DNA of 64,000 nt from a virus (lineage: Duplodnaviria; Caudoviricetes): IMG/VR virus record IMGVR_UViG_2974778117_000001, positions 32,001 to 96,000 of that record; one strand, written 5' to 3'. The notes below the pieces were generated by a model that was not told where the DNA came from, searched no databases, and saw only the letters and a list, made by a program, of their open reading frames with translations. Every line of letters starts with the position of its first letter. The first letter of the stretch is position 1. Below are positions 1 to 64,000 of the stretch, one piece after another. Position numbers and translations under genes: made by a program.

Positions 1-13
1 AAACTTCTACTCC

Positions 14-319
14 GTGGAGACTTACGAGAAGTACCACAAGTATGAAGAGATCCGTGCCATCGAAGAGATGGTCAATTCCTGCATTCAGGGTCGAGCTGAG
101 TTCAAGGTTCCGATCAAGCTGCATCGGATCATCACACAGTGGGCAGCGGCAGAAGCTAAGGATCCGTATGAAGATGACCCGCTGGAACAGCTGCTGAAGC
201 GCTGGCGAGAAATCGGAGAGACTCACGGTGTGCGAGAGTTCACCGGCAATGATCACTTCCTGTTTGCCAATGAACTCAGGGTCGCGATGACCAAGGCGAG
301 GCATCCGAATGTCCGTTGA
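14..319 (+). CDS. hypothetical protein (probably truncated at the window edge)
   Basis: ORF with phage-like codon usage, overlapping the next ORF; no recognisable motif. Confidence 0.55.
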   Translation: METYEKYHKYEEIRAIEEMVNSCIQGRAEFKVPIKLHRIITQWAAAEAKDPYEDDPLEQLLKRWREIGETHGVREFTGNDHFLFANELRVAMTKARHPNVR

Positions 320-569
320 TGCGCATCATGAACCAGCATACAGCGCCTGTATCGGCGCTTGTGCCTGGAGTGTTGGTGAGTCCCTGGACGACTTGGACGG
401 CTACATCATCAAATCGCCGAATAGCTCAATCGAGTCGGCGAAGTGTGGCTGGCGGGACATTGACCGCGATTACAAATGGTGGTGTCTGATCGACCAGCAG
501 CGTATCAAGAACGAGAGCAAACAGCTCAAGCGGTGGACGCTATCTGACTTCGATCCTGCCATCCAATGA
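309..569 (+). CDS. hypothetical protein
   Basis: 86-aa ORF overlapping the previous gene. Confidence 0.45.
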   Translation: MSVDAHHEPAYSACIGACAWSVGESLDDLDGYIIKSPNSSIESAKCGWRDIDRDYKWWCLIDQQRIKNESKQLKRWTLSDFDPAIQ

Positions 570-995
570 CCAGGTAGGGGAAGTGCTTGCCGTTGATGTT
601 CTCGTTGTAGTACAAGCGTTCACCGTTTGCGTCTACAGCTTCCAGAACATCACGCTTCCACTGTTCTCTGATTTCACAAAAGTTGACATCACGCTTTAGC
701 TGATGCAAAGAGAGGATCTCGCGCTTGAAGCGTTGAGGTCCTTCTTCTTTGACGAGCTGCTTGATCTCGTCATTTGAACCGAAGTACTTCTCCCAATCCG
801 ACACGATCTTAGATCGCCGCTTGGCGCCCTTGGCCTTGCGCATGCCACCGAAGAACTTCTTCCCGATGTACATCTTGCCATTGACCCGATCTGTGATCAG
901 GTAGACAAATCCTTCCAGCTTCCCTACCATCTCCTGGGTGAACGGTTTGCCGTTGAAGGTCCAGGGTTCCAGTTCTACTTGCTTCTTGCGCGCAT
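526..995 (-). CDS. GIY-YIG family nuclease (Seg-like, stand-alone)
   Basis: GFVYLITDRVNGKMYIGKK, W..YFGS and YYNENI motifs; frame is open upstream of 930 (WTFNGKPF), and the start near 995 seems to have lost a base. Confidence 0.8.
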
Positions 996-1029
996 TGGTC
1001 TAGTCTCAGTCCAGATTTGAGATGAAAAC

Positions 1030-1075
1030 GCTAACCCCTTGACCTATAAGGAGAAAAGTCGGTCAAGGGGTTAGC
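1030..1075. repeat. 15-bp perfect inverted repeat / probable terminator downstream of gp54
   Basis: GCTAACCCCTTGACC (1030-1044) and GGTCAAGGGGTTAGC (1061-1075); short U-tract follows on the minus strand. Confidence 0.7.
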
Positions 1076-1695
1076 CGTAACTTATTGATTCTATTACGAA
1101 AGGCTAGCCGGGCGCTACCGCTAGCATCTGCGTTCCACTGGCGGAAGCCCATCGTGACCGTGATCGTCTGGAAGTTGTTCATCTGGCTGTAGCTCAGATC
1201 GAGCGCGCCCACGTTCATGGGCCATGCGTCTACCAGCGTCACGGAGTATTTATCTCGCATCGTGTCATCCAGCGTGACGATCTTGATGTCTGAGACGTAC
1301 TCATTCCAGAAGTTCATTGTGTTGCTGGTCGTGTTCGTGACCGTGTTCTGCCATAGGTCAAAGAACTGTCGGCTGTCGGCTCGGCTGTCAGCGTAGAAGC
1401 TGAAGGTCACCGGATCATACAGCGAGCCAACCGGAACACGGAACGGAGCACCATTCATGACCGTCTCAATGGTCTGCATTGAGCGCTGCGGTAGCGTTGC
1501 CGTGTGACACTTGATCGACACCGATTGTGCGTTTTCGTTGTTGAATCGTCGGATGTTCGCTGTGTCCGACCAAGCGTGAGTGCGCACGCCTGCATTAACC
1601 GGCAAGCCTTGCGGGAGATTGAACTCCACGCGGTACTTGTTTGGCTTCATCATCCCATGTGTGAAATGGGACAGGAACTCTTCATACAGAGCCAT
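1063..1695 (-). CDS. gp54: baseplate tail-tube initiator (T4 gp54-like)
   Basis: G..KPNKYRVEF, C..ATLP, Y..VTFSFY, WQ, L.DAWP..VGAL.LS tube-fold motifs; synteny with gp2/gp4; start MALYEEF at 1695. Confidence 0.8.
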   Translation of the reverse strand: MALYEEFLSHFTHGMMKPNKYRVEFNLPQGLPVNAGVRTHAWSDTANIRRFNNENAQSVSIKCHTATLPQRSMQTIETVMNGAPFRVPVGSLYDPVTFSFYADSRADSRQFFDLWQNTVTNTTSNTMNFWNEYVSDIKIVTLDDTMRDKYSVTLVDAWPMNVGALDLSYSQMNNFQTITVTMGFRQWNADASGSARLAFRNRINKLRLTP

Positions 1696-2366
1696 TAGAC
1701 CTTCTTCCTCGATCTGCGTGTCTTCGGACGAGTAGCCGCCCAGACTTGTGATGCTCTTGCCTTCTTGAACTGCTGCAGCGGGAGAAGAGCGACATTGTCC
1801 CAATACATGCGGTCAATTCGGATGACCGGTGTGGTCACGTGACCAGCGAGGTAGCGCTTGATACATGGCGCGACCAACGGATGAACTGCCAAGCCCTTCA
1901 GCATCCCGTAAGAGAGCTTCATGTATGCTCGATCATCACCTGCGCGCCTGCGATACGTCATCAGCGTGTCTAGAAGCTTAGCCCGGAGGATTGGCGGCAG
2001 GTAGTGGAGGTTCAGCCCCAGCCAGCCGTCCGGATAGAACTCAATCGGGATCACGCAAGGCAGCGTATCGTACCAAGGCAGCGTGTCCTTGTGCTTCGGA
2101 TCGTATCCGTACACGAACATACCGCCGATGAACACGTTGCGTCCACGACGAGGTGCGAACGCTTGGTCTGGAACGTTGCCGCGCTTGATCTTGGAACCGA
2201 CCAGATCGTAGAACCACTTCAGCGCCTTTGCGTCTGCGCCACGTTCTGCCGACTTTACCTTTGCCTCAATGGTTGCCTTCTTGGTGAGCTGTGTCTGCTC
2301 AGTCGAGGTGCCGGGCTTTACCTGGACCTTGCGACGGGTTGGATTGATCTTGACGGTTGCCATCAC
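1695..2366 (-). CDS. gp2: DNA end protector protein
   Basis: Y.YDPKHKDTLPWYD..P, GLNLHYLPP.LR and CIKRYL..HV motifs. Confidence 0.92.
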   Translation of the reverse strand: MMATVKINPTRRKVQVKPGTSTEQTQLTKKATIEAKVKSAERGADAKALKWFYDLVGSKIKRGNVPDQAFAPRRGRNVFIGGMFVYGYDPKHKDTLPWYDTLPCVIPIEFYPDGWLGLNLHYLPPILRAKLLDTLMTYRRRAGDDRAYMKLSYGMLKGLAVHPLVAPCIKRYLAGHVTTPVIRIDRMYWDNVALLPLQQFKKARASQVWAATRPKTRRSRKKV

Positions 2367-2854
2367 TTCTTCCTCTTTGCGATTCCTAGATCATACTCTG
2401 TCAAGACCCGGAAGGTAGCTCCGATGCTCTTTGCATACTCGGTTGCGTGCTTCCATTTGTCCTGATTCACCTGGTAAGTGTGTAGCGCGTTCAGGTATCG
2501 CTGTTCGTTCTTGCCCCGGCGTGGTGGTCTCGTTTCGCCGTCTGGCTTGATCTCGACTAGCATCGTCTGGATGCCGTCATGGGTTTGGAACTGGACGATG
2601 AAGTCAAGGTAGTAACGCCTGTGCTTACCGTCCGCCTGTGAGAAGTAGGGGATGATCAAGCCTTCGCTGTTCCACTTGACAACTGATGGATTCATATCAC
2701 ACCAGCGCATGAACTTCAGCTCCCAGCTCGATCTGTAGGTGATCTCCGTGAGCTTGCCGATGTACTTATGGCGGTTATGTGGAACGAACTGCCCTTGCTT
2801 GAACTTGACTTTCGCGCCGGGCTTGCGATCCATGGGTTTGATATGTTGGCTCAT
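2363..2854 (-). CDS. gp4: head completion nuclease (TnsA-like)
   Basis: YRSSWE..FM.WCD.NP.V..W.SE, HRRYYLDF, LVEIKP, N..KW..A motifs. Confidence 0.93.
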   Translation of the reverse strand: MSQHIKPMDRKPGAKVKFKQGQFVPHNRHKYIGKLTEITYRSSWELKFMRWCDMNPSVVKWNSEGLIIPYFSQADGKHRRYYLDFIVQFQTHDGIQTMLVEIKPDGETRPPRRGKNEQRYLNALHTYQVNQDKWKHATEYAKSIGATFRVLTEYDLGIAKRKK

Positions 2855-2860
2855 CGCATG

Positions 2861-2887
2861 TAAATAGTTGTATCCTCTATCTATTTA
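2861..2887. promoter_or_regulatory. divergent pair of T4-type late promoters (TAAATA)
   Basis: TAAATA on + at 2861-2866 and on - at 2882-2887, between divergent gp4 and gp48. Confidence 0.7.
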
Positions 2888-2895
2888 AGGGCGTC

Positions 2896-3686
2896 ATGGC
2901 AGACCTTGTATACCCAAAGAGCCTGCGAGATCCAGACGCGAACCCGGGCTGGATCCAATTCAACTTCTTCGAGCGCGACAGTCCGAAGGAGTCGAGCCCT
3001 ATCGACAAGATTGCGCTGTATATGCCTGAGTCGATCAGTCAGCCGTCCACAGTTTCGTGGGACAGCGAGAAGTTCGGCTTCATCGGCAATGCGGTAGCGG
3101 CGGGTGCAGCAGCCTTCAATCGTGATCGCTCGCTGGGTGGAGCAATGCAGGCAGCCCAAACAGCCTTCGGTCAAATGGAAGGCGGTTCAGATGTGCTGAT
3201 GGCTCGCGCTATGGCGAACCTGGGTTCCGCGGCGGTTGGCTTGATGGGTGGCAATGTGTCAGCTGAAGGCTTGATGGGCGCAGTCGCTGGCAAGATCTTC
3301 AATCCATACATGACGATGGTGTTCCGCGGTATCGACTTCCGCAACTTCGCATTCACCTTCAAGTTCGTACCGTTCAGCGAGAAGGATTGCGACACCATTG
3401 ATGAGATCGTGAAGACGTTCCGCAAGAACCAGCTGCCTGAGTGGGAATCGGGACGCACCTTCCTCGGCTATCCGAACGAGTGTCAGATCAGCTACAAGTG
3501 GAAGGACCAGGACAACAAGTGGTTGCACAAATTCAAGCGTGCGGTATGCACAGCCGTTGACGTTGACTACACGCCTGCTGGCGGTTTCAACTCGATGCGC
3601 AATGGTATGCCGGCAGCCATCACCGTTTCGACCAAGTGGAACGAGATCGACTGGTGACACGCAAGGACGTAGACGAGGGCTTCTGA
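2896..3686 (+). CDS. gp48: baseplate tail-tube cap (frameshift near 3652)
   Basis: IALYMP, NPY..MVF.G..FR.F.F.FKF.P.S motifs; repaired C-terminus ...TRKDVDEGF* overlaps the gp53 ATG. Confidence 0.85.
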
Positions 3687-4225
3687 TGGGCTTCTTCAAC
3701 AAATTCGGAACCGTCAACTATTCTCTTGACGGTTACAACAAGGATGCGATGAACATCATCACCGCCGCGATTGTCAAGCGGCTGCGTGTCGATGAATCGT
3801 ATGTCCACATGCGTTACACCATCTCCGATGGCGAGATCCCGGAAGGTGTAGCCAATGAGCTTTACAAGGATCCGCAGCTTTACTGGACGATCCTTCTGGT
3901 CAACGCAATCGTCAATCCATTCCTAGAATGGCCCGTCAGCACCGATGTGCTTGAGGACATTGTCAAGGCCAAGTACGGCAACGTCAACAAGATCGTCGCT
4001 TGGCAGAACAACACGACTGGACTCTACTACGATGACGTAGACAGTGCAAAGTGGCAGGCGATGGTCGACAACGGACAGCAGCTTCCCATGGCGGTCCATC
4101 CCGTCACGGCATTGGCTTGGGAGAATGATCTCAATACCAAGCGTTCTCAGATCGTGGTGGTAGATCCAAAGTATATCAATCTTTTCGTAGACATGTTCAA
4201 CAAGGTAGTGGAAGGCACTCAATGA
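3686..4225 (+). CDS. gp53: baseplate wedge subunit
   Basis: MGFFNKF, Y.I.DGE.PE.VA..LY.DP.LYW.ILLVN..VNPF.EWP. Confidence 0.9.
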   Translation: MGFFNKFGTVNYSLDGYNKDAMNIITAAIVKRLRVDESYVHMRYTISDGEIPEGVANELYKDPQLYWTILLVNAIVNPFLEWPVSTDVLEDIVKAKYGNVNKIVAWQNNTTGLYYDDVDSAKWQAMVDNGQQLPMAVHPVTALAWENDLNTKRSQIVVVDPKYINLFVDMFNKVVEGTQ

Positions 4226-5447
4226 TCATTGATCGCGGCTCAACTTCGGAGACATGAAGAAGTTCATCGTCCGCATCAATGATATGGACGTGACTGAAGC
4301 TGTCGTCTCCGCTCATGTGTTCCAAGACGTGCTGGCGCTGACCAACACCTGTGTCGTCAACTTCAACGACACGAACAACCTCCTGATGAACATCCCGATC
4401 CGAGCTGGTGCTAAGCTGGAGATTGAAGTTCAGACTGACCTTGACTCTATCGGCGATGGCGAGCAGTATTGGTCTTTCGTCATCTATCGCATCGGCGAGA
4501 AGCAGATGCTGAACAACAAGCAGCAGGCTTATGCCGCGTTCGCCGCTGATGAGCGATTCTTGTTGAACCAGACCAAGCGTGTGCACAAAGCGTACACCAA
4601 ACAATCGACTTCACAGATTGCCGTGAACATCTTCAAAGAGTATCTGGGAGGCGGTCTCAAAGACGTTGATCCGACCGATCATGCTATCGACGTGATTGTG
4701 CCGGCGTGGACTCCGTTCTATGCTCTGAACTGGTTGCTACGTTCCAGCATGCGTAATGACGCGGCTGACTATGTCCTGTTCCAGAAGCACGACGGCTCGT
4801 TCGCTATGAAGTCGTTTGAGAACATGTACAGCAATCCGGCTGAGTCGAGCGGTATCACGTTCCAGGTGCAGGCAACCAACCTCCGCCAGAACGGTGAGGT
4901 GACCTACGATTACGCCACCGGCATCACAGCTTACCACTTCGAGCACTTCGACGCTTTGTCGAATCTCGCGGCTGGCTACTATCAGAGCCAGACAGCCAGC
5001 TATGACTTCATCAACAAGACGTGGAGCAAGGCTGACTTCAAGTTTGGCGACGACAACGCTGCCGACAAGAAGCGCCTCAAGCTCGACAATGACGTATTCA
5101 TGTCTGGCGAAGGTGTGAACATCACCTTCCGCCCGAAGATGCCTGGGCTGACTGCCAACGGCAACTATCTGGATTCGGTCGATAAGTGGCAAGGCAGCCG
5201 TAAGTCAAGCATGATGAAGTTTGAGCAAGAGAAGCTGGTCATTCAGATTCCGGGCTCTTGCGCAGCCAGTAAATGGTTTGGTAAGAACTGCATCGTTGAC
5301 TTGCCGTCTCAGGATTGGCAGTCAGATGAGCTGTACGATAAGCAGAGACGTGGCACATACTTGATCACGGCAATGGCACACATGTACAACAAGGACGCCT
5401 ACATGATCAACGCTGAACTTGTTAAGAAGAGACTTGAGAATGACTGA
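4222..5447 (+). CDS. baseplate hub protein (gp27-like; frameshift near 4240)
   Basis: ~400 aa between gp53 and gp5; IVP.WTPF.A..WL and G.YLITA..H hub motifs. Confidence 0.7.
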
Positions 5448-7100
5448 TCAGATTCATGGCGTGGACTATGGCGCTTACAAGTGGTGGGTGGGTTCGGTTG
5501 AGGATCGTGATGATCCTCTGAAGATCGGTCGCGTTCGTGTCCGAATCAACGGCTATCATCCAGATGACAAGGGTTTGGTGCCGACTGAGGCGTTGCCTTG
5601 GGCTATCACGATCAACCCGATCACCGATGCAGGACAGAAGGGTGTCGGTATGGCGCCAGTCGGTCTGCAGGTCGGGTCGCAAGTTACGGGTTTCTTCCTC
5701 GACGGAGAGAACGCTCAGATGCCTGCAGTCACTGGTGTGCTTGTCGGCGCTCCGAACGGTCGACCAGACACAAACCGACTGACACGCGGCGAAGAGATCA
5801 GCCAGACCATTGTCGAGGCAAAGAACAAGAATCGCCTGATCTCGCTGCCCTTGAGTTTGTCGAGCAGCCTCAGTTCCATCGCCAACATCCAGCAGAACAT
5901 CCAGGCTCAGGTCTCGAGCGTGACGAATCAGATGGCGCGCATCAAGAAGATGGGTGATCAGCTGAAGAATGCCAAGCTTACCATCCCGGGAATTCAGATC
6001 CCTGACATCTCGGCGGCGATCCAAGGTGTCAATGGACAGTTCCAAGGCTTGCGCGGCAATCTGCAATCCCTGAACTCTGCAGCGAACGGTGTCAAGACGG
6101 CAAGCGACAATGTCGTGAACGTCATCACCGACAACATCGCTCAGGTCTATCAGGAAGCCCAGAACATCAACAACGCGGCTTCACAGCTGGGTGGTGTCCA
6201 GAATGACATCAGGTCGCAGATCCTCCGCTTGCAGGGTGGCATGGCTGAGGTGACAAGCCAGGTAGACAATCAGGTTGAGGCACTGACCGACATTCCCAAG
6301 TCTGCAATGGCTGGAATCGACAATGCCGTCGGCGCTGCTGATCGTGCTGTCGGCTCGGTGATGAATGGTCTGAACGGTATCACTGGGAACATCACAGGAA
6401 CGCTCGATCAGCTGAAGAGCCTCGACAAGCTCCGCAGTCTGAACCCTGGCATCGGCATCCCGGATGTGTCGAATCTGATCGGCTCGTTCAATCAGCTGAC
6501 CAATGCCTTTGACGCAATCGGCAATCTGTCCGGCGCGATGAACAGCCTCAACCAGATCGTGGGCGTGATCGGTAAGATCAAGGGTCTGTCCATGGTGATC
6601 CCGAACGCCGCTACCATCATGGGCGCGATCACCGCATTGCAGGCTGGTCCGCTGAGCAACATGTTCATGCAGCCGTTGTCGCCGGCTAATCCGGAATATC
6701 CGTTCAACAAGGTGTTCGAGACGGAAGGCGGTCACGTTGAAGAGTTCGATGACACGCCAGGCTCTGAGCGCTACCAGCGATACCATCCCAGCGGCACCTT
6801 TGTGGAGGATCACCCGGACGGTACACGGTCTGAGAAGGTTGTCAAGGACCGCTACACGGTCATCATGGGCGACGACAGCATCCATGTGCAGGGCAATGTG
6901 AAGGTAAATATCATTGGCAACGCGGATGTTGTAGTGGTTGGCAACGCGACGACTCAAGTCAACGGCAACAAGATTGACATCGTCAAGGGCGACTACTCGC
7001 TGATGGTTGGCGGCAACATGAGCACCGCGGTTGGTCTCATGCGAACCGATGGCGCGGGCGTAATGCACAAAGTGACCGCACCTCAAATTGGCTCAATTAA
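5440..7100 (+). CDS. gp5: baseplate central spike (gp5 OB-fold plus beta-helix, no lysozyme domain)
   Basis: WWVG.VEDRDDPLKIGRVRVR..G.H, LPWA, YPFNKV.ET.GGHV.EFDDTPGSER....HPSGTF and VxGN repeats; true stop TAA at 7098-7100 after one missing base. Confidence 0.9.
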
Positions 7101-7110
7101 GGAGAGGCGA

Positions 7111-7554
7111 ATGCCTAGCTCAACTGCTTCCAAGAAGCAACACGAAGATCTGATGAACTGGTACCTGAAGGGCGTGGATTTCACTCCGTCAGCTAACCTG
7201 TGGGTGGCTCTGTACGTCACCGCTCCTGCTACCGATGGTACAGGCGGCGTTGAGGTGAACAGCAGCCTTGGCTATTCACGAATTGCAATCCCTCGAGCGC
7301 AGGGCGCGGGCTCGTCCCAAGGTTGGCAAGGACCAACCGGCGTCAACTACGAGTACAGCAACTTCCTAGAAATCGTGTTCGGTGCGCCGACCGGCAACTG
7401 GGGCACAATCGTAGGTGCAGCGCTGATGGATGCTCAGACAGGTGGCAACCTGCGATACTGGGCGGCGCTGACGACGCCCAAGACCGTGAACAACGGCGAC
7501 GGTGCGCCTCGCATCCTGGCAGGTCAGCTCAAGATTCAGCGTGCAACATGCTGA
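7111..7554 (+). CDS. small tail/fibre-associated structural protein
   Basis: own SD (GGAGAGG) before ATG 7111; LWVALY.TAP...G.GGVEV...GY.R, F..PTGNWGT......DA..GGNL is a common phage tail-protein pattern. Confidence 0.7.
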   Translation: MPSSTASKKQHEDLMNWYLKGVDFTPSANLWVALYVTAPATDGTGGVEVNSSLGYSRIAIPRAQGAGSSQGWQGPTGVNYEYSNFLEIVFGAPTGNWGTIVGAALMDAQTGGNLRYWAALTTPKTVNNGDGAPRILAGQLKIQRATC

Positions 7555-7557
7555 TGT

Positions 7558-7818
7558 CTACTGAGACGATCTAATCAAAGAGAAACCCCGGTCAAGCCGG
7601 GGTTTTCTTTTTCCGATACGAAACTGGGGAACCGGAAGACCTTCCACTCTCCAGAGGTCAAGAGGGTCGATGACCCTCTCTTCCGTCTTCGAGAACTTGA
7701 CGCCCTTGTGCATGTTCCGGACGACTTTCTTGGTTTCCTTCTCGGCGTCCTTGTCCTTGACGATGTGAACCTCTCGTCTACCTTCGGGCGTGGTCGAGAC
7801 GAAACTCAGAAACTTCAT
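7558..7818 (-). CDS. hypothetical protein
   Basis: ORF coupled to the upstream gene by TGATG overlap; its C-terminus runs into the terminator. Confidence 0.6.
   Translation of the reverse strand: MKFLSFVSTTPEGRREVHIVKDKDAEKETKKVVRNMHKGVKFSKTEERVIDPLDLWRVEGLPVPQFRIGKRKPRLDRGFSLIRSSQ
7581..7612. terminator. bidirectional intrinsic terminator
   Basis: AAACCCCGG-TCAAG-CCGGGGTTT with T-tract downstream and A-rich sequence upstream, between convergent genes. Confidence 0.8.
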
Positions 7819-8657
7819 CAGTGCCCCTTCACGATGAAGCTGACGAGCTCCTTCGCCTGGGGCACGATAAGGTCCGGGTTGTTGCCGGCGCGAACCAGGG
7901 CGAAGATCACTTCAGCGCGCAGTTCGCGATCACCCACAATCTCCGATTCCTTCTCAGGGGTAGTGACTGGAGGATCGGGAACGAAATCATTGCGCTTCAG
8001 GTTCGCCAGGGCCTTCTGTGCCAGCTCCAGATAGTCAAACGCTGACATCAGACCGGCACCCTCGGCGCTGAAGGAATCCACGAGATCCTCACAGCTCAGA
8101 CGACGCCACGGCTCAGCGGGCAGCCACTCTTCGCTGGTCCGATCCACGCTGAGCCGTGGCATACCTTCATACAAGCCGAGCTGGACGCGAGTGTGACCAT
8201 CTTCAGTCTCGTAGGCATCGAAGCCCATCCAGATCGGCTGTCCGTCACCGCCAGATCGTTCGATGAAGGTGTTGATCGCCTCGATGTCATTTTCCAGGTC
8301 GTGCAAAGGCTGCACCGACAGGAAGTTCTGGAAGATCACTTCACTCGCCGGGTACTTGGAAGGTGCTTTTCGTATCAGGTCGAAGACTGACTGGAGTTCG
8401 GCGCAAGACTGCTTCCAGCCCTTGGTGTCATCGACGGTGTAGGGTACGACACTGAACACATTCGCATCGAACAGCTCTTCATTCGAGTCGATCCTCGGAC
8501 GCTTCTCGAAGATGGTGACCGTACCATCCAGATCGACTGCGATGAACTTGGAAGTGGTAGAACCACTAGTGTTCTCGATTTCCGAAAGCAGATCAACGCC
8601 TCGCTCAGTTGCTTCCTTGATAACCTTGTTCCAGAACTTGTCGGACTTGATGCTCAT
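7818..8657 (-). CDS. hypothetical early protein
   Basis: 279-aa ORF; A.D.DG.V..F...P motif shared with the next gene. Confidence 0.75.
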   Translation of the reverse strand: MSIKSDKFWNKVIKEATERGVDLLSEIENTSGSTTSKFIAVDLDGTVTIFEKRPRIDSNEELFDANVFSVVPYTVDDTKGWKQSCAELQSVFDLIRKAPSKYPASEVIFQNFLSVQPLHDLENDIEAINTFIERSGGDGQPIWMGFDAYETEDGHTRVQLGLYEGMPRLSVDRTSEEWLPAEPWRRLSCEDLVDSFSAEGAGLMSAFDYLELAQKALANLKRNDFVPDPPVTTPEKESEIVGDRELRAEVIFALVRAGNNPDLIVPQAKELVSFIVKGH

Positions 8658-9112
8658 TGCGAAATCTCCTCTTTGATTGCCACCGCGATGGTAGCGATTG
8701 TGATCAGGGGTACATCAATGTTATGCTCGCGCAGCTGGTCACGCAGCACGGTCATGATACGCCACGATGCGTCTTGAACGGTCTGAGGTTCTTCATCTTC
8801 GCACAAGATCCACTTCAGCTCAGAGTTCATGAAGAGCAGGGTGGGCGACAGATCACCAGCTCTAGCTGGTGACTGGATGGCAGACCAGGAACGATGGAAT
8901 TGGAAATTGTCGTTCGACATCCACTCTTCACCGTCCCACACCGGACAGTGATTGAACAGATAGACACGACCGTTCGGGTCAATGGTGATGGCAACTACCC
9001 TGTTCGGATCGATGGTTTCTTGCCATTGGTCTTGTGCTTGATTCACACAGAATTTCAGGGACTCAGCCTCACGGCGAAGCCACTGTTTCCATTCATTACG
9101 GGTTAGAGCCAT
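8654..9112 (-). CDS. hypothetical early protein
   Basis: SD GAGGAGG before MALTRNEW; downstream of the sigma70 promoter at 9139-9167. Confidence 0.75.
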   Translation of the reverse strand: MALTRNEWKQWLRREAESLKFCVNQAQDQWQETIDPNRVVAITIDPNGRVYLFNHCPVWDGEEWMSNDNFQFHRSWSAIQSPARAGDLSPTLLFMNSELKWILCEDEEPQTVQDASWRIMTVLRDQLREHNIDVPLITIATIAVAIKEEISQ

Positions 9113-9138
9113 GATAACCTCCTCATTGTGGTTCATTG

Positions 9139-9167
9139 ATTGTAACGGCATGCTTCCTGGATGTCAA
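9139..9167 (-). promoter_or_regulatory. sigma70-type early promoter
   Basis: TTGACA-17-TACAAT. Confidence 0.8.
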
Positions 9168-9356
9168 GGGCTTGATCTTTTGACGCTCACGCTATAGTAT
9201 CCCTTTGTCCGCCAGGAGACTTCTAGGCTGCCCCCTTTTTACAAAAGAGGTGTAGTCGATCTGTCGCTTGCCCTACTGGTAGAAGCATTATAACGTCTGC
9301 TCTTTACAGCGGTCAAGGGGTCTGGATAAATACCTGGGACTTAAGAGGCACTATAC

Positions 9357-11231
9357 ATGGCAGGTTTCAAACAATCCTTGAAAGAACATCGTCCAGTTTC
9401 GCTGATCACGTTTGACGGTGACCAGTTCGATCCTGTGCTGCGTACTTCGCTTGCCAATCCCCCGGTGATCCTGGATGAGTCGGAGTATCAGAACAACGCT
9501 ATCCTCATGAACGAGCAGCCAGACTTCCCGGGCTATCGCATGGGTATGAGCTCGCTTGTCGGGCTAGAGCAGACTGACCAATACGCTATGGCGTTCGGCT
9601 ATAACGGCTACAATGCCTTGAACCCGAGCGGCTGGACCAAGACTCTGCTGCAGGTTCCACATATCGCAGCACTCGGCTTCCCAAACAACAATGGCTCGTT
9701 CAGTCTGTCGTTCATGTACTATCGCGATCAAGACGAGAACGCTGGCTGGCGTGAGACTCGACGCTCCTTGGGGCAATCTTACACCGATACGCTTCAGCGT
9801 CCGATCCTCCGTAAGGCGGGTGTATTTGACATTTGGTGGGAGGATTACTGGTCATCTCAGCACGTTGTGGCTTTGGTTGGCCCAGACAACAAGCGCATCA
9901 ACATCCGCAATGACACCTTGGACGGTGCAACTCAATCAGGATCGGCTAGCCGATTCTACAAGCGCAACCTGCTGTTCACATGCGTCTATGACTGTCAGCT
10001 GACCAGCCCAGGTGTCTACACTTGCAACTGGATCATCTACATCAACGGCAGAGAGCGCGCTCGTACCACATGGACAGCGCTTGACACTCCGCCTGTGGTG
10101 AATGCCGTTTCACCTATCGAAATTGGTGGGCGCATCAACTCAGCCGCTGTCCACAATGACCGCAACACCTCGTTCGTTATGCTCGATCAGATTGGCGTGT
10201 TCAACAAAGCATTCACCCCGGATCAGGTGGCGTGGCTGTGGAAGAAGTGCTTGGCTTACGACGATATGATCCATGCGTCCTATCCCAACAACTTCTGGAC
10301 GATGGGTGACGCAGATAGCCAAACCAACTTTGCTATGGTTGACAGTTCGCGTTCTAGCGATAGACGAGATGGTGTATACATTGGTGGCAACCAGTTGGCA
10401 ATCCGTGGTCGGGCTGGTCCTCCACGTCTTGGTGGTTCGGCTGTCACGTTCACCAATGGTGGCATGGCGGCTGTCCACTATCAACCCAGCGGTTACTCAC
10501 CAGTCTGGAATCCAGACGCCGACTATACCATTGAGCTATGGACGACATTCTCCAACGCAACCCGTGGCGTGATCTTCTCGAATCAGCGAGATGACCGTCC
10601 TTTCCCAGGTATGCTGCTGGAATGCAATCGTCGCAATAATCAAGACTATCCGGGAGCATTGCAGTTCTCGGTGGACAGCTCGACGTTTGTCCAGACTAAG
10701 CAATACAAGGCGGACAACTCACCTTACCACTTCGGTGACGGTCAGTTCCATCATGTGGTCATGATCCGTCGAGGCACGACCATTGAGCTATGGGTTGACA
10801 GTGAGCTGCACGCCACAGCCAACACAGCCATCAATCGTGTAAGCTCTCCGGGTCCGGGTCAGATCTATCTGATGAGCACGATGCCCGGCGCGCTGAACGT
10901 GAACGGCACTATGTGCTACCTCATCACCTATCCATATGCTTTGCAGAGTCAAGAGATCAAGGCGCGGTACAGTTACCGCTACTTGTATCGCATTCAGGGC
11001 AATGTGACGCTGCAGGGTTCACCATATCAAGCGAACGTTCGTGTCTTGAACACGATGACAGGTGAACTGATCACCCAGACCACGAGCGATCAGTCAACAG
11101 GCAACTATTCAATCAACTTGTATGACAACACCTTGCTCGACCTGTATGCTCTAAATATCCAGGACCCGAACATTCGCTATCGTATCTATGGGCCTATCCG
11201 CCCTGCAGAACTTGAGGATCTACCGCAATGA
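9357..11231 (+). CDS. LamG/ConA-like domain tail-fibre or baseplate protein
   Basis: two LamG-like domains (YTIELW, DGQFHHVVMIRRGTTIELWVD) plus C-terminal transthyretin/Ig-like module; TAAATA at 9327. Confidence 0.75.
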   Translation: MAGFKQSLKEHRPVSLITFDGDQFDPVLRTSLANPPVILDESEYQNNAILMNEQPDFPGYRMGMSSLVGLEQTDQYAMAFGYNGYNALNPSGWTKTLLQVPHIAALGFPNNNGSFSLSFMYYRDQDENAGWRETRRSLGQSYTDTLQRPILRKAGVFDIWWEDYWSSQHVVALVGPDNKRINIRNDTLDGATQSGSASRFYKRNLLFTCVYDCQLTSPGVYTCNWIIYINGRERARTTWTALDTPPVVNAVSPIEIGGRINSAAVHNDRNTSFVMLDQIGVFNKAFTPDQVAWLWKKCLAYDDMIHASYPNNFWTMGDADSQTNFAMVDSSRSSDRRDGVYIGGNQLAIRGRAGPPRLGGSAVTFTNGGMAAVHYQPSGYSPVWNPDADYTIELWTTFSNATRGVIFSNQRDDRPFPGMLLECNRRNNQDYPGALQFSVDSSTFVQTKQYKADNSPYHFGDGQFHHVVMIRRGTTIELWVDSELHATANTAINRVSSPGPGQIYLMSTMPGALNVNGTMCYLITYPYALQSQEIKARYSYRYLYRIQGNVTLQGSPYQANVRVLNTMTGELITQTTSDQSTGNYSINLYDNTLLDLYALNIQDPNIRYRIYGPIRPAELEDLPQ

Positions 11232-12315
11232 CAATCATGAAGTCCGAGTGGACAACCCCTATCCAGATCGGCGATGATCTCGCCACACACAAAGACTGGT
11301 GGGCGTCGTTCCATGACGCGCTGATTAACAAATCGGTATGGACCTGGGAGCGAGTCACTGGTGACTTCGCAGACTTTAACTCCGTGACTGACGTGTCGTC
11401 GATAACCCCAATCAACGCAGGCTTCCGGATCTACAAGTTGGTGATGCGATGACGCTCTCTGGTCGATCACCGATCTATCTGCGCGTTGAGTACTGGAGCA
11501 ACTGGGACGGTACGACGTCCACAACGTCGGCACAGTCGACCCGTTCTTCGGTGAAGTATCCGCATGTTGTCGTCTACTTTGGTGGATCGGTTACATCGGC
11601 TGGCGTGGTTAGCGGCGGCACAATGTGGCAGTCATCGCCAGCTTACCCCAGCACGACGTACGCTAAGGGAACGGCGTCAGGTTTCACACAGATTCCAGCC
11701 TGTCAGAACTATATCTACACTGATACAGTGAAGGGACAATTTGCTATCGTGTTTGGTGCTTCATCCAAGAGTGGAGCATTGCCGAATCCATCTGGTGGTT
11801 ATCAGAAGTATGACGCTGTGCGTTTCACCTTTGAGCGTGAGTACAACATCGCCACAGGCGAAACGATGCCAAACTTCACGTCATTCATGATCACAAGCGA
11901 TCAGGCTTGGTCAATGACAGCCGCGTCTTCTGCCTATACAGGACGTTGGGTGAACTTTGATCACATCCAGAATGTTTGGGTCACACCATACGATCGCACG
12001 ATGTGTCGCTACCTAGGACAGTTCCAAGATGGTGGAGTATCTGCATACACAATGTATCAGCCATTCATGCTCTTCTCGAGCGCGCAAGGGTTGATTCCGT
12101 CTCGTTTCATGTATCTGTACAGAGCCGGCACAAAGACGCCATACACAGTATCGACTGTTTCAGTGAATGGCGTTCCTGTGGATATGATGCACCTTCCATA
12201 TCTGAGATGTGGTGTCATGGGAGCTTTGACTTCAGACATGAACTCATCGACTTCAATTGACGATTCAACTAACTGGCTGAGAAACACAGCCGTCTGCTAC
12301 GCAATGAGTCAGTAA
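11228..12315 (+). CDS. putative tail fibre protein (two ORFs joined at a frameshift near 11437)
   Basis: H.ALI...W.W, G.RIYK...L....PIYLRVEY fibre N-terminal pattern; S/T/Y-rich. Confidence 0.6.
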
Positions 12316-12635
12316 TGCCAGATACCGTCTTGATCCCGAAGATCTACTTCGGAACAAACGCAACTCCAGTCTTTGATCGGTTTCTGCCCGCCGTCCAGAT
12401 GAATGGGTCGAAGACGATCTCAGGACGTGTGAGCGAGGGAACTGTACCCAAGGGTGGCTATCAGATGTTTCTGTTGATCCATGGGTCGCAGATTCCTATT
12501 ACACAAACGACGACAAGCTCTATCGGTGAATACTCGTTCACCGGCTTGCGCGACGATGTCATGTATGATGTCCTTGCGTTTGACCCAGTAAGTAAGTGGG
12601 AAGCGAAGGTATCATCGAAACGAATTGCAGGTTGA
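12315..12635 (+). CDS. small fibre-associated Ig/transthyretin-like protein
   Basis: ISGRV...TTSS.GEYSFTGL....YDV.AFDP. Confidence 0.65.
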   Translation: MPDTVLIPKIYFGTNATPVFDRFLPAVQMNGSKTISGRVSEGTVPKGGYQMFLLIHGSQIPITQTTTSSIGEYSFTGLRDDVMYDVLAFDPVSKWEAKVSSKRIAG

Positions 12636-12638
12636 TCT

Positions 12639-14095
12639 ATGGCATATCTAGAAGGCACATGCACAACAGGTGGAGTCGCCACCCAGGCGTCAAGGTTTAC
12701 GCATTCCGCACCGGGCAATGGGGAGCACCTGCATCAGGTATTAGCGACTTTGAAGGAAAGTGGCGAATTGAAGGTTTGGTCGATGACGTTCCGTATGACG
12801 TCGCTTTCGTGCATCCAGATGGACAGTGGGAAGGTAAGATGTCAAGTCGACGCATGCCTATCTTCGATCCGTTTGCCGATCCATACTGGGAAGACACAAC
12901 TCTACTCGTTCACTTTGATGACGTTGCTGGTCAAACCCCGACGAATGAACGCGGCATCACAGGATTCCGAATTGGAGGAACTGGGGCGTTGATTGCAGAC
13001 ACTGCTCCAACTCCCAAGTTTGGAACAGGAGCCTTGAACATCAATAACGGCGCCACTGCTGCCGGATGCTGGTTTGGCACAGGTGCATCAACCGGTATTG
13101 TCGCCGACACCAATCCTATGTATATGGGTTCCACTGACAACTTCACTGTAGAGGGTTGGTTCTATTGCCGAAGTGGCGTGGCGACCAACACCTACCGAGA
13201 CATCTGCATTCTTGCAGCCAACGACAAAGGCATCGTCATCAACGGCAGCAGCCAGATCGTCTACTACGACGGCGGCATCAAGATCCAAGGCCCAAGCATG
13301 ACTGATCTATATGATAAATGGGTGTGGCTTGTCGTCCAGAGAGAAAACGGCATAACGGGGATGTGGCTAGACGGTCAGAGAATCGGCACTTTTGGTGATA
13401 CGGGAGTCAAAAACGCTTTCCGAATCGGATCCAACACCCAAGCGTCTGAACAATTCTTCGGCGGTCTAGATGAATGGAGACACACGAGGGCAGCCAGATA
13501 TCCGGGATCTCCTGTGACTATTCAAGTTCCGACCGCTCCGTTCACACCAGGAAACCCAATCCGGTCAGATAGTTTCACTGTACCTCGTCTTTGGAATTAC
13601 GAACAGACCTTCGGTTCGGCAACTTGGACAATTACTTCTGGTAGATTGAATGTGGATCAATCTACCAGCTCGACAGTCTTTGTCAGGCGAGATTTCTCTT
13701 CACAGAACCTATTCTGTGAAGCTGAGATCTTCCAAGCTCAAGACTCTGGGTTTGTTTGGAGGTACATTGACACGAGCAATTACTACCTGATGTCTCTGAT
13801 GGATGATCAGGCACCGTTGGAACCTAATACTTTGAAGATTTACAAGCGTGTCAATGATGCTTATACACAGATCGGATCCACAACGCCAATCACCTTGACT
13901 CGCGGAACAGCCAACAAAGTGCGGATGGAGATGACGGGTTCTACTATCACTGTTCTGATCAACGGTACGCCAGTCGGATCATTCACCGATACATCAATCG
14001 CAGTCTCTGGTCGAATGGGCTTCAAGGCTGCTGCAGGTTCGGGCTATAACGGACAGCTGTCTGTTGACAACTTCAAGTGGGACACACTCCTATGA
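12639..14095 (+). CDS. LamG-domain receptor-binding protein (frameshift near 12680)
   Basis: DPYW....LLVHFD, KFGTGAL, FTVEGWFY, F.G.LDEWR.T..ARY, and a second C-terminal lectin-like domain. Confidence 0.75.
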
Positions 14096-15075
14096 TGCCG
14101 ATGTTCTTCAATCACGATACGCCTGGCGCACCACTGCTAACGGGCGGACAGAACTTCAATCTAAGCCTCGTCTTGAAGTTCTGTCTGGTGCAGGCGGGCT
14201 GGACTGTCGTCTGGGAAGACGCGACGGCTCGCAAGATCTGTTTCCGCAATGATGCCAACGAGGGTAATGGCTGCTACTTCCTGGTCGATGAGACTCCAGC
14301 GAGCATGGCTTACATGGACATTGGCGAAGGCTGGGACGACACAACCAAGACGCTGATCAACAATGTGGCTCTTGCTAGCCCTTGGACACGTGGCACATAT
14401 AAGGGCGCATCAGCCGATAATCGCCAATGGTGGATTGTGGCGGACAATCGTACCTTCTATGCACAGATCAGTGGCAAGTTCCTGGGGCAGGCAGTCGAGA
14501 CAGTAGACGGAACCGTCGGCAGCTGGTACCAGTGGCCCTTTGCTGCTGGTGACTATACTCGATTTGACGGGAAGCCGGGTGTATTCCTCGCTGCGACTTG
14601 GTCGAACAGTGCATCACTTCCGTCTCAATCTAACAACAGCATTGGAGTTACTGGTTACAGCCTGCCAGACATGAACCGCTCAAAGCCGAGTATCGGCGTG
14701 ACAAGAGGTGCCGATGGTAAGATCGCTTCCTCTTGCGTCGCCGCTTTGGTGCCAGCTACGTATAACTCGGGATACATCATCGGTGAGTCATCTTCGGTGA
14801 TCATTGCCGACAATCCGTACTTGACATTCTCGCAAAACTACATGCTATACACGTCCAACGCCAACTCCAACACAATGGGAGTTAGTGGGGTATTCCGCGG
14901 ACTCTGGTATCCAAACTTCAGAGTCTACTCGGTATGTTCGGGCGTTCAGCTCGATCAGACTTGGCGTTCTCTTGGCAATAGCAATTTCAGTGAGCTGTTG
15001 ATCTTCGCAGGTAAGGACAGTAACTCGACTGGTAGCATCTGGTACATGGGTGTCGAAAAAGGAAGACCTTGGTGA
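14092..15075 (+). CDS. putative tail fibre protein
   Basis: D.PGAP.L.G....L..VLK.CLV..GWT fibre N-terminus; WWIVAD.RTFY. Confidence 0.7.
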   Translation: MMPMFFNHDTPGAPLLTGGQNFNLSLVLKFCLVQAGWTVVWEDATARKICFRNDANEGNGCYFLVDETPASMAYMDIGEGWDDTTKTLINNVALASPWTRGTYKGASADNRQWWIVADNRTFYAQISGKFLGQAVETVDGTVGSWYQWPFAAGDYTRFDGKPGVFLAATWSNSASLPSQSNNSIGVTGYSLPDMNRSKPSIGVTRGADGKIASSCVAALVPATYNSGYIIGESSSVIIADNPYLTFSQNYMLYTSNANSNTMGVSGVFRGLWYPNFRVYSVCSGVQLDQTWRSLGNSNFSELLIFAGKDSNSTGSIWYMGVEKGRPW

Positions 15076-17162
15076 GTAGCACAAATCAAATCCCATACGC
15101 TTTCGCCGGTACAAAGACGAAGATGCCCTATCTTGGTTCCGGCTATATCGCTGGCGAAGCGCCGCCTCCACTTGTTCCAGATCATCCGGACGGTAGAACC
15201 TATGTCGACTACCAGATCAAGCCTCTGGTTGTCAAGGTATTGCATGCAGACTCGTTCACCCCAATCTCTGAGGTGAAGTCTCTGCCGGATGGCACATGGC
15301 GCATTGAGGGCTTGGACCCAGCCCAGCGATATCAGGTGATCTTCCAGAACGACACCTACAGAGATAGCAGCAACACGCTATACAACTCCTTCATCCAGGA
15401 TTGGATCACGGCTGTCCCTATGCCCTATGTAGCTCCAGCCGATGAGCTGCTGATGGCTGTGCCTCTCGTCATGGAAAGATGGGCTATGCCGTCTACGATT
15501 CAGGCTTGGTCTGTCAATGGTGGCGTCTTGACGACTCCCACCTTCTCCGGGTCATTCACTGGAGTTACAGTCGAAACCAACAAGACTAGCGTGAATGTGC
15601 GGCTAGTGCCTGTGCAACAGATCGGCACGTACACCTTGCAGGTGTCGGCTATTAAAGACACAAACACTATCACGACCGGCTTGAGATCCTTCAGAATCCG
15701 ACCGCAGCAGGTAGACACACAGCAGTTCATCCGCTTTGCTTTGCTTGGTACAACGCCAGGCCCGGCTAGCGCTATTTCCACTTGGAATCGTGCGTTGAAC
15801 AACAATGGCACCTTGACAAACGGAACGTTCACTGCAGATGCGGACGCGCTATCGCCAGACTATCCTGTGTCTCTGAACAGCAACTGGTCAGCTGATATCA
15901 TCTCTGGTGGTATGTTCAATGATGGTGCAGGTAACTGGATCTCTCTGAACAACGGCTACAACAATGGAGTCACGGTCGAGGGTTGGTTCAATGTGTCGAC
16001 TTGGCCCACTACCGATTCAGCTATGCTGACGTCGATCCAGACATCCAATGCTGCATCATCGCTTATCGGCTTGACCCTTTTGCCATCCAAGAGGATTGGC
16101 ACAATCATGAAGTATGGCTCGACCAACTCGGCTAGGTTCGAGAATGTAGGTGAAGCCGACTACACGTTGCCGACTGGCGAGTGGTTCCATGTGTTGGTCC
16201 ACATTCCTCCCAGTCAAGCTGACGGCTATCTGTACATCAACGGGCAGTATGTGGATAAGTGGTCGATGATCAAGAGGAACACAGTTCCTACCAACACAAA
16301 CCTGACCATCGGCTATGTCACCTTCATGTGCAACAATGGTCAGGGCTGCACAGGAACAGCTGTGGCCAAGTGTAACAGGGTTGTGTGGCTTGAGAGTCGC
16401 TTCTCTAACCAGAACTTCACTCCGTCAAAGAACAAGTATCACGAGTATCAAGCCACCGTCCATTGTGCCACCTATGGGGTCAACGGCAAAACTGTGAATG
16501 AGATGAGCTCTTGCGATGGCACATGGAACACGACAGGTAACACAAACTCGAGGCCTGTGTTCGATCCAGTCGAGGGTGTGGTCTTCCCGAACACAACAGC
16601 GACAGATGGATATGCCTGGATCAACATTCAGCGAGGATATGGCGGTGTCAAGGGTTCGTTCTGTCTGGATGTGTGGTTCAAGCCACTGACGGCATATAAT
16701 GGCGACAAGAACATCATTCAGCTCGGCAACGCGGGCTCATCTGATGGACGCATGCACATCGCCCTGAACAATGGTAAGCTGAAGTCGTTCTGTGCGCCAT
16801 ACACAGCTGCGACGGGTGTCACCATGAACGGGACGACGGTGCTTAACAACAACCAATGGTATCTAGCCACCTTGTGCTGCGATGTGATCCAGCGCGAGTG
16901 GAGACTCTATCTGGATGGTACGCTTGAGGCTAGCATCGCTGACCCCACGCTTGCACCGTTGGCATTGCCGGCTACCTCGTCTCTGATCCAGATCATCTTG
17001 GGCGGTCGGCATCCACTGAGTACTGCAAGTGGTACGATTCCGTCATTCCATGGCGTCATCGGTGCAACACGATTGACTGTCAATGGACCTCGCTACTACT
17101 CCGGCTTTACGCCTACCGGCATCGGCGCATGGGATGCACTGCCAGCTCGCCCAGCGGCTTAA
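15072..17162 (+). CDS. LamG-domain receptor-binding protein
   Basis: G.GYIAGE.P, S.PDGTWRIEGLDP..RY.V module followed by two LamG-like domains (TVEGWF, WFHV; CLDVWF, NQWY, LYLDG). Confidence 0.75.
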   Translation: MSSTNQIPYAFAGTKTKMPYLGSGYIAGEAPPPLVPDHPDGRTYVDYQIKPLVVKVLHADSFTPISEVKSLPDGTWRIEGLDPAQRYQVIFQNDTYRDSSNTLYNSFIQDWITAVPMPYVAPADELLMAVPLVMERWAMPSTIQAWSVNGGVLTTPTFSGSFTGVTVETNKTSVNVRLVPVQQIGTYTLQVSAIKDTNTITTGLRSFRIRPQQVDTQQFIRFALLGTTPGPASAISTWNRALNNNGTLTNGTFTADADALSPDYPVSLNSNWSADIISGGMFNDGAGNWISLNNGYNNGVTVEGWFNVSTWPTTDSAMLTSIQTSNAASSLIGLTLLPSKRIGTIMKYGSTNSARFENVGEADYTLPTGEWFHVLVHIPPSQADGYLYINGQYVDKWSMIKRNTVPTNTNLTIGYVTFMCNNGQGCTGTAVAKCNRVVWLESRFSNQNFTPSKNKYHEYQATVHCATYGVNGKTVNEMSSCDGTWNTTGNTNSRPVFDPVEGVVFPNTTATDGYAWINIQRGYGGVKGSFCLDVWFKPLTAYNGDKNIIQLGNAGSSDGRMHIALNNGKLKSFCAPYTAATGVTMNGTTVLNNNQWYLATLCCDVIQREWRLYLDGTLEASIADPTLAPLALPATSSLIQIILGGRHPLSTASGTIPSFHGVIGATRLTVNGPRYYSGFTPTGIGAWDALPARPAA

Positions 17163-17194
17163 ATAGAATGGAGTAAGTTCAAGGGATTCTATCT

Positions 17195-19015
17195 GTGGCA
17201 GCATTGGGGTCGCACATTCCAGTCAATCTGACGACCCCAATCTTCCTGGGTCCCTATTCGCATGTCCCCTCAAACTTGGGGGTGACATCGTTCTGTGATG
17301 GGATGTGGAAAGGTCTTGCGTACAACAAGATCGACTTCAACTTCCAACAGTTCTATCAGAACGCACCGTTCAACGCGGTTGACTTCACCTTCGATTGCCT
17401 CGTGCCCGACATCTGTGAAGATGCTTGGGTTCCTGCTGTATCTGGCGACAAGGTAGATGTAGAGTTCAACAAGGCCTACGTCCCCAATGTCCCCGGCTTC
17501 GCTGTGGATGTGGACTGGGCATGCTCTGGTCCCAAGCCGCCTGTCCTGTTTGATGGCTTCATCACGGCTTATGAGGGTGCAGCAGGCGAGGCTCGCTTGT
17601 GGGAACCCTTCCAGGCTCGGGCTTGGAATGGTGAAGCGGCATCAGCTGACCTCCAGCTATTCGACACACAGATCAAGGTCGGCATCACCTACACGGGTGA
17701 ATGGGCAGGCCTTGATGATCTGTCTGTGGTCTCTGGTCTGGCTCCTCGTGCCTACACAGGTGAAGAGCTACTAGCCACACTCTCGACCAGTACCACATTT
17801 GCTTTTGACAACTACACAGGTGAGTACTCTGTTGGTGATCTGACGATCCCAGCCCGTGCTGATCTGGTTCCGGTTGCCTACCAAGGCGAGTCGGCTGAGG
17901 CTACGGCTTCGGTCACGTTCGCCCTTTCTCCCACGGCTTACACAGGCGAGTGGGCTAGCACCTTTGAGCTGCAGCTCACTGAGTTCATCAACGCATACAC
18001 AGGTGAGTATGCGGAAGCCGCCCTGGCTACCGATGACACATTCTACCTGGACTACTACACAGGCGAATATGCTCTTGCGGACCTAGGCACCAGACCATCT
18101 GAACCACTGGGTACATTCAGGGCTTATGAGGGCAGCAATGCCTACATCGAGCTCAAGATGGCTTATGCCATCTACTTCTACCCAGAGGTGATCAAGGAAG
18201 GCCCATGGGTCAACCTGGATTGGAATGGTCTGAACAGCATTGATCTCACCAAGCGTTCATGCTGCCCAACATACGCTCTTGACTATCAGCGTATCGAACT
18301 GTCTGATGGTGTCCCAGTCGGCACCACATACACAGGCGAGGCTATCTTCTGTAGCGCTAGCCTTGAGGCTCGTCCACGCTTCAGCGCGACAGGCTTTGAA
18401 GGCGCCACAACCTACTTTGTGGACCCGATTGTCTTCACACCAGTAGCAATCAGGACAGGCGAGCGGGTCGAGATCCCAGCCACGCTTGAGACATTCGAGC
18501 TAGACATCAAGCTGTGCCCAGGTAACCTGATCCCTGATGCTGAGTTTGCGAATATCGAACTGATCAGCATCTACGACGAGAACTGCGATGCCCAGTTCGC
18601 CTTCACAGGTGAGACAATGCGGGCTGAGCTGTCAGTCATCGTGGGACAAGAGCCAAGAGCATACGAAGGCGCATGGTCTCAAGCCGATCTGACGGTTGAT
18701 CCTATCATGACGGCTATCGCCTATGAGGGTGCGGTCGGTAGGACAATCAACCCGGATATTCCAACAGGCCCAGCCTATGAAGGCGCCACAGCCTTCTTCA
18801 TGTTCGCGGAACCAGACTGGATCGCATACACAGGCGAGGCGTGCACTCTCACAAACCTGGCTACCGAATACTTTGTGGAGTTCATGGAGAACGGCTGCCT
18901 GACCAATGATTACACCCCGATTGACGAGAACGGCGATCCGATCCCCGAGCTAAATAATCCAGTGCCTGTGGAGATGGATCAGTTCCGCCACTCAATCCTA
19001 GCGAGATGCTTCTAA
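17195..19015 (+). CDS. acidic Y[T/E]G[E/A]-repeat virion protein
   Basis: about 19 AYTGE/AYEGA-type repeats; late TAAATA at 17160. Confidence 0.7.
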   Translation: MAALGSHIPVNLTTPIFLGPYSHVPSNLGVTSFCDGMWKGLAYNKIDFNFQQFYQNAPFNAVDFTFDCLVPDICEDAWVPAVSGDKVDVEFNKAYVPNVPGFAVDVDWACSGPKPPVLFDGFITAYEGAAGEARLWEPFQARAWNGEAASADLQLFDTQIKVGITYTGEWAGLDDLSVVSGLAPRAYTGEELLATLSTSTTFAFDNYTGEYSVGDLTIPARADLVPVAYQGESAEATASVTFALSPTAYTGEWASTFELQLTEFINAYTGEYAEAALATDDTFYLDYYTGEYALADLGTRPSEPLGTFRAYEGSNAYIELKMAYAIYFYPEVIKEGPWVNLDWNGLNSIDLTKRSCCPTYALDYQRIELSDGVPVGTTYTGEAIFCSASLEARPRFSATGFEGATTYFVDPIVFTPVAIRTGERVEIPATLETFELDIKLCPGNLIPDAEFANIELISIYDENCDAQFAFTGETMRAELSVIVGQEPRAYEGAWSQADLTVDPIMTAIAYEGAVGRTINPDIPTGPAYEGATAFFMFAEPDWIAYTGEACTLTNLATEYFVEFMENGCLTNDYTPIDENGDPIPELNNPVPVEMDQFRHSILARCF

Positions 19016-19018
19016 GTC

Positions 19019-20329
19019 ATGGCCACCTGCCTAGAGACAATCAACTCAACCCCCATCCCCAGTATTCCGGTGATCACACCCAATACTCAGATGGGGTTCT
19101 CCATCAACAGCTTCAATAACCAGCTGTTCCTGATGCAGTCAGCCCTGTTCCAGACAGCCAAGTTCACGGTACAGCTGACCACCATCAACCCCAACCTGAC
19201 CATGACATTCTATACCCAGACAGGTGGCAACTGGGTACCGGTGTCAAGTGTAGCAATTAATCAGACCAGCACCACGTTCACAGCCGACTTCCCGGCAGGT
19301 GAATATATTGTGTGCTTGAGGACCACGTCTGCCTTCGCCCAAGCCGGATATTTCGTTGGTGAATTTACAGGCTACAGCCAGGTTGCCGTGCTCCAGCCCC
19401 GAGCATATCAAGGTGAATATTCAGTAGGCACATTCTACGAGAAACCACGCCCACCCCAAGAGTGCAAAGAAGCCCTGTTCTATACGATCACAGAAGGTAG
19501 CATGCCTCCGGGCCTGTTCATGGACAACCTAGGGACAATCACTGGCATCCTACCTAACCTCGACTGCCTACCAGATAGATGGTCTCCCGCCGCCAACTGG
19601 TACTATGACGAGAACGATGGGTACGCATATCCGTGGGGTAGAGAATGGAGATTCAAGGTAAAGGTAGAGGTAGCCAACTATCCGGAATCCAACGCAGAAG
19701 ACTGGTTCTGTATCAAGATCCACAACAACTGGGACTTCGACCTGGAGAACTTTCTGAGACAGGCACCCTTCAAGAAGGTACACCAGGTTAACGTCATCAC
19801 CCAACCACCAGGCCTAGACACATCAGGTATGTGTATTCCATGTAAGGCACCAGAGCAGTCACCGATATATGTACCCCAACCAGTAAGGGATACAGGGTGT
19901 GCAGCATGTTCCGCCCAGTCAGAGGCACAACAGATTGAGCTGATCGAGATCCCGACGGAATTGTGTCAGTGCCCAGTAGAGGAAATTCTGCCTTGGTATC
20001 AAGACAATTTTTCTGAGGTCTTTGAATGTGAAGCGTTGAACGAGTTTGTGGGGGCGCTATCTGATTCGCCAAGCTTTCAGATCCTTAGACGGAAAGCAGG
20101 GTATCTCCCCGATGATCCGCTGACAGATCTAGTGAAGGAGCAGACCTTCATCGCCGTGTCAGCCTACAACAACTTCCTTCAGCTTGCACAAGTGACGATC
20201 AGCCCGCAGTCAGATCCATCCAGTATGACCGCGCTTCTACAACAGTGGAGGGACTACGAGAATCAAGTCCTGCCGACGAATCCACTAGTCTACACAGGGG
20301 AGAGCCTAAGTGTCGAGCTCACAGTCTGA
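19019..20329 (+). CDS. Cys-rich putative structural protein with Ig-like domain
   Basis: YTITEGSMPPGL.MD..GTITG (He_PIG/Ig-like pattern); CIPC, CAAC and CQC motifs. Confidence 0.7.
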   Translation: MATCLETINSTPIPSIPVITPNTQMGFSINSFNNQLFLMQSALFQTAKFTVQLTTINPNLTMTFYTQTGGNWVPVSSVAINQTSTTFTADFPAGEYIVCLRTTSAFAQAGYFVGEFTGYSQVAVLQPRAYQGEYSVGTFYEKPRPPQECKEALFYTITEGSMPPGLFMDNLGTITGILPNLDCLPDRWSPAANWYYDENDGYAYPWGREWRFKVKVEVANYPESNAEDWFCIKIHNNWDFDLENFLRQAPFKKVHQVNVITQPPGLDTSGMCIPCKAPEQSPIYVPQPVRDTGCAACSAQSEAQQIELIEIPTELCQCPVEEILPWYQDNFSEVFECEALNEFVGALSDSPSFQILRRKAGYLPDDPLTDLVKEQTFIAVSAYNNFLQLAQVTISPQSDPSSMTALLQQWRDYENQVLPTNPLVYTGESLSVELTV

Positions 20330-20567
20330 TACAGTCATCCAGGAGCTGGTACCACTGGTAGACCCATGTCTTCCATGCCCAGTGGACCCTGGCATCTTCA
20401 TCCCGGTAGAGCTACCCAGTCAGCTGTGTGAATGTCCTCCAGCGATTGAGCCACCTAGCCTTCTCCCTAACATAGAGAAAGAGACAATCGTGACTGACTG
20501 TCTCTTGGCGGCTCTCCGTGCTATGAGTACCCAGTACTACTGTGAGACTAGGCCTCAGGGGTGTTGA
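20310..20567 (+). CDS. small Cys/Pro-rich protein
   Basis: CLPC and ELPSQLCECP resemble a segment of the upstream gene. Confidence 0.6.
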   Translation: MSSSQSDTVIQELVPLVDPCLPCPVDPGIFIPVELPSQLCECPPAIEPPSLLPNIEKETIVTDCLLAALRAMSTQYYCETRPQGC

Positions 20568-20809
20568 TCAGTCTTCCTGATCTTCCTCCTCGTCCTCGTC
20601 TTCATCCTCTTCCGGATCGGGTGTGGTCTGGATGCAGCCGTTGGCTTTCCACCGTTCCAGTTCCTGAATGGATCGCTTGATCTGGGCAGCGGCTTCTCGG
20701 GCGGCTTGACCGGAGGCTTCACGTGCCTTGGCTTCAGCTTCCAGGCGGGCTTCCTCTTCAGCGAAGATATCGTTCAGGTCCATCATCTACTCCTTGTTTG
20801 TGTCCCTGT

Positions 20810-20838
20810 ATTATATAGGGACTGATGGGTCAGGTCAA
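20810..20838 (-). promoter_or_regulatory. early promoter
   Basis: TTGACC-17-TATAAT. Confidence 0.8.
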
Positions 20839-21265
20839 GGGGTGTTAGGCCCTGGGGATGATCTGACCGAAGTGGAAGTAGCCGTCGCGCATCTTGTTCA
20901 TCTCCCAGATGACGAGATCGTCTGCGATGGATTGCATTGCGTCTAGGCTGTATGCCTTGTGGACTACCATGTGTTCGGTCAGTGAGTCCAGACGCTCGTT
21001 CTTCAGGGCGTCCAGGTTCTCGTCTGGTGGGTAGCGCAGTAGAAGCTCATTACGGACCTCCCACTACGGTTTCTTCATCCAGTTCTTTCTGGACTGCGTG
21101 CCAGAGGCTATCCTCTACCAGGTAGATCTTGAAGTCCGACACGTCATCCGGGACGACTTCCTCTGAGGCCTTGACCAGCGCATACAGGTTGGAAGAGAGC
21201 AGGCTGAGTTCTTCGATGGTGATGTACAAGTGCATCATGGTCTGTGGTCTCCTTAACTTACACCT

Positions 21266-21294
21266 ATTGTATAGGGTACAGGTGTGGAGTGCAA
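21266..21294 (-). promoter_or_regulatory. early promoter
   Basis: TTGCAC-17-TACAAT followed by AGGTGTA. Confidence 0.8.
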
Positions 21295-22445
21295 GGGTTT
21301 TCTTCAATTCATTTCAGTCACCTTTGTAGCGTAGTCCGGCTGAACCAGCGCCCACATGTACTTGGAGTAGGAGACCTCACGCCAGGGGCTCCAGCCTTCT
21401 TCTACCTTCATGCTGATCCAGTACACGGTTCTCATGGCTGCTTCTTCCATTCACCCTTGTTCAGCAGGGTCTGGATCATCTGCCGCATCACCATGGTCGG
21501 ATTCAGCATCAGCATGGCGTACAGGACCTTCCGGACTACGGACACGTACCGCTGTTGACGGGCGTACTTAGCCTCCAGCTTCTTATGGACGGATGCCAGC
21601 TTGAGGTAGTCCTCAGCCTTGACATAGCGTCCGTCCACGATCCACTTGGTGTCCTTCACGGTGTCGAGCCTACCATGCCAGCGCATGTCGACATACTCGT
21701 CACCCCAGCTATCGGTGCCCATGTAGGGGCCATAGATCTTCGGGTTCGTGTTCATTCGTGCTCCGGGTACTCGTCCAGGGAATCCAGCAGCATGTTGATT
21801 GCGATCCAGTCCCCAGGTTGCACCTGATAGACCATCCACAGCCCGCATCCGCTCTCTACCGGAGTCTGATTCTCCAGGGCGGCGTACAGTTCCGGGTCAT
21901 GTTCCTTGACCAGCTTGACTTCGGTTTCGGTGAGCGACAGCTGCATGTTACACCTCGCGGATCAGTCGGGACTTGCCAAGACGGGCTGCGTGGAGCTTCC
22001 CGTCCTTCGTATAGTAGGGAACAACCACCACACCCTGATCACGGTCAGCGCCTTCCGTATGAACGAAGGAATCGAAGTCCGGCTGATCACTGCGCTCCTG
22101 AGCCCACTTCTCCTGGAATGGGGTGAGGTTCAGATTCTTGATGGTTGCGATCTTCATGATGCGATCTCCTTACAGGACCAGGATGCTGTTGTGGTCATAG
22201 CTGCCGAGCGCGTCCAGGAGGACTTCGATCACCTCCGAAGCGTAGCCGGCGTAGTAGAGACCGTCGATCATGATGTCCAGATCCAGGTCATCCAGCTCGA
22301 TCTCCAGTCCGTTCTGGACCAGGGTGTTCTCCAGGTCTGCAGCGGACAGGTTGAAGGCCTTGACGAGGGTGTCGGCTTGGGCCTGGTCTTTGGCGATGAT
22401 CTTCATCTGGAATCTCCTGGGTTGGGTTCGTCTTACCTTACACCT

Positions 22446-22474
22446 ATAGTATAGGACATAGGGTCAGATGTCAA
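22446..22474 (-). promoter_or_regulatory. early promoter
   Basis: TTGACA-17-TACTAT followed by AGGTGTA. Confidence 0.8.
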
Positions 22475-23246
22475 GAGATTTCTTCAACTGATTTCGAGGC
22501 GAGACGAATCCATCAGGGTCCGGTTCACCATCAGCTTAAGCGGCGGGTCCAGGAAGGTCCATTCCATCACATCGAGCGCCTTGTGGACCACGGTGTGCTC
22601 CAGCTTGCCGAGTTCCAGGAGAAGCTCCGGCATACGGCTACCGATGGAGCACAGCTGCGAGCGGGTCATCTTGATCTTGTTCATGTCAGTTCTCAGTGGG
22701 ACCGCACCATCTGTGAAGACGACTCACCACAGTATGCGTCTCCACGGAATATCGGTTGCCGACATGCGAGATGTACTGCGCCTTGAAGTCCTCGTTCAGC
22801 TCGTCGCATACGGACTTCGCGTGCTTCTTGTCGGCGTAGACTCCGATCACCTGGTCGCCCAGGTCGATATGTTCTACTATCACATGTACGTCCATCAGTT
22901 CGTCTCCTTCATTTCAGCATATAGTGGATGGCGGTCATCATGATGTAGTTCCTTCAGTCCAGGATGTAATGCGGGTAGGCTTCTTCGGCGATGCCTTCAA
23001 ACCCACGGGAGGTCGGGCAGTGGCGTACGGCAAGCAGGGTTCCACCGTTCCGGGCAATGAAGCCAGAACGTTCTTCATCCGAGGCGAACCGGAATGAACC
23101 GACCGTGTGCCGACCCTTGAACTTGCAAGGCTGGATCGACTTGTAGAGCGCCACATAAGGCTTCGCGGCGTGATACTTCTCCTGAGTGCCGTACCCGAAC
23201 CACGCTGTCGTCTTCTTCATGTTTGCCGTCTCCTTAACGTACACCT

Positions 23247-23275
23247 ATTCTAAAGGAAGACTCTCCTGGATGCAA
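23247..23275 (-). promoter_or_regulatory. early promoter
   Basis: TTGCAT-17-TAGAAT followed by AGGTGTA. Confidence 0.75.
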
Positions 23276-24977
23276 GTGTTTTCTAACAGATCTTTCACCT
23301 CATTTCGCAAGATGAAGTCACCCAGGCTGTCCTCCACGATGGTGTCAATGGACTCATCATAGAAGGTCAGGGTGCCCATGTCAAACCGGGTCAGCTTCTC
23401 GATCTCAGCCGCGATGCTCTCATGGGCACCTTGCCATCCAGCCCACGCGGCTTGCGTTCCGAGATTCTCATACTCGCCTCCCCGCTTATGGAGGAAGAAT
23501 CGCCCCTCCGCCCACTTCTCAAACCGCGTTTGTAAGGAAGTCATGTCCCACCTGCACGTAGACGGTTGCCTTGGTCTCGACCCTCCAGCAGGTGCCGTCA
23601 CGGTTGAAGCTTGCATTCATGACTGGACCCACATGGAAGAACTCACTCATATCTGCGTTGCCGATCTTGGCCTGCACGTACTCGCCTCGTCCGCCGATCA
23701 GCCACGCCTCTCATATCGCACAATTGGCTTGATCACAGCTTACCCTCCAGTTGATCCAGTGCCGCACAGACGCTTGCGTGGACCTGATACTCCACACTGA
23801 AGACGGAGGTGTCGTCATTCTGTACACCATCATAGCACGGATCCAGCATTGCCATGATCACCGGGGCGTGCATGATCAGGGCCTCCAGCTCTGCCTCCGA
23901 CAGGAGCAAGGTCGTCAGGCGCTTCTTCGGTTTGGCTCGGGACGCCAGGATCTCGGTCTGTAGGGCGGAATGCGACAGCAATGTGGTCAACGCCCAGTCA
24001 TACAGGCTCCGGTCTACCATGAAGATGTTGACCTGACCATCCAGATGCTCGGCACCGCGGAACGACAGGAAGTTGTTCTCCTTGTTCTGGTTCAGGTATC
24101 CGGTCAGTTCCTTGTTGGTCTTCTGTAGCACTTCCCGCTCGACGGCGGTCAGAATCAGCATACGCTTCATGATATATCTCCTAGAATGTGTTTCGGATCT
24201 TGGACTGGAACCACTGCCGGATGTTGGCTTCTTCCGGATACTGTATCTTTCTGATCTTCAGTGGAGGAAGAGCTGGCATGGGCTGCACCTGAGGAAGCCT
24301 TGGCGCGACCAACGAGGGTATGAACCCTGGAGGAACCGGTGGCAGCAGTAGCGGAACTCTGAACATGTCTACCTCGCGGTGATCATGGCTACCAGCATGG
24401 ACAGCATCGCCGGTATGGACAACGGCAAGCAGTTCAGCGCTATCCCGACCACGATCAAGGCCAAACTCAGTCCCATACAGAAGGTGCTCACTGGACCAAT
24501 GTCCTTGAAGAACTGCTTCAGCGTATACCGGTGCTTAGAGCTCACGGGCAATCACCTTTCGGGCTTCCTGACGGTCGGCGCGGCGGATGCAAATGCCCAC
24601 TCGCTTGTACCGTTTGAACCCGTGATAGTGCCGGACGTCCTCCTCTCGGACTCGCTGACGGGCACGCTCGCTATTGCACATACGCATGACGCTCTCCTAG
24701 GTCTTGTAGAAGGTGAATGCAAAACTGAAATACGGCTCGACACCCCTGATCCCTACGCAGTAGCAACCGCTGATGGTCCGGACGTCGCTGTCGTTCTCGA
24801 AGAGCCTTGTCAGTGCATCATAGGCATCGCTCCAGGACTGACTCAGCGGACCGACGTTCATATCCACAATGATGTGCCCGTGTTCCAGCTTGACCGTCGC
24901 ATCCGGATACTGTGCCTTGATGTACTTCGCAATCGCTTCGGTTGACCGCATGCTACAACTCCTCTGGATGAACCCTT

Positions 24978-25006
24978 ATTGTATACGCTATGCGGTCTTG
25001 GGTCAA
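24978..25006 (-). promoter_or_regulatory. early promoter
   Basis: TTGACC-17-TACAAT. Confidence 0.75.
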
Positions 25007-26443
25007 ACCTTGTTATGGTCAGGTTCACCTCGACCAGGTCTTCGACTTGCGTCCGGAGCTTGCAAGCGTGATACCAGGTGGTATGGAGGAGCCAGCCACC
25101 GCTGATGGCTTCCATCTGGGTGTTGATGATCTCTGCATACAGGTTGCTGTCGGCATGATAGATCGCGCCGAGGATCTGCGACGGGACGAACATCGTGGCC
25201 CGCTGGAAAGATTCCTCGATATGGAGACCGGCACGGATCTCGTTGAAGTCTCCCTCGTCCAGGATCTCTTTCAGGGGCTTGTCCTGATTCTTCACATCCA
25301 GGAGCTTACGCAGTGTCTTCTCAAGACTCATCTTCTTGTTCCTCCTTCTCTTCCTGTTCCAGGGCTTCCAGGGTTCGCTGCATACGGAGACGGGCGTACC
25401 AGTCCTCCGGAGCGAAGCAGTTCAGGATCGATTCTTTCATACCATTCAAGATCGACTCTTTCATACCAGACCCGCCATTTCAAGCTTCAAGAGCTTGTCA
25501 GAGATGATCCGGAAGAACTCTTTGTCCACATTGAACCTACAGAAGGACTCGTATCTTGTATGCGGACGGGACTGGAGGCGCTCCCATAGGATATGTTCAT
25601 GCCGACGGAGAGCTGCCATGTCGCGGTCGCTGATATGCATGTCGACCATCTGCGACTCGACGTAGTGGTTCAGCTCGTTGTGCGCTACCTGCAGCTCGAT
25701 CTTGAGAGCATAGTAGTCGGTCCGGAGGGTCAGCAGTTCTTCCATGGAAGCCACGTCACACAGACGCGCTCCAAAGTTCATGGGATCGGTCAGGCGGTTC
25801 AGCAGCTTGTCGACCAGTTCGCTCATTTCGCATCCTCCACTCGGGTCCAGATGTCACCGTCAATGTCCCAGGTCTGTTCTCCGATCTCCAACCTGGAGAG
25901 CTTGCGCATGCCGTCCATGTATTCTTCGGAGTCATCCGCATCCCAGCCGGCATCCAGTGCTCCAGCCAGGGAATGGTGTACCGCTCGATCGTCCAGGTGA
26001 GTGATACCCACGGTCACCTTGAAACGCTTCTTCTGGTCCTGGTACTTGAACGGACGGCACTCGACTTCTTCGGTGAGCAGTCGGTTCGCGGCTTCGATTG
26101 CCAGATACATCCGGTCTCGCAGACCTGGATTCTGATCGAAGTCCAGATTACAGACGCCTCGTGGAGGGTGTCGTAGACTACTTGACGGTCGCTCATTCGG
26201 CATCCTCCACGCGGACCCACTCGTCGCCATCCTCGTCAATCAGCGTCTCGCCGATCTCCATGGACGTGAACAGATCCACAATCTCGCGGTGGGTGTAGTC
26301 GCCATATTCCACGCTCAAGCCGAAAGCGATATCCACAGCGTCTTCCAGGTCATACAGCAGGAAGGCTTGCGGATTGGACATCTTGAAGCGCATCTTGTCT
26401 GTCATCACGATTCTCCAGGTTGGGTTCTTCTTGCGGTACGGGT

Positions 26444-26472
26444 ATTATACCATAGGCAAGGGAGATTCACAA
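26444..26472 (-). promoter_or_regulatory. early promoter
   Basis: TTGTGA-17-TATAAT. Confidence 0.65.
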
Positions 26473-28135
26473 GGGTTTCTTACAATCAATTACACTCGAC
26501 CGTGCGCCAGTTCTTCAGGCGATCTACCAGCGCTTTGTACTTCGAGGCGTCGAGCGGACCAACCTTCTGGAACCTGGTATAGCTCCCGTCAACCGTGTGG
26601 GCGTATTGCTGATACATATGCGTCAGCAGGGTGCGACCCTCGTTCGATGTTAAGAGCTTACTCACGACGCCATGCGGGGCTACGATGTCTTCCAGTTTGA
26701 CCTGCGGCATGTCAGCCATCGCGTCCACCATGCGAGCATACAGAGGTGGAGCAATGTCCTTGAACTGCATGCAGTGCTCGTGATAGATGCGGTCGGTGTG
26801 AAGGTTCAGCAACTCGTTCATGAGGAGAGCGCGAGTGGACATCAGCTGTGCCACTGCCTCGTGCGAGATCATGAGATCACGGTACGTCATGCGTCAGCAT
26901 CCGGCAGGCGACCATCGTCAATCATGGTCTGGATAGCGGACATCACCGTGTTCCAGTTCTCGGCGGTCTTGCAGTTCCACAATTCCCACGCACCAGCTTA
27001 TCCACATAGGGCGCGAGGTAGCCACCTTCCAGAATCTTCCACACGTCCGGGAAGTGCACCTTGATTGAGGATACCTCAAGCGGGGTCAAGAAGATCCGGT
27101 GACAGGTCTCGGCAGTCATCGGCGGCGGCGTGGTCGGGTCCGGCACTTTCTCGGAAAGCAGTTCCGCGATCTGTGTCTGCAGCTGGGTGATCTTCTCCTC
27201 TCGGTCGCAGATCACCTTCTCCACCTGACTCGACAGATCAAGATACTGATCCACATACTTGTCACGGTAGATGCCGTACATATCCCAGCCATCGTCAGAT
27301 CGCAGGAACTTGATTGCGTCGTCCGACGCTTCATCAACCCGATTGATCAGGGTCTGGAGTTCTTGGCTCAGGTCAATAGCTTGCATCTGCATCCTCCCAT
27401 CCCAGGTGGACCATGACACGGTAGTGCAGGTCGCCGGTCACCTTGTAGACGAACCACTCCCGATCCGTGAATTCATCTCGCTCGCTGTGATCGAAGCACG
27501 ACCGGACCTCATCACACAGCGCGGTGTTCTCCAGCGCCAGCGTATGCAGGTCGTGCTCGGTCAGCCACATCAGCATTTCGTAGTTGCGTTCGGTCATGTT
27601 CTACTCCACTCTTGTCCAAAGATCGCCGTCCAGATCTCGATAGGTCTGCCCGACTTCAAGACGCATCAACCGGACCAGTTCATAGTCGCGAACGTAGTCG
27701 GGGACATGGTGCTGGGGAATCGAGTAGATGTTGCCTCGCTCACCCAGTCGGTCGTAGGTGTTCAACTCATACGTCATCACTCCCCCTTCTCCGTAGCCGT
27801 GTTCCTCGCCGTACTTCTCGAGGTCGTTGATGGTGCGCTTCAGCTTCTGGTAGAACTTCTTGCTATCCGTGCATCCGCTGAGCTTCCAGTTATCGTGGTT
27901 CTGATCCAGGGAGTTGCTCAGCTCCCCGTAGGTAAACTGGAACTCCTTCTCGTTCATCATGAACTCACGCTGGTCGCGGTCAAGCTTATGCTCGAAGCTG
28001 AGCAGGTCATCCTCGGTCACACCGTAGGATTCCTGGAGGTCCGGCTCGTCAATGGCGATGGCGACCTTGTATTGGAGTTCGTCCAGCGATTCCTGTGAGA
28101 TCTTGAACATTGTGTTTCTCCCTTGGCTTGACCTT

Positions 28136-28164
28136 ATTATACGATGTCTGAACCAAGAATACAA
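28136..28164 (-). promoter_or_regulatory. early promoter
   Basis: TTGTAT-17-TATAAT. Confidence 0.7.
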
Positions 28165-29417
28165 GGCCTGATTGTCACCTCTTTTGGGTGATGGGAGCTC
28201 GCCAGCAAAATACCCACGACGAACATCAGGATGCTCGTTCCGATCAGTGCGCTCACGGCGAGTCTCGCATGTCTACGATCTTCCCGTCAATCAGACAGTA
28301 GGGATAGTTACCCTTGCCAGACATCGGCTCGCCGCCCTGGGCGTAGCAAGACTGATGCCAGTGATGGATCTTCTGCTGATCTCTGGTACAACCGTAGATA
28401 CACAAAACCGTCATGACGATCATGATGAAACCGCCGATTTGAACTCACTTGGCATTGCGCTTTCTCCTCTTGATCGGGGCTTTCCATAGTTCCACGTAGC
28501 GGGAACCGCAGTTGTGATAGCCTTGAATGTAGGCTTGCACGTCGCGCAGAGCCTGTTGATATCCGCCGTTCCATCCTTCGGTGGACAGCCCGCGAGCGTA
28601 CATGTTGCCTTCTTGACCCTTCAACAGACCAGCCATCGCGGCTTGCACACCCTCGTGCACGTCTTCGATCTTTCTTGTCAGTCGAACGCTCATGTCAGTT
28701 GTACCAGTCGGTGATGTAGTCGATCATGCAGCGAGCTTTATCGTTGTCAGCCGCATGCAGCTCGTCCAGGAACAGTTGATCCTGCTTCATCTTTCCGAGG
28801 TTCATGTAGTTGAAGAACGCTTGACCGGCGCGCTGCCCGCGCATGCTCTCGTTGAACGCCAGCTCCTTGTAGAACAGGTTCACGCGGCTCAGCGGGATTC
28901 GGAAGGAAGCAGTGTTCACTTCAGCCACTCCACGATAGCGCGGATGCCGGAGAACTGACCAGCTTCCCAGGAAAGAACGCGTACACCCTTCTGGCGGGCG
29001 CGTATTCCAGAGTGCGCTGCACAGCCTTCTCGTCCAGACGACGATAGCGGTAGTAGGCTTCGCCGGAGTAGAACATATCGACGTCGTCCTTGCGGTCCTG
29101 GACCAGCTGACCGTCCTTCGTCTCCATACGGATTCGGAATTCACTCATGACAATCTCCTAAGTGCCCCGGACTCTCATCCGGGGCGGTTGGATTACTCAG
29201 CTTCCATGATCACAGTTTCGGCGTCTTCGAGCTGGTCGATGGACAACCGTACACTGCGTGCGGCTTCCTTCGCCCACGGCTTGTTGGAATACCGCTGCAG
29301 TTCCACCAGCAGCTCTGCCAGCGCATCGCCTGCAGAGTTCACGAGGTCCAGGATCTCTTCATTGGTCTTCATAATCTACTCTCTGTTGGGGAATGTGGTC
29401 TTCCCGACCACACAGAT

Positions 29418-29453
29418 ATTGTATGATGAAGAGATCCTAGATGCAAGTACTTT
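29418..29453 (-). promoter_or_regulatory. early promoter (AAAGTAC class)
   Basis: AAAGTAC-TTGCAT-17-TACAAT. Confidence 0.85.
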
Positions 29454-31230
29454 CTTCAGATTTTTCTGATCTGAATGAAGAACTCTTGCTCGTCCCTGTC
29501 TGCGACAGTCGTGTTGAGCAGCTCCACGATCTTCTCTGCGTCTTCCTTGTTGCGAGTCTCCGTGATCGAAATGGTGTCATCCGTAGACTTGCTGTAGCAG
29601 CGAATCTCGAACACATGCGAGTTCATATCGGCGGCGACCTTGCCAGCCAGAAGGTGAATACGACGTGCCAGATCGTCTGAACCAGCCGGATAGTTCAACA
29701 GCCACTTGGTTGCCAGATGGCTGATGACTTCCAGTTCGTCAAATCGTAGATGTAATTCATGAAATCCTCTTGATCCAGCGCTTGCTGTAGTTGGGTGTCA
29801 GTTCGTTGTGGAGATTCGGCAACCATTTGCCCTTCTCGAGCTTCAGGACTTCCGTGATCTGGTATTCCAGGATCAGCTTGGAGAGATCACTCTCCTTGAT
29901 GACGTCACCGGTCATACCGAAGATCGTCATTTCCTGGAAGGTCTTCTCGTATCGTTGAGCTGGGTTCATGCGATACGCCTCCACCAGTCACCGTCACCAT
30001 CAGTGAACGTGCCGCCGATGATAAGCTGGTCGGCGATGTTCCACTCATGCGGTGATGTCATCGTTTTCAGCTCGGCGAGCGTGAAGCGCTGCACATCGTA
30101 CACGCCAGTGTGCAGCTCGAAGATCTTACGCCTGCCGGCTTATACGGCTCGGCTCTCGGCATCTCACCTTCAAAGACTTCTCGACGGATCACCTTCAAGC
30201 CACGCAGCACATCATCGCGTGCTGGGCATTGCTGGTAGCCGAGCATGATCACCTCGATCAGTTCCAGCTCCTCACGAATCTTGGTCTTATCCATCACGGC
30301 TCCTTTATCACGATGATGTTCTTGTTGTTCACAGCAGGTCCGGCGCGTTCAGGGTTGGTCTCGCTGACGAGGTAGACGCAACCACCCTGACACGATGAAT
30401 GATGCGCTCGTCAATGCGTGCGCTGTTGCCCATGCGGGAAGCGAAGGCGACGATCTGTCCAGCCTTCAGCTGGACTCCTCTCTTGTCAGTAAGCAAGGTC
30501 ACCCCACGTGTCGTAGTAGTCGTTCTCAGCCCGCTTATCGCAGTATGCGTAGCGGAAGTCATTGGACGAGGTGAAGTTCTCGCTGATCCACTTACCGACC
30601 TTGCCGCGATTGAAGGAGTGGAATGCGCCTTCCTTGTTCTTCTTGTGCAGTTCGCGGCGCATCTTACGCCGGTCGCGGCGCGGATACTTCTGCTCCTCCT
30701 TCACCTCTCGACGGATCTTCTTGATCTCGGAAGAGGACAGGGATTCTTCAAACGGATACGGCATGTCGTTCTCCTCAGTGGACGCCGAAGCGTGAGTTGT
30801 CCTGGGCCAAGCCAGCGCCGACCATCAGAAGATGCTGCGGTCCTCCCATGGCTTCCGTCATCTTCTCGTGATCTTCACGATACAGGCGGATCGAATCTTC
30901 CGACCAACCAACCGCGCGCTGGATCACTGCAGCACGGTCCAGACCTTCCTTGTAATCTTCCGGTGTCATCGGTTGTTCTCCAGGTCGTTGAAAGCATCGT
31001 TCAGGATGTCCACGCAGCGCTCGGTATCATCCAGCGCGGGACGTGCCCACCACAGCTCCGGATCATCATACTGATCATCCTCAGCGATGATGCTGGCGTG
31101 TGAGCCAACAACCTCCTTGAGGTGATCCTGGAGTCGGCTCAACGCGTTGCGCGCCTGAATCATCAACTCCTCGGTACGATCATAAGTGTTCATCATCTAT
31201 CTCCAGGGCCTATTCCCTTGTCGTGCGATT

Positions 31231-31266
31231 ATTGTATGATACACTATCCGAAGATGCAAGTACTTT
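31231..31266 (-). promoter_or_regulatory. early promoter (AAAGTAC class)
   Basis: AAAGTAC-TTGCAT-17-TACAAT. Confidence 0.85.
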
Positions 31267-31870
31267 CTTCAACTATTTTCCGATGATCGACTCATCTTCA
31301 TCGGGCTGACAGCTGCACTGGATGCGATATGGAGCCAGACTCATCGACCAGTACCAGCCCCGATCCTTGCAATACGTGCAACCGGGCGGACAAGCCACCA
31401 CGTTCTGCTTGTACCAGCGGATCGCATCGGTCACGTTGTCACCGCGGAAGGTTCCTGACAGAGTGCCGTCGCAGACCCACTCAGACGAGTTCGTGTAGAT
31501 GAAGACTCCGTCCGGCTCCTTGGCGAAGGCGACGATACGTTCATCGCTTTCGATCAGGGCGCGCAAGCGCTTCCCTGCAGTTTCGATTGGGTCGGAGTAG
31601 GATTCGAGACGGCGCATCAGATGTACCTCAGAAGTTGTTCGATGATGGAGCCCGGGACGTTGATGTAGACCGTGCCGTACATGCCGCGATTACCTTCAGA
31701 GCGCTGCGCATACAGCTTCTCGGTCTTCAACAGCTCATAGTACAGGTCAGTCGCGAGGTCACGGACACGCTTTCTCTGACAATCCGCCAGGAAGAGAGAC
31801 TGCGGAGACTTCTTGATCTTCGGGTCTTGATTCGATCCGGACGGATGACGAGAAAGTTCATACTCACCTC

Positions 31871-31900
31871 AAAGAAGTGGGGGCGACCGAAGCCGCCCCC
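31871..31900 (-). terminator. intrinsic terminator
   Basis: GGGGGCGGC-TTCG-GTCGCCCCC followed by ACTTCTTT on the minus strand. Confidence 0.7.
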
Positions 31901-32122
31901 GATGATTACGCCTTCGCCAAGATCACGGTGACCAGGCTGACGAACTCCGGCGGGAGGATCACATCATGAACGAAACCGTCCGACCATTCCACGCTGAGAA
32001 CGATGATCGCGGCGAGAGCCGGGTCAACGAGAGCGATCTGACCGATCTGGTTGGAGTTCAAGGAAATCATCATATCTACTTCTCCTAGGTTACGATTGGG
32101 GCCAATCCCCGACCGTACAAAT

Positions 32123-32158
32123 ATGATAAGACACTAGCACCCAGGAGTCAAGTACTTT
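32123..32158 (-). promoter_or_regulatory. early promoter (AAAGTAC class)
   Basis: AAAGTAC-TTGACT-17-TATCAT. Confidence 0.8.
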
Positions 32159-33997
32159 CTTCAGATTTCTTCGGGTTCTTCAGCGATCACGACAAACTCC
32201 AGCGTCTGGATTCGATACTTCTTCCACGCGCCGCGTTTGCCTTCCTTGTACCGATTGCGCGCCTTATCCGCTGTGACCCAATCGTGGTAGAGCGGACCAA
32301 TCTGGGCACCCTTGCTGTTCACGATCCGATAAGCCAGTTCCATCACTTTCTCCTCGGGAGTTTGTGCTCATGATATGCGAAGTCCAGGATCATGATCACG
32401 ATGCCACACAAGAAAAGAGCTGGGATGTGAAGCTGGAATCCTGCGACGATGAACAGCACCGCCAGAAGGATCGACCAGGTATCACGCAGGAATCTGATCA
32501 TCAATCCTATCCCTCAGCTCTTTTGGAAGTAGTTCTGCTTGATCATCGCTTGGAAGTATCGACCAGGGGCGATGAAGATGCCACCCTGACAGGTCCAACC
32601 GAGGCGGATGAACCGTTCTACCGCAGCGTGAGTTCAAGAACTGAACCGCCGACTGCAACGTCATACTCGGTAGGACTCAGAGAATTGTCCATTCCTTCAC
32701 ACCCTCCTCTTTCAGTTCAGGTACGATTTCGATCACCCAGTCATCACCCGGAGTCTGTGAAAAACGAGCTTCCAGAAGCTCACGGGCGCGTTCCGGGGAT
32801 TCGGCGACGACGATAGCGCGGAGGCGAGGCTTTTCGCTGGTGGTCGCTTGATACTGCTGCATTATGACTCCTTGATGTCGGTTGAATGAGGTTCATTATA
32901 TACGCGCTTGAAGCTCGGACTCAAGGGTTGCAGGGTGGCTGCATACAGATCCAGTTCCTTCCGAGCTACTTCTTCGGACGGGAACGGACCGTGGATGTCG
33001 CTCCAGGTTTCATCCCAGAACCAGTAGCCTTCATCGTTGACCACGACCGGATCGGCTGGATTGTCGGTGACGTAGCGGTACTTGCTCATTGCATGTTCTC
33101 CTTGATGAACTTCTCGGCGCGCTCGAGACCGAACTCCTTGATCAGGGCGTCGCGCAGTTCGCCCGAGGAGATTTCCTTGATCGGCGGTGGTGGAGCCAAA
33201 GATTTCAGGCGCTCTTCCAGCTTGGTGAGCACTTGATTCTGATACACGATGCCACCTTCCATGTTCACGTGCAGAGCCGGGATTGCAGGACCACCCCATT
33301 CAGAGTTGGACATGCCAACCTTATACTTCGGGATGCTGTCGAGGGCTTCCTTCACCAGCTCATACGCGAATCCACGGACGAGTTCCATCGTCTCCTTCTC
33401 GCACTCGGTGCTGCTGTCATCTTCGTATCCGATGCAGACCAGTTCACCCAGCTTGTCGCTGATCTCTTCATGCAGATGATCAGCCTTGCTCACGACGCTC
33501 TGGCTCATGCGGTGCGCACCCATTCGTCGCCATCCGAATCGATGAACGACTCGCCGACAGCCCAGCGTCAGGAGCTTCTCCCGGTCTGCGATCTCGATGT
33601 CTTTGTCGGCGTGGACCAGCAGTCCCACGGCTTCGGATTCGTTCAGCTCGACGCTGGTCTCATGACCCATGATGTCGGCGGTGACGGTGAATTCTTTCAT
33701 GATGATCTCCTCAGGGATAGACGAACAGGTTGATGAAGTAGTCGCCCACCACGTCAGTGACGAGCAGCGTGCCGTAGTAGACCGAGCCGTTGCCTTGCAG
33801 ACCGTTGTAGGTCCAGCTCACGTCTTTGTGTTCCATGCTCCGGGCCTTTACGAAACGTTCCAGGATCTCGGTCATGTTCAGTTCGTGCTTCAGATCCACC
33901 GTAAACTGGGTCTGTTCCAGGTTGCGCGAGTCGATTGCTACGATGCGGGTCTTATTCATCTTCACTCTCCAGGGGCGAATCCCCTTTTCATGGAACG

Positions 33998-34033
33998 ATT
34001 GTATGATACTCTTGGGCGGAAGTCAAGTACTTT
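33998..34033 (-). promoter_or_regulatory. early promoter (AAAGTAC class), back-to-back with late TAAATA at 34041
   Basis: AAAGTAC-TTGACT-17-TACAAT. Confidence 0.85.
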
Positions 34034-34051
34034 CTACGGTTAAATACAGAT

Positions 34052-34335
34052 ATGTTTCCTGCATCCAGAATCTTCGACATGACTATGGGGCATGATTGCC
34101 ATCCGCCCCAGAAAATCCTCGCCGGGTCCATGAATGTCCTGATCGAGAAGAAGCCTGCAGCCAGAACGGGAGACGCTATCCAGCCACACTGCTGTGGCAA
34201 TAGCTGTCACCCAACCTTCTGCGCGATGGGATCACCCACCGTGCTCGTCAATGGTCGTCCTCTCCAGCGCGTCACCTCAGTGGCAAGTTGCGGGTCGTGA
34301 TCATGACCGGCGCCATGACGGTACTAGTAGCATGA
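34052..34335 (+). CDS. PAAR spike-tip protein (gp5.4-like; frameshift near 34297)
   Basis: GHDCHPP, GS.NVLI..KPAARTGD, GSPTVLVNGRP, CGS. Confidence 0.88.
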
Positions 34336-34730
34336 CCACCCTCCAGCAGAATCCGATCTACAAAGACATCGACCTGAACTTCATGCCGAATCCGTTGACC
34401 GGCGATCTGACTCCGAAGGTCAACGTAGCCGCGATCCAGCGAGCTATCGGTCATCTGTTCCGTCTGAACCCATTCGACATTCCCTTCCAGCCGAAGACGC
34501 GATCAAACCTGAAGCGCTACTTGTTTGAGGGCAACGATCAGGTCGTCAAAGCGAATCTGGTCGAAGACCTGAAATGGGTCTGTACCAAGCTTGAGCCGCG
34601 CATCGAGGTGAAGGAGATCACGGTCAATGACGGCGACAATCCGAAGACTTGGGTCATCACCGTTGTCTATTTCATCCGGTCGCTCTCAACTGAAGAGCGC
34701 TTCAACTTCACAGTGGAAAGAGCACGATGA
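34332..34730 (+). CDS. gp25: baseplate wedge / sheath initiator
   Basis: YKDIDLNF.PNPLTGDL, AI.R.I..L, PF.P, LEPRI.V. Confidence 0.9.
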   Translation: MTTLQQNPIYKDIDLNFMPNPLTGDLTPKVNVAAIQRAIGHLFRLNPFDIPFQPKTRSNLKRYLFEGNDQVVKANLVEDLKWVCTKLEPRIEVKEITVNDGDNPKTWVITVVYFIRSLSTEERFNFTVERAR

Positions 34731-36517
34731 AGAATCTACCCGTACAGAGCCTTGAGTTCGATCAGATCAAGGCCAACTTCAAAGACTTCCTGAAGGGCAA
34801 CCCGGATTACAAGGACTTCAACTTTGAAGCCTCGGGTATCAGCACCGTCCTGAACATCGCGTCCTACCAGACGCACTACATCGGCTACTTTGTCAAGATG
34901 CTGCTTGACGAGGCCTTCGCTGACTCCGCTCACTCCCGTTCCGCTCTGCTATCCCACGCCAAGGGCAAGGGAATGCTACCAAAGGGGCGCAAGTCGAGCC
35001 GTGCGGAAGTACAGCTGAAGGTCATTACCGATCTGACCAATGAACCGCTGAGCCGTAGCATCGCGCTCGACCGCGGTATGACTTTCAACTCGACCAACGC
35101 ATCGTCTGACTTCCGCACCTTCGCGGTTCAGGATGGTACGATTCTATATGATCGACAGGTCGATGGTCAAGTGGTCACGTACACCAGCGACGTCATCTCG
35201 ATCAGCGAAGGCACGTTCCGCACATGGAACTTCCTGGTAGACGCTTCGATCTTGTATCCGAAGTTCTCGATCCGCGACGAGAACATTGACATTGATACCC
35301 TGCGCGTGCGCGTGCGTGAGAACGACACCTCGACCGAGTACGTTGAGTACACGCTGGCGACTTCGATTGATGATCTGAGTCCGACCAGCAAGGCGTTCTT
35401 CGTATCTACCGACGAGAACGAGAACTACCAGATCTTCTTCGGTAACAACGTCTTCGGCATCCAGCCTCAAGGCGGAAACGCTATCGAATGCACCTTCATG
35501 AGCTGCAGCGGTGTCGGTGGCGATGGCGCCAAGACCTTCAGCTTCAACCGCCCAGACCCGGACGGTCCAGGAAGCATCGGCACCTACAGCAACTTCCAGA
35601 CCATCACGACCAACCAGTCGGCTGGTGGCGCGGAACCGCAGTCCGTTGAAGACCTCCGCTTCACTATCCCCAACAACTTCAAGCGTCAGAACCGCACGGT
35701 GACTCCGGGTGACTTCCGCTCGATCTTGACTGAGGAGTTTCGGAACATCGACTCCATGAACGTGTGGGGTGGTGAGTCCAATGCGCAACGCGACTACGGC
35801 AAGATCTACATCTCGATCAAGCCGAAGAACGCTGACCGCTTGACCGCGATCAGCCGTCAGAACATCACGAACGATCTGGTGCATAAGTACGGCATCGTAG
35901 GCATCGATCCGGTATTCGTTGACCCGGACTTCATCAATGTCACGGTCACGATCGTCCCGAATCTCGACCTTCGCAAGACCAACAAGTCGACCCCGGAGAT
36001 CGAAGCCTACATCCTGAATCGTCTGAACCTATACAACACGTCGGTCCTGAACCGCTTCGATAGCATGCTATCTGATGTGGATATGCTGAACTTCATCAAG
36101 AACGGCGAGTCCTACTTCACGTCCTTGTACAGCGTGAAGGTGCTCAACAAGCAGGTGACTCAGCTCCACAACTCGACCACGACACAGCTTGTCAACTTCG
36201 GTAATCAGCTCGTCCCGGGAACGATCAGCTCAACCGCAATCAGCTATTCGACATTCACGGCGCAGATCAAGGATGACGGAAAGGGTTTGCTGAATCTGAT
36301 CGACACCGCGACCGGCAAGGTTCTGGTGAAGGCTGGCACGATCAACTACACCAACGGACAGTTGAACTACACTCTCCCGGCTGCAGCACGAGCGGCTGGA
36401 TACGAGTCTAGCACAACTGGCATCATCGGGTTCAATGCCAGCCCGGTCAACCCGGACGTAAGTACATACTTGAACAACATCGTGCGCATCTCTGCATCGA
36501 AGGTCGGCAAGGCATGA
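34727..36517 (+). CDS. gp6: baseplate wedge subunit
   Basis: LEFDQIK..FK.FL, DFNFE.SG.S..L, FGNNVFG, QNRTVT..D, VWGGE. Confidence 0.93.
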   Translation: MKNLPVQSLEFDQIKANFKDFLKGNPDYKDFNFEASGISTVLNIASYQTHYIGYFVKMLLDEAFADSAHSRSALLSHAKGKGMLPKGRKSSRAEVQLKVITDLTNEPLSRSIALDRGMTFNSTNASSDFRTFAVQDGTILYDRQVDGQVVTYTSDVISISEGTFRTWNFLVDASILYPKFSIRDENIDIDTLRVRVRENDTSTEYVEYTLATSIDDLSPTSKAFFVSTDENENYQIFFGNNVFGIQPQGGNAIECTFMSCSGVGGDGAKTFSFNRPDPDGPGSIGTYSNFQTITTNQSAGGAEPQSVEDLRFTIPNNFKRQNRTVTPGDFRSILTEEFRNIDSMNVWGGESNAQRDYGKIYISIKPKNADRLTAISRQNITNDLVHKYGIVGIDPVFVDPDFINVTVTIVPNLDLRKTNKSTPEIEAYILNRLNLYNTSVLNRFDSMLSDVDMLNFIKNGESYFTSLYSVKVLNKQVTQLHNSTTTQLVNFGNQLVPGTISSTAISYSTFTAQIKDDGKGLLNLIDTATGKVLVKAGTINYTNGQLNYTLPAAARAAGYESSTTGIIGFNASPVNPDVSTYLNNIVRISASKVGKA

Positions 36518-38025
36518 CAACCTCAATCATTCCAGTCCTAGAGAGCAGGATTCCTGAGTTCGCTCGGGAATCCTACCCCTACTTTGTCAAGTTCATCAAA
36601 GACTACTTGACTTGGCTGGAACAGGACGACAACTTCCTGGGTATCGCCAACAACTGGCAACACAACATGGAACCGTCCAATGATGTGGAGCCGTATGTCA
36701 GCGCGATCCTGCGTGACCTTGGATTTGACGTGGCTCAAGACCTGTCAGTTCCGAAGTCCGTGCTGTTGCACTTCTTGCGTGACTTCTATCTGAGCCGAGG
36801 CACAGAGACGTCATTCAAGTTCCTGTTCCGCGCGCTGTTCAACTCGCCGGTAGAGATTCGCTACCCACGTGAGGAGATGCTGATTCCGTCCATCGCCAAC
36901 TATGCGAGCCGGAGCTACATCTTCACCTCAGCGAACAATCGCAACATCCGAGAATTCACCTCGCTTGTCAACTATGTGCGCGAGTATAGCGGTGAGCTCG
37001 TCGGGTTGACTTCCGAAGCTCGGACTAGCATCGAGAATATCAGCATCGTGTATGGACAGGGCACGCCCTACCTACTGATTGAGATTCTGGCTCCGCTGAC
37101 TGAGTTCCAGGTAGGTGAGCAGGTCAACATCATCGGGAACATCACGATCTCCGAACAGGTCAAGCCGGTTCTGTCGATCAAGATCAAGAACCCCGGGTCG
37201 CTGTATCAACCGGACGACTTGGTCTATGCCGATGGCCCGAACCTCCCGGGACGTGCATCTATTGCAGCTGTCAGCTCTGGCGGTGTGACTGGAGTGCAGA
37301 TCGACTCGCCGGGTGCAGGCTATCAGGTTGGTGATCGCATCTACGCAAGCTCGCTGGATAACGGCTGGGGCTTCAACGCTTACGTCACCGAAGTAGATGC
37401 AAACGGTGGCATCACTCAGGTTAGAGTCTCTTCAAAGGGCTACAGCTATGAAACTCTCCCAATGTTGCAAGTTCGCCAGACAGCGAACCCAGCAAAACTT
37501 GTTGCGATCAGCAGTGAAATTGGGGCTATCACCCGCATCCAAATCGCGGACCCGTTCGTTGACTTTGACGATGTGGCATTTGACATTGTCAGCGATTTCG
37601 GTAGCGGAGCGGTGCTTGAAGCTGAGCAAGTAAGCAGATATGAGACCCGAGAGTGGCTAGACCGCCGAGGCGTGATTGCTGAAGCCAGTACCATCATCGA
37701 CTCTGATAAATATCAACAGTTCTCCTATACCATTGTAAGCCCCATCCCCGCCGACCGCTATGATGCGTTTGTGGATGATCTGCTCCACCCAGCAGGCTAC
37801 ATCCGGACCAGCACATACGAAATCTACACCGCTGGTGAGATCGAAGTGGTTCCGGGCGGAGAGGAAGAGCAACCGTTGCCGCCGTTCGTGTTCATCGGCG
37901 ATCTGGTTCTCGCCTTGGAAGGTGGCTATGGTATGGACGTGATCGAGCAAGACATCATCGTCACAGACCTTGGTGATCCGATCATCACCGACGTGGAAAC
38001 TCCAATCTTGTATACAAAGGGTTAA
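36514..38025 (+). CDS. gp7: baseplate wedge initiator (gp7-like)
   Basis: IPEF.RE.YP.FV.F, DFYLSRGTE.SFKFLFR.LF, DS..YQ.FSY and LLHPAG motifs. Confidence 0.8.
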   Translation: MTTSIIPVLESRIPEFARESYPYFVKFIKDYLTWLEQDDNFLGIANNWQHNMEPSNDVEPYVSAILRDLGFDVAQDLSVPKSVLLHFLRDFYLSRGTETSFKFLFRALFNSPVEIRYPREEMLIPSIANYASRSYIFTSANNRNIREFTSLVNYVREYSGELVGLTSEARTSIENISIVYGQGTPYLLIEILAPLTEFQVGEQVNIIGNITISEQVKPVLSIKIKNPGSLYQPDDLVYADGPNLPGRASIAAVSSGGVTGVQIDSPGAGYQVGDRIYASSLDNGWGFNAYVTEVDANGGITQVRVSSKGYSYETLPMLQVRQTANPAKLVAISSEIGAITRIQIADPFVDFDDVAFDIVSDFGSGAVLEAEQVSRYETREWLDRRGVIAEASTIIDSDKYQQFSYTIVSPIPADRYDAFVDDLLHPAGYIRTSTYEIYTAGEIEVVPGGEEEQPLPPFVFIGDLVLALEGGYGMDVIEQDIIVTDLGDPIITDVETPILYTKG

Positions 38026-38029
38026 GCTC

Positions 38030-39573
38030 ATGCCGTTCGCATTCACTCCACAAGTCAACACATTCGTTGCGGCTAACCTGATTGCCGGCATCCGCTCCTT
38101 GAAGCCATCAGCTAGACGTCCTCTGACACCGTACTCTCAGGGTACGCGTGTGGTCAATGGAGACAACGAGTACATCTCGATTCAGGGTGGGACTACCAGC
38201 TCTGGATCAGGCCCGACCGCTACCTCGGGCACCCAGTTCGACGGCACTGTCCAGTGGCTCGCGCTGGGATCAAACGCAGTACGAGATGGTGACATCAACG
38301 CCAACCTGTACATGTCAATCGGCAAGCAGACCGAGTGGCCCAACCCGACGACACCTCCGGCACCGGATCTCTCGGGCGCAAGTCAAGCTCAAGCGAAGTC
38401 CGATGCAACCGCTTTCCTCCAGGTCAAGCCCGACAACGTGCGACTGGGAATCAAGAACAACGCCTGGACAACCGGCACGATCTATTCTCAGTTCGATCCG
38501 AGCATTGACCAGTCGACCTATCCAACTCCGAACTACGTGATCGTTGACCAGACGTTCGTCTACAAGTGCCTCGACAACAACAATGGTGTGGCTTCCACAG
38601 TCCAGCCGGTCGGCACCTCGACCAACGTGATTGAGCTCAGCGATGGCTACATCTGGAAGTACGTTGCGCGATTGCTGCCAAGGATGTGATCGACTTCGGC
38701 AACACTCAGTTCTCTCCTCTCCCAACAGCGGTGGGTACGGCGCAGCCGGGTTCCATCTCAACATTCAAGGGCTTGGTCTCGTCATCAACTCCGTTCTCCG
38801 ACACAGCCACCATCGCCACAAAGGTGATCGGTTCCGGTAACGGCGCGTCGGCAGCGGTGAGGACAACGACTTCAGGCAATCAGGTCACACTGACCGGACT
38901 CTTCTCCTCAACTGGTGGTACTGGCTACAATGCAAATCCGACTCCGTATGCAATTGCTTATGACTCAGCTGCGACTGGCGATGGTGCAACTATCGCTACT
39001 ACTATTGCGTCCGGTGGAGTATCTGGTCTCTCGGTGACAACCGGCGGTTCAGGTTACACCGACGCTTTCGCAGTGATCATCGGTGACGGCACGGGCGCAA
39101 CGGCAAACGTGACCGTCTCGGGTGGTCAGATCACCAACGTCACCGTGGGTGCTGCTGGTACTGGATACACCTGGGCAATCGCGGTCGTGATTCCAGGTAC
39201 TGCTGGTGGTGCTGCTCCTGCGGTGCTCGCTCCGGTGAATGGTCACGGCTCGGATCTGGAAACAGAATTGCAAGCCAACACTGTCCTGGTGACTGTGCGT
39301 CTACTGGCTGCCCTGTCGGCTTACATCCCGACACAGAGTTCCAGCGTTGACGGTTCATTCCGTCAGATCACGCTGATCTCGGGTGTTCAGGGTTCGACCA
39401 GAAACGCGGAAGCGTATCTTGGTCCAGCAAACACCCAGTACGCGACGAACCCTGGCAACCTCAATAAATATCTGAATGGTAGTGGATATGTGTTGTATAT
39501 GAACAACATTGAGGCAATCATCCACACAGCCACTCAGGAAGAGGTCATCAAGATCTCGATCACACTCAAGTAA
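38030..39573 (+). CDS. gp8: baseplate wedge subunit (frameshift near 38672)
   Basis: W..GT.Y..FD, VYKCLDNNNG..STV.P, DGYIWKY, GHGSD...EL.A, FRQI.LI, QEE.IKI. Confidence 0.85.
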
Positions 39574-39582
39574 AGGTCGATA

Positions 39583-42500
39583 ATGTCTAAGCTAGACTTC
39601 TCAGGAGCGCCATACACTGACGACTTCGATCCGCTGAAGGGGTTCCAGAAGGTTCTCTTCCGTCCGGGTCGAGCGGTTCAGGCGCGTGAGCTCAACCAAA
39701 TCCAGAGCATGTTCGGCAATCAACTGTCGAGCCTAGCTAACCACATCTTCAAGAACGGATCCAAGGTCAGCAACGGTCGCACCGCTCTGGCAGCGAAGTC
39801 GTATGTTCGCCTGCTGAACGATCCGGTTGTGTCGACTTACCCAGCTGGCACTCGCCTTGTCGGTGCAACCTCCGGCATCCAGGCGACTCTGGTCGTTGGT
39901 GTTGACCCGGAGAACGGTGATCCCTCAACCCTGTACGTGGTCTACACCTCGTCGGCAATTGACGGCACTACTTCGACGTTCATTCCGGGCGAGAAGATCA
40001 ACATCCTGGACGAGAACGGTTTCACCGTTGACGAGGTTGAAGTTCGCTGCCCGACTTGCCCAGGTTCCGGTCTGAGCGACACTATCGCTCCGGTTGGTCG
40101 TGGTCAGATGTTCTCGATTGACGAGGGTATCTTCTACTTCGAGGGGATGTTCATTGAGACTCCACCTCAGCAGATTATCGTCACCAAGTATCTGACGTAT
40201 GACACTGACGGCAACATCACCAACTTCGTCCCTTGCAAGATCGGCTTGGACTTCATCCAGTCCATCGTGACCTACAACGAGGACTCATCGCTGCTTGACC
40301 CGGCACTCGGCTATCCCAATAGCACGGCTCCGGGTGCTGACCGTTACAGGACTGAACTGCGACTGGTCAAGCGTGAGTACAATGTCGAGGACGGCGAGAA
40401 CTTCATTCCGCTGGCACGCCTGGGCGAAGGTCTGCGCATCGAGTTCATGAAGATGGACAGCGACTACGCTGACATCATGGACACCATCGCCAAGCGTACC
40501 TACGAGACCAATGGCGACTACACCATCCGTCCGTTCCGCGTCAGCTTCCTGAACAGCAAGAAGAAGACCGCATCTGACCCGCTGGGTTGGAGCGTGAATG
40601 GCAACGACGATGACCTCATCGCTGTCGTGACTCCTTCCGTGGCTTATGTCAAGGGCTATCGTGTCGAGACCATGGCTGACACTCCGGTGGCGTTCCGCAA
40701 GGCACGCGACACCAAGAAGATGGACAGCTTTGTCAAGCACTTCGATGGACGCACCTACATTCTCGGTAAGCCGGCAAGCAACGTGAGCTGGCCCAACCTG
40801 GCGACCGATTCCGGTACGATGGGTGGAACAGTCGTGACCCTGTACGATGGCGTGGCTACCTCGGGTGGCATCGCTGGTCAGGCAATCGGTACGTTCCGAG
40901 TCACCGATATGCAGTATGTGTCGGGCGATGTGGCTGCGAACACCGCGATCTTCAAGTATTACATCTACGATCTGAAACTGCTTCCAGGCTTCAAGCTGTC
41001 GCAGGCTCAGGGCTATGCTGTTTCCAACACTGGCTTCTACACGAACGTTGTCAAGGACGCGACCACCAACCAGGTCGAGATCTACAACAACAACCGTCAG
41101 GCCTTGATCTATCGTCTGGATCGCAACGACGTGAAGAGCCTTCGCTCTATCGCGGACGCGAACAACGGTTCCATCAATGTCGTGGTCCGCCGCAAGCTGA
41201 CTGGTGTTGCTGACGGTTCCGGTTCGGTGACCTTCACGACTTCGAGCAACGAATACTTCGACAACGCTGGTCCGTCGCTGGTCGGCTGGTACACTGCGAG
41301 CGGTACAACCCGGTCGTTCAACGCTTCGGCTGCAGCAAGCCTCAACCCGACAAGCCTGACTCTGAACATCGGTTCGGCTGCAGCGGGTGCATCGGTCACG
41401 GTCATCGCAGACATCCTGCGCACCAACCAGACCGAGAAGCAGAAGCTCCTAACCAAGCTGACGATCAACACTGTGATCGCTCCGGGCGAGAACATCGGCG
41501 ACAAGGTGATGCTGGGTAAGGCAGACGCGTTCCGCCTGAACAGCGTCAAGGTGTTCGTTGACGGTACTCCGACCGATCCAGTTGCCGACGTGACTTCTGA
41601 GTATGAAATCCATACCGGTATCACCGACACTGCTTATGGCGAATCCTGGATCCAGCGAGTCAAGGCTCCGGCATCGCCTATCAGCCCGACAATGCGTCTG
41701 GCTATCAGCTTCGACTACTACGAGCACAGCGGCAATCAGGGCTACTTCACTATTGACTCCTACGCTGCGGCGCTGAATGCTCCAGACAGTGATGTCACCT
41801 ATGATAGCCTGCCGACCTACGTGTCGATGGCTGGCGATTCATACCCGGTGGCAAGCTCTATCGACTTCCGCCCAGTCGTGATTGGTTCTGATCCGGTGAG
41901 CGTGTTGCTTCCGGCAAACGACTCGACCATGACATTTGACATCGAGTATTACCTGAGCCGTGCTGATCTGCTACAGATCAACAAGGATGGCGTGATCTAT
42001 GTCAAGGAAGGTGAGCCGAGCGAAACTCCGCGCATCCCGAAGACTGATGACAATGCAATGGCGCTGTATCAGATCTGGTTGACGCCATACACCTACAGCC
42101 TGAAGGACATCAGCACCAAGTTCATCGAGAACCGCCGCTACACAATGCGTGACATCGGCGCTATCGAGAATCGCTTGACAAACGTGGAGACCATCGTGTC
42201 TCTGAACCTGCTGGAGAAGTCGGCAGCCGATATGAGCATCAAGGACAGCAATGGTCTTGACCGCTACAAGAACGGATTCATCGCTGACAACTTCCAGGAC
42301 TTCCAGGCGGCTGATCTCCAGAGCAAGGAATGGCGTGCAGGTACAGACCGCACCCAGCGTCAGCTACGTCCGAGCTTCAAGGCATCGAACAAGAAGCTGA
42401 AATTCAACCTGGCGAAGTCGATTGGCGTTGCACTCCGCGGTAACGTGGCAACTCTGCCGTTCGACAATGTCATGTACATTGAACAGCCGTACGCTACCAA

Positions 42501-45377
42501 GCACCTATCGGTCAACCCATATCTGCAATACAATCAGAAGGGTTCGCTGGTCCTGTCGCCAAACAACGACGTATGGTCCGACGATACTCGTCTGCCAGAG
42601 ATCGTGGTCGACATTGACGCGGGCGTGGATGCCATCAAGCAGATCGCTGATGCAGCAGGTGTGACAGGAACCGACTGGGGTTCGTGGGTCGATCAGAACC
42701 GCACCATCTTGGGTTCGTCTTCGACTTCCAACACTCAGGTGAACGGACGTACCACAACGACAACCAACACCACGACTACCACGTCGAGTGTGACGGCTGC
42801 CCGTACCGGTACCGCCAAGACCGTCGAGTCGCGTACCGACACCTACAAGATTGACGACGTTGTTAAGGACGTGTCGCTGATCACATACATCCGCGCTCGG
42901 AAGATCGAGTTCTACGCTACCAAGATGAAGCCGAACACACGCATCTACGCGTTCTTCGACGGCACCAAGGTCAGCGAGTTCTGCCGAGACATCGGCTTCC
43001 AGCTGAACGCAGCCAACGCCGGTCAGGCTTCACAGCTTGTCGAGTACGGCAGCCCGATGATCACCGATGCAAACGGTGAGTTCCGTGGCGAGTTCAACAT
43101 CCCAGGCGGACGCTTCTTCGTGGGCGAAAAGCAGTTCGTCCTATCCGACGATCCGAACATGAGCGGTGACCCGGATCTGGAAACCACAACAGCCAAGTGT
43201 GTCTACTTCGCTGGTGGTCTGGACGTTACCAAGCAGGACGTGTCGCTGAACGTGATCACGCCCAACTTCACCACTGAGCAGGTGACTGAGACCTCACAGC
43301 GTACTGAAACGACTGTGAACCGTGACACCACGGTGGTCAACAACCCAGCTCCGGCAGGTGATACTGGTCGATGCAACCAGGGTTCGACTCAGATGATCTC
43401 TCGTCTGGCTTGCGAATGCGCACGCGGACGTTGGCTGGTCTGTGTGGTGACCCGGTCGCTCAGGCGTTCATCGTGGATCAGGAGATCTTCGCTTCGGGTC
43501 TGGACGTGTACTTCAAGCAGGTCGATCTGTTCTCGGACCGCATCTTCGTGGAACTCCGCGATATGGTGAACGGCTATCCGGGTGTCACTCGACTGGCTCA
43601 GAAGTTCTACACCCCGGATCAGATCGCTCCGTTCATCTCAGACGACTCGAGCAAGCCGTTCCACGTGGAATTCGACGCTCCAGTGTTCTTGCAGGCTGGC
43701 GTGCAGTACTGCTTCGTCGTGGGTGGTGCGTCGCCAAACACTCGCATCTGGGTATCGCGCCTGGGCGGTGAAGTGGTGAACATGCCAGGCAAGATCGTTG
43801 AGCTGCCGGCGACTTCGGAAGTCAGCTTCCGCTCGCTGAACGGCACAACCTGGAACGCTGAGCAGTACGAGCAGATCAAGTACAAGCTGTACCGCGCAAA
43901 CTTCAAGAGCCAGCAGATGACTCTGGTGTTCGAGAACGAGCACGATCCGGACGCAGGTGGTTACGCGACCGACGAGAACCCGTTCCAGACTCAGACCGGC
44001 AGCACTCGCATCCGCGTCTACCAGAAGAACCACGGCTTCACCCCAGGTGATCGCGTATCGTTCGCGCTGTTTGACACCAATGCGTTCCGAATCCGCTACT
44101 CAGACTTCGTGCCGCAGATCGGTCAGACGATGCACACTCCGACAGGTTCGGGCGTGATTGACGATATCAGATCGACTTCGGTGAGCAATGAGTATATGGT
44201 CACTGTCAAGAACATGTCGGGCGTCATGACCGCAAGTCAGACATACGTGTGTGAAGCGATGACCAAGACGGCTCGTGACTTCTGGCTGGCATCGAGCATG
44301 GACTCCAAGAAGCCCGAATCCTACACGCTGAACCAGTGCGTGGGTACGGTCCTGGAGAACAGCTACGGCAACAAGTACGTGAACGGTCTGATCGCGGGCA
44401 TCCCGGTTGGCGAGTTCAACACCGAGTACACCTCCGGATCCTTGGGTCTGACGGTGATCGACGTGGACAGCATCGACACCTACATCATCAACGTGCAGAC
44501 CCCAGCGACCATCACCGGTCGTGTTGGCGGAACCGGCGTTCGTGTCTACAACGGCAACGAGAAGTATGATGTGTTCAACGTGTCGGGTGCTTACCTGCCG
44601 TATCGTGCTACCGAATCGTGGACGATGACCGGTATTGCTCATGGCGAAGCTGGTAGCGTATTTGAGTCTCAGGATTACAACGTCCTGGCCCCGATTGCGT
44701 TCGTGCCTCAGGAAGACAAGTTCAGCGGTCAGCCGTTGAAGATCGCTTCCAAGAACAACGAGCAGATCAAGTTGGGTGCAGGTAACAAGTCGGCAACGGT
44801 GACCGTGACATTCAGTGCAGCGAACAGCTGGACCAGCCCGATCATCAACCTTGACTCCTTCTCGATGACAACGATCAACAACCGTTGTGAGTGGAGAGAC
44901 AAGGCGAAGCTGGAAGCCATCCCAACCGGCGAGCCGACTTGGGTGGACGAACGCAACCCGATCAACGGAACCGAGACCTATAAGTACGTTACAAGGAGCG
45001 TCAACCTAGCAAACGCTGCGAACGATATCAGTATCTTCGTGGACGTGTACAAGGACCTCAACGCAGATTTTGACATCTATGTCAAGCGCCTGCCGGTCTA
45101 CGAGACAGCTGCAATCGACACCCTGCCTTGGATCAAGGTGAACAACATCGTCAAGAGCCGCTCGTCGGTCGACTTGACAGACTTCATCGAGTACAACATC
45201 GTGGCTTCACGTGATATCCTCAAGGAGACCGTGAACGGCGTTGTGATCCCAGGTTGGTTGGATGATTCAGGTGCCCCGACGCCGTTCACCTCATTCCAGG
45301 TGAAGCTGGTCGGACGCTCCAAGAACTCGGCTAAGCCGCCGCTCTTCAGAGCTCTCCGAATCATCGCAGTGACCTAA
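39583..45377 (+). CDS. very large VrlC/DUF4815-like baseplate/fibre-attachment protein (frameshift near 43445)
   Basis: PY.DDFDP.K.F.KVLFRPGRAVQARELNQ.QS, APGADR, RRYTMRDIG..ENR, DPVAQ.F, C-terminal PP.FR.LRIIA. Confidence 0.85.
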
Positions 45378-45607
45378 TGGACATCAAAATCGAAGGATAC
45401 CCTGAGCTCCGCAGACGCGGAGCCGGGGTGATTAACACAGACAGGGACGAGTACCTCCGAGCTCTGAATCGGAACAAGCAGGGGAAGCGTATTGACGATC
45501 TGGAAGAGAAGATTGAAGACCTAAGTGGGAAGGTCGACAAGCTCCTCCAGATCCTAACTGGAGCATTTGGCAATGACAGAATTGTCAGTAAACAAAGCCT
45601 TTCGTGA
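45377..45607 (+). CDS. small coiled-coil protein
   Basis: KIEGYP.L.R....VINTD..EY followed by a coiled coil; this type of gene often follows VrlC-like genes. Confidence 0.6.
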   Translation: MDIKIEGYPELRRRGAGVINTDRDEYLRALNRNKQGKRIDDLEEKIEDLSGKVDKLLQILTGAFGNDRIVSKQSLS

Positions 45608-45738
45608 TGTGATGGAAGTAGAAGAGCTTCTGGCTCAAGTCTGCAAGCGGATCATCGAAAGAAAGAAATGCTTTAGAGCCCGGGCTTGTGCAAGGCAAGC
45701 GATAAATACTATCGCAATCAATACCTTGGACATTCCAC

Positions 45739-46500
45739 ATGGCAAGAATCTCTTCACGCGAAGACCTGAAGCAGTATGCGCTCCGTGATCTAGGTGCGCC
45801 GCTGCTGCTGATCAATGTTGACGACCAGCAGCTTGAAGATAGAATTGATGATGCTCTCGACCTGTTCCATGAGTACCACTTCTACGGTACGGAACGCGTC
45901 TACTTGCACCATCAGCTTACGCAGGACGACATCAACAATCAAGAGATTGTCCTCCCCGATGGGGTGATGTCCGTTCTGGATGTTCTGCGTCAGGGCGTAG
46001 GTGACGGCGGTGGCGGAAACGGCATCGCCACGATCAACCTCCAGTATCAGATGTACCTCACGGATGTGATGAACGTCCGCAAGATCATGATGGGCGGTCT
46101 GAGTAGCTTCTACATCACTCAGTCGTATCTGAACACAATCGCTGACACGTTCGGTCAACCCGACCGCTTGACGTTCAACATGCACAACGATCGCTTGAAG
46201 CTCCTGACTGACTGGTCTCTGATGACGGTCGGCTCGTGGGTGGCTATCGAGTGCTATCGTGCAATCAACCCTGATGATGTCGGCGCGGTCTACAACAACC
46301 GTTGGCTGAAGAAGTACACCTGCGCGTTGTTCCGCAAGCAGTGGGGTCAGAACCTCATCAAGTTCGGCAATGCTCAGCTCCCAGGTGGTATCACCACAAA
46401 CGGTGAAGCGATCCTCCAACAAGCGATCACAGAAGTGAAGGAGCTTGAGGAAGAGCTCCAGAACAACTATCAAGACCCAGTTGACTTCTTCATGGCTTGA
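45739..46500 (+). CDS. gp13: neck protein
   Basis: SRE.LK.Y.LR.LGAP...INVDD.QLEDRID.AL, WLKKY..AL...QWG.NLIKF...QLPGG...NG. Confidence 0.95.
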   Translation: MARISSREDLKQYALRDLGAPLLLINVDDQQLEDRIDDALDLFHEYHFYGTERVYLHHQLTQDDINNQEIVLPDGVMSVLDVLRQGVGDGGGGNGIATINLQYQMYLTDVMNVRKIMMGGLSSFYITQSYLNTIADTFGQPDRLTFNMHNDRLKLLTDWSLMTVGSWVAIECYRAINPDDVGAVYNNRWLKKYTCALFRKQWGQNLIKFGNAQLPGGITTNGEAILQQAITEVKELEEELQNNYQDPVDFFMA

Positions 46501-46542
46501 CGGCTTAAATATCCATACAACCCAACCCTGCTTAGGTGCAAA

Positions 46543-46893
46543 ATGCTCCACACGCCTCCTGCCGAGATTGCTCGGATCGCCCACAACACGGTTAAAGCTT
46601 ACCGCGAAGCGATGGGTGATTTCTCAGTCGTAGACTGGAACAGTGCTGACACGCACGTTCGCGAGAAGTTGATTGACTTCGTTCACATCTACTCCGAGAA
46701 CCCGACAGATACACCTGAGACGCTCCATCAGATCTGGATGGACCTGAAGATCGACAATGGCTGGGCCCATGGTGACAAGCTTGACTGGACCAAGCTGGAA
46801 CACCCGGACCTCCTGCCGTATGAACTACTATCAGACCTCCGTCGTGCCGCAGACGCGATCACTTGGGCGGTCATCAGAGAAGTGATGAAGTAA
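46543..46893 (+). CDS. RyR-domain protein
   Basis: H..W...K...GW.HG...D..K..HP.LLPY..L......D matches the RyR repeat consensus; own TAAATA at 46506. Confidence 0.75.
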   Translation: MLHTPPAEIARIAHNTVKAYREAMGDFSVVDWNSADTHVREKLIDFVHIYSENPTDTPETLHQIWMDLKIDNGWAHGDKLDWTKLEHPDLLPYELLSDLRRAADAITWAVIREVMK

Positions 46894-46894
46894 C

Positions 46895-47532
46895 ATGGCA
46901 ACCAACCCGTATTTCAATCGAGTCAAGCAAGTTTCCGAGCAGGATATGTTTGAGGCGAACGTCATTGAGGCTATTCAGATCAATGGCGTCGACGTCTGGT
47001 ATCTGCCCCGCGAAACTTTGAGATTGACCCCATTCTGAAGGAGCCCAAGAAGACTACCTTCCAGCGTGCGTTCCCGATTGAAGCGTACCAACCAGACGCC
47101 GCCCAGTACGGCGGTCTCGGTCAGATCATGTCTGAGTTTGGTCCACGGGTTGACAATATCACGGAATTCGTGATCAGCAAGAAACGCTTCGCCGAACTAG
47201 GCACCGGACGCACACGCCCCAAGGAAGGGGATTTGATCTATGTCGGCGATCCGTGGAACCCAATCGGTTCCTACACCAACTACATGTTTGAGATCAATCA
47301 GTGCTGGTACAACAATCCTGATTGGCAGTTCGGACGCCACTTCACATTCCGTCTCGTTTGCAGCACCTTCACCTACAGCTACGAGAAGTTCCATTCGGGT
47401 CTCCCTGGCGTGGACGCTCAAGCTGTCACGAACATTGAAGAGCTGCTGGAAGGAATCAATCACGAGGTCATCGAGGAGAAGAAGGAACTCTTCATTCCCG
47501 GGAAAATGGACAACGTGTTCGGAGAGTACTGA
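46895..47532 (+). CDS. gp14: neck protein (frameshift near 47015)
   Basis: MATNPYFN, E.IQI.G.DV.YLPRE, S.FG, RPKEGDLIY, F.YS.E. Confidence 0.9.
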
Positions 47533-48281
47533 TGAGAGATCCATTCTACTACAGCACCACCAAGAAACTGCTGGTAGCGTTCTGCAGCATCTTTGACGAG
47601 ATCGCAATCATCGACGACTTTGGACGTAGGATCGAGGTTCCCTTGAACTTTGCCCAGCGTGAAAAGTTCCTAGATGATCCAGGTCGTCAGGCTGACTACG
47701 ATATGGACGCCTTGACATATGACATCGCCTTCCCCAAGATGGGTGTGGAGATCGCCGGCTTCAACTTCGCGCCGGAAAGAAATCTGAACCCCTTGCGTCG
47801 CATCCCTGACTTCGATGATGTGAACAAGCAGGAGGTGATGATGTACAATCGCGTCCCCTACGATCTGAACATGAACCTGTACATCGGTGCCAGGAAGCTG
47901 GAAGACAGCCTCAAGATCGTGGAACAGATCATCCCCTTCTTTGCCCCGGAACTGACCCTCACGATCCGCGACAAGGAAAACTTCGGAATGGAAACGAACA
48001 TTCCGATTGAGCTGAACAGCGTGGCTGTCAACATTGATGCCCTAGGTTCGCTTGACACCAAGAGGGTGATCATGTGGACCTTGAACTTCACGGTGAAGGC
48101 ATTCTACTACTCAGACGTCAGACTTGACACTCGGATCAAACAGGCAATCATTGACTTTGATGAGATGGATCTCACTTCAGTTCTGGAACGCTATACTGCT
48201 ACTGTCAATCCTTTGGATGCTGAGAAGACTGATCCCCACACCGTGATTGAGACTACTGAGTTGGGAGTGAATGATGACTGA
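47532..48281 (+). CDS. gp15: tail sheath stabiliser / terminator
   Basis: FYY...KK..VAF..IFD.I, VP..FA.REKF, VPYD....LYI, IVEQIIPFF.P. Confidence 0.93.
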   Translation: MRDPFYYSTTKKLLVAFCSIFDEIAIIDDFGRRIEVPLNFAQREKFLDDPGRQADYDMDALTYDIAFPKMGVEIAGFNFAPERNLNPLRRIPDFDDVNKQEVMMYNRVPYDLNMNLYIGARKLEDSLKIVEQIIPFFAPELTLTIRDKENFGMETNIPIELNSVAVNIDALGSLDTKRVIMWTLNFTVKAFYYSDVRLDTRIKQAIIDFDEMDLTSVLERYTATVNPLDAEKTDPHTVIETTELGVNDD

Positions 48282-48765
48282 CCCATTGGATATGATCTCC
48301 CAGACGTTGAACACAATCACTGGGATGGACAAGCTACCGCGTGAGTCTCAAGTCGAGATTGACGCTGAAGAGGACTATCTCACTGCCCGTAAGAATCTGA
48401 AGGAACTGGTCGAGACAGGCATGGAAATTGTGCCTGACATGATGGCGGTTATGACTGCCACCCAGGATCCCAAGATGTATCAAGCGGCTGCAGCCGTCCT
48501 GAAAAGCGTCGCTGCACTTAACGCACAGATGATGGAAGTATCATCAAAACGAGAGAAGAACACTCGCCCACCAACTCCCCAAAAGCCCGAAGATTCTACC
48601 ACGCACATCGAGGCCAAGGGACCTGTGTACATTGGGACAACGGCTGACATCATCAAACAGAGACGGCTAGCTAAGGAAAAGGAACAGGCAATTGACGTCG
48701 AGGCAGTCCAAGTAAAGGATCCTCGACAAGAAGAGGAGATTCCTGGGGATTCATCAGAAGAGTAA
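48271..48765 (+). CDS. gp16: terminase small subunit
   Basis: D.EEDY..AR.NL..L, DP.MY, YIGTTAD; position upstream of terL. Confidence 0.85.
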   Translation: MMTDPLDMISQTLNTITGMDKLPRESQVEIDAEEDYLTARKNLKELVETGMEIVPDMMAVMTATQDPKMYQAAAAVLKSVAALNAQMMEVSSKREKNTRPPTPQKPEDSTTHIEAKGPVYIGTTADIIKQRRLAKEKEQAIDVEAVQVKDPRQEEEIPGDSSEE

Positions 48766-48769
48766 TCGC

Positions 48770-49214
48770 TAGCAGTCATGAACGTCGCGCTTCGCGCGGG
48801 CTTCGACAGCTGACGCTGTCTCGCCGGTCAACTTGCTTCATGAACCGATCCGGTCTTGATGAACCCTTGGGCTAGCGGACACACTTTGGCCATCTAGGCC
48901 AACGTATGTTCAAAGAACAATACTGACAGTCAAGGGTCCCTTTCGGGGTAGGATGTGGGGAGCGGTGACACCCTGTACCTTGATATTGGTCTCTCGCGAG
49001 ACTCCCGCCATGACTACAGATCGCATGTCATTAGATCAGAGTCAACACCTGTTGCAGCGGAGCAGAGCAGGTCATACTTCAGTGGTTGGTTAGGCCACCT
49101 TGCCTCTTCAATAGGTCTTACTCAGAAAGCGCATCTTACGTCGCGACTACGATTAGCCGACGGCTAGCTTCCACTCATTGTTCATCATATAGTGCCAGAG
49201 GGTGTTCCTCCGAC
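48770..49214 (-). ncRNA. candidate large structured non-coding RNA
   Basis: 507-bp gap with no credible ORF, more than 10 helices, GNRA tetraloops and G-U pairs on the minus strand, preceded by a sigma70 promoter. Confidence 0.55.
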
Positions 49215-49220
49215 CATGTA

Positions 49221-49249
49221 ATTATAGCGGTGACGAACCGCCAAAACAA
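49221..49249 (-). promoter_or_regulatory. sigma70-type promoter antisense to the terminase operon
   Basis: TTGTTT-17-TATAAT. Confidence 0.65.
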
Positions 49250-49272
49250 GACCAGACAGAAAGAGTAACCAG

Positions 49273-50883
49273 ATGTTTGACGAGGATAGTCAATACAAGA
49301 AGGAAGACGCGTACAACGGCAACTCCAAGCTGAAGAAGGCTGGGGTCGAGACTCAGTTCTCCGAATGGGAGCTGGATGAGCTCGAGAAGTGCCAGAATGA
49401 CGTGCACTACTTCATCGCAAACTACTGCATGATCATCTCACTGGACGATGGTCTGGTGCCTTTCCGTATGTTCGGCTATCAGAAGAAGATGGTCGACATT
49501 GTCCTGGCGAATCGCTTCTCGATCTTCAAGTGGCCACGTCAGATGGGCAAGACAACCGTGGTCGCCGCGATCTTGCTCTGGTATGCGATCTTCAATGAAG
49601 AGTATCGAATCGCAATTCTGGCGAACAAGGGCGACCAGTCGAGAGAAATTCTTGCCCGTCTCCAGCTGATGTATGAAGAGCTTCCTTGGTTCATGCAGGT
49701 CGGCGTTTCGGTCTGGAACAAGGGTAACATCAAGCTCGGTAATCGAAGCGAAGTCTTCACAGCGGCGACCGGCGGTTCTTCGATCCGTGGTAAGTCTGTC
49801 AACTTGATGTACCTCGATGAGTTCGCGTTCGTTGAGAATGACGTCGACTTCTACACCTCCACATATCCGGTCGTCACCTCCGGTACCAAGACCAAGGTCA
49901 TCATCACCTCGACCCCGAACGGTATGAACCTGTTCTACAAGATCTGGACAGACTCGACCAACGGGAAGAACAACTACGTCCACAACGAGGCGTTCTGGCA
50001 CGATCATCCGAAGCGAGATCAGGCTTGGAAGGACGAACAGCTCCGAAACATGTCGGAGCGGCAGTTCGAGCAGGAATTCTTGTGCAAGTTCCAGGGTTCA
50101 AGCGATACGCTGCTGTCGCCCGCTAAGCTGGAACAGCTCACCTATCAGGATCACATCCGAGAGCTGGGTGGAAACCGTGACTTCAAGATCTATGAAGACC
50201 CGATCAAGGACGCTTCCTATGTCGTAACCGTGGACGTGTCGGAAGGTATCGGCAAGGACTACTCCGTCATCTCGGTGTTCGACACGACGGAAGCTCCATT
50301 CCGTCAGGTGGCGATGCTCAGATCCAATATCATCGCCCCTCTGATCCTTGCCGACTTGGCGAACCGGATCGGTCACCTCTACAATCAGGCTGTCCTGATC
50401 GTGGAATGCAACAGCATCGGCAACACTGTGGTCACCGCATTGTGGGAAGACTACGAGTACGAGAATCTGCTGATGACCAAGAACAAGGAAGCTGAGTCCA
50501 AGGTCGGTGAAGGTGGCAAGTCTCAACCGGGTGTCAGAACTACGAAGAAGACCAAGCTGATCGGCTGCAGCCAGCTCAAGATGCTCATTGAGTCTGATCA
50601 GCTGATCATTCAGGACTTCGATACCGTTGCAGAACTCAACAGCTTCATCAAGAAGGGTACAAGCTGGGAAGCAGAGCAAGGCAAGACGGATGACATCGTG
50701 ATGACTCTCGTCATCTTCGCATGGTTCGCCTCGCAGCCTTACTTCGCTGAGATGGTCGATCAGAACATCCGCAACCTGGTGAGAGCAAACCTGATGAATC
50801 AGGATGAGTATTGCTCCGCCTTCGGCTTCCTAGATGACGGCTGGGACGATGAAAGTGTTACTGACAATGGTGGTCTTTTCTGA
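49273..50883 (+). CDS. gp17: terminase large subunit
   Basis: PRQMGKTT (Walker A), YLDEFAF (Walker B), ITSTPNGMN, DVSEG.G.DYS, DD.VM nuclease motifs. Confidence 0.97.
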   Translation: MFDEDSQYKKEDAYNGNSKLKKAGVETQFSEWELDELEKCQNDVHYFIANYCMIISLDDGLVPFRMFGYQKKMVDIVLANRFSIFKWPRQMGKTTVVAAILLWYAIFNEEYRIAILANKGDQSREILARLQLMYEELPWFMQVGVSVWNKGNIKLGNRSEVFTAATGGSSIRGKSVNLMYLDEFAFVENDVDFYTSTYPVVTSGTKTKVIITSTPNGMNLFYKIWTDSTNGKNNYVHNEAFWHDHPKRDQAWKDEQLRNMSERQFEQEFLCKFQGSSDTLLSPAKLEQLTYQDHIRELGGNRDFKIYEDPIKDASYVVTVDVSEGIGKDYSVISVFDTTEAPFRQVAMLRSNIIAPLILADLANRIGHLYNQAVLIVECNSIGNTVVTALWEDYEYENLLMTKNKEAESKVGEGGKSQPGVRTTKKTKLIGCSQLKMLIESDQLIIQDFDTVAELNSFIKKGTSWEAEQGKTDDIVMTLVIFAWFASQPYFAEMVDQNIRNLVRANLMNQDEYCSAFGFLDDGWDDESVTDNGGLF

Positions 50884-50933
50884 TTTGGTAAATATCTGGA
50901 CGCAAAAACTCGCTTTGCAACTAGGAGAAACAT

Positions 50934-52905
50934 ATGGCTTCCAACAACTCTAGCCCAGATGTGCAGAGCCGAGAAATCGATCTGACCAATGGTGTAGCAA
51001 CTGCAGGATCAACCTCTGGCGCCTTTGCGGGTGACTTCCAGTGGGGTCCGGTAGACTCCATCATCACCGTCTCGAACAATCAAGATATTGAGACATCGCT
51101 GGGCAAGCCGACTGACACCAATTATGTGAGCTGGTTCTCGGCATCGAATTTCTTGGCATACACCGGCTTGCTTCAGGTCTCCCGCGCCGTTGACGAAAAC
51201 GCAATCAACGCCAGCGATGACGGCGGCGGCTTGCTGATCAAGAACCGTCAGCACTTTGAACAGGTCTCGACCGCTCCGACCAGCGTCAAGTACGCAGCGA
51301 AGTATCCGGGTCTGCTGGGTGACTCGCTTGAGGTTCATCTGGCTGACTCTGCAACCTTCTCGGGTTGGGCATACGCTAGCCAGTTCGACACTGCTCCGGG
51401 CACCTCGTTCTGGGCTCAGAACCTGGGAATCAAGAACGATGAAGTCCACGTGGTCGTGATTGACCGCCATGGTCTGTTCACCGGCGTGCCGAATTCCGTC
51501 CTCCGCGCATATTCGTACCTGTCGAAGGCATCGGATTCCAAGGACTCAAACGGTGGACCAAACTTCTACCGCAGCGTACTGAACCGTGACAGCCAACACG
51601 TGTGGTCCCTGGCTCTGCCGACTACCGCTGAACTGGTTGATGGCAATGACGGAACTGTCGATACCATCACCGTGAGTGACGGCGGACAGAACTACACCGC
51701 TGCTCCGACTGTAACCTTGTCGGCTCCGGCTCCAGGTGGTGTCCAGGCGACTGCTACCGCAACCGTTGCTGCAGGTGTCGTGACTGGGATCACTGTCGTG
51801 AACAAGGGTTCGGGTTACACTTCCGCTCCGACTGTTACAATCAGTGGTGATGGTACAGGCGCGACTGCAACTGCTGCCCTGAAGACCGTGACAGGCTCGG
51901 AGTGGGGTAAGCCGGGCATCCAGGCTGGTCTGCCGGTGACCTTCAAGTCGTTGGCTCAGCGTCAGGAACTTCCGCTCTCGGGTGGTAAGGATTCGACGCA
52001 GGTGGGAGCTCAAGAGCTGATCCAGGCTCTGGAACCCTTCCAGAACGAGGAAGAAGTTGACGTCGGTCTGTTGTTCCTTGGCGACTCGGGCGGCGAGACT
52101 TCGCACGCTGCAGTCACTCAGTGGGCAATCGACAACCTGGGCGAAGCACGAAAGGATCTGGTGGTCTTCTGGTCGCCGAAGCTGTCGGACGTGCTGAATA
52201 AGACTCAGAACGATGCGACCAATCTGTGCAAGACAACCATTGCGGCAGTTGGACGCGCTTCGAGCTACGCTTTCGGTGACACAGGCTGGAAGCTGCAGTA
52301 CGATGCCTACAACGACAAGTACCGCTGGATTCCGCTGAACGCTGACATCGCTGGTCTATGTGCACGCGTGGACAACACCTCCGATCCGTGGAACAGCCCA
52401 GGTGGTTACAACCGTGGTAAGCTGCTGAACGTGGTTTCGCTGGCGTTCAACCCGAACAAGACCAGCCGCGACCTGCTGTACAAGGCGAGCTTGAACCCGG
52501 TCGTGACCTTCCGTACTGACGGCACTCTGCTGTACGGCGACAAGACGATGCTGGGCAAGAACAGCGCGTTCTCCGATCTGGGTATCCGCAGACTGTTCAT
52601 CACCCTGCGCAAGAACATCAGCCAGGCGTCGAAGCAGTACTTGTTCGAGAAGAACAACGCGTTCACCCGAAACAGCTTCATCAACATGGTGACGCCGTAC
52701 CTCCAGCAGGTGAAGGGCAGAAACGGTATCAGCGACTTCTTGATCAAGTGCGACGAGCAGAACAACACCGCTCAGGTCATCCAGAACAAGCAGTTCGTCG
52801 GTTCGATCTTCATCAAGCCGGAATACAGCATCAACTGGGTTGAGCTGAACTTCGTGGCAGTCCGCCAGGACGTCGCCTCGAAGAAGTGCAGAACGTCAGT
52901 TCTAA
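50934..52905 (+). CDS. gp18: tail sheath protein (3' end frameshifted; true stop probably TAA 52903-52905)
   Basis: SP.V..REIDLT, G.FQWGP, SGWK-like TGWKLQYD.YNDKYRWIPLN.D.AGLC, RRLF, IFIKP..SIN. Confidence 0.95.
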
Positions 52906-52911
52906 GACGAG

Positions 52912-52943
52912 AAAAGCCCGGGGTCAAATCCGGGCTTTTCCTT
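52912..52943. terminator. bidirectional terminator
   Basis: AAAAGCCCGG...CCGGGCTTTT. Confidence 0.8.
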
Positions 52944-52949
52944 TGCGTG

Positions 52950-53135
52950 TCACTTGCCGGACCAGGTGTCGAGCAAATCCCATGCTGAGCGGCTGATCAC
53001 TTCGATCTTGGGCACACCGAAGCGGGTCACTTCTTGAACCTGCACGTTGTGGAAGTCGTAATTGATCGCCTGCATCCGGCGCCCCTTGTGGATACGAATC
53101 TGCTTCAGGATGACCGGCTGGTAGATCTCGCTCAT
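52950..53135 (-). CDS. small early hypothetical protein inserted between gp18 and gp19
   Basis: SD GAGGA, own promoter TTGCGT-17-TACAAT (53171-53199) and terminator. Confidence 0.7.
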   Translation of the reverse strand: MSEIYQPVILKQIRIHKGRRMQAINYDFHNVQVQEVTRFGVPKIEVISRSAWDLLDTWSGK

Positions 53136-53281
53136 TGATTCCTCGTGTTGGGTTTTCGGTTCGTGCTACTATTGTATGATAGGCAGACGTGATACGCAAG
53201 CACTTTCTGCGATAAATAAGAAAGAATCTTCGGTATGGTTGAGTCCTGGGAGATTCCCTCAACCTCAGATAAGGAGCCGAC

Positions 53282-53833
53282 ATGGCAGCCACAAGCGCAT
53301 CAGTTTCATCGTTCCTAGCGAATTTCCGTGGTGGCGGCGCACGTCCGAACCGCTACGAAGTCATCCTGACCTTCCCTGCTGGCATTCCGCTGGGTCTGGT
53401 GGCATCACAGAAGATCGCATTCACCTGCTCCGCAGCAGCCATCCCGTCCTCAAACATGGGTGTGGTCAACGCTCCCTTCATGGGACGTGAAGTCAAGCTG
53501 CCGGGCGACAAGACCTTCGACGACTGGACAGTCCAGATCATGCTCGACAACGACTGGCTGGGTCGTCGTGTGTTCGAGCGTTGGCACGATATGATGCTGG
53601 GCTTTGAGTCGAACACCGCTGCTCCGGGTATGCTGAATCCGGTCAACGCGTTCGCCAAGGCAATCATCAATCAGCTGGACCGTGCCGACAACGTGGTCGC
53701 AACCTACGAGATCGAGGGTATGTTCCCATCGCAGGTTGGTGAGATCACACTCGGCTATGACCAGAACGATCAGGTCATGCTGCAGCCGGTGACCTTCGCG
53801 GTCAACAACTGGCGTTCACGAGACATCGCTTAA
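53282..53833 (+). CDS. gp19: tail tube protein
   Basis: GGGARPNRYEV, F.GR.VKLPGD.TFDDWTV, FPS.VG.I.L.YD; TAAATA at 53213. Confidence 0.95.
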   Translation: MAATSASVSSFLANFRGGGARPNRYEVILTFPAGIPLGLVASQKIAFTCSAAAIPSSNMGVVNAPFMGREVKLPGDKTFDDWTVQIMLDNDWLGRRVFERWHDMMLGFESNTAAPGMLNPVNAFAKAIINQLDRADNVVATYEIEGMFPSQVGEITLGYDQNDQVMLQPVTFAVNNWRSRDIA

Positions 53834-53901
53834 GCGAACTGGGCCCTGGGAAACCGGGGCCCATCCGTGAGGTAAATATCAATGACATAGAGGGATGATT
53901 C

Positions 53902-55495
53902 ATGCGAATTCCAATTCTAGGACTTGAAATCAAGCCTATCGGCAAAGAGCCGGAGGTTGATTCGTTCAACATCGACAAGGAGATGACCTCCGAGGCTGTG
54001 ATTGTTGACCACTATGGTCAAGGTGACACAGCAATTGACGGTGGCTTCAACGTTGTCCCGTACCAGCTAGCAGAAGTTCCGGCTGAGAAGCAAGAGCTGA
54101 TTCGCAACTACCGCGAACTAGCCGCCTCGCCAGAAGTGGATGAAGCTCTGACCGAGATCCGGAATGAGGTCTTCATCTTCGACGTGCCAGACAAGAAGGC
54201 GATTGAGCTGGACTTCACCGAGGAGTCTGAGCTTCCGCAGTCCATCAAGAACAAGATCCTCGACGCATATGAACACGTCTACGGCAAAGTCCTGAGCTTT
54301 GACCATCGTGGCATCCAGTACTTCGATGACTGGTATGTGGACGGCTGCATCTACCTCGAGAAGCGAGTGATCAAGGGTAAGGAGAAGCAGGGCGTTCATA
54401 GCGTCTCCGAGATTGACCCGACCCGCATTCGCAAGGTCCGTTTGCTGCCCAAGCCCGATCCGATCACCGGCGAGTTTGACGTCAACGCGATCCAAGAGTT
54501 CTACCTGTACAGCAACTTCGACCCGAAGATGTTCCCGATGAACCAGACCATTCAGGTCAACTATGGTTCACCGCTGGTCGGTCGTCGCATCCACAAGGAC
54601 GCGATCACCTACGTCCACTCCGGGCTGTTCGACCGCAACCTAGGTCAGTACGTCAGCTTCCTGAAGAAGGCGATCATCCCCTTCAACAACCTGAAGATGA
54701 TGGAAGACGCCATGGTGATCTTCCGAGTGGTTCGCGCACCTCAGCGTCGTGCGTTCTACGTGGACGTATCGGGTATGCAGAAGAACAAGGCTGACGCTTA
54801 CATGAAGGGGCTGTCAGCCCAGTTCAAGAACAAGATGGTCTACGACTCGACCAAGGGCACATTGTCCAACCGTCGAGCGATCCAGACCATGCTGGAAGAC
54901 TACTGGCTTCCACGCCGTGACGGCGGAAAGGGTACTGAGGTCCAGACCATTGACGGTCAGAACGCTCAGGACATCATGGATGAGATCGAGTATCTGCGCG
55001 ACAAGCTGTGGCGTGCCCTTGGCATTCCGCGTTCGCGCTTCGGCGATCAGCATCCACTTTCGTGTTCGGCAAGGGAATCGAGATTCAGCGAGATGAATAT
55101 CGGTTCACCAAGTTCCTGCACTTGCTGCGCTCCCGTTTCATCCTGGTCATTGAGGACCTGCTGAGGACCCATCTGATCCTCACCGGCGTCATCAAGCAGG
55201 CGGAATGGAGTGACATCCGCGAGTCTCTCGACTGGCAGTACACGGAAGATAACGCTTTCGTGGAGTTCAAAGAGTCTGAGATCATAATAACAGACTGGAT
55301 TCTCTTGCGAGAATTCAACCCTACGTCGGGACATACTACTCCATCGACACCGTAATGCGCAAGGTCCTCAGAATGACTGATGAGGAAATCAAGCTTGAGC
55401 AGGAGAAGATGAAGAAAGAACGTCCGGAAATTTTGAAACGTAAGAAAGAAGAGGCGGAGATCAATGGTGGCGACTTCAACAACAACTTCGGTTGA
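53902..55495 (+). CDS. gp20: portal protein (frameshifts near 55050 and 55285)
   Basis: LI..YR.LA..PEVD.A..EI.NE, WYVDG, L.MMEDA.VI.R..RAP.RR.FYVDV, LEDYWLPRRDGGKGTEV.T, I.RDE..F. Confidence 0.95.
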
Positions 55496-55541
55496 CTCCC
55501 GCCTGCGCGGTCACTCCTTGCTGCGGGCTCTGACTGAGTCC

Positions 55542-56273
55542 ATGTCAAAGCATCTCGACAATCGCTTGCAGGACGGCTCGGTCATCGAGCTGCTTCCTGA
55601 GAACCTGATGGAACACGCTCCCCATGACGCGCTGATCGCTGATTGGGAAGCGATGGGTCAGCGTGAGAAGGATGCTGTGATCAGGCTCAAGGAGCTGGGA
55701 CGTCAGCTAGGCGGCGATCAGGGCGAGTACAGCGAAGGTTTCCTGTGCATCACCTTCAAGAACAAGCAAGCCGCTCAGGACTACATGGACGCTCTTGATA
55801 GCGATCCGGACGCCTGGGCATATGAAGCTGAGGCATACTACGAGGACCTGGTCCACGGCTACATGAATGACGAGGCTGTTCCGATTGAGAACATCGTCTT
55901 CGACAAGCTGTGGGAGATTGAGGTCTGCGTGGAGCTTGACCCCAGCATCGTGATGTATCCGCCAGTTGACGTGGAAGTCGATGAAGACTTCGAGTATGAC
56001 GACGCAACCGGAAGCATCATGGAAGTCCGCAGACGCATCAAGGTCAACTTCCGCGGTAAGCGCAAGATCAAGATGCAGTGCCGTCCGGGCTTCAAGTGGG
56101 ACGCTACCAAGCGTACCTGTATCAAGATCACAGGTGCAGAGAAGGCAGTTCAGCGTAAGGCGAACCGTCAGGCTCAGCGTACCAAGAAGGCCAAGGGTGG
56201 CGCATTCAAGGTTCGCGTGCAGCGCAAGACCAAGAAGGCAATGCGCTTCCGCAAGGCTCAGGGGCTGAAGTGA
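55542..56273 (+). CDS. prohead core protein (acidic N-domain plus gp68-like basic C-domain)
   Basis: C-terminal K/R-rich segment ending KKAMRFRKAQGL; lies between portal and protease. Confidence 0.7.
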   Translation: MSKHLDNRLQDGSVIELLPENLMEHAPHDALIADWEAMGQREKDAVIRLKELGRQLGGDQGEYSEGFLCITFKNKQAAQDYMDALDSDPDAWAYEAEAYYEDLVHGYMNDEAVPIENIVFDKLWEIEVCVELDPSIVMYPPVDVEVDEDFEYDDATGSIMEVRRRIKVNFRGKRKIKMQCRPGFKWDATKRTCIKITGAEKAVQRKANRQAQRTKKAKGGAFKVRVQRKTKKAMRFRKAQGLK

Positions 56274-56946
56274 TGGAGTGCTTGCAAGAACGAGTAATGG
56301 ACTTCGAGAATCTCTTCGAGAAGACGGAGTCCGGTAAGAAGCAGTACAAGCTGAAGGGTATCTGCGTTCAGACCAACATCAAGAACCGCAATGGTCGCGT
56401 GTACCCCGCTCGTGTGGTGAACCCGGAAATCCAGCGCTTCATCAAAGAAGAGCTGGAAATGAACCGCGCCGTGGGTGAGTTGAATCACCCAGAAGGCGAT
56501 CCGCGGAACAACTACAAGAACGTGTCTCACAAGTTCACCAGTCTGGTTCAAGACGGTGACAACTGGATCGGCGAAGCAGTCGTCACGGTCGGTACGCCGA
56601 ACGGTGACCTCGTCGCTGGTCTGATGGACGCGGGCGCAACATGGGCATTTCCACCCGAGCCGTCGGCAAGACCAAGCTCTTTGAAGGCGTGAAGGTTGTT
56701 CAGAACAACTTCCGTCTGATTTCCCCCGGTGATATTGTCTCTGACCCATCCGCCCCAGACGCTTACCTCCAGAATCTGATGGAGAATAAGGAATGGGCTT
56801 GGGAGCACGGCGTGCTTGTCGAGCGCGAAGTCGAAGTGCGAACAGAGGTAAATAGATTGGCGAGGACAGGTGGGCTCAAGGATCAGAAGGCATTGACCGA
56901 ACTGTTCCAACACCTCATCAAACTTCGGAACACAGACAGGAGCTAA
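56270..56946 (+). CDS. gp21: prohead protease (frameshift near 56650)
   Basis: KNRNGRVYP, RAVGELNHP, VSH, TPNG, GISTRAVG, DIVSDPSAPDAY. Confidence 0.93.
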
Positions 56947-56947
56947 T

Positions 56948-57733
56948 ATGAACATCAACGAGAACCTGAAGGCCCTGGGCGAAAAGCTTGGGCTGGATGA
57001 AGAAGCAGTCACTGCGCTGGCTGAGGCATTCGACGCAGCTTGCTCCGAAGCCGAAGCGAAGGCTGGAGAGACCCACGCTGCCGAAATCGCTGCCCTAAAC
57101 GAGGCTCATGAAGCCGAGATCAAGGAGCTGAAGGCTGAAGCGAACGCATACGGCGAGCGCATCTACGAGAACACCCTGGAAGAGACCAAGCAGATCACCC
57201 AGGCTGCCGTGGATGAGTTCATCGCAGAAAACAAGGAGCAGTTTGTCACCACCGAAAAGTACGCCCGCTTGCAGGAGTCTTTCGAGGGTCTCAAGACGGC
57301 TCTGGAGGAAGTCGGTTTCACTCTCAATGAAAACCGTCAGGTAGAGGAGCTTCAGGGTCAGTTGGCGGAAGCCAATCGTGCCTATGAGGATACTCTAAGC
57401 GAGTTGAATGAATCTCGCAAGACTATCGAGGGTCTGGAACGTGCTGCTCTGTTTGAGTCGCATACCAAGGACCTGTCCGATCTGCAGCGTGAGAAGCTGA
57501 AGACTCTGATGGAAAACGTGAATGCGGATTCCAGCGAAGACTACGTCAACAGCATCGAGCTTCTGTCCGAGCAGGTAAAGCTGCAGGAAGAGAAGAAGGA
57601 CGACGATGATGAAGACAAGGAAAAGAAGTCCGATGAGGGCAAGAAGGACGACAACGACGACGAGGAGAAGGACAAGAAGAGTTCTCCACTCAACGAAAGC
57701 GTGGTTGCATTCTTGCAGCGTACTCGGCGCTAA
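56948..57733 (+). CDS. gp22: prohead scaffolding protein
   Basis: acidic coiled coil, LS..QREKL..L.E; between gp21 and gp23. Confidence 0.85.
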   Translation: MNINENLKALGEKLGLDEEAVTALAEAFDAACSEAEAKAGETHAAEIAALNEAHEAEIKELKAEANAYGERIYENTLEETKQITQAAVDEFIAENKEQFVTTEKYARLQESFEGLKTALEEVGFTLNENRQVEELQGQLAEANRAYEDTLSELNESRKTIEGLERAALFESHTKDLSDLQREKLKTLMENVNADSSEDYVNSIELLSEQVKLQEEKKDDDDEDKEKKSDEGKKDDNDDEEKDKKSSPLNESVVAFLQRTRR

Positions 57734-57787
57734 GATTGAAATCTGTAAATAGAATCGAAAATCCTCTTTAGAGAGTTAGGAGCAAAA

Positions 57788-59026
57788 ATGAGCGACAACA
57801 CCGAACAGAAGTCCCACAGCGAGTTGCTGCTGGAGAAGTGGGACGGCGTACTTCACGCGAAGGGCGAGCAGGAAATTGTCTCGACCCACCGCCAGAAGGT
57901 CACCGCACAGCTGCTGGAGAATACCCAGGAATACCTGGCTGAATCGAGCAACGTGACGTCGGGCGTGCAGAATTGGGACCCGGTCCTGATCGCAATGGTC
58001 CGCCGCATGGCACCGAAGCTGATTGCGTATGACTTCCTGGGCGTTCAGCCGATGTCGGCTCCGACCGGTCTGATCTTCAGCCTGAAGGCACGCGCTGCAC
58101 AGACTCCGCCGAATGGCAACCCGCAGGGTGGTCCGGAAATCCTGGGTCTGGATGAAGCGAACACCGCTTACTCCGGTCGCGGTACCCACGCTGGCGATGA
58201 CCCGTTTGACGCGGCATTTGAAACCGGCTTCACCAAGACCACAGCCGCAGGCGAAGTGGATCTGTGGAACTCGGTCGGCGTGACCATTGACAAGGTCAGC
58301 ATCACTGCTGGTACTCGTCAGCTGCGCGCAGACTACTCGATCGAACTGGCTCAGGACATGAAGCGTGTCCACGGTCTGGACGCTGACGCTGAACTGGTCA
58401 ACATCCTGTCGAGCGAAATCATCGCGGAAATGAACCGCGAAGCAGTGCGTACTTGCTACTCCGCTGCGAAGCTGGGTGCTCAGTTCGCAACCACTGCTGG
58501 CACGTTCGACCTGAACGCCGACGCAGATGGTCGTTGGAGCGTCGAGCGCTTCAAGGGTCTGATGTTCGCCATCGAGCGCGATGCAAACCGCATTGCAATC
58601 GAATCTCGTCGCGGTAAGGGTAACTTCCTGATCGTGTCGAGCGACGTGGCTTCGGCTCTGGCGATGGCAGGCATCCTGGACTACGCTCCGGCACTGAACA
58701 GCCAGGTGAACCTGGAAGTGGACGCAACCGGCGCGACCTACGCTGGTAACGCAGGTCGCTACCGCGTGTACATCGACCCATACCTGGGCGTGGACGCGTA
58801 CCTGGTCGGCTACAAGGGTAGCTCGGCATATGACGCAGGTTTGTACTTCGCGCCATACGTTCCGCTGGAACTGTTCCGCGCTACGGACCCGACCAACTTC
58901 CACCCGGCTCTGGGCTTCAAGACTCGCTACGCGATGGCAGAGAACCCGTTCGTCGGCAACAGCACCAACATCAAGGCGAACAACAACTTCTACTACCGCA
59001 AGGCGAAGGTCACCAACCTTCTGTAA
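57788..59026 (+). CDS. gp23: major capsid protein
   Basis: LLEKW, DPVLI.MVRR..P.LIAYD..GVQPM..PTGLIF, ELAQD.K.VHGLDA..EL, PYVPL, GFKTRY. Confidence 0.98.
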   Translation: MSDNTEQKSHSELLLEKWDGVLHAKGEQEIVSTHRQKVTAQLLENTQEYLAESSNVTSGVQNWDPVLIAMVRRMAPKLIAYDFLGVQPMSAPTGLIFSLKARAAQTPPNGNPQGGPEILGLDEANTAYSGRGTHAGDDPFDAAFETGFTKTTAAGEVDLWNSVGVTIDKVSITAGTRQLRADYSIELAQDMKRVHGLDADAELVNILSSEIIAEMNREAVRTCYSAAKLGAQFATTAGTFDLNADADGRWSVERFKGLMFAIERDANRIAIESRRGKGNFLIVSSDVASALAMAGILDYAPALNSQVNLEVDATGATYAGNAGRYRVYIDPYLGVDAYLVGYKGSSAYDAGLYFAPYVPLELFRATDPTNFHPALGFKTRYAMAENPFVGNSTNIKANNNFYYRKAKVTNLL

Positions 59027-59046
59027 TAGAAGCGCCTCAAGAGATC

Positions 59047-59073
59047 AACCCCGCTTCGGCGGGGTTTTTCTTT
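59047..59073 (+). terminator. intrinsic terminator after gp23
   Basis: AACCCCGC-TTCG-GCGGGGTT followed by T-tract. Confidence 0.9.
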
Positions 59074-59108
59074 GCCTGAAATTTCTTCAAATCATTTGCT
59101 CAGACCCC

Positions 59109-59137
59109 TTGTATTGGTTCAAAGAGTATCATACAAT
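59109..59137 (+). promoter_or_regulatory. early promoter
   Basis: TTGTAT-17-TACAAT; shares TCAAAGAGTATCATACAATAGA with the 60586 promoter. Confidence 0.8.
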
Positions 59138-59163
59138 AGAACCAAGTTAAGGAGACGACAACG

Positions 59164-59871
59164 ATGACCACGCTTCAGGATGTTCTGCCCAGCGAGTTCC
59201 GCGGTTACAGCGATACGGAAGCATACAAGTACAAGGATGTCAAGGTAGTCGAGAGATTCGACGGCACGGTGACTCCTTGGCCCGGTCACGAGAAGCACGT
59301 CTTCTGGTGGTTCCTGCTGGAGAACGGCAAGCGAGTCGGCTGGAACGAAAACCCCTCGCGCGGTTGGACCTTCCCGGTTCTGGGTAAGGCCCGCAAGCCG
59401 AAGAAGACCCGTCGGGTGTATCGCCTGAACTTCATCGGTCATCGTTGCAATGGCCCTTACCACAGACCAGAAGGGTCGCTCAGCGACGACGTTCTGGACG
59501 CGATCTATGACGCCCGGAATGACCTGATCGAGCACGCTACTCCGTATTCTCAGCAGAGCAAGGCTAGCTGGGAACGCGGTGAAGATAGCGAGATCTACAA
59601 GTCGATCAGCGCGGCGAATGCGAAGTTCCTGAACGAGAACGGTCATGAAGGTAACAAGGGCTACTTCGGGTGGTCGAAGCCGGGCCTGATGATCGGCTAC
59701 TTCCGGAACATGGAAACCTGGAACTTCGCCTTCAAGGCATTTGAAGTGACCATCCTGGAAGTGTCGGAAGATGAATCGTTCATCTACCCGGACGGACAGA
59801 TCGTGTTTGATATGGCCAAGGCGGCGGTGGTCAAGACCATCCGGACCGTTGAAGAACTGGAGGCGATGTGA
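59164..59871 (+). CDS. hypothetical early protein
   Basis: SD AAGGAG; C-terminal domain paralogous to the next gene. Confidence 0.8.
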   Translation: MTTLQDVLPSEFRGYSDTEAYKYKDVKVVERFDGTVTPWPGHEKHVFWWFLLENGKRVGWNENPSRGWTFPVLGKARKPKKTRRVYRLNFIGHRCNGPYHRPEGSLSDDVLDAIYDARNDLIEHATPYSQQSKASWERGEDSEIYKSISAANAKFLNENGHEGNKGYFGWSKPGLMIGYFRNMETWNFAFKAFEVTILEVSEDESFIYPDGQIVFDMAKAAVVKTIRTVEELEAM

Positions 59872-60256
59872 TGATCGTGTATCGACTGGAACAGCGCCTC
59901 ACCGGCGAAGGTCCGTTCACCGGTCGCAGTTACGGAGGGTGTCATGTTGAACAGCATAACCCGCCGTGTTCTTACGACCTGATCGGTGACGAATTCAGGC
60001 GAATGAACAGCCTGCTAATGCAGGGCGCATTCTTCGGGTGGACCACAATCGAGAAGATGGACTGGTTCATCCGCCGCGGATGGCGAGCCCTGCATCAGCT
60101 CGACTATGTCGTCACTGAGATCGAGGTGGACGAGAAGAACACATTCGTCTTTGAAGACGGTCAGGTGATCTTCATCAATTTATCCGCAAGCAGTCGTGGT
60201 CGGTGCGTGAGTTCTGCAAGATGCACGATGAAATCAAATTTGGGAGCGATGTATGA
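59868..60256 (+). CDS. hypothetical early protein (frameshift near 60178)
   Basis: VYRLE...G.GPF, FFGW, DGQVIF; repaired stop overlaps the next ATG. Confidence 0.7.
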
Positions 60257-60579
60257 GAATGTGGATGGTTGACCCGAAGCTGCTTTGTACCAAGCACCTG
60301 CTCGGTGAACACGTCGAGACACATATGTTCGTCGGTACGATCAGGGCGAAGAAGAGTCTCGGCGGTTACATCAAGAACGGTCTCGTGAACACCGACCAGA
60401 TCCGCGAACGCCACGATCAGCTGGCTGAGGAGATGGTCCGTCGTGGCATGAACCATAACAGCCCTCTAGCAGAATACGACGAGCCGAAGGCTGTGCGCTC
60501 GGTGGACGTCGGCGTGTCGTTGGAAGAGCTCTGGAACCGCTGCCCGAACTGCGCGAAAAGAATTGCAGATTTCTTGTAA
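60253..60579 (+). CDS. denV: pyrimidine-dimer DNA glycosylase / endonuclease V family
   Basis: MRMW.VDP..L...HLLGEH.E.H and RH..L..EM.RRG.NH.SPL. Confidence 0.8.
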   Translation: MRMWMVDPKLLCTKHLLGEHVETHMFVGTIRAKKSLGGYIKNGLVNTDQIRERHDQLAEEMVRRGMNHNSPLAEYDEPKAVRSVDVGVSLEELWNRCPNCAKRIADFL

Positions 60580-60614
60580 AAGTACTTGCATTCCGTCAAA
60601 GAGTATCATACAAT
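60579..60614 (+). promoter_or_regulatory. early promoter (AAAGTAC class)
   Basis: AAAGTAC-TTGCAT-17-TACAAT. Confidence 0.85.
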
Positions 60615-60655
60615 AGATACAAGATAAGGGGAATAGGTCCCCAAGGAGAACGGAA

Positions 60656-61326
60656 ATGATCCTGACCAAGTTCAACAAGATCCTCGAGAAAGACACGCCC
60701 GCCTGGAACTGGTGAAGGGTGAAGGCTACTTCTACTGGGTCGGCGTGGGCACGGAGTACTTGGATGACGCATCGGTTCCGGTCTGTCACTTCTACCACCT
60801 CAGCGCCGAGCAGTGGATGAGCGAGTACAAGAAGCTCATGGAAAAGCTGGTCGAGATCCGTGCGGAGCACAACCTGTGAAGCTGATCGCTATCCCCGCAT
60901 ACCAGGCCTGGTCGATCTACGCAGAGACCGGAGGAGCCGAACAGATCTGGTCACGCTCGCCGGTCAATCCCAGCTCCTATGATCTGGTGCTGAAGATGGA
61001 ATGGCTGAAGTTTGACGGCGGTGGATACCAGGTGACCCTGCACGAGATCGATAGGATCATCGGTCAAACCGATCCGCTCTACATTGATGAACAACTCTTT
61101 GACGAATTCCTGAACACGGAGAACTGAGATGGACGAACAGATGTTGCGTGAAGCTCTGGAAGCTTACCTGAAGGGGTGCCGCCTGCGCGTCAACTTCCAC
61201 GAATCGCACGTATACTACGACGATTCCTACCTGGAAGTCGCCCTGGAAAGCCCGGAAGGTGAAGTCCTCGTAGAAGGTAAGGAGACCCTGCCGCAGTGGG
61301 AGCGCTCACGTCGCAGCGATTGGTAA
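60656..61326 (+). CDS. three small hypothetical early genes (60656-60879 frameshifted, 60876-61127, 61129-61326)
   Basis: abutting ORFs downstream of a promoter and SD. Confidence 0.6.
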
Positions 61327-61397
61327 GTGTTTCATAAAACCCTAGATCCAGAACCGATCCTCCATTAGAATCTAAGGACTCAAATGGAGGATTTTTC

Positions 61398-62000
61398 ATG
61401 TATCCGGTAATCGGTTTCAGTGGGAAGATTGGATCGGGCAAGGACTCGGCAGCGACGTTCTTGATGCAGGCAATCGAAAAGCATGACCTGCCCGAGTATA
61501 TGCGCTATGCGTTTGCTCGACCGCTCAAGGAAGCATCGTCATTCATGTTCGGATGGACGATGGATCAGATTGAAGACCGAGCCTTCAAGGAAGCGGTAGA
61601 CCCGAATTGGGGATTCACCCCGCGCCGCGCAATGCAGCTGCTGGGTACGGAGTTCGGTCGCGCACTAAAGCCGACACTCTGGCTGGACTTCGCAAGCAAG
61701 GCACTCAAGCGTTCCCGGGAAGATGGCTGGGCAGGTCTGATCGTGACGGACGTGCGCTTTGAGAATGAGGCTCAGTGGATTCGCGATCAAGGCGGTCTTC
61801 TGATTCACGTCACCCGTGAAGAAGACACCAAGCCAAAGTCGTGGTTCCGTCGTCTGCTGGACAAGCTGATCAAGCCGAAGGTTCACTCGTCCGAGATCAT
61901 GCCGGCGTTCGTGGAAGGCGACTTCAAGATCTACAACACCAAGAGCCTGGAAGCCCTGAAAGATAAGATGGAGTGGGTCGCCCAAACCGTCCTGAAGTGA
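61398..62000 (+). CDS. gp1: deoxynucleoside monophosphate kinase
   Basis: IGFSGKIGSGKD P-loop, FA.PLK, TPR..MQ..GTE.GR, TDVRF.NE, H.SE. Confidence 0.93.
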   Translation: MYPVIGFSGKIGSGKDSAATFLMQAIEKHDLPEYMRYAFARPLKEASSFMFGWTMDQIEDRAFKEAVDPNWGFTPRRAMQLLGTEFGRALKPTLWLDFASKALKRSREDGWAGLIVTDVRFENEAQWIRDQGGLLIHVTREEDTKPKSWFRRLLDKLIKPKVHSSEIMPAFVEGDFKIYNTKSLEALKDKMEWVAQTVLK

Positions 62001-62030
62001 TAAATACTGGTTTCCACACGGAGATCGGTC

Positions 62031-62504
62031 ATGAGGAACATCACCAAGGTGGTTGTGCATTGCAGCGCGACTCCTCCGGATATGAACATCGGAGCAGACA
62101 CCATCAAGCGATGGCACGTAGACCCGCCACCGAAGGGAAATGGCTGGGCTGATATCGGCTATCACTGGGTCATCAAGCGTGATGGAACCCTGGAGAAGGG
62201 TCGTCCGGAAGAGAAGCAAGGTGCTCACACCTCAGCGAACGGTGGCAATGTGGATTCCATTGGAGTCTGCATGGTTGGCGGTGTTCGTCGGGAAGGCAAC
62301 AAGCTCGTCACCGAGAACAACTTCACTCCGGAACAGTGGTGGACGCTGAAGCAGGTCCTACAGGATCTGACCCGGCGCTATCCGAAGATCGTCTCTATCA
62401 AGGGTCACCGCGACTACGATAAGGGCAAGGACTGTCCGAGCTTCAATGTGACCGAATGGCTGAAGCTGGAAGGTTGCATTGACGGGAGATTCTGGAATGG
62501 CTGA
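62031..62504 (+). CDS. N-acetylmuramoyl-L-alanine amidase (T7-lysozyme-like endolysin)
   Basis: VVHCSAT, GW.DIGYH.VI.RDG..E.GR, GAH, SIGVC.VGG, GHRD...K.CPSF; late TAAATA at 62001. Confidence 0.93.
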   Translation: MRNITKVVVHCSATPPDMNIGADTIKRWHVDPPPKGNGWADIGYHWVIKRDGTLEKGRPEEKQGAHTSANGGNVDSIGVCMVGGVRREGNKLVTENNFTPEQWWTLKQVLQDLTRRYPKIVSIKGHRDYDKGKDCPSFNVTEWLKLEGCIDGRFWNG

Positions 62505-62976
62505 GAAACCCCGCGCCATCAATATGAACGCGGCTCTGAACACTTCTCTGTACCTGGAAATCCCAGGTATGGAGGAGATCAACTACTTTGTTCAGAACGC
62601 GGAGATTCCCGGTATGCAGATGGTCGGCGTTGATTCGCCGTATCAGAAGCACGGTACCAACGTTCCATCAAACCGAATCGAGTATGATCCGTTCAACTGT
62701 GTCATGATCGTTGACGAGGACATGCGAAACTTCGAGATGATGAAAGAGTGGTTTGAGAGAGTCAGAGACACCGAACCGGTCATTGACGAGCTGAAGACCT
62801 TCACCTTGCACATGACCACGTCACGGAAGACAGCGAACGTCCAGATTGTGTTCCACGGCGCCTATCCGACACTGGTTGGCGCGATGACGGTCAACTCCGA
62901 CGCATCGGAAACCAATCCGGTTGTATGCTCACTGTCGTTCCGCTATCAATACTACGAGATCAAGAGGAACAAATGA
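62497..62976 (+). CDS. gp3: tail completion / tube terminator protein
   Basis: YF.Q...IPG, IEYDP.....IVDED..N......W, F.GAYPT, F.Y.YY. Confidence 0.85.
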   Translation: MAEKPRAINMNAALNTSLYLEIPGMEEINYFVQNAEIPGMQMVGVDSPYQKHGTNVPSNRIEYDPFNCVMIVDEDMRNFEMMKEWFERVRDTEPVIDELKTFTLHMTTSRKTANVQIVFHGAYPTLVGAMTVNSDASETNPVVCSLSFRYQYYEIKRNK

Positions 62977-63398
62977 AGCTAGAAGAACTCCAGGCAGAAA
63001 TGGAGGTTGATTCCAAGATCGACCCGAACGCACTTGATATGGCATCCCTGGAGATTCCGAAGATCCACGCCAAGTGGTATCGGTATTTCATGGACGAGCT
63101 TCGCACGATGAAGCTCCTTGACACTGAGTACAAGGTTCTGCTGAAGGAGCGGACCATGTACTACATGGGTTCCGCAAGTGACGATAAATACAAGGAAGAG
63201 CCGCTGAACATCAAGGTCATCAAAGTTGACCTGCCGCTCTACCTTGAGTCTGATACGCATCTGTCCAAGAACAGGTTGCGGTTTGAAATGCAGAAGGCCA
63301 AGGTTGACATGATTGAACAATTCATCAAACAACTGAACAACCGCTCCTTCCAGATCAACAACGCGATCAAGTGGAGGGAATTCCAGGCAGGTAAGTAA
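62973..63398 (+). CDS. uvsY: recombination mediator
   Basis: D.KID...LD..SL.IP..HAKW, YYMG, R.FQI.NAI.WR.F.AG. Confidence 0.93.
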   Translation: MKLEELQAEMEVDSKIDPNALDMASLEIPKIHAKWYRYFMDELRTMKLLDTEYKVLLKERTMYYMGSASDDKYKEEPLNIKVIKVDLPLYLESDTHLSKNRLRFEMQKAKVDMIEQFIKQLNNRSFQINNAIKWREFQAGK

Positions 63399-64000
63399 TG
63401 CAAAATGACATCATCATCCACTGGCGTGACCAACTCCGCTGCCGGATCGAGTGCAACCCTGGCGTAGCCTACGAGATGGCGGAGGAGTTCAGCTTCTTCG
63501 TGAATGGATACAAGTTCATGCCGCAGTACAAGGCTGGACGATGGGACGGAAAGATCCGGATGTTTGATGTCAAGACCAGAGGGTTCTACATCGGACTGCT
63601 GGAGCGTCTGTTTGATTGGACGGAGGAGCAAGGCTACACCATCGGCTTTGCTCACCCGGAAGACTTCAAGAATGAGGTCCAGTTTGAGGATGACCGCTTC
63701 CAGAAGATCCTGAAGATCGGCAAGTTCGATCCGAAGTGGTATCAGAAGGATGCTCTGCAAGCCGTTCTCGAGAACAACAAGCTGATCATTCTCTCCCCAA
63801 CCGGATCGGGTAAGTCGTTCATCATCTACCTGATCATTCGGTACATGCAGGAAGTTCTGGAATCGGACATTCTGATCACCGTTCCATCCAAGATGCTTGT
63901 CGAGCAGCTGTTCGCTGACTTTGACGACTACTCGGTGGATGGCTGGAGCGCTGAGGAGAATGTTCACAAGCTGTATGGCGGCAAGGACAAGATGGAAACC
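63398..64000 (+). CDS. uvsW: SF2 DNA helicase (runs off the window)
   Basis: FSFFV.GYKFMP.YK.G.WDGKIR, YQ.DA, SPTGSGKS. Confidence 0.95.
   Translation, partial: MQNDIIIHWRDQLRCRIECNPGVAYEMAEEFSFFVNGYKFMPQYKAGRWDGKIRMFDVKTRGFYIGLLERLFDWTEEQGYTIGFAHPEDFKNEVQFEDDRFQKILKIGKFDPKWYQKDALQAVLENNKLIILSPTGSGKSFIIYLIIRYMQEVLESDILITVPSKMLVEQLFADFDDYSVDGWSAEENVHKLYGGKDKMET

Follow-up and report, generated by a model that had tools for sequence, protein, structure and literature searches.

Few noncoding RNAs combine a length of several hundred nucleotides with a conserved pseudoknotted fold, and the solved ones are ribozymes, ribonucleoprotein scaffolds or self-assembling RNAs. Among the described RNAs, GOLLD, ROOL, OLE and the raiA type share with the RNA reported here a length of several hundred nucleotides, many conserved helices and pseudoknots, and orphan status; GOLLD and ROOL, like it, are associated with phages. 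Another class to be considered is that of antisense RNAs encoded in cis by phages and plasmids, which include the "anti-late" transcripts of T4. Literature searches yielded no description of an RNA at the locus analyzed here or in the phages that carry it.

The window, a stretch of 64,000 nucleotides to which all positions refer, is a part of the 159.5-kb genome of a T4-like Stenotrophomonas phage that shares about 99% identity with phages of the genus Menderavirus (Marzo, BUCT608, Ps15, Smp14 and YB07). It contains the genes of both terminase subunits, which are named gp16 and gp17 in close relatives: terS, the small terminase gene according to the annotations of Marzo, Ps15 and Smp14, and terL, whose product is identical at the level of 99.8% to Menderavirus TerL and of 62% to that of Xanthomonas phage X1 (tblastn). 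Both genes are complete and have full length. With the end of terS at 48765 and the start of terL at 49273, the gap of 507 nt (48766-49272) noted in an earlier reading of the sequence alone is real. That reading had also found no credible ORF in the gap, and the comparison agrees: the longest ORFs have 70, 60 and 46 codons on the plus strand and 38 codons on the minus strand, none of them is conserved between the gap and the homologous loci, and the alignments of homologs contain indels that are not multiples of three. The 70-codon plus-strand ORF is a "hypothetical protein" in one deposited genome, and the annotation of deposited genomes in which it is called inside the gap can be corrected. 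No tRNA or tmRNA was found by ARAGORN in the 64-kb window, and there is neither a reverse transcriptase gene near the gap nor a split gene.

Our analysis gives good support to the minus strand of the gap being an independent gene for a pseudoknotted RNA of about 330 nt that belongs to an undescribed family. The RNA extends over about 48870-49215 of the minus strand, the conserved unit being about 330 nt long. The features of the locus are as follows, the RNA elements being given in the order of the minus strand.

48271..48765, plus strand: terS, gp16-like small terminase gene, the left neighbor, its 3' end converging on the RNA gene
49273..50883, plus strand: terL, gp17-like large terminase gene, the right neighbor, head to head with the RNA gene
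49221..49249, minus strand: candidate sigma-70-like promoter TTGTTT-17-TATAAT, its use as a promoter being putative
49194..49215, minus strand: P0, 5' hairpin GGUCGGAGG/CCCUCUGGC, with a hairpin at the same place in the paralog
49168..49191, minus strand: conserved leader (starting with UAUAUGAUGAACAAUGAG) seen in the alignments, an RNA or promoter element
49128..49169, minus strand: 42-nt block (CUAGC, hairpin P1 CGUCG..CGACG, UAAG and flank), identical in both copies of the genome
49081..49099, minus strand: hairpin P2 (GGUGG/CCACU), just upstream of the invariant module
49048..49078, minus strand: AGUAUGA and the P3 module CCUG-CUC-UGC-loop-GCA-A-CAGG, invariant in 15 members
49011..49044, minus strand: hairpin P4 (UGACU/AGUCA), between invariant UGU and UGGCG
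49002..49010, minus strand: invariant UGGCG, overlapping the 5' strand of P6 (GGGAG); P6 is 94.6% paired
48990..49001, minus strand: hairpin P5, UCUC-GCGA-GAGA with a GNRA loop; 93% paired, four of four pairs changed on both sides
48978..48983, minus strand: 5' strand of P8 (UCAAGG), partner at 48930-48935
48968..48974, minus strand: 5' strand of PK (AGGGUGU), partner at 48950-48956
48958..48967, minus strand: conserved NNCCG (here CACCG; CCG is invariant) and the 3' strand of P6 (CUCCC), in the loop closed by PK
48950..48956, minus strand: 3' strand of PK (ACAUCCU), pairing with 48968-48974
48930..48947, minus strand: hairpin P7, CCC-GAAA-GGG, then the 3' strand of P8 (CCUUGA), from the comparative alignment
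48879..48909, minus strand: P9, long 3' hairpin (ACAUAC-UUGGCC..GGCCAA-GUGUGU) with compensatory changes
48766..48878, minus strand: 3' tail with CAAGGGU and two hairpins

According to the covariance model, the phage genome contains exactly two copies of the RNA, the second one lying at about 141.4 kb in the opposite orientation. When isolate genomes were searched with BLAST, Xanthomonas phages X1 and BUDD gave a match of 60 nt, situated in a 485-nt gap far from terL; both phages carry a further copy in their own terS-terL gap, so that each has two. The terminase copy of X1/BUDD had been missed by the exact pattern because its P3 module contains a compensatory change (CCAG..CUGG). Homologs in nine IMG/VR or metagenome contigs (L008, L010, L011, L016, L021, L034, L037 and L045/L046) were identified by scanning for patterns of the most conserved stretch and then applying nhmmer and the covariance model. 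The RNA lies antisense to both terminase genes, in the space between them, in seven diverged lineages (the window, X1, BUDD, L045/L046, L037, L034, L011 and L008), facing terL head to head and terS tail to tail.

All examined relatives with TerL identity above approximately 55% have a terS-terL gap of 465-660 nt, whereas in 77 more distant T4-like loci (TerL identity 44-49%) the two genes overlap or are separated by at most 97 nt; this is consistent with the earlier remark that genes 16 and 17 overlap in T4. The RNA was found in none of these 77 loci and in none of 80 distant loci retrieved by TerL alignment; a search for relatives with a single TerL returned only the same phage genus. One contig, G001, whose TerL is 62% identical, has a 465-nt terS-terL gap in which no family member is detectable; this contig is 87% complete, and only a copy of the second type was found there. 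With this exception, two copies are retained in each RNA-bearing phage examined in full. Every complete isolate genome that we examined (Menderavirus, X1/BUDD, Acidovorax phage ACP17 and Variovorax phage V45v66) has its second copy at an unrelated locus; in four lineages the rule is thus a copy at the terminase locus plus another one outside it. The neighbors of the second copies encode DUF proteins and a weakly DprA-like protein (Pfam); they offer no functional clue and no common downstream family. They indicate no partner protein or ligand either, which counts against the view favored below, in which the RNA acts through its fold.

ACP17 and V45v66 have terS-terL gaps of 600-660 nt with diverged sequence, in addition to the second copy elsewhere. 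Their form retains CUAAU-P1-UAA, a PK-like AGGGCG/CGUCCU pairing and P9; the matches are weak (nhmmer E about 1e-3; model R1 E = 0.005 to 0.007), and a profile of this form did not match the main family by sequence. From these retained elements, the ACP17 and V45v66 sequences are probably distant relatives of the RNA. The family thus ranges over T4-like phages of Xanthomonadales and environmental relatives and probably, in diverged form, over phages of Burkholderiales. A scan of genome contigs with the invariant module gave 13 matches, all of them chance occurrences inside genes or unrelated motifs, and none aligned beyond the module; most of 34 metagenome matches likewise were due to chance or to a different small motif. 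A third, small motif in Firmicutes-like contigs also uses the P3 module. The position between the terminase genes may reflect an old insertion inherited within a conserved block of structural genes.

The terminase and non-terminase copies of the Stenotrophomonas phage genome are 60% identical overall, and their longest identical run has 42 nt. In X1 both copies likewise share a 42-nt run over P1 and its flanks, and seven positions of the block differ between the two phages, yet match within each genome. The non-terminase copies of Menderavirus and X1 are 63-64% identical, while the two copies within the genome are 55% identical in Menderavirus and 49% in X1; since the non-terminase copies are more alike than the within-genome pairs, the duplication is older than the split between Menderavirus and X1. 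Either gene conversion keeps the 42-nt block uniform, or both RNAs match one and the same partner exactly. A search of the whole phage genome found no third identical or complementary site of at least 13 nt beyond chance. Base pairing could be important after all, given the strictly antisense placement in the seven lineages and the 42-nt identity between the two copies of a genome.

To characterize the fold, we aligned the core of 15 members (157-161 nt per sequence), the core identity between groups being 45-64%. Conservation and covariation in relatives, named as a check in the sequence-only reading, were both found. Standard pairs constitute 89.6% of the pair cells versus 69.3% for shuffled partners, with none of 500 shuffles reaching 89.6%, 24 of 37 pairs are changed on both sides, and the covariation score is 0.537 versus 0.165 for shuffled partners and 0.08-0.17 for partners slid by one to three columns; the 15 sequences are related, and the shuffle statistics overstate their independence. 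RNAalifold with no imposed structure recovered P3, P4, P5 and P6, the latter not being part of the model used for building the alignment. The single-sequence fold of the minus strand is not significant (z = -1.48, 8 of 100 shuffles being as good; z = 0.05 for the plus strand), so the case for structure rests on covariation. Covariation supports the predicted hairpins P3, P4, P5 and P7 together with a predicted double pseudoknot formed by P6 and PK/P8, double because P6 crosses both PK and P8.

The resulting architecture starts with conserved CUARY, hairpin P1, URAG and the variable hairpin P2; the invariant P3 with its CUC/A internal loop and hairpin P4 come next; then invariant UGGCG is followed by the P6 strand that pairs with the loop of the P8+PK stack. 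The GNRA hairpin P5 and the small hairpin P7 branch from the P8/PK stack, and P9 follows. The invariant nucleotides UGA, CUC, UGU, UGGCG and CCG lie in junctions and internal loops.

The helices differ in their patterns of change. P0 is present in a subset of members, where it shows compensatory changes (CGUCGG/CCGACG, CGUCAC/GUGACG and CGUCUG/CAGACG among X1, BUDD and L016), and is absent or unclear in the others; the CAAUGAG part of the leader following it is found again in most members. P1 has a compensatory change in L010 (CGUUG/CAACG), and the position of P2 holds a hairpin in 10-11 of 13 members, with unrelated sequences. P3 has a single compensatory change, the U-A to A-U replacement of the X1 terminase copy mentioned above. 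P4 has a stem of 4-12 bp in all 13 members, with 98.7% of cells paired and all five pairs changed on both sides. P6, a helix of 5 bp between the strand after invariant UGGCG and the strand after invariant CCG, has three pairs changed on both sides. The loop of P5 is GNRA in 10 of 13 members, the exceptions being GCAAA in the non-terminase copies of X1 and BUDD and UUAAUU in the X1 terminase copy.

PK has 6-8 bp in 13 of 13 members and is 87.6% paired; the usual form is AGGGYGU with ACRUCCU, replaced by AGGCAUG/UAUGCCU in L037 and GGCCU/AGGCC in L034. The P8 duplexes have 5-7 bp and a different sequence in nearly every lineage (for example, UGAGAG/CUCUCA, UGCAAU/AUUGCA, UGUAAU/AUUACA, CAGAGU/ACUCUG and CAGGAG/CUCCUG), and P8 is 70.8% paired in the automatic alignment, in which about five rows are out of register there. 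P7 is missing in L045, L034 and the X1 terminase copy. P9 also occurs in ACP17 and V45v66, a compensatory example being AUGC-CUUCGG..CCGAAG-GCAU in L008. In the tail, CAAGGGU at 48863-48869 could pair with the 3' strand of P8 instead, and hairpins are found at 48805-48820 and 48786-48798; the latter contains GCGAAGC, and mini-hairpins of this type are also present in the tail of other terminase-locus copies. A closing helix between leader and tail was sought and not established.

About half of the helices proposed earlier from the single sequence turned out to be in the wrong register. Comparative data retain P2 (GGUGG/CCACU), P5 (as GUCUC-GCGA-GAGAC), P7 (CCC-GAAA-GGG) and P9 (ACAUAC/GUGUGU and UUGGCC/GGCCAA), as well as the 5' hairpin GUCGGAG/CUCUGGC, the latter in a subset of members only. 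In contrast, CGUCG/CGACG is the conserved helix in place of UAGCC/GGCUA, UGACU/AGUCA is the conserved register in place of AUGAC/GUCAU, and GGGAG/CUCCC in place of GGCGG/CCGCU. The proposed CAACA/UGUUG clashes with the invariant P3 hairpin; ACCCUUG/CAAGGGU could at best form as an alternative to the conserved UCAAGG/CCUUGA, with which it competes; and the 3' CAUGAA multiloop is genus-specific and has no comparative support. The pseudoknots and the second genomic copy were absent from that picture.

Four observations indicate that the minus strand is the relevant one and that the element is an RNA rather than a DNA hairpin element. First, 40 G-U versus 13 A-C combinations occur in the pair cells in the minus-strand orientation, and one G-U pair inside PK is retained in 13 of 15 members. 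Second, the P5 loops read GCGA, GAAA or GAUA in this orientation only. Third, for 11 of 12 members the fold of the RNA strand is more stable than that of its complement, on average by about 12 kcal/mol. Fourth, all six non-terminase copies are oriented like the neighboring genes. The orientation proposed before from GNRA loops and G-U pairs is supported by the G-U excess and the one-strand GNRA loops. The central claim of the sequence-only reading, a large structured minus-strand noncoding RNA, probably of a new class, is upheld by the covariation in 15 homologs, by these strand-specific features and by the lack of a matching Rfam family. We are highly confident that a new, strongly constrained family of pseudoknotted RNAs, read from the minus strand, exists.

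The expression signals are less uniform. The motif TTGTTT-17-TATAAT, proposed before as a minus-strand promoter, is present (TTGTTT at 49249-49244, TATAAT at 49226-49221), but it scores below the threshold of the promoter scan because its -35 box matches only three of six positions; TATAATTA of this candidate is also one mismatch away from a T4-type late box. At the equivalent position the paralog has TTGTGA-17-TACAAT, which is above the scan threshold and directly followed by a terminator, the counterpart of P0 being this terminator with its U-run. By eye, TTGACA-17-TATAAA is seen upstream of the RNA in L034, and weaker promoter-like sites upstream of it in L045 and the X1 terminase copy. Across the family the promoter shows no conservation, and no single promoter type is common to all members. 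From these sites we infer that the RNA is made from its own promoter.

As to function, we moderately favor the view that the RNA, expressed from its own promoter, works via its fold as a trans-acting RNA. It would be transcribed from a minus-strand promoter of its own, and the folded RNA would act in trans by binding a protein or a small ligand or by being catalytic; its mode would not be simple antisense pairing. This view is preferred because of the conserved architecture, the invariant junction bases and the presence of a second copy at unrelated loci.

The main rival, which we consider unlikely, is antisense control of the terminase mRNA. Here the RNA, and its paralog via the 42-nt block, would pair with the spacer of the late terS-terL transcript, the result being cleavage or an uncoupled or lowered expression of terL; in another version, convergent transcription of the RNA gene would hamper read-through into terL. 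The RNA lies opposite terS/terL in all the terminase-locus members listed above, and inspection of the window by eye revealed no match to a late promoter between the RNA gene and terL, so the terL mRNA probably includes the spacer. The 42-nt block, with its seven lineage-specific differences retained in both paralogs despite the old duplication, and the absence of a third matching or complementary site in the genome also agree with pairing. On the other hand, a simple antisense RNA does not need a conserved double pseudoknot, GNRA loops and invariant junction bases; the RNA seems to terminate short of terS and to begin outside terL, overlapping no coding sequence or ribosome-binding site; and the block forms the stable hairpin P1, which leaves it poorly available for pairing, while gene conversion acting on the most conserved segment can also account for its identity.

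It is improbable that the RNA is a new ribozyme, in which the doubly pseudoknotted core with its invariant junction nucleotides would be the catalytic center for self-cleavage or another reaction. The size, the pseudoknots and the invariant unpaired bases at helix junctions are of the kind expected, as catalysis or a role within a ribonucleoprotein is frequent among large, conserved RNAs of complex fold, but there is no match to a ribozyme of Rfam 15, and no conserved candidate cleavage site was identified.

Slightly less probable again is a cis-acting leader, riboswitch-like or a processive antiterminator, in which the 3' strand of P8 would switch between the core and a downstream copy of its partner. 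Such a repeat of the 5' strand of P8 occurs downstream in the window (CAAGGGU), in the paralog (UGAGAG) and in the second copy of X1 (GCAAUU), being retained although P8 differs among the three, and the non-terminase copies lie upstream of co-directional genes. However, the terminase-locus copies have only the antisense strand of terS downstream, the second copies share no downstream family, the gene after the paralog has promoter-like sites of its own, and no conserved terminator or hairpin sequestering a ribosome site is present.

It is very doubtful that the RNA cooperates with the packaging machinery of T4-type phages, for example by binding or timing the terminase, with the 42-nt block as a recognition element shared by the paralog. 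If true, DNA packaging would for the first time be linked to an RNA outside phi29-like phages, and the antisense position of this RNA would reflect the coupling. A version by analogy with the phi29 pRNA, in which the RNA would take part in DNA packaging or time it while bound to terminase or prohead, is a shade more doubtful still. The location of the gene between both terminase genes in seven lineages and the restriction of the gap to a clade of close TerL relatives speak for it; but neighborhood within a conserved block can be pure inheritance, the second copy is far from the packaging genes, the gap of G001 has no detectable member, the RNA has no similarity to pRNA, and T4 packaging is not known to need RNA in vitro.

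Finally, a DNA element with hairpins in single-stranded DNA (a pac site, a replication origin or a recombination site), offered earlier as the alternative, adjoins terS and would fit the GCGAAGC-type mini-hairpins of the tail, which are unusually stable as DNA, but it is hardly credible given the G-U excess with one such pair retained inside PK, the one-strand GNRA loops, the strand-asymmetric fold and the second copies that are not beside packaging genes.

The trans-acting folded RNA remains our preferred reading, and the comparison with known RNA families agrees with a new class. The Rfam search suggested earlier, with the 4227 models of Rfam 15, returned no match in the whole window at gathering thresholds; at permissive E-values (regions of 2 kb and 356 nt) it returned only chance-level matches (P37, snoRNA fragments, and freshwater-1 at 13 bits). 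The hairpin of freshwater-1 (RF02979), CCUG-CUC-UGnn..nnCA-A-CAGG, is present in the phage RNA and aligns to model positions 11-36; the score is 13.1 bits versus the gathering threshold of 72, and neither the whole-model score nor the size of about 62 nt corresponds to freshwater-1. Both RNAs have the same hairpin with an asymmetric internal loop, preceded by a purine-rich lead and followed by a second hairpin, whereas freshwater-1, a metagenomic orphan of 62 nt, lacks P1, the double pseudoknot and P9 of the about fivefold longer phage RNA. Judging from the motif, P3 looks like a module shared with freshwater-1, and we do not class the phage RNA as freshwater-1. This suggests that freshwater-1 is a fragment-like relative of a module of larger phage RNAs.

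Several other families were considered and rejected. A group I intron does not fit, as terS and terL are complete, RF00028 is not matched, and there is no hairpin between the 3' strands of P6 and PK; for a group II intron there is no Rfam match, no nearby reverse transcriptase and no split gene. A riboswitch or cis-regulatory leader is disfavored by the lack of a downstream gene at the terminase locus, the differing genes elsewhere and the lack of a conserved terminator. A phi29-type pRNA was rejected because Rfam gives no match and the host phage is T4-like, and GOLLD and ROOL because their models are not matched and the 64-kb window has no tRNA, tRNA genes being their usual neighborhood.

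In comparison with the phi29 pRNA, the RNA is again a structured phage RNA, encoded beside the gene of the packaging ATPase, but it differs in size, fold and phage type and has a second copy far from the packaging genes. Its orientation opposite terS and terL fits that of cis-antisense RNAs, and like these, including the T4 "anti-late" transcripts, it is encoded opposite a region that is probably crossed by late transcription; unlike them, it does not overlap coding sequences or ribosome-binding sites, has a conserved tertiary-type architecture and is accompanied by a trans copy elsewhere. The RNA is present in culturable lytic phages of Stenotrophomonas and Xanthomonas, and probably of Acidovorax, and is thus directly testable; handles on its function are the fixed antisense place in an otherwise gap-free packaging module, the second copy and the identical 42-nt block. 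While GOLLD, ROOL, OLE and raiA-type RNAs are similar in size and complexity, the RNA described here matches none of them in sequence or structure and differs from them by its occurrence in lytic T4-like phages of Proteobacteria, in two copies, one of which is fixed between terS and terL.

Besides the copy of the RNA at the terminase locus, which is antisense between terS and terL, the phage carries another one elsewhere in its genome:

G000:C1 ~141480-141840 (locus L002:1485-1840), plus strand, second copy of the RNA

This copy is preceded by an NAMPT-like gene and then a DUF6197-like gene, and a weak DprA/SLOG-like gene is located ~650 nt downstream of it. In the Xanthomonas phages X1 and BUDD and in locus L016, this DprA-like gene starts ~60 nt past the RNA.

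The terS-terL gaps of the Acidovorax phage ACP17 (L061:1895-2554) and the Variovorax phage V45v66 (L062 ~1860-2500), 600-660 nt each, harbor a conserved, diverged sequence that is a probable relative of the RNA, and both phages have a further copy outside the terminase locus (loci L155 and L154). The IMG/VR contig G001 (156.7 kb) is a close relative with 62% identity in terL; its ORF-free terS-terL gap (L067:1024-1488, 465 nt) gave no match to the core model or to any of the profiles, and one non-terminase copy of the RNA was found on the same contig. The gap of G001 may contain a different RNA or a very diverged one.

In the tails of terminase-locus copies, mini-hairpins of sequence GCGAAGC or GCGUAGC, one or two per copy, are positioned after the last conserved hairpin of the RNA and before the terS stop codon:

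Window 48786-48798, mini-hairpin site
L008 ~8420-8450, mini-hairpin site
L011, L034 and L037, further mini-hairpin sites

Heptamers of the GCGAAGC type form unusually stable hairpins as DNA. The 5' strand of the core helix P8 recurs further downstream in three members, despite P8 being different in each:

Window 48863-48869, CAAGGGU
L002 ~1865-1870, UGAGAG
L006 (second copy of X1), tail, GCAAUU

Such a repeat could compete for the 3' strand of P8 and thereby act as a conformational switch.

One annotated gene lies opposite the core of the RNA:

Window 48955-49167, plus strand, 70-codon ORF antisense to the RNA core, hypothetical protein CPT_Marzo_005 in phage Marzo

This ORF is not conserved in homologues, and the gene call is probably spurious.

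A recurring box was also found in the window:

Window 9325, 37705, 45701, 53211, 61999 and 63183, plus strand, GATAAATA

Matches to TATAAATA with one mismatch numbered 16 versus 7.3 expected, and this is probably the late-promoter box of the phage.

The terL homologue at L008:5064-7714 looks interrupted: a terL N-terminal piece is found next to ORFs whose N-termini are GIY-YIG-like and Hint/intein-like.

Low-GC Firmicutes-like contigs (L015, L028, L029, L038 and L059; for example, L059:4800-4930) contain another, distinct RNA-like motif, GGCCCGG..CUGAUGA-CCUGCUCUGCGGGAACGCAACAGG-GAACCUGCAACCGGGCU, which is ~70 nt long. It has the same hairpin module as the phage RNA, and in Rfam it matches only the orphan motif freshwater-1 (RF02979), partially, with 17.6 bits.
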